Below the pieces are notes generated by a model, which ran no database searches, was not told the DNA's origin, and was given only the letters and a program-made list of their open reading frames with translations. This document shows positions 1 through 64,000 of a stretch of DNA of 64,000 nucleotides, in pieces; the stretch's first letter is position 1; each line of letters opens with the position of its first letter. The translations under genes and the position numbers were made by a program. Location: assembly GCF_006345805.1 (NCBI RefSeq), contig NC_043003.1:105896001-105960000 (forward strand). The letters run 5' to 3'. Origin of the DNA: Octopus sinensis (lineage: Eukaryota).

Positions 1-731
1 CAGCTGTTGGCTGAGACCACTTGTAATGTACTCAGAGTTCAGTAATGTACTTCGATGTTCACTTACAAGCCACTTCTGATGAGCCATCTGGGCATTTGAG
101 AGACTCATTTTCTGGTGTGCTCATACACACTGCTCTTCGGCATGGTTCATATATGATGCTTACATTCTTGGATAGTCTGCCTCTGATTCTATAACATCTT
201 TTTGTGCCCATGGCTTACATTGAGTACAACATATGCAATTTATACTGACTCCCTTTCCTATATTTTCCATACATTTACTCACTTTCACACAAACCATATC
301 CAGTTATCCTGACACCACATCTACCAACCTAGGACATCGTTCACTTTTCTCAATTAATTGAATAAAAAGAAAATAGGAAAAAGAATGAAAAACATTACTG
401 TGATATTAATAGAAATGAAAGTGAGTCCTTGTAAGTCTGTTGGTCATTGAGGCATCACTGGAGACATTGTCTTGTGAAGGTCATCAAGGGCAAGGCAGAC
501 TAATAGAACCCACTCATTTACTTAATTATATTTACTTAATATAATTATTTACTTAATTATAAATCTTATGATGTGGTCTTGAAATGCTGTATGTTTTTAA
601 GTTTTTCTTTATCAGACCATGTGACACAATTTAATTCATACATGATTAGAGGGACAATTTAAATGTTATGTTTTTGACTTGCTTTCAGTTTGATTTCAAA
701 AAGCTGTTCATGCCAGCAACCTTGTTATTGC

Positions 732-932
732 TTAATCCTTTAATCCTTATTTATTTACGTTGACTTGATTTAATCTGTGTTATCTGATAGCTTTGAGATT
801 TTGATGGTGTGATTGCTCAGTTTTAGAATGACATTGCAGAGTAGGTCTGAGAGACCAGATCTGGCTAGTTTGTACATAAAACAGGTAAAATATTTTGGCT
901 GGATGTGTCTTGTTTAAATGCTAAAGGGTTAA
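732..932. mobile_element. Degenerate piggyBac-like MITE
   Basis: Right end AATGCTAAAGGG-TTAA (917-932); left end TTAA-TCCTTTA (732-742) is a degraded match. TTAA plus CCCT/AGGG termini are the piggyBac signature. Confidence 0.5.
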
Positions 933-2924
933 GCTGATAACGTTTGCCCTACATACATTTATAAGTCTGTCATAGATTGTTGTCTGGGTTTGGCTGAGTC
1001 TTATCTGTAGTAGTTGTGCATTTGGTTTCCTCAACATTAATTTGGAGACCCATTTGTCTTGCATTTGCAGCCGAGTAATGAAACCGTGATGGTTAGCAAT
1101 GTTATTGTTAATAGTTAGCAAGATCATCTGCATTAACGTAGATTAGAGATTATTTGACCTGCAACAGGGAACCCAGTATCGATTATTTCTTTCTTTCATT
1201 TTTATGGTCACTGCAACAAAATGCCTCCTTGCTTGACCTCTTCTATTATGTCCATGGTTATACTTGTACCAACATTGATCTCGAGAATCTGAATTAACTG
1301 TCATATTTAAATATAAGGAGGTCACATTTGGGCCAGCTGTATAACCCCTTTTAGTGGGGGAGCAAATGTGGCACGTACTCCAGCTATGTCACTGAACCAA
1401 ACAACAATAGACATTACTTTTTTCTCTTAAGTGTTGTGTTGGTTTTCAGCAGGTGAATCAATAGGTATCAGACAGTTGTTCTAATAAATTACGCAAATGT
1501 TATTCAGGTATGATTTATTATACTTTGTGGCAAAACCCATTTATGTCAAAATGTAACAAAACTCATTTGTCTTATGAAACCTGGTTGAGTGTTAAGTTCT
1601 CAGGATGTTTTATTTTTTTAAGTATTAGTTTCCAGTTGAGAATTGAAAGTTATAGTTTGGTGTTATTATAATAATGTTAAAACTGGTAATTTCTCTCAAG
1701 CCAGGGGGTAAGTTTAGCCAAAAAAGAAGCTTCTATGCAGCTACTTGACCTGTTAAAACAGTAGCTAGTTTACCTCCTTACACACTACTGTTTCAGAAAA
1801 GGAAAGCCAGTGATTAACACCCATTGAAGATGGATAACCACTCAGAAACCCAGGTCTATGTGTATCATGTAAGGATAGAGATAGGAGCAAATACTAATTG
1901 GACACAGATTGTGTATTGTTAGTCAGCTGGAGGAGATGTCTTCCTGGGGCTAAAAACAACAGTAACACCATCCACTCTTGGACTTCCACATTTAGTTGGC
2001 AAATATATTTTATGAAACCCAGATTGTTAGAAACTGACAAACTTCTTTTGAACTAGCAAGGGCAGGGATATAGTTACAGTAGGTGCTGCCCTAATGTTTG
2101 ACCCTCCCTCACACACACCAGCAGTATAGCCTCTACAGGTTTATTTAGCAGACCTAAAGTGCCTCCCTAATAAAAGCCTTGCTTGGAGTGGACAGCTCCC
2201 TACCTCAGTTATGTTACTGAATGAGGAAGCTTTTATTTGGTCACTTGATCTGTTAGAAACAGTAGCCTGAGTAACAAAGGGAGCCTCTTCTTAATAGAGG
2301 CTCAACCTGTTTAAAATAGCAGCCAAATTTCCTTTAATCACATACATTGCATCCTTAAAATAAAGGACACACATTGGCGAATGTAGCTATTGACATACAA
2401 AAAGGTGTGATGGCCATAACTGAAATGTCATTTTTATCGGAGTCAATCTATACGTAATTGACAACTGTTACCTTCTGTTTGACTTTGTGTATTGAGAAGT
2501 GTTAGGGGCCTCCCTCGCCTCTCCCTCCTCAACACAGACATTGGTTTAGATGTTTCATTTGTTTCGGTCATTGGGTTGCTGTTGTACTGAGGCACAGCTT
2601 TGGCGGGTTTCAGCTGACCAGGCTGACCACAGTACTTACTTTTTTAAAATTTGGTACTTTTTCTATTGGTCTCTTTTGTCAAACCACTTCAACGCAGGGC
2701 CATAAACAAACCAGCATCGATTTTCAAGAGCTGGTGAGGATACAAACACAGCGATACCACTGGATGGGTAATGTCAGTGTGCACACACAATAGTTAGTTT
2801 GTTCCTTCTTGAGCCATACCTGGCTCATAAGGGCCAGTTTCCTTGGCGTATGGGTTCCTCGCCTGGACGGGACGCTGGTCCGTTGCAGGTGAGCTGCAAG
2901 ATGCAGGAGGAAAGAGTGAGAAAA

Positions 2925-3088
2925 AGTTGTGGTGAAAGAGTCAGCAGAGGTTTGCCATTACCTTCTGCCGGAGCCATGTGGAACTTAGGTGTTTCGCTCA
3001 TAAACACACATATCGCCCGGTCTGAGATTCGAACCCGCAATCCCTCGACCGCGAGTCCGCTGCTCTAACCACTAGGCCATGTGCCTCC
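2925..3088 (-). mobile_element. SINE family E, 5' fragment (tRNA-derived head)
   Basis: Matches the head and body of the full copy at 32160-32541 in reverse. Confidence 0.75.
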
Positions 3089-3094
3089 ACACAC

Positions 3095-3345
3095 ACAACA
3101 GTGTAAGTGATGATTCAAGAGGAAAACTGGGTATAAGAGGCATTAGATTTTGTGTGCAAGAGGGAAGACTGCACTGGTATGATCATGTGATGTGTATTGA
3201 CAAGGACAGCTGCATAAAGAAGAGCCAGTCTGTAATTGTAGAAGGAACCTGTGGAAAGGGTAGGCCCTGGAAGGCATGGGAGTAAGGGGTGAGAAAGGAT
3301 CTTCAGATACCGGGCCTCACTGAGGAGATGACAATAAACCAAAAC
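3095..3345 (+). mobile_element. RTE-clade LINE 3' fragment (RT C-terminus)
   Basis: Translates KLGIRGIRFCVQEGRLHWYDHVM...GTCGKGRPWKAW, the typical RTE 'RL.W.GHV.R...G.R..GRP...W' tail. Confidence 0.75.
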
Positions 3346-3681
3346 TTGTGGTGAACTTGAGAAGATATGTCAAGCTAAGTAGAATTGTAGCCACCTGTGC
3401 ATTCAGGCGTGTCCTTTATGGCCATGCCCCAACTCTCTCTCTCTCACAGCTGAAAGGCCTGGCAGTTAATAGTCTCATGTAAAATGCCCTTGTGCTGGTG
3501 GCATATACAAAGCACCCAGCACTCTGTAAAGTGGTTGGTGTTTGGAAGGGTATTCAACCATAGAAACCATGCTAAAATGGAGCCTAGACAGCTCTCTGGC
3601 TGGACTGCCCCTGTCAAACCGTCCAATACATGCCAGCATGGAAAATGGACATTACATGAGATGATGGTATAATGATCGTAA

Positions 3682-3915
3682 GGCGGTGAGCTGGCAGAAA
3701 CGTTAGCACGCTGGGCAAAATGCTTAGTAGTATTTCGTCTGCTGTTACGTTCTGAGTTCAAATTCCGCTGAGGTCGACTTTGCCTTTCATCCCTTTTGGG
3801 GTCGATTAAATAAGTACCAGTTACGCACTGGGGTCAATGTAATCAACTTAATCCGTTTGTCTGTCCTTGTTTGTCCTCTCTGTGTTTAGCCCCTTGTGGG
3901 TAGTAAAGAAATAGG
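3682..3915 (+). mobile_element. SINE family B (tRNA head + Meta-domain-like core)
   Basis: GGCGGTGAGCTGGCAGAAACG head, B-box GAGTTCAAATTCC, core GTCGACTTTGCCTTTCATCC...GGGGTCGAT. Many near-identical copies in the window. Confidence 0.85.
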
Positions 3916-4226
3916 TATGGTTCTTACAGCTGGATGCCCTTGCTAATGCCAACCACTTTGCAGAAAGTACCAGCTTGGGTGCTTTATGCATTGCACCTGC
4001 ACAGGTGCCGTATCCGTAGCATAAATATTAACGGTTTTATTGTATTTTTGTGGCAGGATCAGAAAATATTTTTATTTTTGGAATATTTTAATTAACAAAT
4101 CTTGTTTTCTGTTAACTACTGTGTTGTTTGGCTTTGTTCATTTCAAAGAAATTATAATTATATATTTATTTTAATTACAACTGGAGCAGCAATAATCTAA
4201 TTTATTTATCTTATATTTCTGTATAG

Positions 4227-4312
4227 GTTAGTGGTCTTAAAATTGGATGTTACGAACCATAGGGATATTGAAAATGCGAAAAGCTATGCACAAGAATTAC
4301 TTGGAGAAGATG
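4227..4312 (+). CDS. SDR9C-type dehydrogenase (BDH1/RDH/HSD17B-like), internal exon A
   Basis: tag|G TTA GTG...GAT G|gtaag. Translates (R)LVVLKLDVTNHRDIENAKSYAQELLGED(G), with the SDR 'LDVT' motif; phase matches the next exon. Confidence 0.9.
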
Positions 4313-4467
4313 GTAAGTGCACTTGAGGTTGTTGTATGTTATGTCTTTTATAATGTTGAATAAATCTATGGGATAAGGTATTTTAATCTGACCATTCCAT
4401 TATTTTTCAAACATAGTGTTTGTAATAACTTCTTGTAACCATTATATTTTTGCTCCTTATTCTTTAG

Positions 4468-4650
4468 GTCTGTGGGGTCTTGTCAACAATGCTGGAATTT
4501 CTTACTTTGCTGAGACTGAAATGACATCTGAAGAAATATTCCAGAAGACAATTAATGTTAATCTTTTTGGTACAATTCGATTGACAAAAGCATTCTTACC
4601 TTTAATTAGAAAAAGCAAAGGTAGAATAATCAACATGGCCAGTTTCGTTG
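4468..4650 (+). CDS. SDR9C-type dehydrogenase, exon B
   Basis: ttag| ... |gtaat. Translates [61 protein letters not shown], with NNAG, NLFG and the catalytic Ser region. Confidence 0.95.
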
Positions 4651-4727
4651 GTAATTTCTTTTTTCTTTTTTTCTTACTTTCTTGAATAAGCTTTATGGAA
4701 GACAGTTTGCCAATTTCATTTTAAAAC

Positions 4728-4958
4728 ATTTCTTTATTACCCACAAGGGGCTAAACATAGGGGACAAACAAAGACAGACAAAGGGATTATGTTGATTACA
4801 TCGACCCCAGTGCGTAACTGGTACTTAATTTATCGACCCCAAAAGGATGAAAAGCAAAGTCGACCTCAGCAGAATTTGAATTCAGAACGTAACGACAGAG
4901 ATCAAATACCGTTAAGCATTCCACCCAGCGTGCTAACGATTCTGCCAGCTCGCTGCCT
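4728..4958 (-). mobile_element. SINE family B
   Basis: Full-length reverse copy flanked by a TTTTAAAACATT duplication. Confidence 0.85.
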
Positions 4959-5734
4959 TTTTAAAACATTCTATCAAAGAAAACTCTCTGCCATTGATTA
5001 CTCGGGGGTGCCATCTGCATGTGTAACAGCAGTTGAGTTATAATTATATTTAATGAGTATCAAAAATCGATTTGTGTCACTTTGGTCAAGTCTCTTCTTC
5101 TGTAGTGTCTCGGCATCACATGGCAGTTGTAAATCAGTGTCATTTGTTTCCAATATTGTGTGAAAACATACGGAAATATTATCTTGCTTGGAAACAGGTG
5201 AGGGTTGGTGACAGGAAGGGCATCCAACTGTAGAGCACTTGTCTCAATAAACTCTGTCTGAAGTGGACATTAAAACTATGATGGTAGTGATTACCTTTTG
5301 GAAATCTTTCTACACTTATTTGAAAACTGAATGTTTAAGTTTGAAAAGTTGGTTGTTTGATTATCTTTAGTCTTACCTGAAAGTCACCTGTTTCACTTTA
5401 CCCCTTTCTCTTTCTCATCATCTTTGAAGTCATTGGAACATGTCTCTTGGCTCTTACATTCCTCCCAACTGGTGGAGTGATTGAACTGTCTATGCCAGTT
5501 TCTATCTCCGTCTACCAATATTTCTGACCAAACGCATTATTTCCTTATCTCCAAACCCCGCCTTTACTCCCCGGATCTTCTGATCAGGCTATCTTATATT
5601 TCCTTCCTCCACTACACACACCTTTCTCGTACTTAACGCCAGGTAACTAATTTTATACCAACAGCAAATATGGTTTAAACTTTGCCCTTTATGAGATAGC
5701 TCATTACCATAACCTTTGGACATCTCTGTATCAA

Positions 5735-5960
5735 GTCTCAAGATCCATAGGGTTGGTTACCTGTTTTCCATGGTGTACAAGTGATTGAGATGACAACATT
5801 CCCCCTGGATGGGAAGTCAGTCCCTCATAGTCATTCATTGTAGCTGAGTGGACTGGAGCAATGTGAAATGAAGTGTTTAGCTCAAGAACGCACCACCTTA
5901 TCCAGGAATAGAAACCACGCTCTTGTAATTGTGAATGCAACTCTCTAACCACTAGGCTAT
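5735..5960 (-). mobile_element. SINE family F (degenerate)
   Basis: Reverse homolog of 52864-53195 (TGAAATGAAGTGT...GCTCAAG...CTCTAACCACT). Confidence 0.55.
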
Positions 5961-6364
5961 GTGGCTGAGAAAACTCAGCAGGTACTTAGAACTGTCCTTC
6001 TTGGTATGTCCTTCTACATCTCTTACACAAACCTCATAAGACCAAAGCCCACAGCTGATTGTAATTGCATGGGTGAACAACCCAGCTTCCAACATTTAGA
6101 GGAACTCCACCACCAACGCCGACAACGAGATGTTGTTTTTATCCACAATGCCTGCAAGACAGACTTCTAAAAAAAAAAGCAAGGCATCACTCAACCTGCA
6201 AGCTCTCTTGCTTTCCAAAATGCAGCAGAACCTTCTGTTTTAACTTTTGCTGTTGTTGAGTCCGGATCGCTCCTGACTGAGAAACCTGATGAAAGACATT
6301 CCATTTTTGACCATCCTATCTTATCCAAAAATACAATGCAGTTAGGATTACAAGCTGAATATCT

Positions 6365-6575
6365 TCATCATTTAATGTCTGTTTTCCGTGCTAGCATGGG
6401 TTGGACGGTTCAACTGGGGTCTGGGAAGCCAGGAGGTTGCACCAGGCTCCAGTCTGATCTGGCAGTGTTTCTACAGCTGGATGCCCTTCCTGATACCAAC
6501 CACTCCGGGAGTGTAGTGGGTGCTTTTTACATGCCACTGGCACAGGTGCCAGGGGAGGCTGGCAGCGGCCAAAAG
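6365..6575 (-). mobile_element. SINE family C / RTE-like 3' tail repeat
   Basis: Reverse of ...AGGAAGGGCATCCAGCTGTAGAAA...CCCATGCTAGCA...(GAT)n, which recurs more than 10 times in the window. Confidence 0.8.
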
Positions 6576-6759
6576 TCTGATGCTCTACCGACTGAGCTAT
6601 GCAGGTGAACTTATTTCTAAATTGGTAAGATGCAATATGAAGGAAATTTGGTTCCACTTTCAACTGACTGAGAGACTTTAGCATAGAGGCTCTGTAGTTG
6701 GTTTGGTTTTACTTTTGTAGATAACCTAAATTAATTTAATTATCTGTATTCATTCATTC

Positions 6760-6952
6760 ATTCATTTGACTGTGGCCATGCTGGAGCACCGCCTTTAGTC
6801 GAGGAAATCGACCCCAGGACTTATTCTTTGTAAGCCTAGTACTTATTCTATCAGTCCTTTTTGCCGAACCGCTAAGTTACGGGGACGTAAACACATCAGC
6901 ATCGGTTGTCAAGCGATGTTGGGGGAGGGGGACAAACACAACACACAAACAT

Positions 6953-6991
<39 letters not shown>

Positions 6992-7156
6992 TACGACGGG
7001 CTTCTTTCAGTTTCCGTCTACCAAATCCACTCACAAGGCTTTGGTTGGCCCGAGGCTATAGTAGAAGACACTTGCCCAAGGTGCCACGCAGTGGGACTGA
7101 ACCCGGAACCATGTGGTTCGTAAGCAAGTTACTTACCACACAGCCACTCATACGCC
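6760..7156 (-). mobile_element. SINE family A (tRNA head, CORE-like segment, internal microsatellite)
   Basis: Reverse of the GGCGCAGGAGTGGCTGTGTGG...GGCACCTTGGGCAAGTG...CTCCAGCATGGCC consensus. Confidence 0.9.
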
Positions 7157-7247
7157 TATCTTAATACTTTTGATAGAGAGCTCTAGTATTCTGTTAAATT
7201 TTCTTATGCATAATTCTATTCTGATTTTCCCCCAACTGTCTTTACAG

Positions 7248-7385
7248 CAAGAATTCCTATCAACGGGACAAGTGCTTACTCTGTTTCTAAAAGTGCCATT
7301 GTTGCCTTCTCAGATATTCTGCGTCTTGAAATGAAAAAATGGGACGTTCATGTTTCCATCATTGAACCACTTGGATTTCAAACGA
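7248..7385 (+). CDS. SDR9C-type dehydrogenase, exon C (catalytic YxxxK)
   Basis: tttacag| ... |gtaag. Translates (A)RIPINGTSAYSVSKSAIVAFSDILRLEMKKWDVHVSIIEPLGFQT; YSVSK is the SDR active site. Confidence 0.95.
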
Positions 7386-8024
7386 GTAAGTACTTCTTTG
7401 ACTCAGCATTTCATTGTTTGGGGTTTGTTGATGTTTAGCCACAGGTCAACCCTAGTCCAACAGACCTGTTCAAAGGCACTCCATTTGTGACTGTGCCATG
7501 TTTTATGTTACAGTGTGGACATCAGTGCATTGTTTGGGTGTAGATAAAATAAGTAACTGCCAACAACTATATTTTGGAACACAGCAAAAAGAAAACCCAG
7601 AAGACACACAGACAAACCATGTGGTTTCAGGTTCAATCCCACTGGACTGACCAATGACCTGTGAGTGAATTTGATAGATGGAAACCATCTGGAAGCCTTT
7701 TGTGTGTGTGTGTGTGAGAATATGTGTGTGTGTGTGTTTGCCTCCCCACCCCCCCAAATACCAGTGTTGGTTTCTTTAAGTCTCCTAATGTAGCAGTTCA
7801 GCAAGAGAGACTGATGGAATAAGTATCAGATTGCAAAGAAAAATAAGTTTTGGGGTTACTGTTTCTGAGTACAAAAATCTTCAATGTTGTTCTCCACCAT
7901 GGCCACAGTTCGATGACTGAAACATGTAGGAAAAAAAAAATAAACGCAATTGTGATTAATAAGAATTCTTGTATCTTCCATCTCTCTTTTACCATATATA
8001 TATGTCATTGCCAGTGCCGCTGGA

Positions 8025-8285
8025 TTGGCTCCTGTGCAGGTGCCACATAAAAAGCACCATTTGAGCTTGGCCGCTGCCAGTACCGCCTGACTGGCCCTCG
8101 TGCCGGTGGCACGTAAAAGCACCCACTACACTCTCGGAGTGGTTGGCTTTAGGAAGGGCATCCAGCTGTAGAAACTCTGCCAGATCAGATTGGAGTCTGG
8201 TGCAGCCATCTGGTTCGCCAGGCCTCAGTCAAATCGTCCAACCCATGCTAGCATGGAAAGCGGACGTTAAACGATGATGATGATC
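8025..8285 (+). mobile_element. SINE family C
   Basis: GTGCCGGTGGCACGTAAAAGCACC subrepeats, AGGAAGGGCATCCAG, (GAT)n tail. Confidence 0.85.
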
Positions 8286-9139
8286 ATGTATATATATCGT
8301 ATTGAGATGCCTGCTCCACACCAATGTTGATGTGTTCAGCTGCCAGCTCTGGTTTTGCTGCTTGTCAAGGTGAGGAGGGCAAACTGTCAAAGTAGCAGTT
8401 GCTCTCTGACAGGTTTGTAGTTGAACCTGTGGAGTGGAGACTGCTGGTATTCTTGGCCCCTGGACCACATCTTGGCTCACCTCTTACAGGGCAGAGATGG
8501 CTATCTGCAAGTGTGAGCCCTGTGAATCAGTGTCTGTTCCAGTGCAAGCCTTTCACCATCTCTTGGGGCAATGCCCTTTCCGTTTTGTCCCCTAGGGCCA
8601 TGAGGCAGATTGACAAACTTTTTTTTAAACACTTAAGTTCATGAACCAGTGTCTGCTCAGTACCATATCCACTTCCTTTTTAAACTAAAGAAATGGTAAT
8701 TGATAGACAGTGCTCGTTATTTTGTAAAAATAAAACAAAAAAAAAAAGAAAGAGTAAGAAAGACAAAAAATACGCAAAACTATTCCTAAACATATCTGAC
8801 AGAATTTGACTTCAACAGTTTTCTTAACCATTTCAAAATAAATGTCTCCGATTCTTTTGAAATGTCTTAAACTAATTTTAGTCTATAAAGCTAATGCTTT
8901 TTGATGTTCAGCAATAAATCTGTCAACACTTACAAAAATACCCCCCCCCCCCCGCCATTTACTTGAAAACGATATAAATGACATACCTCTCCTTGCCCTG
9001 CTATTTCATATCAACAACAGTGACCACCTGTTGAATATTTCTGGCCATAAAAAGTTAAAACTCTGCTTGCGAAGACCTTTTGAGGCAAGTGAAATTGAAA
9101 TCGATCAAAAAATCAATGGAAATTGTAGTTGTGATACCA

Positions 9140-9435
9140 GTGCCGGTGGCACGTAAAAGAACCATCTGTTTCTGTTGCCAGCGCCACCTTGACTGGCCTC
9201 TGTGCTGGTGGCACGTAAAAAGCACCAACCGATCGTGGCCGTTGCCACCCTCGCCTGGCATGTAAAAAGCACCCACTACACTCTCGGAGTGGTTGGCATT
9301 AGGAAGGGCATCCAGCTGTAGAAACACTGCCAGATCAGGTTGGAACCTGGTGCTGCTGCTGGTTCTCCAGACCTCAGTCAAATCGTCCAACCCATGCCAG
9401 CATAGAAAACAGACGTTAAACAATGATGATGATGA
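9140..9435 (+). mobile_element. SINE family C
   Basis: Same family, three internal subrepeats, (GAT)n tail. Confidence 0.85.
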
Positions 9436-9449
9436 TATATATATATATA

Positions 9450-9689
9450 TCTAATAAAGGGGCATGTAAGCCCTCAACAGAAAAAAGAAGGCTTTCCTCT
9501 CCACGTGGGACTCAAACCCACATTCCTTTGTTAACATGACTGTGTTATCTTTACACCTGCAAATTAGCTAATTCGCTGGTGTGAAGGTAACACACTTAGT
9601 CATGTTAACAAAGGGATGTGGGTTTGAGTCCCACGTGGAGAGGAAAGCCTTCTTTTTTCTGTTGAGGGCTTATATGCCCCTTTATTAGA
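9450..9689. repeat. 240-bp loopless palindrome (foldback)
   Basis: Arms of about 118 bp centred on AATTAG|CTAATT (about 9567), with roughly six substitutions and one short indel. Confidence 0.95.
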
Positions 9690-9989
9690 CTATTTTCCTT
9701 GCACGGTGATCGTCATAAGCTTTAAGCTTATAAAAAAAATACCATTATTATTATTATTCACTGGATTGTAAAACACGGTGCCTTATAGCAAAACCATTAG
9801 CACCGAAATATATATATATATATATATATATATAAGCAAAATAGCAAATTGTAAAATCTCGACGAGATCAGAGTATTAATTCTAACGAGTCAGTTACCAC
9901 ATCAAAGTGGCTGTTCCATGTTACTACTAGTTTAACCCCAGGCAAATCTTCTGCCAGCTGGTCATCAGTGCAATGCTGCACCCTTTCAT

Positions 9990-10290
9990 CATCATCATCA
10001 TCATCGTTTAGCGTCCGCTTCCCATGCTAGCATGGGTTGGACGGTTCAACTGGGATCTGTGAAGCCAGAAGGCTGCACCAGGCCCAGTTTGATCTGGCAA
10101 TGTTTCTACAGCTGGATGCCCTTCCTAACGCCAACCACTCTATGAGTGTAGTGGGTGCTTTCTACATGCCACTGGCACAGGTGCCAGATGAGTCTGGCAA
10201 ACGGCCACGAACGGATGGTGCTTTTTATGTACCCCCGGCACAGGGGCCAGGCGAGGCTGGCAACGTCCACGAACGGATGGTGCTTTTTAC
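9990..10290 (-). mobile_element. SINE family C
   Basis: (CAT)n then the reverse family C body; inverted relative to the copies at 8025 and 9140. Confidence 0.85.
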
Positions 10291-11263
10291 GTGGGGAGCG
10301 AACCTTTACCATCCTCTAGCAGATGACAGGATTGTGAGACTGACTTGGTTTCCAGCCTGTTGGCTCATCCTCATCCACGAGCAGCACCTGGTCACTTGTT
10401 ACTATAGTTACTACTCTGGTTTTTTTAAATATTTTCAGCCTGGTACTTTTCCTATGTGTCTCTTTTGCCAGACTGCTAAGTTATAGGGATGTAAACACAC
10501 TAACACCAACTGCTGTGTGATGGTGGGGGACAACCTACACACACACACACAATGGGCTTCTTTCAGTTTCCATCTAACAAAGCCACTGACAAGGCTTTGG
10601 TCAGCTTGAGGCTATAACCCAAGGTGCCACACAGTGGGTTTGAACTCAGAACCAGGTGGTTGGGAAGCAAGCCTCTTACCACACAGTCACACCTGCTTTT
10701 ATATGAATGGTTGTTTTTGGTTTGTTTTGTGATTAAGAATTGATGGCAGAATCGGGATTTGCTTATTTGCGTCCCTTTAGTTGATGGGTTTCAAATCTCT
10801 CCCAAGGACTTTGCTTTTCATCCGGACAAAGTCAGTAACATACAATAAGAATTGGGTTTGATAGAACCGAACATACCCTTAAAGCCTGTTTTCCCAGCTC
10901 GGACACGGTACAGTGAGAGAAAACCGATCGACAGATACAAGATTATTATTTATCCTCTTAAGGATAATTTTTCTATTAAGTCTCATGACTTCAGGTATGA
11001 AGACTTCGAAATCAAATTCCATGTATTTCATGATACAATAGAGATTTAAAAAAAAAAATTGCTAACTTGAACCATATTTATAGCATGGAAAATGATTCTA
11101 TGATTCTATTTTCACATTCTTAGCCTCGAATTATGTGCGTCTGAACGGTTGAAAGAAATTACGTTTCAGAATTGGATATTAAAAAAAAATATGTAATAAG
11201 GGAGATAACTTGTACTTATTTACCATTAGAAATATTTAGTTTTATTTCTTTTCTCTTTTGCAG

Positions 11264-11619
11264 ACAACTTCAATGAACAGGTTTTAGAAAGTCGACTCCA
11301 AGAAATTTGGGACTCCCTAGATGAAGAATGCCAGTTAGTTTATGGAAAACGATACCTTGAAGATCTTTACAAGTCATACAAAGAATTATTGCCTAAGATC
11401 CCTACAGACCTCTCTCCTGTAGTTCAAGCTGTTTCTGGTGCTCTTCTCTCAAAAAACCCACGTGAACGCTACCCTTGCAGCCAAGGAGCAGATATTCTTA
11501 CAAGTATATACAGCATCCTACCCATCAGACTTGCTGACAAAATATCAAAATTAGTATCGGTGATTCCTAAAAACTCACGACCGGTTGCATTGGAACCATC
11601 CTCTCACCTCGTACCCTAG
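11264..11619 (+). CDS. SDR9C-type dehydrogenase, terminal exon D
   Basis: ttttgcag|AC AAC TTC...CCC TAG. Translates (N)NFNEQVLESRLQEIWDSLDEECQLVYGKRYL...DLSPVVQAVSGALLSKNPRERYPCSQG...; 'YG..Y' and 'PV..A+..AL.S..P..RY' are SDR9C hallmarks. Confidence 0.93.
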
Positions 11620-12018
11620 AGGACTTATTTCCTCAAATGAGAAGGAAAACATTTCTTGTGCTGTTGACTGTAACATTTGGCTGTGTCTGTCATGTGAGGA
11701 AAAATTTTGGCATTGGTTGAGAATATCTTTTTATGTTCACACGTGGCCAAATTCATTTAAAAAATTGCTAATGTGTGTTTGTGGTTAGTTTCTGAATTTG
11801 AAAGAGAATCCGCAATCGTTTCAGCTTTTTAATTATTGTATCAAAGATCAAATTATAATGTGGCCAATTCGCTATTGATCATTTACCATTATTCATCATG
11901 GGACTGAATTTTTCTGTATCAGCATTAGACAATATCTCTCATTGAATTAACTCTGCTGTGATATATATTTTAAGTCTTTATATCATATCTGTGAGTTTGT
12001 ATTATTTTTCCTGCTCGT

Positions 12019-12150
12019 ATGTATGCACACATATCTGATTGTATGTATGTATGTATGCATGTATGTATATATGTATGTATGCATATCTGAGTGTATGTAT
12101 CTATATGTGTATGTATGTATGTATGTATATATGCATGTATGTATGTGTGT
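12019..12150. repeat. (TATG)n/(TG)n microsatellite in the presumed SDR 3' UTR region
   Basis: Direct reading of the sequence. Confidence 0.9.
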
Positions 12151-13755
12151 GTTTGATAAGCATTGTGAGAATTGTCATACAACAAACAAATGTATCAGAG
12201 AAGACGTTTGATACACGATAACTTTGAAAATGTCATTAACTTTTAAAGACATGTTGTTATGTCATGACATAAAACAAAATATTAATGAAACAATAGGAAT
12301 ATATTTTTAATAGCTTGACATTTTTTAATGTTACATTAATTATCCTTGCATCAATTGTCTCCAACTTCCAAAGTATTAATTAAAGTTATGCTGTTTCCAT
12401 ATTCTACCTCTCACTTTCTTCTTTGGCTTTAAATGTGGAAGAGTAACTGAGCTATTATTATGGTTGTTATTATTATTATTAGTGCCAATAATGTTGTCTT
12501 TGTTGGACGCACTTCCTATGAAATGAAGCAATCTTCAGTGAGAGATTCTGTCTCCTATGCATTCCTGTCTCCATCCATCTTTCTCTCGTTCATCCCATGA
12601 AAACTAAACCCTGCTCTCCTTGCAAGTGATTCTCAAGATATGGAGGGGAAAACATCCCGCACAATCTATTTATTTTAATTTTTAAATCTTTTTCTTTAAA
12701 CCAAATGAACAAATTTAATTACACTTACCCGCCCTTGCAAAAAAAAAAAAAAATAACAAAACAATAACAAAAAGACAAGTGAGGTTCGAAACATCACTTG
12801 GTTAACAATCTAATTTATTTTATTTTTCTAATTGTAGCTATGTTTATTATTTACTCCCCTACCACCTATTTCATAAGTATTGCTAATATTGTTTCAGTAA
12901 GTATTTAACCCAATTAATATTTGTTAATTATATTTTTCTCCATTTACTTTGATTTCTAATAAAATAATAATAATTATAATACAAAATTCCATATCTTGTA
13001 ATTACTAAATATTTTCTTGTATTTGCTGTTTTTTGTTTTGTATTTATAATTTTTTTTTTACATGAGGTGTGTGTGTGCGCACATGTGTATGTGTATGTAG
13101 GTGTTCACATGGACTTTACCTGAGAATTGGGCAAAGAATTGTTAGGTGATCCTAACAATGGAAGAGGATGACTAAAGGAAAAGTTAGGAAAAACCTGTTC
13201 TTAGGATCTTAAACCCCATAAAGGGGGTTGGAGTGGGAAAACGCTGAGGTGGAGCCGATTGGCCTAACCCATACCAGAATGGTAAAACACACAAGAACGA
13301 TTTCGGAATTCGATATTGCCATCTTTGTTGTTTTTACATCTACTTTTCCATGCTTTTGTGGGTCAAATGAGAATCTGTTGAGGTAGAGTTTCTATGGCTA
13401 GATTCTCTTGGCATCAACCCATTCTTATTTCCAATAATCTCCCAGTCTATGGAACAACAAACAGCCTGAATATGTTTCATGTGGAGAGCTGGAAACCTGA
13501 CAGTGTATGAGACCTTTGTTTACATGTGAAGAGGTCCCCCACATGTTTCTGTAATGAGTCGCAAACCATTGACCCCATCTGAAAGCCAATGTTTACAAAC
13601 CAGTGGAAATGAAGGAAATACAAAATCTCACAAACATTTACATACAGACACTTGAGAGATGTACAAGAGCTGGATGTACTATGGACATATTAGAACTAGA
13701 TTCTCTTGAATGCTTTGAAAGGTCACTAGTAGTACTTGGTAGCTTTTAGTATATA

Positions 13756-13918
13756 GGCGCAGGAGTGGCTGTGTGGTAAGTAGCTTGCTAACCAACCACA
13801 TGGTTCCGGGTTCAGTCCCACTGCGTGGCACCTTGGGCAAGTGTCCTCCGCTATAGCCCCGGGCCGACCAATGCCTTGTGAGTGGATTTGGTAGACGGAA
13901 ACTGAAAGAAGCCTGTCG

Positions 13919-13953
<35 letters not shown>

Positions 13954-14163
13954 TTGTGTGTTTGTGTTTGTCCCCCTAGCATTGCTTGACAACCTATGCT
14001 GGTGTGTTCACGTCCCCATCACTTAGCGGTTCGGCAAAAGAGACCGATAGAATAAGTAATGGGCTTACAAAGAATAAGTCCCGGGGTTGATTTGCTCGAC
14101 TAAAGGCGGTGCTCCAGCATGGCCGCAGTCAAAATGACTGAAACAAGTAAAAGAGTAAAAGAG
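13756..14163 (+). mobile_element. SINE family A, full length
   Basis: GGCGCAGGAGTGGCTGTGTGG head, GGTTCAGTCCC B-box-like, internal (TA)n, tail AAACAAGTAAAAGAGTAAAAGAG. Confidence 0.92.
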
Positions 14164-14169
14164 ATGTAA

Positions 14170-14665
14170 TTAGCAAAGAAAGTGGTTTCTCTGAAAGCAT
14201 AGTAGCCAGAGTAAGAACAGGTTGGAAAAAGCTCAGGGAGCTACTACTACTACTACTGGTAACAAGTGTTTCCCCTAAGAGCAAAGGGCAAATTGTTTGA
14301 GAACTGTTATGCTGGATGGGAGTTAGTCACAGGCCTTTTAATGCTGAGGACTTGGGAAAACTGGAAAGAAATGCAGTATGTATACTCTGTTAGATGTGAA
14401 ATATATGTGTACAAAAATGACAAAGAATAAATGCATTGAGAGAAAATAGGCAAGGAAGGAGACTGCACTGGTTTGGGGGTGAGGTGCATCTGGTCTAGGA
14501 CAGCTGGATGAAGAGGTGCCATTTAATGGAGATGGAGCTTGTGCAAAAAGGAGACCCAGGACGATATGGGATGAAGTAGTGAAGGCTGATCTCGGGATCT
14601 TGAACCTCTCAGAAATGACAAAAGACTGCAGCGACTAATGATATGCAGTCCTTGAGAAGATTCCC
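14170..14665 (+). mobile_element. RTE-clade LINE 3' fragment, frameshifted
   Basis: Degenerate translation ...SESIVARVRTGWKKLREL...KGKLF...AEDL.+LERN...RRLHWFG..., matching the RTE RT C-terminus. Confidence 0.7.
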
Positions 14666-15352
14666 TCATCTCAGTGGATTCTGGAAGCACAATGTGTGTG
14701 TGTGTGTGTGTGTGTGTGCACTAATTTCCTTCTCAAGACATTCTCACCACCCATCATTTTTTTAATTGCAGTATTTTACTGCTGCAATTAAATGTGAGCA
14801 GATCTGCAGATTTCATTAACTTTTCATTGATATTATTATTCTTGAAACCCTGAAACCATTTCACTTGATAGCCATCATACTCTCCTCTCTCTTCTTACAT
14901 TCTCGTCCTTCCTCCATCTTTTGTATCATTATTACTGTTCTGCTGCCCTTCAACTCCTACCCCCTGTACTGCCAGTCATTTCCTGTTCTCCCCTCTCATG
15001 TGTACCATTAAATCACCCCCATCATTTATTCGCTCCTCAACCCTGTCCAATCTTTGTTGTCCCCATCTCTTCTTTACCATCCCTCAACACTTTCTCTTCT
15101 TTCTATTCATCCTTCCCCTCCCTTCCCCATCTCCCACTCTCCCATACATTCAACCTTGACCTCCCCGTTCCCCTATTCCCAATCACCACTGGTCACTTTG
15201 TTTCTTGGTGTAATCTGATATTTCATCATCGTTATTTTCATCCCCTTCTTTCCAGCTTCACCCTACTTTCATCCCCTCATCTATAATGTGAGTAGCAACA
15301 TAGTTGCTCTACAGCAAAAAACCTTGTGTTCTGGCCCCTTCTCTCTCTCTCT

Positions 15353-15978
15353 TTAACCCTTTCTTTACCAACCTGGATGAAACTCGCTCTGAGTACAAAT
15401 GCCTTACACTTTACTCTTTTACTTGTTTCAGTCATTTGACTGCGGCCATGCTGGAGCACCACCTTTAATCGAGCAACTCGACCCCGGGACTTATTCTTTT
15501 GTAAGCCCAGTACTTATTCTATCGGTCTCTTTTGCCGAACCGCTAAGTAACGGGGACATAAACACACCAGCATCGGTTGTCAAGCAATGCTAGGGGAACA
15601 AACACAGACACACAAACACACACACATATATATATACATATATACAACGGGCTTCTTTCAGTTTCCATCTACCAAATCCACTCACAAGGCATTGGTCGGC
15701 CCGGGGCTATAGCAGAAGACACTTGCCCAAGGTGCCATGCAGTGGGACTGAACCCGGAACCATGTGGTTGGTTAGCAAGCTACTTACCACACAGCCACTC
15801 TTGCGCCTTGTTTTCATAAGTTTTGAATTAAAATCTTCCACCAAACCTTAGTCACAATTTATGTTCCTAACACCAGCTGAATGATAACTAAGTTATTTTA
15901 CTAAATTCTTTGTTATATTTAAAGTAATTGAAAGAAACGCAGAACATCTCAAAATAAATACAGTAACGAAAGGGTTAA
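15353..15978. mobile_element. piggyBac-like MITE interrupted by a SINE A (15407-15807, minus)
   Basis: TTAA-CCCTTTCTTTAC at 15353 and GTAACGAAAGGG-TTAA at 15978 are inverted termini with a TTAA TSD. Confidence 0.75.
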
Positions 15979-16384
15979 TTCCTCATCTCCTAGTACAAAG
16001 CCTTCTCCCTCTCCATTGTAGTTCCACTCAATCAAAGATAATCTTAGTCTTGCAAGCTGCATGGCCACCTCACTAGTGCTGGTGCCACATAAAAATCACC
16101 CAGTACACTCTGTAAAGTGGTTGGTATCAGGAAGGACACCAAGTTGTGAGAATCATGATAGGGCAGATATTGGAGCTTGATGCAGGAACTGGACCCATCA
16201 GATACCTGTCAAACTGTCTACCCAGAGCCAGCATGGAACATGGCTGTTAAATGATCATCATTGTGTTGTGTGTGCATAAAATATGAGAAGAGCTGCCATC
16301 AATAGTTTATGCTTTTGACCAGATTGTTCTCTTGACCAAAGCTGACCTGGGGCTGAACTACATTGCTATTCTCTATTGTATGAT

Positions 16385-16710
16385 ACATCATCATCATCAT
16401 CATTGTTTAACGTTCGTTTTCCATGCTAGCATGGGTTGGATGGTTCGACCAGGGTCTGGGATGCCAGGAGGCTGTACCAGGCTCCAATCTGATCTGGCAG
16501 TGTTTCTACAGCTGGATGCCCTTCCTAATGCCAACCACTCCATGAGTGTAGTGGGTGCTTTTTATGTGTCACTGGCACAGGGGCCAGAGGAGGCTGGCAA
16601 CGACCATGATCGGCTGGTGCTTTTTATGTGCCACCGGCACAGAAGCCAGTCAAAGCAGTGCTGGCATCGGCCACATTCGGGTGGTGCTTTTTACATGCCA
16701 CCGGCACGGT
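16385..16710 (-). mobile_element. SINE family C
   Basis: (CAT)n plus the reverse family C body; explains the 165-aa ORF at 16332-16829. Confidence 0.85.
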
Positions 16711-17225
16711 TAAAATATTTTGTTTCAGTAATTTCTGTTAAAAGACTCAAATTTAAGATGTTACTAATCCCTATGGGTGCAGTGAGATGGAAGCCAGGAA
16801 GGTCGACAGGATTGTGTTTATTTGTGTGACTTTATGATTCTGAAGTTCTGGTTTCAATCTCAATGTGTGGCATCATAAGCAAGGGTCCCACAGTTAAAAT
16901 TGGGGAGATGAAGACTGTTTAAGCTCAATAGATGAAGCCAACTTGTAAGACTTAGGGACAAGATTGTCGCATTGAATCTGCCTGGGATTATATTAAGGCA
17001 CACAAGGACATGGCTGTGTGCTTCCAAACCATGTGGATTTGGGTTCAGTCACATCATGTGGCACCTTGGGCTAGTGTTTTCTTCTATAATCTGTTGCTGA
17101 CGAAAACCTTGTGAATGAATTTGGCAGATGAAAATTGAAAGAAGCTTTTATATATGCATGCATGTGTTTATGTTTGTGTGTATCCTTGTCTTGACATCAC
17201 GTGATGGTTGTAAATGAGGAAGGGA

Positions 17226-17592
17226 GGAAGCACTCCGTCGGTTACGACGATGAGGGTTCCGGTTGATCCGATCAACGGAACAGCCTGCTCGTGAAATTAA
17301 CGTGTAAGTGGCTGAGCACTCCACAGACACGTGCACCCTTAACGTAGTTCTCGGGGATATTCAGCGTGACACAGAGAGTGACAAGGCCGGCCCTTTGAAA
17401 TACAGGAACAACAGAAACAGGAAGTAAGAGTGAGAGAAAGTTGTGGTGAAAGAGTACAGAAGGGATCACCACTATCCCCTGCTGGAGCCTCGTGGAGCTT
17501 TTAGGTGTTTTCGCTCAATAAACACTCACAACGCCCGGTCTGGGAATCGAAACCGCGAGTCCGCTGCCCTAACCACTGGGCCATTGCGCCTC
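17226..17592 (-). mobile_element. SINE family E
   Basis: Reverse near-copy of 32160-32541. Confidence 0.9.
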
Positions 17593-18652
17593 TGGTTGTA
17601 AATGAACATCCCTGTCAAACAAGTGAGGTTGTTTGTTTCCAGTCTTCCATGAATGACATGTCTGGACACGGGGAAATATTATCTTGCAAGGAAATGGGGG
17701 TTGGTGACAGGAAGGGCATCCAGGCTGTAGAAAATCTGTCTCTATGAATCCTGTTTGACTCATGCCAACATGGGTCTTAAATGGTGGTGGTGGGAGTGGT
17801 GATAAGTGTTTGCCACATTAGAATACAATGAACGAGTGGGTATTGATTAGATAACCGCTTTGGCTTGTAGTTACAATGGTCAAATGCTGAGAACACTCCT
17901 TTACTGAAACCAACATAAGATTGAATACTGGGACAAAATGAGTTGAGGGGTTGATTTGTCACTTCATTGATTTAGGAAATCCTGTTTCGTGCAACATTTG
18001 ATTCTGTCCCTGGGTATCAATGCATGGCTGTGGGGTTCAGAAGCCCATTTTGTAATCATGCGGTTTTCAATTCAATCCCACTGTGCGGCACCTTGGGCTG
18101 GTGTCTTCTACGATAGCCTCATGTTGAACAGTGCCTTTTGAACATATTGGCAGATAGAAACTGTGTGGAAGCCTGGTGTGTGTGTGTGTGTGTGGATACC
18201 TGTGCAGGTAGCACATAAAAAGTACCATTTGAGCATGGTCAATGCCAATGCCACTTGACTGGCCCCTGTGCTGGTGGCACGTAAAAAGCACCAACTGCAC
18301 TCTTGGAGTGGTTGGTTTTAGGAAGGGCATGTAGCTGTAGAAATCTTGCCAGATCAGACTGGAGCCTGGTGCAGCCCCCAGTCGAACCACCCAACCCATG
18401 CCAGCATAGAAAGTGGATGTGAAACGATGATGATGATGATATACATACGTGTGTGCTGGTCCCCCCCCAACCACTGTTTGATTTGTCTTTGTCCCTGTAA
18501 CTTAGCAGTTCAACAAAGAAACAAACAGAAAAGTATCAAACTTAAAAATAAGTGCCGTTCTTCAAGGTGGTGCCCCAGCATGGCCGCAGCCCAATGATTG
18601 AAACAAGTAATAGATATATACATGTATGTGTGGGTGTGTGAACATATATAAC

Positions 18653-19452
18653 GGATCTTTTTGGTTTGAACGGCAGTTTTTTCTAGCGGTGTCATATGAA
18701 ATTGTCACCCATAATTATGACCCTAGTATCGATCTATTGCATTTCAATCTGTTTTAGGGTTAGGGGTGGGGGGAAGGGTGTCTTTTTTTTTTTCAGAAAT
18801 GTAAATAAACCCAATCTGTTTCTTAAACGAGGGACATATTCATACGGCACAGAATGTTTTCACTTCAATAGACGCCATTGATTGGTTGAAATTGCTGAAA
18901 TGCAAGAAATTAAAGACCAAATATCTTACAAACTATAGAATTTTCTCAATAAAGCCAAGAGAAAATGATGTTTTATAAACACATTCTATCAGTATACGAA
19001 GTTTAAAAGTGTTTAGTTATACTCTTTTACTTGTTTCAGTCATTTGACTGCGGCCATGCTGGAGCACCGCCTTTAGTCGAGCAAATCGACCCTGGGACTT
19101 ATTCTTTGTAAGCCCAGTACTTATTCTATTGGTCATCTTTTGCCGAACCGCTAAGTGACGGGGACGTAAACACCAGCATCGGTTCTCAAGCAATGCTAGA
19201 GGGACAAACATATACATACACATACATATATATACATATATACGACAGGCTTCTTTCAGTTTCCGTCTACCAAATCCACTCACAAGGCATTGGTCGGCCC
19301 GAGGCTATAGCAGAAGACACTTGCCCAAGATACCACGCAGTGGGACTGAACCCAGAACCATGTGGTTGGTAGGCAAGCTACTTACCACACAGCCACTCCT
19401 GCGCCTATGTGGAAATTATTTTAAAAAACTGCCGTTCAAACCGAAAAGATCC
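18653..19452. mobile_element. Merlin-like non-autonomous DNA transposon with a nested SINE A (19019-19405, minus)
   Basis: About 30-bp TIRs GGATCTTTTTGGTTTGAACGGCAGTTTTTT / AAAAAACTGCCGTTCAAACCGAAAAGATCC; 8-bp TSD TATATAAC at 18645-18652 and 19453-19460. Confidence 0.8.
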
Positions 19453-20560
19453 TATATAACTCCTGTCAAACAAGTAGGAAATTTGCCAGTATTGACTCTG
19501 TTTTGGGGGACTCAATCTGGGAATGTTACCTACGGCCTTGGTGGTGATTCCATTTCCTGTTCAGAAGGAGAAATACCTACATCCTGTTTACGCACAACTC
19601 TGTAATATTCTGCAGCTTATTTTATAAGCTGCCTCGGCAACATTTAATAAATCATCGTACAGGATGTGATTCTGGTGACCAAAACTCATGTTGCTCAATG
19701 GCCATGCTCCAATGAACAGCACAGATGCTTATAGAGAAGTGATTATCAATTCAATAGCTTTCAAGTGCAAAAAAAGAAGGCCCTAAAAATAGCTTTTATC
19801 TGTTTAATAATATATATTTTTCATTTGTTGTTTTGTGTTTGTCTCACGCGCTCAAGGTCATTGACTGCTGCCGTTGCTGGTGGTGGTCTAGGAAGGAAGT
19901 GTTGTTGGCTTGGTTTCAATATGTTTCATGTATTTTTACTTTTGTATATTTAGTTTTTTTTTTGTTTCTTAATGTTAATTGTTATTTTGCGTGGTTGAGT
20001 CATCACGTTACTCCATTTAATATCATTTACTGTCCCTTTGTAGAGTTCCCTCTATTATAAACGTTTGGATCCAGCTCCCAGTAGGAATTACGCTTATCAT
20101 CACCTCATAACACATTGGCATATTCTACACATTCCTAGATGTCAAAATTTACCACCAAAGCAACAGGAGATTTCTCCCCACCCCTAATATCTGTGGAATC
20201 CAATCCAATTTGGGACAGGTACATTACCACTTATATCACGCAATCCTCCTGCCTTATTCTCCTCCCTCAAACGTCTCACCTTTTATCGTCCATCTCTGCT
20301 GTCCAGCTTACACCTCTATATTCAAACTCCGCTTTAAAAGGGTAGTATCTGTGCACATGTGTAGACACCACTCTTTCTGTTGCTCACCTGTAAGAGAGTA
20401 ACCTCAAAGTCACCTGAATTCCCTCACCTGCAAATGAGAAACCCTGTGATGGCCTAGCATTCCATTCAGGGGGAATGTTGGGATTTTGGCCATTTAATAT
20501 GCCATGGAAACTGGGTGACTGGCCCTATGATTCTAAAGGCTTGAGACAGTAATGTCCTGG

Positions 20561-20722
20561 GGCTTGAGGCTGATGATGTCACTCACCTCACACCTGGATA
20601 ATGAGGCTGATGATGTCACTGGCTTGAGGCTGATGATGTCACTCACCTCACACCTGGATAATGAGGCTGATGATGTCACTGGCTTGAGGCTGATGATGTC
20701 ACTCACCTCACACCTGGATAAT
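20561..20722. repeat. Perfect 60-bp minisatellite, 2.7 copies
   Basis: Two consecutive 60-nt lines are identical; GAGGCTGATGATGTCACT occurs twice per unit. Confidence 0.95.
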
Positions 20723-20819
20723 CAGTAACAAAGACTTCAACTGAATTTCTTCCTCCCATTTTTTCTAAATATATCAAAGTCACCACATCTATTTGGTTAC
20801 CAATCTACATGCAGGTGAA

Positions 20820-21200
20820 CACAGCTTCGGTCATCCAGTTGCTGGTACCGACAGCATCGGTCATCCAGTTGCTGGTAGCGACAGCCTCTGTCATCCAGTT
20901 GCTGGTACCGACAGCTTCGGTCATCCAGTTGCTGGTAGCGACAGCCTCTGTCATCCAGTTGCTGGTAGCGACAGCCTCTGTCATCCAGTTGCTGGTACCG
21001 ACAGCTTCGGTCATCCAGTTGCTGGTAGCGACAGCCTCTGTCATCTAGGAGCTAGTGGCAATATTCTTGCCCATCTAGGAGCTAGTGGCAAGAGTCTTCG
21101 CTGTCTATTTGCTTATGATATAAATCTTGGGCATGTACTTGCTAGCGCCAGGAATCTTGTCCCTCTATTTGCTAGTGGCCTCAGCCACCTGGTAGCTAGC
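20820..21200 (+). repeat. 30-bp minisatellite inside a 170-codon ORF (10-aa repeat)
   Basis: Unit ACAGC(TTCG/CTCT)GTCATCCAGTTGCTGGTA(C/G)CG, about 7.5 near-perfect copies and then diverged copies; ORF 20793-21305. Confidence 0.9.
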
Positions 21201-21539
21201 GGCAGTGACTTGACAGTGGCAGTCATCCCAGTTGAGAATGAAAGTGAGACTATATTTTTTAGAGATGAAAATCTGCACAGAGGGAACTTATTAGGGAAGG
21301 TATAAATCCCGAAGCCCCTTCTGACTTGAATGACTTGTCAAGTGGTATTTTTTCGTTTATGGCAGAAAGCCAAGATCTCACGAGTGGGGCACTGCAAACA
21401 GCTTAAGGGCCTTCTGTCCCCAGACAAAAGAGAGACAATGTAACTGCCTCTGTTGTCAGGATATAAACACAACAGAACACTAACCACAGCAGAATGTTGT
21501 CACAGTGTTAGCAGCAGCAATAACAGCAAAACTATTCTT

Positions 21540-21741
21540 TTATTCTTTTATTTGTTTCAGTCATTTGACTGCGGCCATGCTGGAGCACCGCCTTTAGTCG
21601 AGCAAATCGACCCCAGGACTTATTTTTTGTAAACCCAGTACTTATTCTATCGGTCTCTCTTGCCGAACTGCTAAATTACGGGGATGTAAACACACCAGCA
21701 TCGGTTGTCAAGCGATGCTGAGGGGACAAACGCGCGCACGC

Positions 21742-21777
<36 letters not shown>

Positions 21778-21937
21778 GACGGGCTTCTTTCAGTTTCTGT
21801 CTACCAAATCCACTCACAAGGCTTTGGTCAGCTCAAGGCTATAGTAGAAGATCCCACTTGCCCAAGGTGCCACACAGTGGGACTGAACCCGGAACCATAT
21901 GGTTGGTAAGCAAGCTACTTACCACACAGCCACTCCT
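21540..21937 (-). mobile_element. SINE family A
   Basis: Reverse consensus with an internal (CA)n. Confidence 0.9.
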
Positions 21938-22942
21938 GAGAAAAATCTAGAGAAATAATTTTTTGTGAATTTAAATTTAGCAAAACGCGAAATGAAACAA
22001 AACGAAACAAAAAATATGCCGATAAGAAGTTTTATTTCTGGCGCAAAATAATTGTAAAATATAAAAATAATAATTTGAGAATTTCTTGTAACATTTATAT
22101 GAAGGAAAACGAAGCTATATTTTACCCAAGTAATAAATGCGGTTCGTAGCGTCGGGAATGACGACCAAAGGGCTATGATTTCAGGATGTCTAAATCACGG
22201 ATCACCTGGACAAATATTTCTGGCGTTTCGTTGTATTGCAAGGGGTTGTGTACGTTATTTTATATTACTTATAGTTCACCGACTTCGTAGTGGGAAATAG
22301 GCGGTCGATCGTTTGGGAATGTTATCTGAAAGAGACTGGTAGCCTGTCCACAGAAGGAAAGACAGAGAGAGAGGTAGTTGTGCTTTCTCAGCAGCTTCCT
22401 GTCATGAAATCGAAGCTTAAGCTCTGATTTTCTAGAAGCCATTTCAAAGTCACTTCGTTTACAAAGATAAATAAAAACACAATTTTTGCAAATTGTAAAT
22501 TCTTCAGTTATTCATCCTTTAATGCCTGTCAAATGTAAAACTCTTGTCAAAAGATTGCCATTTCATTTCCAGAGCATTAAGCAAACCTTCGTAACTGAAA
22601 TCCCGACGGTGGTGTCGCAGCGTCTGAAGATATCATTTACTCTTCTGCATGAACAGAGATTTCCATATCCTTTGGATGACATAGTGCATCTTTTGAGATA
22701 AAATTACAGCAAACCATTGTAGAACAATCTTGGTTGTCGCAGACCTTGTTCAAAAGACATTCTCGAACGTTTTCATCATATTCACCCACCTGTTAGAATG
22801 AAATACGGATGTCAGACGTTAGTTTTGTACACACATACACACACACACATTTAGTGTTACTTTGCCGTGTTATCGACAATTTAAAGGGATATTACTTTAT
22901 GCTATTTTTTAGTTTACCTTTTAATTTTTAAAAACTCTTACG

Positions 22943-23140
22943 ATGTTGGCTAAAGATTTTTACAATACGATCAGCGATGAGACGAAGGCAGTTGCATTTT
23001 TACAAAGAAATGGCCTTTTAGATGATGAAGGAAATGTTACACAATGTCATCGTTCTGGTGGAGAAATAACGGAAAGTCGAAGAGAAGGGAAACTCAGTGA
23101 AATTTTGCCAACTCTACGTTGTAAAACTTGTGTAATCTAG
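22943..23140 (+). pseudogene. Possible Merlin/IS1595-like transposase N-terminal fragment
   Basis: MLAKDFY...AVAFLQRNGLLDD...QCHRSGGEI...LPTLRCKTC resembles the 'FL...GLL...C..C...RC..C' Zn-ribbon start of Merlin transposases; truncated. Confidence 0.35.
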
Positions 23141-23398
23141 GCGCTTATTTTAATTAATATACTCTCTATTCTTGGTTTCTGACGATTATTTACTAAGACA
23201 TAAACGAAACATGGTTTTATTATTATTAAAATAGTAAGAATTTTGAAAAAAAAATGCATTTACAATGCTAAGTATGTACAAAAGAATTTATTTAAAAAGT
23301 TTAGAAATTGGAAAGCAAACTAAAAAGTAATCTAAAGTAATCTTCCCTTAAATTGTTGATCACACGCCAAAGTAGCACCCGTGCATTGCCCCCCCCCC

Positions 23399-23435
<37 letters not shown>

Positions 23436-23540
23436 AAGCAAATAAAAGGGCTAGCAGCAGGCTGCATCGCCTCATGTGGTTTGACATCGGCGTGAAAAGC
23501 ATATTGCATTATATATATTATATATATTATATATTGCATT

Positions 23541-23571
<31 letters not shown>

Positions 23572-23599
23572 TGCATTATATAATATATATATATATATA

Positions 23600-23810
23600 T
23601 ATCATCATCATCGCTTAACGTCCGTTTTTCATACTGGCATGGGTTTGACGGTTTGACTGGGGACTGGCAAGCCAGGAGGCCGCACCAGGCTCCAATCTGA
23701 TTTGGCAATGCTTCTACAGCTGGATGCCATTCTTAACGCCAACCACTCCGAGAGTGAAGTGGGTGCTTTTTACGTGTTACAGGCACGGGAGCCAATCAGG
23801 CAGCACTGGC
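23600..23810 (-). mobile_element. SINE family C
   Basis: (CAT)n plus the reverse family C body. Confidence 0.8.
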
Positions 23811-24269
23811 ATATATATATATATATATGTATATAATCGTATTTACTTGTGCAAAAGCTACATTATTGTACACTTGATTTCAACAGAAAAATAAACTGGT
23901 GTGCAACTGATACACGGGACAAGGCTAAGAATACGAAGGGAAAATATTTGTAACGAGATTTTAGGGATGCAGTCTTTGCACAAGTGCGGTTTATACACGA
24001 GTAAATACGGTTTCTTAAGATGAAGAAACTATAACAGATTTATTTCAACAGGCATTAAAGAACCAAAATAAAGTAAAAAGAAAAAAGGAAATGTTAGAAT
24101 GCCAGATTAGACGCTTACAGTATTTGGTTTTATCCCTTCAAGTTCTGAGTTTGAAACTAACTGAAGTTGATAAAATACCAGTAAAATACTGGGGCAGGTA
24201 AACACTAAAATTCTCCTCGCAAAATTTCTGGCTCTGTGTTAACATGAGAGTTTTGCTCTCCTTCCAGTT

Positions 24270-24494
24270 ATCTTTTACTCTTTTACTTGTTTCAATCATT
24301 TGACTGCGGCCATGCTGGAGCACCGCCTTTTAGTCGAGCAAATCGACCCCAGGACTTATTCTTTGTAAGCCTAGTACTTATTCTATCGGTCTCTTTTGCC
24401 GAACCGCTAAGTGACGGGGACGTAAACACACCAGCATCGGTTGTCAAGCGATGTTGGGGGGACAAACACAGACACACAAACACACACATATATA

Positions 24495-24534
<40 letters not shown>

Positions 24535-24696
24535 GACGGGCTTCTTTCAGTTTCCGTCTACCAAATCCACTCACAAGGCTTTGGTCGGCCCGAGGCTATA
24601 GTAGAAGACACTTGGCCAAGGTGCCACCCAGTGGGATTGAACCCGGAACCGTGTGGCTGGTAAGCAAGCTACTTACCACACAGCCACTCCTGCGCC
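24270..24696 (-). mobile_element. SINE family A
   Basis: Reverse full-length consensus with an internal (TA)n. Confidence 0.92.
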
Positions 24697-24701
24697 TATT
24701 A

Positions 24702-24992
24702 TCAATTATTAATATTGTTCATTGTAAATAGCCAACACCAAATATATTTATGTCTGGCAATAAATATTTCAGTTAAATTTCGTGGGTTTGCTTCAGCAAC
24801 CAACAATATTCCGCACGTACACGACAACAATGATAATAAAGCCATCCACTTCGACAATGGCGACTCAGACGTTTGACGTTTATCACCATTGACCGGCTCG
24901 ACTCTAGTAACTAGCACCCTGTGACTGTCCCTTTTTCCAAACTTCTTTGAGCCTAAGTTAAAATTTCTTGTCTTTAATCGACTGACTACATC
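24702..24992 (-). CDS. Candidate terminal exon of the ZnT-like gene (unresolved)
   Basis: ttctag|GAT opens a phase-0 frame of 96 codons to TAA. The acceptor is weak and there is no recognisable ZnT similarity. Confidence 0.2.
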   Translation of the reverse strand, partial: DVVSRLKTRNFNLGSKKFGKRDSHRVLVTRVEPVNGDKRQTSESPLSKWMALLSLLSCTCGILLVAEANPRNLTEIFIARHKYIWCWLFTMNNINN

Positions 24993-25214
24993 CTAGAATA
25001 TCATGGTTCGCTGATGAAGTCATAAGACAGAAACATATCAAGGGTACACACAGAAAAAATGAAAATATTATAAATCGTCCTGTGCACGGTGAATAGCGAC
25101 AATCGTATTTATTCTTAATACGTTCTGGCACATTCGAACTGGAATATGCTTATCGCTGGTGTATTTCGCCAGAGGAAAACAACATCTCTTTTACTGTGAA
25201 TAAGTGTTCATAAC

Positions 25215-25447
25215 TATTTCTTTACTACCCACAAGGGGCTAAACACAGAAGGGTCAAACAAGGACAGACAAGCCAATTAAGTCAATTATATCGACCCCAG
25301 TGCGTAACTGGTACTTATTTAATCGACCCCGAAAGGATGAAAGGCAAAGTCGAACTTGGCGGAATTTGAACTGAGAACATAACGGCAGACGAAATACCGC
25401 TAAGCATTTCGCCCAGTGTGCTAACGCTTCTGCCAGCTCGCTGCCTT
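25215..25447 (-). mobile_element. SINE family B with 19-bp TSD
   Basis: GTGAATAAGTGTTCATAAC at 25196-25214 and 25455-25473. Confidence 0.9.
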
Positions 25448-25928
25448 ATAATAAGTGAATAAGTGTTCATAACACTCGATTCATTAATAAAAGGGACTCT
25501 GGGACAGCGGTTTTCTGATGTAGTTGTTGACAAATGAACCTAACAAGGGCCGATTCTTTCGGTTATAACATCTGCGAACCAACTGCTTACTGGTTCGTAC
25601 GATCGACAAATCGTCACGTGCACAGTGAACAGTAAGAATAGAGAAACATTTTGTAATGCAAAACAAAACAAAATACAATATTATAATATTATCTCTCGTA
25701 ATTTTTTTTATGTTATCTGCATTAAATGCGTTAACACTAACTCGACTGTTGCTTTTCACACCGATGTCAAACCTAAATTATTATTTATATTAGTTTTTAT
25801 GGCGGACAATGTGATAAAAGATTAGGTCAGCAGAAGCAACATGAATCTAAATAAAAGCTAACATCTGACTTGTCTCTCAACGCTTCTGCAAAAAATCACC
25901 ATAGCATTAGTATCTGTTGAATAGGAGT

Positions 25929-25959
<31 letters not shown>

Positions 25960-26685
25960 GTGTGTGTGTGGCTAGTTTTATACTATCATATATTCATCTA
26001 TAAGAAAGCTACTTATTAATTAGATAGGAGTATGTAACCTTTACTGAAAGAAAGGAATTATTAAAGTCTACAGTGTCTAGAAAATTCTTAAAAATTCCAA
26101 TTATATATATTTTTCCCATTGTGGTTTATTATTTTATTATTGAAGGTTTCAACTATACGATTCAGCCAGAAAACTCTTTAAATCACTGTGAGATAGCGTT
26201 TTTTTAAACGTTTTACTACATTTCCTCTTTGTCTTTTGTCTCTCTCGCACAATTTTCCTTGCAACAATATTTCTCTATCTTTGACTTCACAGTTGAGAAT
26301 GAGCTGTCTAGTCAACGTTAACACAGAAGTCTGTTACATCTGCGATAGTAAGACCTATAGGCTACACTTAGTCTTTCGGCTGATTACTTATGTGACGTAA
26401 ATCTGCTTGATTAAGATAAACCTAGGCCTAAACAGCAACAGAAGAATTCGAACTGTATAAGATCCTATTGTTATCATTACTATTTAACATCCACTTTCCA
26501 TGCTTGCATGGGTCAGACGGAATTTTTTGAGACAGACTTTCAATGGCTTGATGCCTCTTCTGTCGCTAACCCTCACCCGTTTCCAAGTAAGGCTATATTT
26601 CCCCCATGACCAAACTTGTTTTTCATAGAAGACTAGAAACTAACAACCTCTCTCGTATGTCGATGATACACACACACGCGCATAT

Positions 26686-26740
<55 letters not shown>

Positions 26741-26986
26741 TACACACACACTATACACAATGCGTTTCTTTCAGTTTCCGTCTACCAGATCCACTGACAA
26801 GGCTTTGGTTGACCCAGGGCCATAGTTGAAGACATTTACCAAGATGCCACGCATTCGGATTGAACCTAAGAATACTTAGTTGGGAAGCAACTGCAATTCC
26901 CGGAATCTACATTTGTATTTAGTATAGAGAACGATTTCTTGATGTAGTTTTTTTCTCAGCATATTGTTAAAGAAAGATCAACTTAC

Positions 26987-27166
26987 AAGAGAAATTTCTG
27001 GTTGGATGGAAATGTGTTGTATCCCTGCTTTCTTCATTAATTGTTTGATTTGATGAAAAGAGTTGAGGAAATGAGAAGACGTGACAACATAATGCAGCGT
27101 GATAACAACTGTATTGTCTGTCAGGTGCCACATATGAAGTTCATGGACGTTGAGAACACCGGGAAC
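26987..27166 (-). CDS. SLC30A1-like: SLC30A/ZnT-like transporter, exon 5 (cytosolic C-terminal domain)
   Basis: tttttatcccag| ... |gtaagt, 180 bp, phase 0/0. Translates VPGVLNVHELHMWHLTDNTVVITLHYVV...KAGIQHISIQPEISL, the CDF 'GV..VHELH.W...GI...+.IQPE' signature. Confidence 0.93.
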
Positions 27167-27273
27167 CTGGGATAAAAATACAATTCGCTTGATTAATAAA
27201 GTAAACGGTAGGATTACAGGAAGTTTGAATGAACTGCGTGCATTGTCTTTCCATTATATTTTATAGTTCGTTG

Positions 27274-27520
27274 AGGCGGCGAGCTGGCAGAAACGTTAGC
27301 ACGCCGGGCGAAATGCGTGGCCGTATTTCGTCTGCCGCTACGTTCTGAGTTCAAATTCCACCCCGTTTGTCTGTCCTTGTTTGTTCCCTCTGTGTTTAGC
27401 CCCTTGTGGGTAGAAGAGAAATACGTATTTCGTCTGCAGCTACGTTCTGAGTTCAAATTCCGCCGAGGTCGACTTTGCCTTTCATCCTTTCGGGGTCGAT
27501 AAAATAAGAACCAATTGAAT
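27274..27520 (+). mobile_element. SINE family B, partial dimer
   Basis: Head, tail, then a second body starting at GTATTTCGTCTG. Confidence 0.8.
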
Positions 27521-27796
27521 GTAATCGATTTGTCCTCTACACCCGAAATTGCTGGCCTTGTCCCCAAATTTGAAACCGATATTTACAGCAACATTGCTTA
27601 TAGGACTCAGGGGGTTGGATATTTTTGAAACTATTTTTTTGTTAAAAAACTGTGTCGTATAGGCCATCAGATGCTATAGAATTATAGCGTTAGTTATGCG
27701 CGTTAATGCCTTTTACTGGCCGCATTCTTGTTGCTAATAAACCATTTTGATGGCCATTGGCTCAGATATGTTAACATTAACTCAGTTTTTAGATAA

Positions 27797-28230
27797 CTAG
27801 CAGTATTGCCCGGCGTTGCTTTAGAACTGGAATTTTTGAAAAGAAAAAAAATTTGCATTATAGGTGGATAGATAGACAGACGGACAGACAGACATACAGA
27901 AAAATAGATAGATAGATAGATAGATAGATAGATCTTTTTAAGCGAACATTTTTCTGGTTGAAATACACAGAAAAATGGCGACACAGCAGACAAAAAATCG
28001 TAAAAAATAGGGATTTTCATAGAAAAAAAGCACCTTTTTGATGTAAATAATTTTTGGTGTTAACATGGTCCGATTTGAATTTTTTCTTCTATGGAAGGAA
28101 GAGCAAGCCTTCTTCTATCATACTCTCAATTTTGGTCAACTTGCACTGCAGGGTCTCGGAGGAGATAGTGTTAGTTGAAGGCTACCAAACCTGCCATACA
28201 CAGACAACTTCAGCTTTATATATAGAGAGA
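27797..28230 (-). mobile_element. Non-autonomous Helitron-like element
   Basis: 3' CTAG at 27797-27800 with an adjacent CCCGGCGTTGC hairpin remnant; the 5' end resembles that of the 38313-38843 copy. Confidence 0.6.
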
Positions 28231-29002
28231 TTTTATATTCTTGCTTTTGTTTTGTGATTCTGATGGCGGGGGTGGGGGTGTTGGTTGTCGTAAGACTGTG
28301 TCAGCTGAAGTGGTGCCGTGTTGCATTGCTTGCAGCGGTGCCAAATTAGTTGAAATATCATAGTGTTGGTTGTAGTGGAACAGAGAGATAAGGCAGGAGA
28401 ACAATGTCTGCAGTGTGGCAGAGGTGAGACTTTGGCTGGGAAGGAGAGTTTCTGCATCAGTGTAGCTGTTGTTGTTTGTGTAGTGGTATGATGGGTAACG
28501 CGGCTGGTTGTGTAATGGCTGTAGTGATGGTGTGTTGGTGACTGTGGCGTCACGGTGTGTCGATATTGGTCACTACAGAGTTCGTGTCTTTGGAGACCGG
28601 GTATAAACCATGATATTAGTGATTGTCATAGCAGTTCATCATCATCATCATCGTCGTCGTCGTTGTCACCACCACCACTACCACCACCATGCTGGTAAGG
28701 GTTGGACGGTTTTTCAGGCAGGTAAAGCCAGGAGCCGTATCAGGTTTTTCCACTGCTGCAGGGTTTTAGAAGCGAGAAGAACGAGGGGCAAAAAAGAGGA
28801 AATATGACGATTCAGTGGACACAACCATAGGAAACGTCGGCCTTTCAAGATGTCAAGTTGTCCTCGTCGAGGAGGCATGAGTAGATACTTTGAGAGTGGA
28901 CTCTGCAACAAGGACCCAAGTGTCCAGTGGTGATGACGGTGGGGAAGGATTAAACCGGGAAATGGGAACGAGGCGAATGAGTCACTTCACAGGAACATAA
29001 CT

Positions 29003-29231
29003 ATTTCTTTATTACCCACAAGGGGCTAAACACAGAGGGGACAAACAAGGACAGGCATAGGTATTAAGTCGATTACATCGACCCCAGTGCGTAACTGGTA
29101 CTTAATTTATCGACCCCGAAAGGATGAAAGGCAAAGTCGACCTCGGCGGAATTTGAACTCACAACGTAACGCAGACGAAATACCGCGAAGCATTTCGCCC
29201 GACGTGCTAACGATTCTGCCAGCACGCCGCC
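29003..29231 (-). mobile_element. SINE family B with 17-bp TSD
   Basis: CTTCACAGGAACATAAC on both flanks (28986 and 29231). Confidence 0.9.
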
Positions 29232-29499
29232 TTCACAGGAACATAACGTTTTACATCTCGCACCTGGGAGGTCGTCGTATTACTTAAAAAGAAAAGGGTT
29301 CTTATATCGAAGGAGAGGACTTGAATAGAGATAGGAAGAAAAATAAGTGAGGTGGAGGATATTATGCCTTACCAAGAGCTTTATCAATGATTCAAAAGAA
29401 TGATTTTTTTCTTAAATTAAAAAAAACCCTTGTAAAACCCTGTAATATTGTTGTTGGGAATATTAAAAAATTGTTTCAAGTTTTGACACAGATTCAGCA

Positions 29500-30166
29500 G
29501 TTTTGAGGTGAGGGACCCCATCGATTACATCGATCTCAGTACTTGACTGGTAGTTTTTATCGACCCCAAAAGGATGAAAGAAAAAGTTGGCTCCGGCGGC
29601 ATTTGAACTCAGAACGCTAAAACGGACGAAATACCTATTTCTTTGCTACCCACAAGGGGCTAAACACAGAGGGGACAAACAAGGATAGACAAACGGATTA
29701 CGTCGATTATATCGACCCTAGTGCATAACTGGTACTTAATTTATCGACCCCGAAAGAATGAAAGGCAAAGTCGACCTCGGCGGAATTTGAACTCAGAACG
29801 TTGCGCCGGGTGAAATACCTATTTCTTTACTACCCACAAGGGGCTAAATACAGAGGGGACAAACAAGGACAGACAAACGGATTTGTATCGAGCCCAGTGC
29901 ATAACTGGTACTTAATTTATCGACCCCGAAAGAATGAAAGGCAAAGTCGACCTCGGCGGAATTTGAACTCAGAACATTGCGACGGACGAAATACCTGGAT
30001 TAAGTCGATTATATCGACCCCAGTGCGTAACTGGTACTTATTTAATCGATCCCGAAAGGATGAAAGGCAAAGTCGACCTCGGCGGAATTTGAACTCACGA
30101 CGTAACGACAGGCGAAATACCGCAAAGCATTTCGCCCGGCGTGCAAACGTTTCTGCCAGCTCACCA
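29500..30166 (-). mobile_element. SINE family B tandem array (about 4 bodies)
   Basis: Repeated GTAACTGGTAC...GAACTCAGAAC units, with a single head at the 30166 end. Confidence 0.85.
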
Positions 30167-30322
30167 CTTTGGAATATTCTGGTATCGAAACGTCATTAAC
30201 TCTTGTTACTCTGTAATTCATCTCAGCCAGAATATGTAATACATTTTACGATCGATTACACAATCCATTTAAAAAAAATAATAATCATAATTAACAGTTA
30301 TAATTAATAACTTTTGTCTCAC

Positions 30323-30405
30323 TATTTTCTTGATTTGTTCCATGAAGTCTTCAGCTCGAATATCATTTGGAAGAGTTTGGAGCATGATGTGTGATGTTCT
30401 GTAAA
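30323..30405 (-). CDS. SLC30A1-like: SLC30A/ZnT-like transporter, exon 4
   Basis: cttttgcag| ... |gtgaga, 83 bp, phase 1/0. Translates (L)YRTSHIMLQTLPNDIRAEDFMEQIKKI, the CDF 'S..+LLQ.+P..I' segment. Confidence 0.88.
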
Positions 30406-30436
30406 CTGCAAAAGACCAAAGTATGAGAAAGTTATA

Positions 30437-30560
30437 GGCGCAGGAGTGGGTGTGTGGTAAGTAGCTTGGGCAAGTGTCTTCTACTATAGCCTCGGGCCGA
30501 CCAAAGCCTTGTGAGTGGATTTGGTAGACGGAAAACTGAAAGAAGCCCGTCGTATATATG

Positions 30561-30592
<32 letters not shown>

Positions 30593-30800
30593 AATATATG
30601 CGTGTGTGTGTTTGTCCCTCGAACATTGCTTGACAACCGATGCTGGTGTGTTTATGTCCCCGTCACTTAGCGGTTCGGCAAAAGAGACCGATAGAATAAG
30701 TACTGGGCGTACAAAGAATAAGTCCCGGGGTCGAGTTGCTCGATTAAAGGTGGTGCTCCAGCATGGCCGCAGTCATATGACTGAAACAAGTAAACGAGAG
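30437..30800 (+). mobile_element. SINE family A with an internal deletion
   Basis: Head joined directly to TTGGGCAAGTG; remainder follows the consensus. Confidence 0.85.
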
Positions 30801-32159
30801 AAAAGAGAGAGAAAGAGAGGTTTTAAAGCAAAATGAAATTATGCAATCGTAAAATACGATTCTCTGTGTTAAGGATGGTCAGTGTTACATTGAGACATAA
30901 GAGAAGTTATCAAGAAGAAGAGAGCGAACACATATATTTGACCGTAAATGAAGAAATCAGTGAATTGGGTTGATCAGTGGTGTCTCCTTCACCATACAGA
31001 CCGGGTCTGTCACCCTCCAGCTTCCAGCTGTTCGGTTCAACCATCCTAAATCTCTGTTAGGCATTATATGTCTAACATGTTTAATATTTCATTTAATTCA
31101 TTTCCACATCATCACAAAACGTCGCTTCGCTATCGAGGAGATGACTAACGGATTCGATGAGAATGCTATCAGCGATAATCTGGCATCCTGTCCAGGGAAG
31201 CGAATTATTTCTAACTCGCTTTGCGCCTGAACTCCATAACCATGTAGCACAGTTCATACGAGCCACTAAAATATCCTCTATGTAGCTGCTTGAAATAGCA
31301 GCCAGCTTTCTCTCAAGTTACACACTATCGAACGAAGCAGTCGTACATAAAATATAAGATGTGATAGTCATGGATTTGATCGTGGTTCCGTACGATTCAG
31401 AGCTGACTCGGGATAAACAACACCGCTTTATGCACCCCACTCTCTGGTTTGGAGAGGTTTACGTTAGTTTTGTATTATGTGAAAGTAGGTCGTAGTTTGC
31501 TATAAAATGACCAGTTAGATAAACACCTGCATTAAACAACTGCCTTTTCACACAAATACTTTTTTTCATATAAATACAAATTTCTCTCACATCCCGTGAA
31601 AGATTTTATTATTCGGAAGTCGTAGCTTTCAGGCAATTACTATTTTATAGCGAGAACCTTACCGAGTTTCGAACCACAGCACTCAGGTTCCCCCGCTCCA
31701 CACCTTGGCCTACTATATTCGTTTTAAATTTTGCTACAAGGCTACTGATCTTGGAAGAAGGGGTAAATCGATTACATCGACCCCAGTGCTCAACTGGTAT
31801 TTATTTTATCGACTCCAACATGATGAAAGGCAAAGTCGACCCCAAGACGGACGAAATGTCGCTAAGCTTTTTGCCCGGCGTGCTAAAGATTCTAAAGGTT
31901 CGCCGCCTTAACCGTGAATTGCAAAGCCAGTTGTGAAAACTAATTGTGTCGCCCCCCAAAATGCATTAACTCCTACGCTAATATGGCTCCGCTAATCGGA
32001 TCGGGGTATAACCAAGTAAGCGGAAATATTTTCGCCAAAATCGTCTGCTCGGATCTTCTAGAGAAACTCCAATGGATTATGAAAACTGGCGAATTGAACC
32101 CCCAAGCAGAACCATCTAGAATTGCTATGTTCTGTCTGATGGTCTTACCCTTTGGTGTG

Positions 32160-32541
32160 GAGGTGCAATGGCCCAGTGGTTAGGGCAGCGGACTCGCGGT
32201 CATAGGATCGCGGTTTCGATTCCCAGACCGGGCGTTGTGAGTGTTTATTGAGCGAAAACACCTAAAGCTCCACGAGGCTCCGGCAGGGGATGGTGGTGAT
32301 CCCTGCTGTACTCTTTCACCACAACTTTCTCTCACTCTTACTTCCTGTTTCTGTTGTACCTGTATTTCAAGGGGCCGGCCTTGTCACTCTCTGTGTCACG
32401 CTGAATATCCCCGAGAACTACGTTAAGGGTACACGTGTCTGTGGAGTGCTCAGCCACTTACACGTTAATTTCACGAGCAGGCTGTTCCGTTGATTCGGAT
32501 CAACCGGAACCCTCGTCGTCGTAACCGACGGAGTGCTTCCT
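32160..32541 (+). mobile_element. SINE family E, full length
   Basis: GGTGCAATGGCCCAGTGGTTAGGGC A-box, GGTTTCGATTCC B-box, tail CCCTCGTCGTCGTAACCGACGGAGTG. Confidence 0.92.
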
Positions 32542-32854
32542 CCTCCCCTTACCCTTCGGTACGTTTCTTCACAGAATTATGTACCTCAAGGGTATATATG
32601 TTCTCATTTTTTCTACTTGTTTTGCATTGAACTACTTCAGATGCGACTCGAAGCTATGTTAGTCAGCATGTTGATAAAGCGTTCGAATAATTTCCGCTTA
32701 ATTTGTTGTGGTAAGAAGCTTGCTTCTCAACTACATGGTTCTGGGTTCAGTTCCACTGCGTGGCTGACCAAAGCCTTGTCAGTGCATTGGCAACAGAAAC
32801 TGAAACAAGCCAGTCGTGTGTGTGGTGTGTGTGTGTATGTATTATAAATATATA

Positions 32855-32896
<42 letters not shown>

Positions 32897-33012
32897 ATAT
32901 ATATAACATATATATAATATATATATATATTATATAATAACATATATTTATTATATATATATATAATATATATATATCTATATATATATATATATTATAT
33001 ATATAATATATA

Positions 33013-33800
33013 ACCTTTGATAGGTTTCGGCCAGTATAGGCCCAGGCCATGTCTGACTTAATTGTACCACCTGGTGAAGTCCTTTAGTCATATATGGGGT
33101 ACCATCGCCCACTTTAACAAAGAGTTATTATTGTTGGAGACATATCCGGGTGTAGGAGGTTGGTCCGAGAGTTTTTGAAGAAATTTGTCCAGTGAACATT
33201 TGAATTTTACGGGATCCGTTTCCGTTTTGACGTATTTTGGTATGGTATTAAAGAGAGCTGGACCGGTTGAGGAAACGTAATTGTGACGTAATGTTGCTAT
33301 ATGTACCGAGTTCGATTTTTGTAGTGGACGTATAGCACGGGGGGGGGGGCAAGTCTTGGATGGATCTTAAAATTGATGCCAACATCACTTGTGCAATATT
33401 GATGGAATATTTTCCACATCACACAAATGATGTAGCGCTCCTGGCAGCGTTGGAGAAAGTAAAGATTGAGTTTTTCTAGTCGACCCCAATAATCAATGCC
33501 TCTCATGCCGTCTATCTTGTCATTGATCTCTGGAGTACTTCTACTTTCATAATGAGTTGCTTCGTATGGGGGGGGGGGGACCCCAGTGAGCAACAATACT
33601 CAAGGTGGGCTTGGGCAAAAGTAGAGAAGGATAATGGTGTAGGCATTTCTAGACCGCAAAGTTCTCAGAATCCAGGAGTACATCTTGAGGGCCAAGTCAA
33701 CCTTGCTATTTACGTGGAAACTCCAGCTTAGATTGTTATCAACAATTACTCCAAGATCTCTGGTGTTGTTGGGTGACACTAGGGAGTCGCCCGAGGGAAG
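33013..33800 (-). mobile_element. CR1/L2-type LINE 3' fragment
   Basis: Translates TRDLGVIVDNNLSWSFHVNSKV...WILRTLRSR and YWGRLEKLNLYFLQRCQERYII; frameshifted, 5'-truncated at a (TA)n tract. Confidence 0.8.
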
Positions 33801-33811
33801 AGCATATATAG

Positions 33812-33882
<71 letters not shown>

Positions 33883-33903
33883 CATACATACATACATACT
33901 ACA

Positions 33904-33939
<36 letters not shown>

Positions 33940-33946
33940 TATATAT

Positions 33947-34294
33947 TGTAGGACCCCTCGTTTGGCCTTGCCTGCCTGAGACTCGAAACCGAATGCACTC
34001 GCTTGTTGCTTGTCAAACAAGTGTGTGATCTTTTGTGTTTACATCTCCACACTTGACTTCCTTGGACTTTGCTGGTCACAGAAAGGTCAGTCCTTTGGTT
34101 AGAATTTGACCTACATCCTAGCATAGTCTATATAACAGAGACCATTTCCTTTCTCGCCCTCTTTAGTGTCAGTCATGACCAGGAGCAACACTTCTCTTCG
34201 CCCTTCAGTCGTCATACGAAGAGTAGTTCGGCCGAAATCAAGACTGGACGATGTCACCTTTATCCTTTCTTCCTCTCTTGTCAGCATTATAACA
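33947..34294. mobile_element. Possible solo LTR
   Basis: TG...CA-bounded 348-bp unit with CTATATAA followed by a pyrimidine-rich tract; no clean TSD. Confidence 0.3.
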
Positions 34295-34927
34295 ATAATA
34301 ACAATTCAAAGTAAATAACTCCGAAAAGGGCTTTTCTGCATTCCTAGAGAATATTACCCTCAGCGGCGTTAGTGATGGTATATTCGTGAATAAGTCACTA
34401 ACCGAAATAAGTGGATCTGTTGTTTAGGAAAATACTATTTACTTGTTTAATGATTGTACTGGATAAATAGCGAAAATAACTCTTTCAGTTCAAATACTAA
34501 GAAATAAGCATACTCAATTTGATTTATACCAAATGATTTAGGAAAATGAATGGGTTATTTCCTCTGGCTGTTAAAATCTGGGCGATTGGGTTATTTCCAT
34601 TGATTGTTAAAATGAAATATATTAGAAATATATAAGGATCCCTTCCAGGGGCTCATTCATCGATTTTTTTTCAACAAGATGAGTATGCCACGAGGTTTCC
34701 ACACACGAGTTCTACTCACGTGTCAAGTTAGCTAACAATGTAGGAGGAGTTAGCTAAAAACTCTACAAACACACCCACAGACAGAATTTCCCACATATGT
34801 AGTTTATTATATATATATATATATATTATATCTATATATATGTATAAGGGTGAAAAGGAACACACGGTTGATATATGAAAAAAACAAGTCAAAATAGAAA
34901 AATGCTAAAATAATTTTATAGTGAACA

Positions 34928-34970
34928 TTTCAGTACCGGTTTCGGTCATTTTGAGCCTTTTCCACTGTAA
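34928..34970 (-). ncRNA. Candidate core-variant minimal hammerhead ribozyme
   Basis: Minus strand TTACAG-TGGAAAA-GGCTC-AAAAT-GACC-GAAA-CCGGT-A-CTGAAA: stems I and II form, palindromic stem III ACCGGT, GUA site; the core reads UGGAAAA instead of CUGANGA. Confidence 0.45.
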
Positions 34971-35316
34971 CGATTAATAATTAAATTTAGAAAAAAATAG
35001 AAGAAAAGTTTTTTTAAAGGAATATTTCTATAGTAGTGTTCAGATATAGTGGCATTCTGCCTTTTCTGATTCCTTGTTTGCACAAACAGTTTGAGTGTAA
35101 CGCTCTTAATAACCTTAACTGCAGAACAAAATGGGAAATATTCTCCAAGTCTTAAACATAAAACAACATTATGAAAATCTGTAAATTTATGCATCAGAAT
35201 AGAGTTGGGAAAATTGAAGATGCGTGGAATTTCTACGGGTTTTGTTGATATATTCTAACTAGAATATCATACTTTCTGATAAGTAATGGTAACAAAGCAG
35301 AAATTTCTTTACTTAC

Positions 35317-35514
35317 GTAATGGCAAATTGGTGATAATGATCAAAGAAATAATACAGATTGTAATCAAAGGATCAGCGTAGTGGCACCAGTGACCTTCTC
35401 CGAAAATACTGAGAAGTCCGCTCAAGATTAATCCAAAAGATGATAAATTATTCCCGATCACGTGAACGCAAAGCAGATATAGATCAACGTGACCTTGCTT
35501 TGTTTGAACCTGGT
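35317..35514 (-). CDS. SLC30A1-like: SLC30A/ZnT-like transporter, exon 3 (TM5-TM6)
   Basis: ttttgaattccag| ... |gtaagt, 198 bp, phase 1/1. Translates (Y)QVQTKQGHVDLYLLCVHVIGNNLSSFGLILSGLL...WCHYADPLITICIISLIIITNLPL. Confidence 0.92.
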
Positions 35515-36480
35515 CTGGAATTCAAAAGAGAAAACATAAGAGAGAAGAAACAAAACAAACTCAATAGCAACGCCCCCCCCCCCCACAAAAAAACCCCCAA
35601 CGACAAGGGAATCAACCATCCGTCATTTCCATTGCTCACTATTCCTGATAGAACCGCCTTCTTCTTTGCTCTAGCTTTAGGTCTCCTAACGGTTGGTTCG
35701 GCTTGAAGAATTCTTTTTGTGATCCTTTCCTGCGAGTTTTAATTACATTCCCGTTGTATCGGATCAGATGTCTATTGAACCCAATCCTCCAGTTCAGGTC
35801 TGATAGAACAGAACTACGATTAAATGCAATCAAGCCGTGACCACCCACTCGTTTTTCTAAACATAGAGTATCTTGATTTAATATGTCCTTCCCATTTTAT
35901 GACGGAATGATTTGAAAACAGATTGGCTGCTATTACAAGCAGATCGAACGACAACAAAGAGGCCCGGACGTTGGCTTGTCCTAGCTGTTTGTATTAGTGG
36001 TTTGGTAATGAGGAACAATGATGATCACAATCTTCGTTGGCCATCCGCGACTGAAGGACAGGTGTTCAATACGACTAGGTTCAATTTGATCAAGAGTTTA
36101 TCTCAGAATTCGTAGCATGTATTTGAGACTAGAGAATATCCAGAAAAAAAGAGCATTATCCCCCCCCCCATAAGTGGAAATGTTATATTGCTGCCAAGAG
36201 AGTAAGGAAGACAAGTTTCGGACAAATCTCTTCGTTGTCACTGCTGTATTGCTTCATCAAAGTCCGTAACTTTGCGAGTTCATAAAACACTCGTCATGAC
36301 CCCATCACCCCCCGCCGCACAATAGTACATCGCACCTGTTTATGGCAACAAAACAACTCACCACTGACAAAATACAAACCACCAATTAGGTCGACAATAC
36401 GATCAATGATAGTGCAGCGATAATTCTAAACCGAAGAGCAAAGCAGCCGGTCAGACACCACGATCAAACCACAATAGTTT

Positions 36481-36610
36481 CACGTGATCGGTCTGTTAAG
36501 TAACCAATCAGCCTGAAGCCATCGCATGATTCAGTCTTATAGAATTTTCTTCTTGTGCTCTATAAAAATGTGGTTTTTGGCGGTAATTGCAGAATGTCGA
36601 GGCAGTTGCA
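36481..36610 (+). promoter_or_regulatory. Possible core promoter antisense to the ZnT-like gene
   Basis: CACGTG (36481), CCAAT (36504), TATAAAAA (36561) and a C/A step 30 nt downstream (36590/36591); motif layout only. Confidence 0.3.
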
Positions 36611-37000
36611 CATTCTCATCACCACCTCCACTCGTTTAAGGCAGGTAGCAGACAGGAATTGCGTCACCACGAATATACCGCAATTATTTTCCAGTCGTAA
36701 AGGGCCAACAACAGATTGCTGTATCAGTAAGCTTATCGTAGACTCCCAGTGTGTAATTGCTGTTGTTATTTGTAAAAGACTAAAACAGTTAAAACTCTAC
36801 GTGCAATAATGAAACCTTCCGTTTATTGTTAGAGGGTGTTGTTCAGTTATTTCTTTACGAAGCTCAAGAAATACATTCTCATTCAGCATCTCGGCCAGTT
36901 ATCATCTCAGACCAGACGACAACAAATCACACGGACACAGCTCACGACAATAGTAAAAAAATTATCAGTATCTATTTATACATTGTTAACGTTTACTTAC

Positions 37001-37361
37001 ATGCGATAAGTTTTTCTTCCGACAGCTTTACCTCTTGAGAATGTTTGCTGGTACAAGACAAACTGTTATAGCCACAATCCTTGTCGTCTTCATAACATTT
37101 CAGTTTCTTGTCCTTTCGTCTCTGCTTGTTCAGAGCCACAATAAGCATCATCAAACAAAGAAGGTTGACACTAAGTCCAACACCTCCCATAATAACAATT
37201 ATAGATGGTTGCTTCAACTCTGCTGTTGTGATTAGACGCTTCGCTGTGTGACTGATGATGGATATTGACAGAGCTAAAATGAACGTGGAATTAGCAAAGC
37301 CACCAAGAACATAGCTACGTCCATAACCGTAGGTGTTTTTTTCATTTCTATTTCGAGCTAT
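37001..37361 (-). CDS. SLC30A1-like: SLC30A/ZnT-like transporter, exon 2 (TM3-TM4 and loop)
   Basis: caatag| ... |gtaagt, 361 bp, phase 0/1. Translates IARNRNEKNTYGYGRSYVLGGFANSTFILALSISII...KRLI...PSIIVIMGGVGLSVNLLCL, the 'KNT+G+.R..VLG...N..FL' CDF motif. Confidence 0.93.
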
Positions 37362-38312
37362 CTATTGAATATGAAAATACAAAAAAAGATATCAAGTTAT
37401 AACATATACAGTTTTTGGTAGCATATAAGTCACACTTTCCAAAAATACGTCCCAAACAATAAGTCGGTCTCCCTGGGTCCTGTATGTAAAGTTGGGTCTC
37501 CCAAAAGCTTTAATGCACTTCAAACTTTTTTCCTAGACATGTGCTACTGGAATTGCAGTATTTCTAATATTCCTGTGTCTTTTAATGCCGTTACATACGG
37601 TACATTCCTTCACAATGTCTTTAACTCGATTTCTTCGACTTCAGAAATAAAGTGTCTTTTACACATTAATTGAAGGCTTGTAGACATTTTACTTCCTCAT
37701 TTGAAGAAAATTATAAGCAAGGAGTTGGGATATATTAAAACCAAAAGAAAAAAATAAAGTTTGTGTCGTAGGGAGTTTTCTTATATTGAGAAGTAAAGTC
37801 CCTAGGTACAGCCAGTGGGACTATTTCGGTATTGGCTCAGTATTATAACCGAATATAAATTATCGATTGTCGACACGACACTCTTTCAAAGAGAAATTGT
37901 ATTAGTAATATTGAATTAATAGATCACTTAATTTGTACTAAATTTACTGTTTCATTTATATGAAGATACTCAGCCAGTAACCAGATTTCAGAATTTTGAA
38001 GTGAAGATGCAACACAGCGACCTTTTATCTACAGCTGCACCATTTCTAGCTTCCATGTTGCTTTTAGTGTCGTGAGATCCAAGTCTTTTGACTAATCAAT
38101 CTCATGAAAAAAAAAAAAACAAAAAAAAAAACGGAAATAATTTTGGACCCAGGCGTAATTAACTTTCCGAAAGAGGTTTAACAGCATAATGAAATCCCTT
38201 ACGGATTCCAGCTGTGGAACTTTGATCGCTATATTGTAGAATTTATTCAGAATGGAAGAGAGCTAAGATTGTTTTTAAGATTTCGAAATTTTGTGTTAAC
38301 ATTTATGGATAA

Positions 38313-38843
38313 CTAGCAGTATCGCCCGGCGTTGCTCGGGTTTGTAAGGGAAATAACTTTATAAGCATTTTTAGAGAGTTACTTCCCTTATAGATGCCAA
38401 TTCGGGCTTTCTTAGCCATTTCTGTTTTGGTGTCTTCAAGCCATGAAGTCGTTGTTCTAAAAGAACGCTGGTCTCCTTGACAACGCTTTACGACGTTGAT
38501 TTCCTTACACTCCCTTCCCCACAGCTTCACGAGGGAGGGAAGAAGGGGGAGAAGCAAACACAGGTGCAGGTGTTTGAGCGTGGACGCCAACTCCGCCGCC
38601 ATCGACACACGAAAAATTATGCATTAAAATGGAATAAAAAATGATGTTAAATTATTTTTAAAATCGTAGACTCATCGTAGACGCGCGCTAATACTCGATA
38701 TGAATCACTACTACGGACTCGATATGAATCACGACTATAAGATACCCGAATTTGGTTAAACTGCACCGCAAAATGTGGGAGTAGTTAGGAATCTAAATCG
38801 AAGGGGACAGACACTCACACAACTACAGTTTTATATATATAGA
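38313..38843 (-). mobile_element. Non-autonomous Helitron
   Basis: Minus strand 5' A|TC (38843), 3' hairpin CCCGAGCAACGCCGGG then CTAG|T (38316-38313). Confidence 0.8.
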
Positions 38844-39124
38844 TTTTTATGCTATAAAATTTGACAACTTTTGAGGTTAACGAGAATAAATAGTGACCTG
38901 ATAAGTATTGGTTATGCCTCAACAGATTTTACAGATATAGACAAGCTAACTACGTATATAAATTCATTACACAATATAATAAATATAGAAGATGTTCCTG
39001 TCTATATCATCTTCCATATTTCCATGCGCTTTCATTCGATCGGTCTGATTCTCAATTGTCTTTCTCAGTGAAATGCAAATGTGTAACGAATAAAATATGA
39101 GCGACGTTTGATGTCGTTCCAACA

Positions 39125-39770
39125 TTCTTTTCTACTCTAGACACAAGGCTCGAAATTTTTGAGGAGGGTGGGGCAGTCGATTAGATCGACCCCCATACGT
39201 AACTGGTACTTATTTAATCGACCCCGAAAGGATGAAAGGCAAAGTCGATCTCGGCGGAATTTGAACTCAGAACGTAAAGACAGACGAAATACCTATTTCT
39301 TTACTACCCACAAGGGGCAAAACACAGAGAGGACAAACAAGGACAGACAAACGGATTAAATCGATTATATCGACCCCAGTGCGTAACTGGTACTAAATTT
39401 ATAGAGGGCGGCGAGCTGGCAGAAACGTAAGAGCACCGGCGAAATGCTTCGCGGTATTTCGGCTGCCGTTACGTTGTGAGTTCAAATTCCGCCGAGGTCG
39501 ACTTTGTCTTTCATCCTTTCGGGGTCGATAAATTAAGTACCAGTTACGCACTGGAGTCGATGTAATCGACTTAATACCTATGTCTGTCCTTGTTTGTCCC
39601 CTCTATGTTTAGCCCCTTGTGGGTAATAAAGAAATATGTACTAAATTTATCGACCCCGAAAGGATGAAAGGCAAAGTCGACCCATGCGGAATTTGAACTC
39701 AGAACGTAACGGCAGACGAAATACGGCTACGCATTTCGCCCGGCGTGCTAACGTTTCTGCCAGCTTGACG
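39125..39770. mobile_element. SINE B (plus, 39407-39637) nested in a dimeric SINE B (minus)
   Basis: 13-bp TSD GTACTAAATTTAT at 39390-39402 and 39638-39650. Confidence 0.9.
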
Positions 39771-39841
39771 CCTTGACCCGTACATACATTGAATAAGCGA
39801 TGGGAACGACAGCAGAATATTAAGAATGCCAAATTACTTAC

Positions 39842-40015
39842 ACTCATGACAATGATGCAAACCAGCAACGAGGCTCCATCAGAAAGAACTCGGTAGGAAT
39901 CGATTTCCAAAGCTAAAGAATTTGTCAAAACGCTGAAGTATTTCTCCACAATAAAATAAATGAAATGAAGGGTTGATATGAAAATAATCGAATATTGGTC
40001 ACGTTTAAACGACAT
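39842..40015 (-). CDS. SLC30A1-like: SLC30A/ZnT-like transporter, exon 1 (TM1-TM2)
   Basis: ATG at 40015, donor AGT|gtaagt, 174 bp, phase 0. Translates MSFKRDQYSIIFISTLHFIYFIVEKYFSVLTNSLALEIDSYRVLSDGASLLVCIIVMS, the CDF 'F+VE....+TNSLAL..DS+HMLSD' motif with H replaced by R. Confidence 0.92.
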
Positions 40016-40279
40016 TGCTGACCGCTGTGTGCAGGAAGTCTTTACAGATAGAATCTCAATCGATATAGCGATAATTCTATTAGTTCAGAGAAGAAGTAAA
40101 TAAAGGATCGATCCCCATGGGTGGTATCTTGTTGCTTTACACATGGAGAAGGAATTCTGAAATAAATAAAATCAAATAATTATAAATATAATGAATCTTT
40201 TAGGAAGCAAATATACTTCGATTATAAATATATTATAGAACAATAATTCAAATATGAATTTGAAGCAGCGCTAGAGTTG

Positions 40280-40493
40280 CAAACATTATCGAACACACAA
40301 ACACAACGAACGGGATTAACTTGCTCGCCGGTAGGTGGCGCTTTAGATAAGTGGGGATGAATCCCTCAAAGCACCTGTCTCACCTGTTTGTGATTTTCAG
40401 GTGTTTTAACACCCGGCGCTATAACAGAGTCATCCCCACCGCGCGCTAAATTGCAAAACACATACATCGAATGTATGTGTTCGATAAGGTTTG
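40280..40493. mobile_element. Small TIR-bounded unit (MITE-like) upstream of the ZnT ATG
   Basis: 18-bp inverted termini (17/18 match), internal perfect hairpin ACACATACAT-CGA-ATGTATGTGT, CTCF-like CCGGTAGGTGGCGCT at 40328. Confidence 0.5.
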
Positions 40494-41870
40494 TATCAAT
40501 AATTATATAAAATATGTAATAGAACAATAATTATAGAAATAATTTGTTTCCTTCTTATTCAAGAATTTCGAAACTTCATTAAATTAAAAGATTATTTATA
40601 GACGCTCACTTTGCAACAATATGGTTTTGAGTTCGATCCCACCGTACAACATCTCCAGCAAGTGTCTTATACTACAGCCCCGGACCGACCAATATCTTGC
40701 GAGTGAATTTGGTTGACGGAAACTGTATGGAAGCCCGTCATATATGTATGAGTGTGTGTGTGTTTGTGTGTTTTTGTATTTGTCCCTTCTCCCCCTCTCT
40801 ACTGCTAGACCGTCGGTACTGGTTTATTTACGTCCCGGTAACTTTGCACTTCGGCAAGAAGAGAACGATATGTTAAGTAACAAACTTCAAAAAAGAAAAA
40901 AAAAAAAACAGAGAAAAATAAAAATGCTTCAGCCATGTCCGTCCCAAGTCTTGTTTTATAAGAGTCCTTTTCGGCGATTTTGCTGCTATTTCTAATGACT
41001 TGAGAAAGATTTCGTTGTGTGCCTATAAAAAATCTGATTTTCCATTTAGCTATCACGGAGTTTCCAGAGTTATAGAACGCTTTCGGCCACAAGGAGACGG
41101 AATAAAACTGGTGGAACTTGATTAGTTTAGCTAGTTTGAAGTAGTTGGGTTCAGAAATTAGCGATAATTGTGCAGCAGGATTATGTAAAGTGGACAGAAC
41201 TAATTAATCTGTAGAGGACGAAGAAAAAGAAGCTAGATAATATCTATGGTTATGTTGCTTTTTGTTCCAACTGAGATCAGACAAGAGTGCAGGTGACCGA
41301 GTCAAGTTTTGCTGTTCGTACAAAGGCGGGGTGGTGGTGGTAATGAATCGTGTCGACATAGTTGATACTCAAATGATGAATGCACTCCATCTCACTGTAA
41401 ATAAGTACTGCATGATATAGCTTGGCTTCCCCAAGTTAGACACAAAGTGGGAGTCTCTTGTGGTGCAACTTATTACCCTCACCCCACCAGCGCTCCAAAT
41501 TATAATACTTGCAAAATAAGGGAACTTAAACAACTAATGGGAGCTGGTGGCGCCCAGTTGGATTAAAATAAGATAAAAATCCCCTGTGGTTGAGTAGGGA
41601 AGTTCTTAATCCCATAGGTGACATGTTGATAAAATGGATGATCAAGATCTGTGTTCCAAAACACAGGTAAGTCAAAGGTATGTTTTTCCGCTTGTAGAAG
41701 AGAACCTGGCATTGCAAACCAACAAAACACTCGTCAATTTTCCATTGCTACCACTCCTTACACCAGTTGATTGTTCCTCCCACTGAGATTCTTGTTAGTC
41801 ACCAGGACACTCATCGCTGAGCACCCTGCAAACAAATTCATCGACCATTTTGGTTTAAAATGTCTCAAGT

Positions 41871-41911
<41 letters not shown>

Positions 41912-42054
41912 CAATAAAGATTCAAGTTAATTTAAATGAATTTACTTGAATATGGTACCTAACTTAGATGCACCAAAAAAAACTATACTGTTTTTAACAA
42001 TACAGTAATGTGGGGTGATTATAAGCGAGAAAGAAGCAACAAGAATGGATAGGT

Positions 42055-42144
42055 TTTTAGTACAATCGTTTCATACAAGGACAGGCTTTATTAAATGTTG
42101 CAAAAATTACAGCATAAAACGTGTCCCGTACTCATCAGCTAAAA
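42055..42144 (-). ncRNA. Minimal type I hammerhead ribozyme (left arm)
   Basis: Reverse-complement copy of 42864-42954 with all core bases intact. Confidence 0.8.
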
Positions 42145-42863
42145 TACTGTGAGTTCTCTAGACATCCTAGTGGTTGAGGCTATACTCATGAAGTAATGTA
42201 GATAATTAAGTAACATAAACAGATTTCCAAAGTTCATTAAGTTCTTTAAGAGGATGTACAGTCTTATCACAGTCTTATCCTTTATTTTCTCTCTTTTCTT
42301 CCTTCTCTCCTTCCCTTTTCTGTTCTTGGCATCTCTAGAAAGCCCTTCAGCCTTTAAAGTTAAATAGCTACAGCCTCTTGTAAATAGCAGTAATGTGATT
42401 AATGTGGCAAATACCTAATCATATAACAAGAATTGATACCTACCTCATTGTGTTCAACCATTGATAAATTTATCGCCTGTGAATATGAAATTCCCCTTCA
42501 TTTCTCTGGAAATTTACATCTACACCATTGGAAATTGTGCATCTATACAAAGGATTAATTCACCCTCTCTGTAATGCTAATAAGCAGGAATTGAGACCCA
42601 CCTCGTTGTGATTAACAATGGATAAATTTGTCGTCTGTGAGTATGTAATCCCTCCTCATATCTCTGGAAATTCATATGTGCACTATGGATTAGGTCACCT
42701 TCTCTGTGATGCTATTATAACTTTTTTAAAATTCTGTGATAAGACTGTACATCATCTTTAAAGAACTTTAATGAACTTTGGAATCTGTTATTTTTACTTA
42801 ATTATCTACATCACTTCATGAGTATAGCCTCAACCACTAGGATGTCTAGAGAACTCACATGTA

Positions 42864-42954
42864 TTTTAGCTGATGAGTACGGGACACGTTTATATGCTGT
42901 AATTTTTGCAACATTTAATAAAGCCTGTCCTTGTATGAAACGATTGTACTAAAA
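42864..42954 (+). ncRNA. Minimal type I hammerhead ribozyme (right arm)
   Basis: TTTTAG-CTGATGA(42870)-GTACGGGACA...TGTCCTTGTAT-GAAA(42937)-C-GATT-GT-A/CTAAAA: 6-bp stem I, about 10-bp stem II, short quasi-palindromic stem III, GUA cleavage after 42948. Confidence 0.8.
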
Positions 42955-42983
42955 ACCTATCCATTCTTGTGCTTCTTTCTCGC

Positions 42984-43029
<46 letters not shown>

Positions 43030-43907
43030 GTAGAGGTAGGTACGTACATATATGTTTATATATATGCATATGTTTTATTTATTAATATATTATATGACGA
43101 AACGCATGCATCCCTTTTTAAGTAAGATTGTTCTTGATATTAACTTTGATGCGCACTCTTAACCTTTCTGTCCCATCCCTTTCTCAGCCTTCATTCTTTG
43201 ATTTCCTTTTCCTCTACTTAACTTGTCTGTCCCTCTCTCTCATACTTCACTCTCTCTCTCTCCCCCTCTTTCATTCTTCATGGTTTCCTCACAACCATTC
43301 CCCTTCTTCTCTCCCTTTCTCTTGCTCCTCCTCCCCCCTCCGTCGTTGACCCGCAACGAGACTTCCGCTACTGTCTTTCTAGCCTAACCCTCTCGAGGTG
43401 TGGACGGCAATTCTTTTTGCTCCGTTCGTCGTTCACAAAAAAATCTGCGTTCGTAATACTTTTTCTCGTTCGGCGTTAACAGCCCTTCTTATCTTGTTTT
43501 TCCTTGTCCTGTCTTTTACTGTTTATAATTTGTACTGTCGTTACTGTCCTGTTTTTGTTACCATTTTTTACCCCTCTGCGAAAAGATCTCAAAATTTTAA
43601 TTGATTTGCTTTTTGCAGGAAGGAAAGTTTCTTGTCGAAGATACGTCTCGCTTTCACCTTCGAAACGTAGAGTAGATGAAACCATAGCGACTGAAGAAGG
43701 GGTTTTTTCTTTGTGTTAATTGTCCTGTACTCTATTTTTTTGTTGTTTAAAAAATGTCCAGTTCCTTGGGTTTGTGTCTATGTTTTCGTTTCTCATTGTG
43801 TTCGACGTCCTTTTTGGTGTCCTGTACTCATATATGCGTGTATATGTACATGTAGAGGTAGGTACGTAATATATGTTTATATATATGCATATGTTCTATT
43901 TATTAAC
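43030..43907 (+). mobile_element. PLE-like unit with a partial tandem terminal repeat
   Basis: GTAGAGGTAGGTACGTA...TATTTATTAA repeated at 43030 and 43852 (period 822); long pyrimidine tract; flanked by (TA)n; 3' part recurs inverted at 58476-58727. Confidence 0.55.
43642..43702 (+). ncRNA. Candidate non-circularly permuted (rearranged) hammerhead ribozyme
   Basis: TACGTC/TCGCT - TTCA - CCTTC-GAAACGTA - 16 nt - AGCGA-CTGAAGA-AGGGG: all three HHR strands are present with crossing stems. Confidence 0.5.
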
Positions 43908-43961
<54 letters not shown>

Positions 43962-44310
43962 CTAGCAGTAATACCCGTCGTTCATCGGATAATTACTTTT
44001 ACTCTTTCTCAGGAGACAGATTCAAAGTATTATTATATATATAATAGATTTCTCAACGGGGATTTCAGTTTCAGGGGAGAGTTTCAGGGAGTCGCTGGCG
44101 ATGTATCGTGATGATCAAAAATCCGGCCCGCTAAAATTTGGTTAAAGTGATTCAAACTGCAGACTCAATGCAAAATGGTCACATTTAATTCATAGCGTTA
44201 AAGATGTTATGAAAACAATTGGTATGTGTTCACAAAGTCCAAACGATTAATACGAAAAAACCCTCCAGGCTACATCCCGGAAATTCATTTCTTTGCCGAA
44301 TTTCTACAAT
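43962..44310 (-). mobile_element. Degenerate non-autonomous Helitron
   Basis: CTAGCAGTAATACCCG end homologous to the other Helitron 3' ends; bounded by (TA)n. Confidence 0.5.
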
Positions 44311-44311
44311 G

Positions 44312-44391
<80 letters not shown>

Positions 44392-44395
<4 letters not shown>

Positions 44396-44490
44396 GAAGT
44401 TAATCCAAACAAGAAAACACAGAAAAAAAACACAGCAACGCGAGGACGTGGAACAATTAAAGTATTATTTGACGCTCAGGAAAGAAGGGA
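44392..44490 (-). repeat. PLE-associated terminal-repeat fragment
   Basis: TAGTT...AATCCAAA...GGACGTGGAACAA...GACGCTCAGGAAAGAAGGG also occurs at 62130-62220, at the 3' end of the PLE. Confidence 0.6.
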
Positions 44491-44491
44491 T

Positions 44492-44522
<31 letters not shown>

Positions 44523-44535
44523 CATATATATATAT

Positions 44536-44630
<95 letters not shown>

Positions 44631-45235
44631 AAGTTGGTGTGTGAAAGCACATGCAATATATATATATATATATAAGCAAATAAAACAAGAAGAGGTAAGA
44701 AGCAAAGAGTTTAATATTCCCATATCTCATTTTTATTTGTTTATCTTATACTAAACAATGTAAATATTACTGTCTTCGGTTGCATAATGCGGTTAAATTA
44801 CGCTGAAATTCAATTATCAGTGTGGTTTGATAGCCGGAATCTCAGTTGGTGTGCTTACAACTGCTTCCATTTGACGATTATCTAACAAAAAACTTATATA
44901 CATTCATGCTTTAGTTCTATTTTTTCTGGTTTCATCACCAAACCTATATACATATATGTATATAACACATACACACACACACACATTTGTATATATGTGA
45001 TTAATACATATTTTTATCACTCGCAGGATTTGCATTGAGGGCTGTGCAGTAGCATAAATAATAACAAGATATTTAACGGCTCTCTACAGATTCGGACACT
45101 CACAAATTTATTCTAATTTTGGTAACATTGCTTTCTGACATAGACACAAGTCAAAAATAAAAAAAAGTACACATCTTAGGAATGCTGAAAATCGATTAAA
45201 TCAACCTCATTACTCGATCGGTATTTAAATTTAAA

Positions 45236-45652
45236 GGCGGCGAGCTGACAGAAACGTTAGCACGCCGGGCGAACAGCGTAGCCGTATTTCGTCTGCCGTC
45301 TGCCGTTACGTTCTGAGTCCAAATTCCGCAGGGGTCGACTTTGCCTTTCATCCTTTCGGGGTCGATTAAATAAATACCAGTTACGCACTGGGGTCGATCT
45401 AATCGACTCAATCCATTTGTCTGTCCTTGTTTGTTCCCTCTGTGTTTCGCCCCTTGTGGACAATAAAGAAATAGGTATTTCGTCTGCCGCTACGTTCTGA
45501 GTTCAAATTCCGCCGAGGTCGACTTTGCCTTTCATCCTTTCGGGGTCGATAAATTAAGTACCAGTTACGCACTGGGGTCGATGTAATCGACTTAATCCGT
45601 TTGTCTGTCCTGTCTGTGTTTAGCCCCTTGTGGGTAATAAAGAAATGGGTAT
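45236..45652 (+). mobile_element. SINE family B dimer
   Basis: Head, body and tail, then the AAAGAAATAG|GTATTTCGTCTG junction and a second body and tail. Confidence 0.9.
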
Positions 45653-46034
45653 TTAAATTATCGATCCGAAACGTAGAGAAAATTGAAAAATATGAAATGG
45701 TTGAAAACAGGACATATACGGTTTCTTCTGTTACAAATAGAAATCACTGATAAACTTAAATATTTATAAATAATGTTTTGTTGTACTGCGTAGATTCAAG
45801 GGGTGGTAGCGACAAAGTAACTCGCTTGGAAAGGACACCACTCTTGCGCCCATCGAACATATCTCAACCCAAGATAGATGGACATCTGACCAGATTTCGG
45901 TAATCTATGGCAAAAGACGCAGTAGAAAACATATTGTTTTTTAGCTTCCAAAGGATTTTCCCTCTCTAATCAGACCTCGCCTATGCTTGATACGGGAAGG
46001 TTAAGGGGCCAGTTTACTCTCTCTCTCTCTTTTC

Positions 46035-46443
46035 TTACTCTTTTAATCTTTTACTTGTTTCAGTCGTTTGACTGCGGCCATGCTGGAGCACCGCCTTTAG
46101 TCGATCAAATCGACCCCGGGACTTATTCTTTGTAAGCCCAGTACTTATTCTATCGGTCTCTCTTTTGCCGAACCGCTAAGTGACGGGGACGTAAACACAC
46201 CGGCATCGGTTGTCAAGCAATGCCAGGGAGACAAACACAAACACACAAACACACACACATACATATATATATACATATATACGACAGGCTTCTTTCAGTT
46301 TCCGTCTACCAAATCCACTCACAAGGCATTGGTCGGCCCGGGGCTATAGCAGAAGACACTTGCCCAAGATGCCACGCAGTGGGACTGAACCCGGAACCAT
46401 GTGGTTGGTTAGCAAGCTACTAACCACACAGCCACTCCTGCGT
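46035..46443 (-). mobile_element. SINE family A
   Basis: Reverse full-length consensus. Confidence 0.92.
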
Positions 46444-46544
46444 AAATTTCCAAATGCAAAAGGCGAGAAGAATAGGACGAGAAGTTATAGGATGTTGTGG
46501 AATCGGTTTGGAATCCTCGCTCAGCCATCTGGAAGTTATTCGTT

Positions 46545-46547
<3 letters not shown>

Positions 46548-46636
<89 letters not shown>

Positions 46637-46818
46637 AACACACAAACACACACACACACACAAAACACACACACAAACACACACACACACAGACACACAC
46701 ACATACACACACACACATACACACACATACACACACACACAAACACACATACACACACACACCACACAAACACACACACACATACACACAACACACACAC
46801 ACACACAAACCACACACA

Positions 46819-46865
<47 letters not shown>

Positions 46866-47076
46866 ACACTCAAACACACACACACACAAACACCACACAC
46901 ACACAACACACCACACACACACACACACACATACACCACACACACACACCACACACACAAAACACACCATACACACACAACACAAACACACACACACAAA
47001 ACACACACAACACACACACACAAACACACAAACATACACCACACACAAATACACACACACACAACACACAACACAA

Positions 47077-47109
<33 letters not shown>

Positions 47110-47176
47110 CAACACACACATACACACACAAACACACAAACACACACATACACACACATACATACACACACACAAA

Positions 47177-47225
<49 letters not shown>
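46548..47225. repeat. About 680-bp degenerate (CA)n microsatellite
   Basis: Direct reading; it produces the HT/CV-repeat ORFs. Confidence 0.95.
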
Positions 47226-47483
47226 CAGTCTCGACTAGACTACCGGTTGTTGTTATACGCTCTATCTTTCGAATGGTGCCACTCCACTGGTTCGGCGAGG
47301 AGGCCACCATCTCCCTAATCGGAAGCCTTGTCCATTGCATGGTTACCCCCTTACAACATAATGGACTGGAGCAATGTGAAATGAAGTGTCTTGCTCAAGC
47401 CCGCACCTAATAATTAGGGCCTTCATATACGATAAGAGAAGGGGAACAACCAAAAGCTGAAGTTTTAAAAAAGTGGTTCAAAA

Positions 47484-47654
47484 GGCGCAGGTGTGGCTGT
47501 GTGGTAAGTAGCTTGCTTCCCAACCACATGGTTCCGGGTTCAGTCCCACTACGCGGCATCTTGGGCAAGTGTCTTCTGCTATAGCACCGGGCCGACCCAT
47601 GCCTTGTGAGTGGATTTGGTAGACGGAAACTGAAAGAAGCCTGTCGTATATATG

Positions 47655-47750
<96 letters not shown>

Positions 47751-47975
47751 GTGTGTGTGTTTGTGTGTCTGTGTTTGTCTCCCTAGCATTGCTTGACAGC
47801 CGATGCTGGTGTGTTTACGTCCCCGTAACTTAGCGGTTCGGCAAAAGAGACCGATAGAATAAGTACTGGGCTTACAAAGAATAAGTCCCGGGGTCGATTT
47901 GCTCGACTAAAGGCGGTGTGTTCCAGCATGGCCGCAGTCAAAAGACTGAAACAAGAAAAAAGAAAAAAAAAAAGA
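47484..47975 (+). mobile_element. SINE family A with a long internal (TA)n
   Basis: Consensus head and tail. Confidence 0.92.
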
Positions 47976-48619
47976 GTAAAAATGTTCTTTTTATTTGAAC
48001 GCACTTTTTCCGGGTCATAGTTTCCTCGCTAACTCAATGGAGAAGGGAACGGGCTGTTTCCGAGCATGGTTCATGATCTGATGCGAAATGCGTGATGCAT
48101 GTCGATCGCCGCCATGACGGGCGCTGATGCAGTCGACACACGACCGTTAGTCTTAGTTATTGCTGTATCGAGGAAAAAGATTTCGATATAAATGGGTCTT
48201 TGTATACGTGTCCTACCCAATTCCCCCAAAATATCAAACAACAAAATTTAAAACATTTTCGGTGACATGACACAAGCAACGACCTCTCGAGCTAGGCGTC
48301 CGGCATACACCTGGTTCAGTCAGTTGTGTTTACTCAGCTGTTTATAGTATATTTTCTGGTTTTGTTTCACAAGCTGTAATAAACAGTTCAAAAGTCACAA
48401 ACTATAAACGGTATCGAGTGTTTGGTTAAACCGGACAATCTTCTTCTGTGGACTTGAATCGGACACAAAGTCTTCCTAAGTTAATAATGCTTGAGATTGG
48501 TTTTTTCTCAATTTACATCGTCGCCCAAACTTTAGCTTGGGTGACGATGTAAATTTTCTTGCTTGAAAAAGTTTGCGAGACACAAACAGCAATAGATTAA
48601 ATCTGTCCCTCTACCTTAT

Positions 48620-50404
48620 TGGTTTCCTTAGATTTTAGTGTTTCTCTTTATCCTTATCAGAAAGCTGCTTTATCTATATCTTGCATTAAAGCAAAGTACA
48701 CCCATATGTTGTGAAGCCACTTTGTAGTACAATACGCTCTGTGTTTCACATTAAACTAAGAACATCGGAAAGAAAGGTAAGGAAGCGGTTGAAACGGAAG
48801 TAGGATTCTCTCTGAAGTTACGAGTTCGAATTCTATCAGTGTCAGTTCTTGCCTTTTATTAATAAGTCTACCTTACACTTAGTTGATTGAATAAACTCTT
48901 GCCCAGGACTGGATATAAACCTTGTGGAACCCATGGCTCAATAGGTTTTGGCTCCAACGATTTTGCGTCGGTAATTTTCAACGGTTTTGGGAACAACGAG
49001 ATTGTGCATTACAAAATCAAATATAACTTTGAAAATAATTTAAATACGAAAAACATTTATAATTTCATATCAGTTTTGCATTTTCTAAATATTTTTTTTT
49101 GCATATTCCCTAACTTTAATGACTGCCATCGCTTTGCTTGTTTGTGACGATGTTGTCTTATTTATTTGTTTGGAAAATGTATTGCAGTTGGTTACCCTCT
49201 TATTATATTTGAACAAAAAAGGTGGCGAGCTGGCAGAAACGTTTACACGCCGGGCGAAATGCTTAGGAGCGTTTCGTCTGTCTTTACGTTCTGAGTTCAA
49301 ATCCCGCCGAGGTCGATTTGGCCTTTCATCCTTTCGGGGTCGATAAATTAAATACCAGTTGCGTACTGGGTCGATCTAATCGACTGGTCCCCTTCCCCAA
49401 AATTTGGGGCCTTCTGCCTAGGGTAGGAAAGATTACATTAGAAGAAAACAGAAGCATGTTCAAAGTATTTTTAAAAAGGCACAACTGAAACGGGTCCCAT
49501 CAAATGAAGGGTCTTTAAGCAGTTTGAAGAGGCCCCAAAACTTAAAAGGGTCTCGGTAGATTCAGAGGTGCTCAGTTAAATTTGATATTTTTTTTTTAAT
49601 CTGAAAGGTTCCAAATAAATTAAATGAGGCCTTAATAATTTAAAGAAAAACTTTAATGGATTTAAAAAAATTAAACAAGAAAAGAAATAACAAATTATTT
49701 ACCTGATTGCTGTAAACGTATATATTTTTTATCCTCTAGGCACAATGCCCGAAATTTTTGGGGAGGGTGCCAGTCGATTAGATCGACTCCAGTACGCAAC
49801 TGGTACTTAATTTATCGACCTAAAAGTATAAAAGGCAAAGTCGACCTCAGCAAAACACGAACTCAGAACGTAAAGACAGACGAAATATCACTAAGCGTTT
49901 CGACCGGCGTGTTAACGTGTATGCCAGTTCGCCGCCTTAAATTTATAATATGTTAAAACATCTTTAAGTATGCCAGATATTGTGTGTCTGAAGAACACAG
50001 ACTGTATCACACGTGTTATTCATTTGGGTTAAGCTTACTAATCAGGTTTTGTTATCATGACCTTCACCGGTTTCCTTAGATTTTAGTGTTTCTCTTTATC
50101 CTTATCAGACAGCTGCTTTATCTATATCTTGCATTAAAGCAAAGTACACCCATATGTTGTGAAGCCACTTTGTAGTACAATACGCTCTGTGTTTCACGTT
50201 AAACTAAGACTAGTTCGAATTCTATCAGTGTCAGTTCTTGCCTTTTATTAATAAGTCTACCTTACAAGTACTTGATTGAATAGACTCTTGCCCAGGACTG
50301 GATATAAACCTTGTGGAACCCATGGCTCAATAGGTTTTGGCTCCAACGATTTTGCGTCGGTAATTTTCAACGGCTTTGGGAACAACGAGATTGTGCATTA
50401 CAAA
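48620..50404 (+). repeat. Local direct duplication (48620-49015 vs 50088-50404)
   Basis: Near-identical blocks; the first copy has about 60 extra bp (ACATCGGAAAG...GTTACG). Confidence 0.85.
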
Positions 50405-51094
50405 AACAAACAAAAAACATTGTCTGTGGAGTACTCAGCCACTTTCACGTTAATTTCACGAGCTGGTTGTTCCCTTGATTGGATCAACTGGAACCCTCGT
50501 CGACGTAACCGACGGAGTGCTAGTTAATCGAATTACTGAGTTTTCATAGTCGAAACAAAACAACCAGCGATAATCTGGTTTTCTCGACAGCACTGCACTG
50601 ATTTAGTCGACCCCGAAAGAATGACAGGCAAAGTCGACCTCAGCGGAATTTGAACTCAGAGCGTAGCGGCAGACGAAATACCGCTAGGCATTTCGCATGG
50701 GGTGCCAACTCCAAGCTTTAGGCTTCTCTGAGTTAAAGGCACCTCCGATGCTTAGGACCCCCTAGGTCATGGTTCATATCGGTCCCTACATAAATCCGGC
50801 CCTGCTTTAGCTCCACCACTAATGCTATACGTGATATTGTTAGAGAATAAGGGTGATGGATATGGTCAAGTTGGAAACATGTTTTACTAAGGACACTAAA
50901 GGACTTCTTCCGATTCTGGGTTCAATTTCGTTGAGGTCGAATTGACTTTTAGAAGGAAAACATGTCAATGGTTTATTGAGGTCGAGGATAGGTTTACAGC
51001 TGGATGAAGACCTCAGTGCAGTGCTGTCGAGAAAACCAGATTATCGCTGGTTGTTTTGTTTCGACTATGAAAACTCAGTAATTCGATTAACTAA

Positions 51095-51416
51095 CACTCC
51101 GTCGGTTACGTCGACGAGGGTTCCAGTTGATCCAATCAAGGGAACAACCAGCTCGTGAAATTAACGTGAAAGTGGCTGAATACTCCACAGACAAGTGTAC
51201 CCTTAACGTGGTTCTCGAGGGAGATTCAGCGTGACACAGAATGTGAAAAGGGTGATCCTTTGAAATACAGGTATTACTCGTTTTTGCCAGCTGAGTGAAC
51301 TGGAGCAACATGAAATAAAGTGTCTTGCTTAAGGACACGACGCGTCGCCAGGAATCGAACTCACGACCTTACGATTGTGTGCTGAATACCCTAACCGCTT
51401 AGCCACGCGCCTTCAA
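51095..51416 (-). mobile_element. SINE with a family F-like head and a family E tail
   Basis: Minus-strand head GAAGGCGCGTGGCTAAGCGG...GTGTCCTTAAGCAAGACAC, tail GTAACCGACGGAGTG. Confidence 0.75.
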
Positions 51417-51733
51417 ATGAATTAATGTGGATGTTGTTGAGTATTCCACAGTCACACGCAAAGTAATTTAATCCTCGGGCATAATTAACGCGATACAAAG
51501 CATGGCAATGCTGGAGCATTCAATTACAATCCATCCAACAGTCTTCTGTACAGTTTCTACCGATTCATCTTCACCCACAAGATCTGGAGTGACTTGAGGC
51601 TATGGCAAAAGACGCTTGTCTCAGACGTCATGAATTAAAATCGAATTCACTCATCATGAGTCCATTTAGCTCTAAGTGCTACGAGAAGAAACAGTTCACC
51701 ACTAGAAGCAACGACTATTTGAGCTGCCTTTTC

Positions 51734-51993
51734 TATTGGGTTGCTGCATAATTATTGCGGGGATTTTTTTTCCGTCGAATTTTATTCAACAAAAACAATA
51801 ACAATATTTAACAAAACCATCTTTAAATGACGGTCAGACTGTCTGCCAAGCAAATGGGAAGCAGTAATTGAAGTAGATGGTGAATATGCTCCAGAATAAT
51901 CATTTAAAGATGTTTTTGATACGTGTTGTTATTATTTTTGCTGAATAAAATTTGTTGGAAAAAAAGTCGCAATAACTCTGCACCAAGCCAATA
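51734..51993. mobile_element. mariner-derived MITE
   Basis: TA-TTGGGTTGCTGCATAATTATTGCG / CGCAATAACTCTGCACCAAGCCAA-TA termini resemble Hsmar1/MADE TIRs; about 100-bp inverted arms; internal KWEAVIEVDGEY resembles a mariner C-terminus. Confidence 0.8.
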
Positions 51994-52322
51994 GGTTTAT
52001 TGAAAATGTCGACTCAGATGTAGTTTTCCATGTCATTTACGAAAATCCCAATTATATTTTGGTAAGATTTTAAGAATGGAATTTTTTTCTAATTTTAGAT
52101 TGTCAATTCTCGACATTCTCCCCAGCAGACGATGCTGTTTCTATATGTTCTAACACGAAACCACTTCCCATACAAGACCACAGTCATTCGAAACCACTTT
52201 GGGATTTGGGTTTAGGGTTAAGGATTAAGATTTATGGTTAGGAGTTAAGGTCTAGATCCAGAGTTTATGGCTTGGGTTAGAGTTTGTCGTGCATCGCAAA
52301 AATTCATGGCAAACAGAATTTT

Positions 52323-52706
52323 TTTGGAGTAAAGATAGTTTGCCAACATAACATGGCAATCCTGGTTTAGGACGAATATTGCTGTAATTTAGCCCCAGGA
52401 GACATCATCTCCAGCTGGCTATACGGCATGATCTGTGTCCTTATATTTTCGAACAAGGGAATCTAGCACCCCCACTCAGCTCAAAATAATATCTGTGTAT
52501 CGCGGAGAGAAATAACCCTGAAATCACGATACACTGATATTGATTTGAGCTGAGTGGGGGTGCTAGATTCCCTTGTTTGAAAATGTAAGGATACAGATTG
52601 TGTCGTATAGCCAGCTGGAGAAAATGTCTCCTGGGGCTAAATTACAGCAACGTTCGTCCTAAACCAGGATTACCATGTTATGTTGGCAAACAATCTTTAC
52701 TCCAAA
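52323..52706. mobile_element. Foldback element with about 180-bp arms and a 24-nt loop
   Basis: 52323-52502 pairs with 52527-52706; a diverged arm fragment occurs at about 1895-2010. Confidence 0.85.
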
Positions 52707-52863
52707 GTACTGTTGCTGAATATCTGTCGTTGTGAGATTTAAAAATAGTAATTTTCGGATAATTTTTTTTTCATTAAATATTTTCCTCTTCAAAGATTTT
52801 AAAATCTCTTCGTCATTAATTTCTCAGAGATCCTAAAAATGTCATACAATCAGCCATAGACAT

Positions 52864-53195
52864 GAAGGCGCATGGCTCAGTGGTTAGAGCATCGGGTTCA
52901 CAATCATAAAGTGGTGAGTTCAATTCCTGGACCGGGATGTGTGTTGTGTTCTTGAGCAAGACACTTCATTGCACATTGTTCAAGTTCACTCAGCTGTAGA
53001 AATGAGTTGCGACATCACTGGTGCCAAGCTGTATCGGGCCCCTTTGCTTTTCCCTTGGATAACATCTGTGGGGAGGTTGGTATGCTTGGGTGACTGCTAG
53101 TCTTCCATAAACAACCTTACCCAGACTTGTGCCTCGGAGGGGAACTTCCTAGGTGCAATCTCATGGTCATTCATGACTGAAGGGAGTCTTTATCA
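52864..53195 (+). mobile_element. SINE family F, full length
   Basis: GAAGGCGCATGGCTCAGTGG A-box, GAGTTCAATTCC B-box, GTGTTCTTGAGCAAGACACTT core. Confidence 0.85.
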
Positions 53196-54007
53196 TTTTA
53201 CCCTTTCTAAGCCATAGACGCAAGACCTACAATATTTACTACAAACAGTAGATTGTATGCCGCCTGGGACAGCTCTTGAGTTTGCCATCCCCATCGTGCC
53301 CCAATACAAGCTTATACAGAAGACCCAGAAGCACTGCCACTATAAAAGAATCTCTCGGGGCAGGTTGTCCCCTCGCCCATTCGCCCCGTATCTAGCTATG
53401 CTACTACAAACAAATACTCAGGAATATTTCCCAATGAAAAATATCAAGTGTAAATTTTGTTACATTTTTGAAAAAATTGCTATACTCTTAAAAAGGATAG
53501 GGTTCACGAAAGAAGAGGCCAAGAGTTCGATGGTTCGTTTCCCATCCTTGGTGCTGCGGTGTTATCCTGGTTAAGAAAATTGGCATCAGCGACAAGGTTT
53601 ATAACGAGCTTTAATCAACTGGCTAATGGTTTAGAAATTAATTTCCCATTGTGAACGGTGGCAGCATTGTGGATTTAATGAATGTTTTGATTAAGTCTCA
53701 ACCTGGGCCCTTCCTCTGCATATAAAGTTATCAGCGATAGAGCAACGTCCTACAATCTAACTTGAATATATATTATCAATCGGCCGCGGAATGTTACTGT
53801 ACACTCGGGATAAGAAGAGAACAGATTCACATTTATTGTGATAAGGGAGAAGAAGAGGTGGAGGTGGGGATCCAGTTGATACCAGTAGCGAAGCTGAGGG
53901 TGGGGACGAGGAGACTGTACGCCCCTGGCAACACTTGAATGAGGGTGGCATTTTTGAGTTTGCTGTATAAGCATGGGGACCAAGCGAGGGAGTAAATTCA
54001 AGGGCTG

Positions 54008-55313
<1,306 letters not shown>

Positions 55314-55589
55314 TATTTAATAAAATGCCTTTATTTATTTCTATGTTTGTTTCATTAATAAACATTAATGAATGGTGAGTGATTGGAACTGTGGAACAGT
55401 GGAACCTTTGTGTGTTTCGTTACGTCTTGAGGTTAATTCTGCATTTTGTTTCATCTCTCGGATCGATAAAATATAAGCAACAGTGAAATCCCCGGAATCT
55501 CGAATTATGTATCTTCGTGCCACGCCAGAATTAATAAATATGCATTAAACCGTGCATGTGTTTATGTAGACAGGTGTGTCGACTTGTGA

Positions 55590-56010
55590 CTCTCCATGTT
55601 AAAACGCAATTTAGTAATTCGATATGCATATATCCGAAGAGTAGGATTGCGAATACAAGCGGCTGAAAAGAGGTACCTCCGAACGATCTCTGGGGTAACG
55701 TTAATTGACAGGGTGCGTAATTCGGAGATAAAGGAGTCTCTCCAAGTCAAGCCCCTATTTCTCTGCATTGAGAGGCCCCCAACTTCAGAAATATGTACAT
55801 GTGGTTAGACTGCTGCAGGAAAAAATCACAAGACGGATTTTTCAAGCTGGGTGAACCGGCAGAAGACCCAGAGGTGGGACAAAAACGGGATGGTTGGATA
55901 ACATCCATAATTGCAGTCCGTCTGTCGGAAAGTTTAATGACAGTTGCTTCTGAGAGGACCCTACGGAAGAGGTGCCTGAGGACTCTAACGCCTCGACCCT
56001 CCCAAGAATA
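55590..56010 (+). mobile_element. RTE-clade LINE 3' fragment
   Basis: Translates RIQAAEKRYLRTISGVTLIDRVRNSEIKESLQVKPL.L.IER. Confidence 0.8.
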
Positions 56011-56207
56011 GTCGACGGAGAAAATCGATAGAAGTAGCTATTGATAATATATGCTACCAGATTGATTGAAATCAATATAATCGATTAAAACCGTTGGAAG
56101 CAGTAGTGACCCCCACCCAGTATAAATCTTAATTCGATGAATGGAATCAGTTAAAGAAATACAATTATCAAACTGAAATTAACAGACAATTATTCGTGGC
56201 ACTCCGT

Positions 56208-56577
56208 CGGTTACGACGACGAGGGTCCCAGTTGATCTGATCAACGGAATAGCTTGCTCATGAAATTAATATGTAAGTGGCTGAGTACTCCACAGGCACG
56301 TGTACCAATAACGTAATTCTCAGAGAGATTCAGCATGAGACACAGTGTGACAAGGCTGGCCCTTTGAAATAAGGTACAACAGAAACAGGAAGAAAGAGTG
56401 AGAGAAAGTTTTTGTGAAAGAGTACAGCAGGGTTCGCCACCAACCCCTGCTGGAGCCTCGTGGATCTTTTTAGGTGTTTACGCTCAATAAACACTTACAA
56501 TGTCCGGTCTGGGAATCGAAACCGCGTTTTTACGACTGCGACGTCGCCGCCCTAACTACTGGACCATTGCGCCTCCA
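56208..56577 (-). mobile_element. SINE family E
   Basis: Reverse copy of the 32160-32541 consensus. Confidence 0.88.
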
Positions 56578-56589
56578 CAACAGATAATT

Positions 56590-57372
56590 CTTTTCTACTC
56601 TAGGCACAAAGCCCGGAATATTTGGAGAGGGGGTCAATAGATTAGATTGACCCCAGTACGCAACAAGTACAGACAAACGTAACTGGTACTTATTTAATCG
56701 ACCCCGAAAGGATGAAAGGCAAAGTCGACCTCGGCGGAATTTGAACTCAGAACGTAACGGCAGGCAAAATACCTATTTCTTTAATACCCACAAGGGGCTA
56801 AACACAGGGAGGACAAACAAGGACAGATAAACGGATTAAGTCGATTATATCAACCCCAGTGCGTAACTGGTACTTATTTAATCGACCCCGAAAGGATGAA
56901 AAGCAAAGTCGACCTCGGCGGAATTTGAACTCAGAACGTAACGACAGACGAAATACTTATTTCTTTACTACCCACAAGGGGCTAAACACAGGGAGGACAA
57001 ACAAGGACAGATAAACGGATTAAGTCGATTATATCAACCCCAGTGCGTAACTGGTACTTATTTAATCGACCCCGAAAGGATAAAAGGCAAAGTCGACCTC
57101 GGCGGAATTTGAACTCAGAACGTAACGACAGACGAAATACTTATTTCTTTACTACCCACAAGGGGCTAAACACAGGGAGGACAAACAAGGACAGATAAAC
57201 GGATTAAGTCGATTATATTGACCCCAGTGCGTAACTGGTACTTAATTTATCGACCCCGAAAGGATGAAAGGCAAAGTCGACCTCGGCGGAATTTTAACTC
57301 AGAACGTAACGGCAGAGGAAATGCAGCTAAGCATTTCGCCCGGCGTGCTAACGATTCTGCCAGCTCGCCGCC
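56590..57372 (-). mobile_element. SINE family B tetramer-like array (184-bp period)
   Basis: GTAACTGG at 56679, 56863, 57047 and 57231; one head at 57372; TSD AACAGATAATT at 56579 and 57380. Confidence 0.92.
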
Positions 57373-58162
57373 TTCCCATAACAGATAATTAACAGCACCC
57401 ATGTCGATTGTAAGTTTGCTGGTTTTGTCGTATTTTTATTTTTGTCAATGAAGTGCGAAAGAGAAATGTGAAAAATTGTGTCTTACCGTTTTGCCTTTCT
57501 CAATGGTAAAGATTCTCCTTTGTTTGTTGAAGTTTGATTTGTTCGTTCTTTTAGAAAAAAAAATTGTAAAACTGTATTTGTCAAGGATTACAAACTGAAT
57601 TAGTTGATGGTCTGTTGAAAAGGTACGTATGCAATCGTTGGCGCACATAGACGCATATAACACTCACGAACTATTTCACACACACTCACCCTCACAATCA
57701 CAGAGACTATTTCACACTCACATAAAGTATTTTCACATAACTACCCAGACCTCTCTCTCCCCCTTTCTCCCTTTCTGTCATATACTCTCTATTTTTAATC
57801 TTACTTCTCTCCTTCCTCTCACTGCTCCTACTTTATCCAATATCAGTCAGACTGATTAAAAAGAAAAAAAAGAAGAAAACTGAAAAGAAAAGAGAGAGTT
57901 AAATTTCGGTTGAATCAACTGAAAAAAACTCACAACATTCTCTGACAACAATTGTGATAACAGAGAAGAGAATATTTCTCGTCTCGTTCACCCGTTTTAC
58001 TTATTTATTTTATTTGTTTATTTACATATTTTATATATTTATTTAATCTATTTATTTTTATGTTATTTATGTATTTATTTACTTATCGAGTTTGTGTGTC
58101 CTTGTGAAAAAGTAAAATACTTAAAGCTATAATTTCTACTTTACGCTTTTATAATTTATATA

Positions 58163-58228
<66 letters not shown>

Positions 58229-58431
58229 GCTGTATATTTGTGAAAAGGGCAGAAGTTGTCTCACAAGCAGTTGTGCAGGTATAAGTGTTAGTAAATGTGG
58301 TCAGATTGACCTGAAAGTTTGCACATCTATGTTAAAAGTGGTGGGGAGTTTGCTCAATTGAAAGGAGCAAAATTCCTCATCTTTATAATGTGGCCCGAGT
58401 AGACCAGAATGAAATCGGGTTCTAATACTAG

Positions 58432-58475
<44 letters not shown>

Positions 58476-58479
<4 letters not shown>

Positions 58480-58727
58480 TAAATAAAACATATGCATATA
58501 TATATATACATATATGTACCTACCTACCTCTACATGTATATATACACGCATATATGAGTACAGGACACCAAAAAAACGTCGAACACAATGAGAAACGAAA
58601 ACATAGACACAAACCCTAATTTTTTTAAACAACAAAAAAATAGAGTACAGGACAATTAACACAAAGAAAAAAACCCTTCTTCAGTCGCCATGGTTTCATC
58701 TACTCTACGTTTCGAAGGTGAAGGCGA
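58476..58727 (-). mobile_element. Second copy of the 43.6-43.9 kb PLE-like terminal repeat, including most of the rearranged HHR
   Basis: Reverse-complement homology to 43648-43907; homology stops at TCGCC (58727). Confidence 0.8.
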
Positions 58728-58737
58728 TATATATATA

Positions 58738-61509
58738 TGTAACAAACTTAGTGTGGGTGTGAGTGAATATCTACTCTTGTACTTTCGGGGTACAAGAAAG
58801 CAATCACTTTCACTAGCCGTTGCTTTAATAATCCAGAATTCTACTAGTCAGAAACAACAAGACGCAGACGTAAAATATATATATACTACTTTATTCTCTT
58901 TCTTGGTAACAATAACAATAAGTGTGTTATCTGATGTCCTTGGTTCTGGGCGCGCAAGGCTGAAAGTTAATCGATTGTAATATTTACAAAATTCAGCCGC
59001 AAAAACAGAACGGGTTCAAGATGGCGTCGAACAATGGAGACGATGTTGGTCTGCAACAATTTTGGTTAAAGGCCTTTTGGTAAGGACTGCTAGAAGCAAG
59101 TTCGAACGGAGAGAAAATATGCGTGACCGTTGCCTTCGATAGCCATGTCTCAAAGTCCCCGCTGCTGCTGCCAGCGGTCAAACGTTCTACGGCCCCCTTG
59201 CCTCGCTAACTGCTACGTAGGCAATAGGGTTCTTCTTCCGGTGCTTCGCGCATGCGCGAGAGGGCCCTTCCTCTCACTTGGTGAAGGCACCAACACACGC
59301 GAAATACAAATGGACGGTGCGCGAGCGCGCACCGCTATAGGGTCACTACAAGGCTCCCCTCCAGTGCGTACGCACGAAAGGAAACTTATTGTAGTGACTG
59401 CAAAACTCAAGGTGGACACCAGATAACCAAATAGCACACAATAATATAATGGCAAAATTTATAACATACACAAGAAATTTACTAAAGGAAAAAGAGAAAA
59501 AATACTCAATGAGCAAAATCAAGAGTGCATGCATGAAAGTGTATACGTCACAAAAGTATAAACCCTTCCGCTGTAGGAAGCGGAGGGAAAGCAAAACTCA
59601 CAGTCAATGAACCTAGGCGAAATTAAATCCAACTTCTCTAAAGGTGGTTAATCCTGCAAAATAGCAGTTAAATCAATTGCTGCAGGAGAGGAAATGGAAT
59701 TGGCAGAAGCTCGCTAGTAACACAAAAGGCAAAAGTGCAAACATGCTGGTGTGATGCGCGACACAGATAATTTTCTGTTAATTACGTGACCAACAGTGGT
59801 CTAACAGGGAAAAATAATTACGCCTAAACATGGCGCAGCGCATGTGAACATCCGACGTCCTATGAGTCGGGAAAAGAATTAAGCTAGCGCAAACGTGTTG
59901 CAAAAAACAAGGCAATACACGTGCGAAGCAAAAGGCGCATGAAATGCAATAGAGCTTGCCAGACCGAAAAACAGCAAGAATATGCCAGTGGTTGAGCGAT
60001 TATATGCCTCGTTCGTACAGGAACAAAGGTATGGCATGCTGGCGCGTTATAATGGACAAACAACCCTCTCTATGTATACGTGACCGACCTAGGGTCTATA
60101 GAAATGAGGGGTGTCCACAAAAGGCAAATTTAGCATGGAAAAAAAAACAAGCGAGAAAAGCATGTGTGACGTATGTATGTGAGAGAGAGCATTTATGTGT
60201 GTGTACGTGTGAGCGACAAGAATACATACAAGGTGAATGCGAGCAAAATATAAAAACAGCGCATAGAAAAAATGTCTCTCAAGGCTATTCCAGACAAGAG
60301 TTATTTTACCAGTCTCTAATAGCCTGATGCACAATAGCAGTTCGTTCTGTAACAGAATGTTGAGATCACAAATGCAGATGCCGATTAAACACATATCGTG
60401 TAGCGGTTGTGGCTTCAATGCTGTGACAGGTTAACTAGAACAGAAGAAATCTCGTAGTGCTGGGCTGTGAATTCTTGGTGTGCTAATGCACAAACGGCAA
60501 GTGGACCAAACTTCCGCGAGTTGCTATGTACATCTTGGTGGAGGTCGACGGTGTTGAAAGGCGACGTTGGTGGTGGAAGGCGACTGTAGTGGACTTGAGA
60601 CAACATCGTTCTTAGTGATGATGGCGACGAAGATAGCGACGACGTGAAGTAGTAAGACGACGATGACGATGACGAAGGTGGAGAAAAGGCATCGAATATA
60701 TGCTGGCGTTCGTCATCATGGCTGTAGAATAAGAAAGAGGCTCCTTCTACAACTGTTTGTAGTGGCCGGAAACAAATCGTCGAAAGAAGATGCGTAGAGT
60801 TAAATCGTGTTCCGACTTCGCAGAAAAACTGGATGTTTTTTTTTGTTGATAAGTGATCTCTGGTTTTAGACCAGAATCACGTCGGGAGGTCACCACTGTA
60901 ACAAACTTAGTGTGGGTGTGAGTGAATATCTACTCTTGTACTTTCGGGGTACAAGAAAGCAATCACTTTCACTAGCCGTTGCTTTAATAATCCAGAATTC
61001 TACTAGTCAGAAACAACAAGACGCAGACGTAAAATATATATATACTACTTTATTCTCTTTCTTGGTAACAATAACGATAAGTGTGTTATCTGATGTCCTT
61101 GGTTCTGGGCGCGCAAGGCTGAAAGTTAATCGATTGTAATATTTACAAAATTCAGCCGCAAAAACAGAACGGGTTCAAGATGGCGTCGAACAATGGAGAC
61201 GATGTTGGTCTGCAACAATTTTGGTTAAAGGCCTTTTGGTAAGGACTGCTAGAAGCAAGTTCGAACGGAGAGAAAATATGCGTGACCGTTGCCTTCGATA
61301 GCCATGTCTCAAAGTCCCCGCTGCTGCTGCCAGCGGTCAAACGTTCTACGGCCCCCTTGCCTCGCTAACTGCTACGTAGGCAATAGGGTTCTTCTTCCGG
61401 TGCTTCGCGCATGCGCGAGAGGGCCCTTCCTCTCACTTGGTGAAGGCACCAACACGCGCGAAATACAAATGGACGGTGCGCGAGCGCGCACCGCTATAGG
61501 GTCACTACA
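58738..61509 (-). mobile_element. Non-autonomous Gypsy-type (CsRn1-like) LTR retrotransposon
   Basis: 613-bp TG...CA LTRs (58738-59350, 60897-61509) with 2 differences; ATATA TSD; tRNA-Trp PBS TGGTGACCTCCCGACGTGATT (60895-60875); PPT CTGGAGGGGAGCCT (59364-59351); no pol. Confidence 0.92.
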
Positions 61510-62129
61510 ATATATATCGTTATGGTATATTCTGTTAAGAACGTAGTAGAGTACAGTATAAAGCTCGTCCACTTTCAGGTTTCAGCCTCTGCTATCCAAT
61601 TGAAGTATTATGCGCACTTCCAGGTTTGCATTTGGGCATCTGTCTTGTGAGAATAGATAATTGAAAAAATTTGGGGTCAACAAGAAGGGATACGGTTGGC
61701 TATTTTTTAATCACTGCAGTTGTTTCCACGCAACACAGTTCTCCAGGTGTGCAGGTACTTGATTATGCAACTGTTTCCCTGCATCATGAGATCTAGTTGT
61801 GTCTCTTCAAGCAATATGTAAACATTGTCTCCGTAAGTTTAAAATCATCGATTTCAAGGACATCCTCTCTGTTTTGGCCTGAATTTAGTAGGGGTCACTG
61901 ACCTTATCAGGGTTTGTTGTTGCTGAAGGGTTGTTGTTGGCAAACTGCTTTGAATGTGGGGTGGTGAGTCTGGGACTGTGAAAGTGGTTGCCATTTTAAA
62001 GGGATTGGCATTTTATTTCTTTGTACTGCTGATTTGTTCTTCCCATGGGATTTTTCTTAGCTAACCTTTAAGAGTCGACGCTCGAACACACACGACGCAC
62101 ACACACAGGCACACACACTCATATATATA

Positions 62130-64000
62130 TAGTTAATCCAAAAAAGAAAACAAAATAAACGCAAGGACGTGGAACAAATAAAGTATTATTGGACGCTCAG
62201 GAAAGAAGGGAAGAAGGAGATATATATACACACACACATCCACATCCACATCCACACACACACATGCATGCATACATACACATATATACACACACACACA
62301 CACACATATATACACTTACATCTACCTACGTATATACACAGACGCTCGCATATACGGATATGTACGCGCACTCACATACCTACACTCGCATGCATATAGA
62401 CACACAGATGCCCGTGTATGCATGCACACACACACACACACACACACTCACATACACATATATGAATATATGCACATACATACACTCGCACGCTTATACA
62501 TACGCATATACATATGCATATACTCATGTGTGCATACACACACACTCATATATTTACTTATGTAGGTACATACATTCATGCATTATAAACACATGAAGAG
62601 GCACACGTACGTATATGTAGAGAGCAATACAACCCGACAGAGGCACACATGGGTAGAGGCGAAGAAGAGAGGGAGAGAGTTCACTGAATTATCACTATTA
62701 TTTCACATTGCTGAATCTGGAAAATGCATATTTGGCGCGATGGGGACATTTCGGTATTTTCTCACCATGCTTGTTTCCCAAATTTTCATTACTTAACAGG
62801 ATGCACAAGGCTTCCTCAAGTCATAGGTCACATACGCCGGACAGTGTATTATATGGGTATGCATTTTTTATTATTAACCATTCTATTTCATATCTTATTT
62901 TTCCTTCCTATAATCTCCATATTAGGTCCGCTAGCGATGCTGCATGTCACCGGCTTATCTTTCAGAATGTGGAGATATAGTTGCGATAACGGACCTTAAA
63001 TTGGTTTTCAGAGGCTCCTATGTTTTTGTATTGTGGCGATTGTGCATTTATATATGATGTTTTTTTGCATGCATTGGTTTCTTAGCGGACATACTGATTT
63101 CCTGCGACAGCTGCAATTATTTGTACTATCATTATTTTTGCAGTTATCTGGTAACCTTTTGTTTTTGTTTGTGTGATGTTCCGGTTGATTAGCAGTGTTC
63201 TTGATGTAGATCGTTTTGTTGATTGTTTTGAGTCTTTGTTTGAATACTATTATAACTATTGGCGTCGCTATCTATGTTTTTGGGATCCCTATTGTTTATT
63301 TTTGTTATTGTTCCTGTACCCTGTTTTGTTTTGATCGGTTTGTTTCTTGTCTGTGGTCGTTGTTCGCATATATATTTTTTATTGTTTTATTTGTGTATGT
63401 AGTACTCCATGTTGTTGGATGTGGCGTACGATACTTTCACTGTCTGCGCCTATCTAACACTGCAAGGAATTGTTTACTTATCGTTGATGATATTTGCAAT
63501 CCGAAAATTGGATTATACCACAGGACCACGGATTTTTGTATCTTTTGTTTGGTTTCTTTTGCCTATTTTGTGCGTCGCGTTTGCTATTATTGTTATTCTT
63601 TTGGGTTCTGTTTATTTTTTCTTATCTTTCCATTGTGTCTTGAGTTTTTGTGTTTTTATTGTTATGTATTTGTTGTTTTCGTTCATGTTGTGTGTGTTTT
63701 CTACTTTAGGTGTGTTGGTGTTAGTGTTATTTAGGCTTCGCTAGGTGTGAGCTTGATTTTTTTCTTATATCCAGCCCAAGCTAGTGCTTTATTGTAGTAA
63801 GGTGTATGTATGTTAAATATTGTCTCGGTGACTGATAGGCGTGATATTCTGGTGGCTAACCATTCCTTTGGTTATGGATGGTGGATGATTGGACTTTACA
63901 TTTATGTATCTAAGACACACCTTCGGTTTGTGGTATGGTTCATACATCCCTCTTTTTAAGCTAAAAGTAGCAGCTAGGAAATTTGCCTTACGGTAATTTC
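62130..64000 (-). mobile_element. Degenerate Penelope-like element (RT thumb, linker, C-terminal GIY-YIG endonuclease, 3' region); continues off-window
   Basis: Minus-strand fragments in order: NFLAATFSLKRGMYEPYHKP...YINVKSNHPPSI; VLWYNPIFG...SKQFL; TVKVSY; CSCRRKSVCPLRNQC...IIYKCT; IGASENQFKVRYRN; EWLIIKNAYPYNTLSGVCDL*LEEAL...GNK..E...CPHRAK* (stop at 62698). Several stops and frameshifts. Confidence 0.88.

What the first reader, a model, noticed from the sequence alone, without database searches (positions are those of the whole stretch)
26987..40015. ZnT/SLC30 paralogue with a rewritten transport site (RxxxD / HxxxN) and no His-rich loop
Seen: an intact, phase-consistent 5-exon frame (332 codons) with GT-AG sites. 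TM2 reads DSYRVLSD (CGA at 39892-39890) and TM5 reads VHVIGNN (AAT at 35452-35450). The TM4-5 loop has three Cys and only two His. TM3 lacks the usual Glu residues (RSYVLG). The cytosolic HELH motif is kept. Known: ZnT1-type site A is HxxxD/HxxxD; swapping the TM2 His for Asn gives the Mn selectivity of SLC30A10, and Asp at that position occurs in YiiP. I know of no Arg version. His to CGA needs two base changes, so it is unlikely to be a single sequencing error. Inference: altered metal or proton specificity, or a non-transporting regulatory subunit.
Basis: partly seen in the sequence, partly recalled or inferred. Interest (0 to 1): 0.75.

Follow-up and report, generated by a model that had tools for sequence, protein, structure and literature searches.

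The report
Octopus zinc-transporter paralogue with arginine site
Octopus sinensis has a second, intact ZnT1-type gene in which the zinc-binding pocket in the membrane holds an arginine and an asparagine instead of a histidine and an aspartate; this odd pocket is conserved in octopuses, cuttlefish and a clam, so it probably marks a new functional variant of a well-known metal transporter rather than a decaying copy.

Summary
On the minus strand there is an intact GT-AG gene that translates exactly to RefSeq XP_029639351.1 ("cobalt uptake protein COT1-like", Octopus sinensis).

Site A reads R42-x3-D46 / H196-x3-N200. The TM3 Glu and the His-rich loop are gone.

- **Conservation:** the Arg is invariant, with codons CGA, CGG and CGC, in three Octopus species, Argonauta, Sepia esculenta, an unnamed probable decapodiform and the bivalve Solemya velum. 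The TM5 position is Asn or Ser in all of them.
- **Selection:** dN/dS is 0.17-0.23.
- **Expression:** the cuttlefish orthologue was assembled from 84 RNA-seq runs.
- **Rarity:** none of about 280 other ZnT1/ZnT10-like proteins has Arg there.

The clade has 100/99 support and is separate from the canonical ZnT1, which the same genome also has.

Function is inferred, not shown. Most likely the site is internally charge-neutralised and cannot carry out canonical Zn2+ antiport. The protein would then act as a ZnT6-like modulatory or sensing protomer. A transporter with changed substrate or coupling is almost as likely. I rate it a new variant of a known kind.

The parts
39842..40015 (-). Exon 1 (start codon 40015-40013). 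It encodes TM1 and TM2, with E24 (39946-39944), D39 (39901-39899), R42 (CGA, 39892-39890) and D46 (39880-39878).
   Evidence: The spliced model translates exactly to XP_029639351.1. R42 and D46 are invariant in all orthologues.
37001..37361 (-). Exon 2. It encodes TM3 (RSYVLG; Y75 at 37313-37311 replaces the canonical Glu), TM4 (N124 at 37166-37164) and the start of a Lys/Asp/Cys-rich cytosolic loop that has no His cluster.
   Evidence: An alternative donor at 37032 paired with an acceptor at 35509 is also in phase, but RefSeq uses 37001/35514.
35317..35514 (-). Exon 3. It encodes the end of the loop, TM5 (H196 at 35464-35462, N200 AAT at 35452-35450, S204 at 35440-35438), the short outer loop WCHYADP and TM6.
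   Evidence: This is the most constrained region, with omega 0.09-0.14.
30323..30405 (-). Exon 4 (83 nt). It covers the TM6-to-CTD linker, IMLQTLPNDIRAEDFMEQIKK.
   Evidence: An 83-nt exon is present in the Argonauta, O. bimaculoides and Solemya orthologues. The canonical O. sinensis ZnT1 has the equivalent exon.
26987..27166 (-). Exon 5. It encodes the cytosolic domain, with H280-E281-L282-H283 at 27145-27134. The donor GT lies at 26986-26985.
   Evidence: The Pfam ZT_dimer hit covers residues 260-324.
22637..22789 (-). It encodes the Cys-rich C-terminal tail (C343, C349, C354, C359, C360) and the TAA stop at 22639-22637.
   Evidence: C343, C354, C359 and C360 are invariant in the clade.

Best explanation
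This is a single-copy, intact gene under purifying selection. It belongs to a molluscan clade of ZnT1/ZnT10-type cation diffusion facilitators that I call 'R-type'.

In this clade the canonical tetrahedral zinc site (two His and two Asp) has become Arg-Asp / His-Asn(Ser). The formal charge of the apo cluster goes from -2 to 0. I infer that the Arg42 guanidinium sits in or beside the metal pocket as a tethered cation paired with Asp46. If so, the protomer can no longer bind and exchange Zn2+ at site A.

The cytosolic domain, its HELH motif and the C-terminal Cys-Cys doublet are kept. These are the ligands of the hZnT1 SCD3 zinc site. The protein therefore probably still dimerises and still binds cytosolic zinc.

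The most likely role is a non-pumping modulatory or sensing protomer, as a homodimer or paired with the canonical ZnT1 that the same genome encodes. That would be a ZnT6-like solution evolved independently inside the ZnT1/10 branch.

Shown here: gene structure, site composition, conservation, selection, transcription in cuttlefish, fold and phylogenetic separation. Inferred: the position of the Arg side chain, loss of Zn transport, and the modulatory role.
For: **Gene and fold**
- The six-exon model equals XP_029639351.1.
- Pfam Cation_efflux and ZT_dimer both pass their cut-offs.
- The AlphaFold model has six TM helices plus a CTD. R42 and H196/N200 lie in confident helices. The best PDB matches are hZnT1 and SLC30A10, with target-normalised TM-score about 0.7.

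**Conservation**
- R42, D46 and H196 are invariant, and position 200 is N or S, in Octopus (three species), Argonauta, two decapodiform transcripts and Solemya.
- The Arg codon varies synonymously: CGA, CGG and CGC.

**Selection**
- dN/dS is 0.23 against O. bimaculoides and 0.18 against Argonauta.
- By region, omega is 0.10-0.13 for the CTD, 0.09-0.14 for TM5-6 and 0.21-0.39 for TM1-4.

**Expression**
- The exact Sepia esculenta protein lies on intronless contigs in 84 RNA-seq assemblies.

**Loss-of-function precedents**
- hZnT1 H43A/H251A, D47A/D255A and D47N/D255N all lose Zn efflux (PMC11051671).
- SLC30A10 D248N abolishes Mn transport (PMC12480533).

**Auxiliary-protomer and basic-residue precedents**
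- ZnT6 lacks two site ligands and is a putative auxiliary protomer of ZnT5.
- In ZIP2 a lysine occupies metal site M2 (both, PMC7949119).

**CTD zinc site**
- hZnT1 SCD3 is formed by E371, H373, C446 and C447. This maps to invariant E281, H283, C359 and C360.

**Other evidence**
- A canonical HxxxD/HxxxD ZnT1 exists in the same genome at C7:7.366-7.381 Mb.
- Possibly related paralogues in Limulus, Diaphorina and Lineus have different degenerate sites, each with a basic residue. This suggests that no single new coordination geometry is required.
Against: - No transport, binding or interaction data exist for any member.
- The remaining pocket residues (E24, D39, D46, N124, H196, S204) are strictly invariant over the cephalopod-bivalve split. 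TM5-6 is as constrained as the CTD. Both fit a pocket that still binds something at least as well as they fit a dead site.
- ZnT6 lost its ligands to hydrophobic residues, not to a charged one, and it belongs to another CDF subgroup.
- Decapodiform and Solemya proteins carry His-rich C-terminal tails, which hints at continued metal handling.
- hZnT1 tolerates H43D and H43N, so the TM2 position is not absolutely critical. No H43R mutant was found in the literature searched.
- I could not read the model coordinates, so the Arg42-Asp46 pairing is not measured.
- Expression in Octopus itself was not shown here.
Confidence: 0.4

Rival explanations
1. It is still a transporter, but with new substrate or coupling. 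Either the all-oxygen upper site used by SLC30A10 for Mn2+ now binds a hard or monovalent cation, or Arg42 replaces the counter-ion so that transport is uncoupled from H+ or Ca2+. In this protein that upper site is D39, N124 and S204, with E24 nearby.
For: - D39, E24, N124 and S204 are invariant in the clade. They are the equivalents of SLC30A10 D40, E25, N127 and S252.
- TM2 (ALxxDSYRxLxD) is the most conserved segment of the protein, and TM5-6 has omega 0.09-0.14.
- The bacterial CDF MceT has a rewritten site A and works as a Na+(Li+,K+)/H+ antiporter (PMC6440370).
- H43N lets hZnT1 carry Mn.
- His-rich tails are present in decapodiform and Solemya members.
Against: - The residue equivalent to D248 is the ligand common to the Zn site and the Mn site. 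Here it is N or S, and D248N abolishes SLC30A10 transport.
- Position 200 toggles between N and S within the clade.
- No CDF with a basic residue in site A has been shown to transport anything, within the literature searched.
Confidence: 0.33
2. It is an ordinary zinc exporter. Zn2+ is still bound, for example by D46, H196 and N200 plus D39 or water, and Arg42 only tunes affinity or pH dependence.
For: - Two of the four ligands (D46, H196) are kept.
- hZnT1 H43D and H43N keep activity, and H43A keeps about 30%.
- The fold, the CTD and the Cys tail are all ZnT1-like.
Against: - Both a ligand and a negative charge are lost, and a fixed positive charge is added.
- D-to-N double mutants of hZnT1 are inactive.
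- The canonical site is 100% conserved in 113 of 114 further ZnT1-like proteins sampled and 142 of about 168. That argues the change is not neutral.
- The clade sits on a long stem of 1.1-2.0 substitutions per site.
- A canonical ZnT1 is retained alongside it.
Confidence: 0.15
3. It is a decaying duplicate, a lineage-private oddity, or an annotation or assembly artefact.
For: - It evolves several times faster than canonical ZnT1 (branch lengths).
- No R-type was found in gastropods, chitons or other bivalves in the databases searched.
- No full-length octopus transcript was recovered here.
Against: - The frame is intact with six GT-AG exons in O. sinensis and Argonauta. O. bimaculoides has the first five; its sixth was not found within 6 kb. 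Solemya has eight.
- dN/dS is about 0.2.
- The Arg is conserved through synonymous codon turnover.
- Transcripts are abundant in Sepia esculenta.
- The clade has 100/99 support and includes a bivalve.
Confidence: 0.03

Closest known systems
SLC30A1 / ZnT1 (human structures 8XM6, 8ZB0, 8J2G; canonical O. sinensis copy at C7:7.37 Mb)
   Same: - It has the same Pfam domains and fold.
- The D47 and H251 equivalents are kept.
- HELH and the C-terminal Cys cluster are kept, i.e. the SCD3 ligands E371, H373, C446 and C447.
- It shares the exon 1/2 boundary and the 83-nt exon with the canonical octopus gene.
   Different: - H43 is replaced by R, D255 by N or S, and the TM3 Glu by Y, V or D. The N of the LNMRG motif is replaced by D or S.
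- There is no His-rich loop.
- The TM5-TM6 outer loop is short instead of a Cys-rich ECD.
- It forms a separate clade from the canonical lophotrochozoan ZnT1s.
SLC30A10 / ZnT10 (Mn2+ exporter; 9KVX)
   Same: - It has a non-His residue at the TM2 position and no long His-rich loop.
- The equivalents of the Mn-site residues D40, N127 and S252 and of the helper E25 are invariant.
- It gives the best PDB sequence hit, E = 7.8e-32.
   Different: - The TM2 residue is Arg, not Asn.
- The D248 equivalent is N or S, and D248N kills SLC30A10.
- It does not group with the vertebrate ZnT10 clade.
SLC30A6 / ZnT6 (auxiliary protomer of the ZnT5-ZnT6 heterodimer)
   Same: Two of the four site-A ligands are lost, yet the protein is conserved over long evolutionary time with an intact CTD. 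This is a working analogy for a non-pumping protomer.
   Different: - ZnT6 carries hydrophobic substitutions, not a basic and a polar one.
- It belongs to a different CDF subgroup.
- No partner or heterodimer has been shown for the octopus protein.
MceT 'Na-CDF' of Planococcus dechangensis
   Same: It is a CDF whose site-A residues were rewritten and whose function changed.
   Different: - It is bacterial.
- Its motif is Y-S / Q-D, with no basic residue.
- Na+/H+ antiport has been shown experimentally for MceT. Nothing has been shown for the octopus protein.
ZIP2 (SLC39A2), with lysine in metal site M2
   Same: It is a precedent in a zinc-transporter family for a basic side chain occupying a metal site.
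   Different: It belongs to an unrelated fold and family. In ZIP2 the second site (M1) still transports zinc.

Membership tests
Cation diffusion facilitator / SLC30 superfamily | Cation_efflux (PF01545) transmembrane domain above the curated cut-off | tested here: met
   94.1 bits against a cut-off of 26.6, residues 12-252.
Cation diffusion facilitator / SLC30 superfamily | Cytosolic ZT_dimer (PF16916) domain, and the fold of six TM helices plus an alpha-beta CTD | tested here: met
   30.7 bits against a cut-off of 26.7. The AF2 model has six long helices plus a beta-alpha-beta CTD. Foldseek matches to ZnT1, ZnT10, ZnT7, ZnT3, ZnT8 and YiiP all have probability 1.00.
Cation diffusion facilitator / SLC30 superfamily | Site A motif: (H/D/N)xxxD in TM2 plus HxxxD in TM5 | tested here: not met
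   The protein has RxxxD and HxxxN. The accepted motif set is DD, ND or HD in TM2 plus HD in TM5.
Cation diffusion facilitator / SLC30 superfamily | Divalent metal / H+ (or Ca2+) antiport activity | not testable with these tools
   This needs transport assays.
ZnT1/ZnT10/ZRC1-COT1 subgroup | Placement inside the metazoan ZnT1/10 clade relative to a fungal ZRC1/COT1 outgroup | tested here: met
   The metazoan clade, including the R-type, has 100/100 support. The best PDB sequence hits are SLC30A10 and SLC30A1.
ZnT1/ZnT10/ZRC1-COT1 subgroup | Cys-rich C-terminal extension with a CC doublet | tested here: met
   Exon 6 encodes C343, C349, C354, C359 and C360. These align with the fungal and ZnT10 tails. 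The correspondence to hZnT1 C446/C447 rests on the motif only.
SLC30A1 (ZnT1) orthologue | Groups with the canonical ZnT1 of the same phylum, and is the only such copy in the genome | tested here: not met
   The canonical mollusc ZnT1 clade excludes it. A canonical HxxxD/HxxxD copy lies at C7:7.37 Mb. A mollusc-specific duplication is nevertheless not rejected (p-AU 0.27).
SLC30A1 (ZnT1) orthologue | His-rich TM4-TM5 loop | tested here: not met
   The loop has 2 His in 59 residues. The canonical octopus copy has HSHGSSHG.
SLC30A10 (ZnT10) orthologue | Groups with vertebrate ZnT10 and has an NxxxD / HxxxD site with D248 | tested here: not met
   The ZnT10 clade is separate with 100/100 support. 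Position 200 is N or S.
ZnT6-type auxiliary protomer (functional class) | Loss of two of the four site-A ligands while the CTD is retained | tested here: met
   H is replaced by R and D by N or S, while the CTD remains under omega of about 0.1. The substitutions are polar or charged, not hydrophobic as in ZnT6.
ZnT6-type auxiliary protomer (functional class) | Obligate heterodimer with a transport-competent CDF | not testable with these tools
   This needs co-IP, BiFC or a structure. A candidate partner, the canonical ZnT1, is present in the genome.

The most novel reading that the evidence does not exclude
The molluscan R-type proteins belong to an old protostome-wide lineage of ZnT1-derived proteins in which a tethered basic side chain has replaced the transported metal in site A. 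The basic residue is Arg at the TM2 His position in molluscs, Lys at the TM2 Asp position in a nemertean, and Arg or Lys within the TM5 motif in a horseshoe crab and a psyllid. This lineage would be a new functional class of CDF, for example a zinc-sensing regulatory protomer or an uncoupled ion pathway, rather than a metal antiporter.
Probability: 0.15. Interest if true: 0.8.

Novelty: new variant of a known kind. Interest (0 to 1): 0.6.

Why it matters
The four-residue site A is the defining functional element of CDF/ZnT transporters. Known natural variation at the TM2 position (His, Asp, Asn) is used to predict metal selectivity.

A variant with a permanently charged Arg in that pocket and one Asp neutralised has been held under purifying selection since before cephalopods and protobranch bivalves split. 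This has two possible meanings:
- The scaffold may have a second, non-pumping use outside the ZnT5/ZnT6 pair.
- The pocket may have been retuned to something other than Zn or Mn.

Either outcome is directly testable with standard yeast complementation and back-mutation (R42H, N200D), and would sharpen the rules used to annotate metal transporters. It also shows that the RefSeq name, 'cobalt uptake protein COT1-like', should not be read as a function.

Tried and rejected
- **Intoshia hit.** P0030 scored 450 bits in the profile search and looked like a close relative with a canonical site. It is a fused tandem of two canonical copies, so the score is a sum.
- **FastTree on 168 rows.** It attached the R clade to a set of long branches. 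I treated this as possible long-branch attraction and rebuilt with the mixture model on fewer, named rows.
- **Depth of the duplication.** It is unresolved. The tree with R plus the Limulus, Diaphorina and Lineus paralogues as one clade has a higher likelihood than the free tree (p-AU 0.70). A mollusc-only duplication is not rejected either (p-AU 0.27).
- **O. bimaculoides exon 6.** It was not found within 6 kb downstream of exon 5, so that comparison uses exons 1-5 only.
- **dS beyond octopods.** It is saturated (pS above 0.75), so no dN/dS could be computed for Sepia or Solemya pairs.
- **Control omega.** No omega for the canonical ZnT1 between the same species was computed.
- **Synteny.** ORFs flanking the Argonauta orthologue matched only repeat fragments in the window.
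- **Rfam.** Nothing was found in the window.
- **Literature.** Searches for an Arg-containing site A or for a cephalopod ZnT study found nothing. One search failed on argument count.
- **Second decapodiform.** The species of runs SRR27666085 and SRR27666071 could not be identified.
- **Model coordinates.** They are not readable with these tools, so the Arg42 geometry was not measured.
- **Sensitivity of the R-type searches.** The Solemya protein did not appear among the 150 listed hits of the representative library. 'Not found' in other molluscs therefore means not found in these databases at this sensitivity.

Full report
**1. What is in the sequence**

On the minus strand of the window there is a six-exon gene:

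| Exon | Coordinates |
|---|---|
| 1 | 40015-39842 |
| 2 | 37361-37001 |
| 3 | 35514-35317 |
| 4 | 30405-30323 |
| 5 | 27166-26987 |
| 6 | 22789-22640, with TAA at 22639-22637 |

Every intron is GT-AG. The spliced CDS of 382 codons translates letter for letter to RefSeq XP_029639351.1/XP_029639352.1, 'cobalt uptake protein COT1-like [Octopus sinensis]'. The window is therefore Octopus sinensis, assembly contig C7:105,896,001-105,960,000.

- R42 is CGA at 39892-39890.
- N200 is AAT at 35452-35450.
- HELH lies at 27145-27134.
- The TM4-TM5 loop holds three Cys and two His.

**2. Family and fold**

- Pfam finds Cation_efflux (94.1 bits) and ZT_dimer (30.7 bits), both above their cut-offs.
- The best solved relatives by sequence are human SLC30A10 (7.8e-32) and SLC30A1 (6.6e-31).
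- An AlphaFold model has mean pLDDT 71.5, with the helices at 80-94 and the loop and tail disordered. It shows six TM helices and a beta-alpha-beta cytosolic domain.
- By Foldseek it matches hZnT1 and SLC30A10 best, with target-normalised TM-score 0.68-0.74.
- The HMMER alignment to hZnT1 maps R42 to H43, D46 to D47, H196 to H251 and N200 to D255.

**3. Is it a private accident?**

It is not. Orthologues with the same site were recovered from:
- O. bimaculoides and O. vulgaris
- Argonauta hians (67% identity)
- two sets of intronless RNA-seq contigs (44% identity)
- the protobranch bivalve Solemya velum (33% identity)

R42, D46 and H196 are invariant. Position 200 is Asn in octopods and Solemya and Ser in the two decapodiform sequences.

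The Arg codon is CGA, CGG or CGC depending on species. The residue has therefore been held through synonymous turnover. All of these codons are one transition away from CAY (His) plus a silent change.

One transcript set is Sepia esculenta. Its run accessions are listed in the data-availability statements of S. esculenta larval transcriptome papers. The exact protein was assembled in 84 runs.

**4. Selection**

| Comparison | dN/dS (Nei-Gojobori) | dS |
|---|---|---|
| O. sinensis vs O. bimaculoides | 0.23 | 0.14 |
| O. sinensis vs Argonauta | 0.18 | 1.24 |
| O. bimaculoides vs Argonauta | 0.17 | 1.17 |

Deeper pairs are saturated. By region, omega is lowest for TM5-TM6 (0.09-0.14) and the cytosolic domain (0.10-0.13). 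It is higher for TM1-TM4 (0.21-0.39).

**5. How unusual is the site?**

- A profile search of 1.84 billion representative proteins returned 13,750 hits. Among the best 150, plus the proteins from earlier searches, 142 are H-D-H-D and 11 are N-D-H-D (ZnT10 type). Only the cephalopod and Solemya sequences are R-D-H-N/S.
- A further 114 ZnT1-like proteins were retrieved with the Solemya query. They include gastropods, bivalves, a chiton, a leech (annelid), nemerteans, arthropods, cnidarians and deuterostomes. Of these, 113 are fully canonical at ten pocket positions (E-D-H-D-E-N-N-H-D-S), and none has Arg.
- The literature quotes DD, ND or HD for TM2 and HD for TM5. My searches found no description of an Arg variant.
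- Other changes specific to the clade, against residues at least 96% conserved in the canonical relatives:
  - the TM3 Glu of RAEV becomes Y, V or D
  - the Asn of LNMRG becomes D or S
  - the His cluster after TM4 is lost

**6. Phylogeny**

Two mixture-model IQ-TREE analyses give the R-type clade 100/99 support, with Solemya sister to the cephalopods, on a long stem. The clade lies apart from two other groups:
- the canonical lophotrochozoan ZnT1 clade; this holds the canonical O. sinensis copy, which is unresolved
- the vertebrate ZnT10 clade

The same genome has a canonical ZnT1 about 98 Mb away on the same chromosome. That copy has AFHMLSD and FLHVLGD motifs and a short HSHGSSHG loop. It shares the exon 1/2 boundary and the small linker exon with the R-type gene. 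Only one R-type locus was found in the genome.

The depth of the duplication is unresolved.

**7. Mechanism (inference)**

The canonical site offers two carboxylates and two imidazoles to Zn2+. In the R-type one imidazole is replaced by a guanidinium, which does not act as a metal ligand and stays protonated. One carboxylate is replaced by an amide or hydroxyl. The formal charge of the cluster therefore goes from -2 to 0.

Experimental precedents:
- hZnT1 H43A/H251A, D47A/D255A and D47N/D255N are inactive.
- SLC30A10 D248N is inactive.
- H43D and H43N are tolerated in hZnT1, while H43A loses 70% of activity.

The cytosolic domain is conserved. E281 and H283 align with hZnT1 E371 and H373. In hZnT1 those two residues, together with C446 and C447 of the tail, form the SCD3 zinc site near the TMD/CTD junction. 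The R-type keeps an invariant CC doublet in the exon-6 tail. The Cys correspondence rests on the motif only.

I therefore favour a protomer that still dimerises and binds cytosolic zinc but does not exchange Zn2+ at site A. The analogy is ZnT6 in the ZnT5-ZnT6 heterodimer. The lysine that occupies site M2 in ZIP2 is a precedent for a basic residue filling a metal site. Confidence is 0.4.

The main rival has confidence 0.33. It holds that the pocket is still used, for another ion or with other coupling:
- E24, D39, N124 and S204 are invariant. They are the equivalents of the SLC30A10 Mn-site residues other than D248.
- TM2 and TM5 are the best conserved parts of the protein.
- A bacterial CDF with a rewritten site, MceT, is a Na+/H+ antiporter.

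An ordinary zinc exporter (0.15) and a decaying copy (0.03) are less likely, for the reasons given in the Rival explanations section.

**8. Comparison with known families**

The protein is a member of the CDF/SLC30 superfamily and of its ZnT1/ZnT10/ZRC1-COT1 subgroup by domain, fold, tail and tree. It fails the site-A motif that defines the transport chemistry of that superfamily. It is an orthologue of neither SLC30A1 nor SLC30A10. It may work like ZnT6 but is not a ZnT6 relative.

The RefSeq name is homology-derived and says nothing about function.

**9. Verdict**

This is a real, conserved and expressed paralogue clade with a site composition I could not find described. I rate it a new variant of a known kind. 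Function is open and directly testable. Interest is 0.6.

Noticed in passing
Outside the window: Limulus polyphemus XP_022249051.1 (P0188), Diaphorina citri XP_026680717.1 (P0144), Lineus longissimus XP_064641382.1 (P0142): These are other protostome ZnT1-like paralogues with a degenerate site A that contains a basic residue.
- Limulus: TM2 DSYHTLYN, TM5 VLDFLRDSC.
- Diaphorina: TM2 DSYHVLCN, TM5 AILFKRL.
- Lineus: TM2 HGLHTLYK, TM5 with neither His nor Asp.

All three lack a His-rich loop and keep the HE[LFI]H or HDLH motif and the Cys tail. Lineus joins the R clade at 93/94. Holding all of them with the R clade gives a better likelihood than the free tree. All sit on long branches.
   Followed up: partly
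window 26986-26978 (exon-5 donor read-through); also O. bimaculoides XP_014775396.1 (P0025) and Sepia P0029: If the exon-5 donor is not used, the frame stops after two codons (…EISLVS*). The O. bimaculoides RefSeq model (334 aa) and one assembled Sepia transcript variant (348 aa) end this way. They may represent a short isoform lacking the Cys-Cys tail.
   Followed up: no
Outside the window: Octopus vulgaris CAI9726333.1 (P0026, 559 aa): The O. vulgaris gene model for the orthologue has a wrong first exon. After ...ECLLNK it runs into about 20 copies of LDDRGCRYQQ. This looks like a mis-annotated tandem repeat rather than real protein.
   Followed up: no
window 46195-47410: A long, imperfect (CA)n/(TG)n-type microsatellite block gives His/Thr- and Cys/Val-only open frames of up to 347 codons. 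It also causes the GC-skew and AT-skew spike at 46-48 kb.
   Followed up: no
window about 27.2-27.6, 29.0-30.2, 31.6-31.9 and 39.1-39.8 kb, both strands (introns 1, 3 and 4 of the gene): Many copies of one short interspersed repeat are recognisable by the pseudo-frame '...SEFKFRRGRLCLSSFRGR...' or its reverse '...YRPRKDERQSRPRRNLNSE...'. The same repeat occurs in the canonical ZnT1 locus. No Rfam match was found.
   Followed up: no
window 33235-33600 (-), intron 3: This is a fragment of a retrotransposon-like ORF (…GRLEKLNLYFLQRCQERYIICVMWKIF…). It is 51% identical to an ORF upstream of the Argonauta orthologue. It reflects a shared repeat family, not synteny.
   Followed up: no
window 20769-21305 (+): An open frame is made of repeated 'HPVAG(T/S)DS(F/L)(G/C)' units. 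It is probably a 30-nt minisatellite just downstream of the gene.
   Followed up: no
Assembly contigs G000:C9002 (L010), C866 (L008) and C9530 (L009), outside the window: These unplaced, AT-rich contigs (GC 0.29-0.36) carry CDF matches that span the whole Pfam profile without introns. One is a 462-codon open frame with an AEAVHSLVD (HxxxD) motif. Two have in-frame TGA or TAG codons. They could be retrocopies or DNA of a co-sequenced organism.
   Followed up: no
Outside the window: Saccostrea echinata SLC30A1-like paralogue (P0296): This was the only other non-canonical TM2 or TM5 site-A ligand among the 114 additional ZnT1-like proteins sampled: HxxxD in TM2 and HxxxH in TM5, plus N-to-S at the TM4 Asn position.
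   Followed up: no
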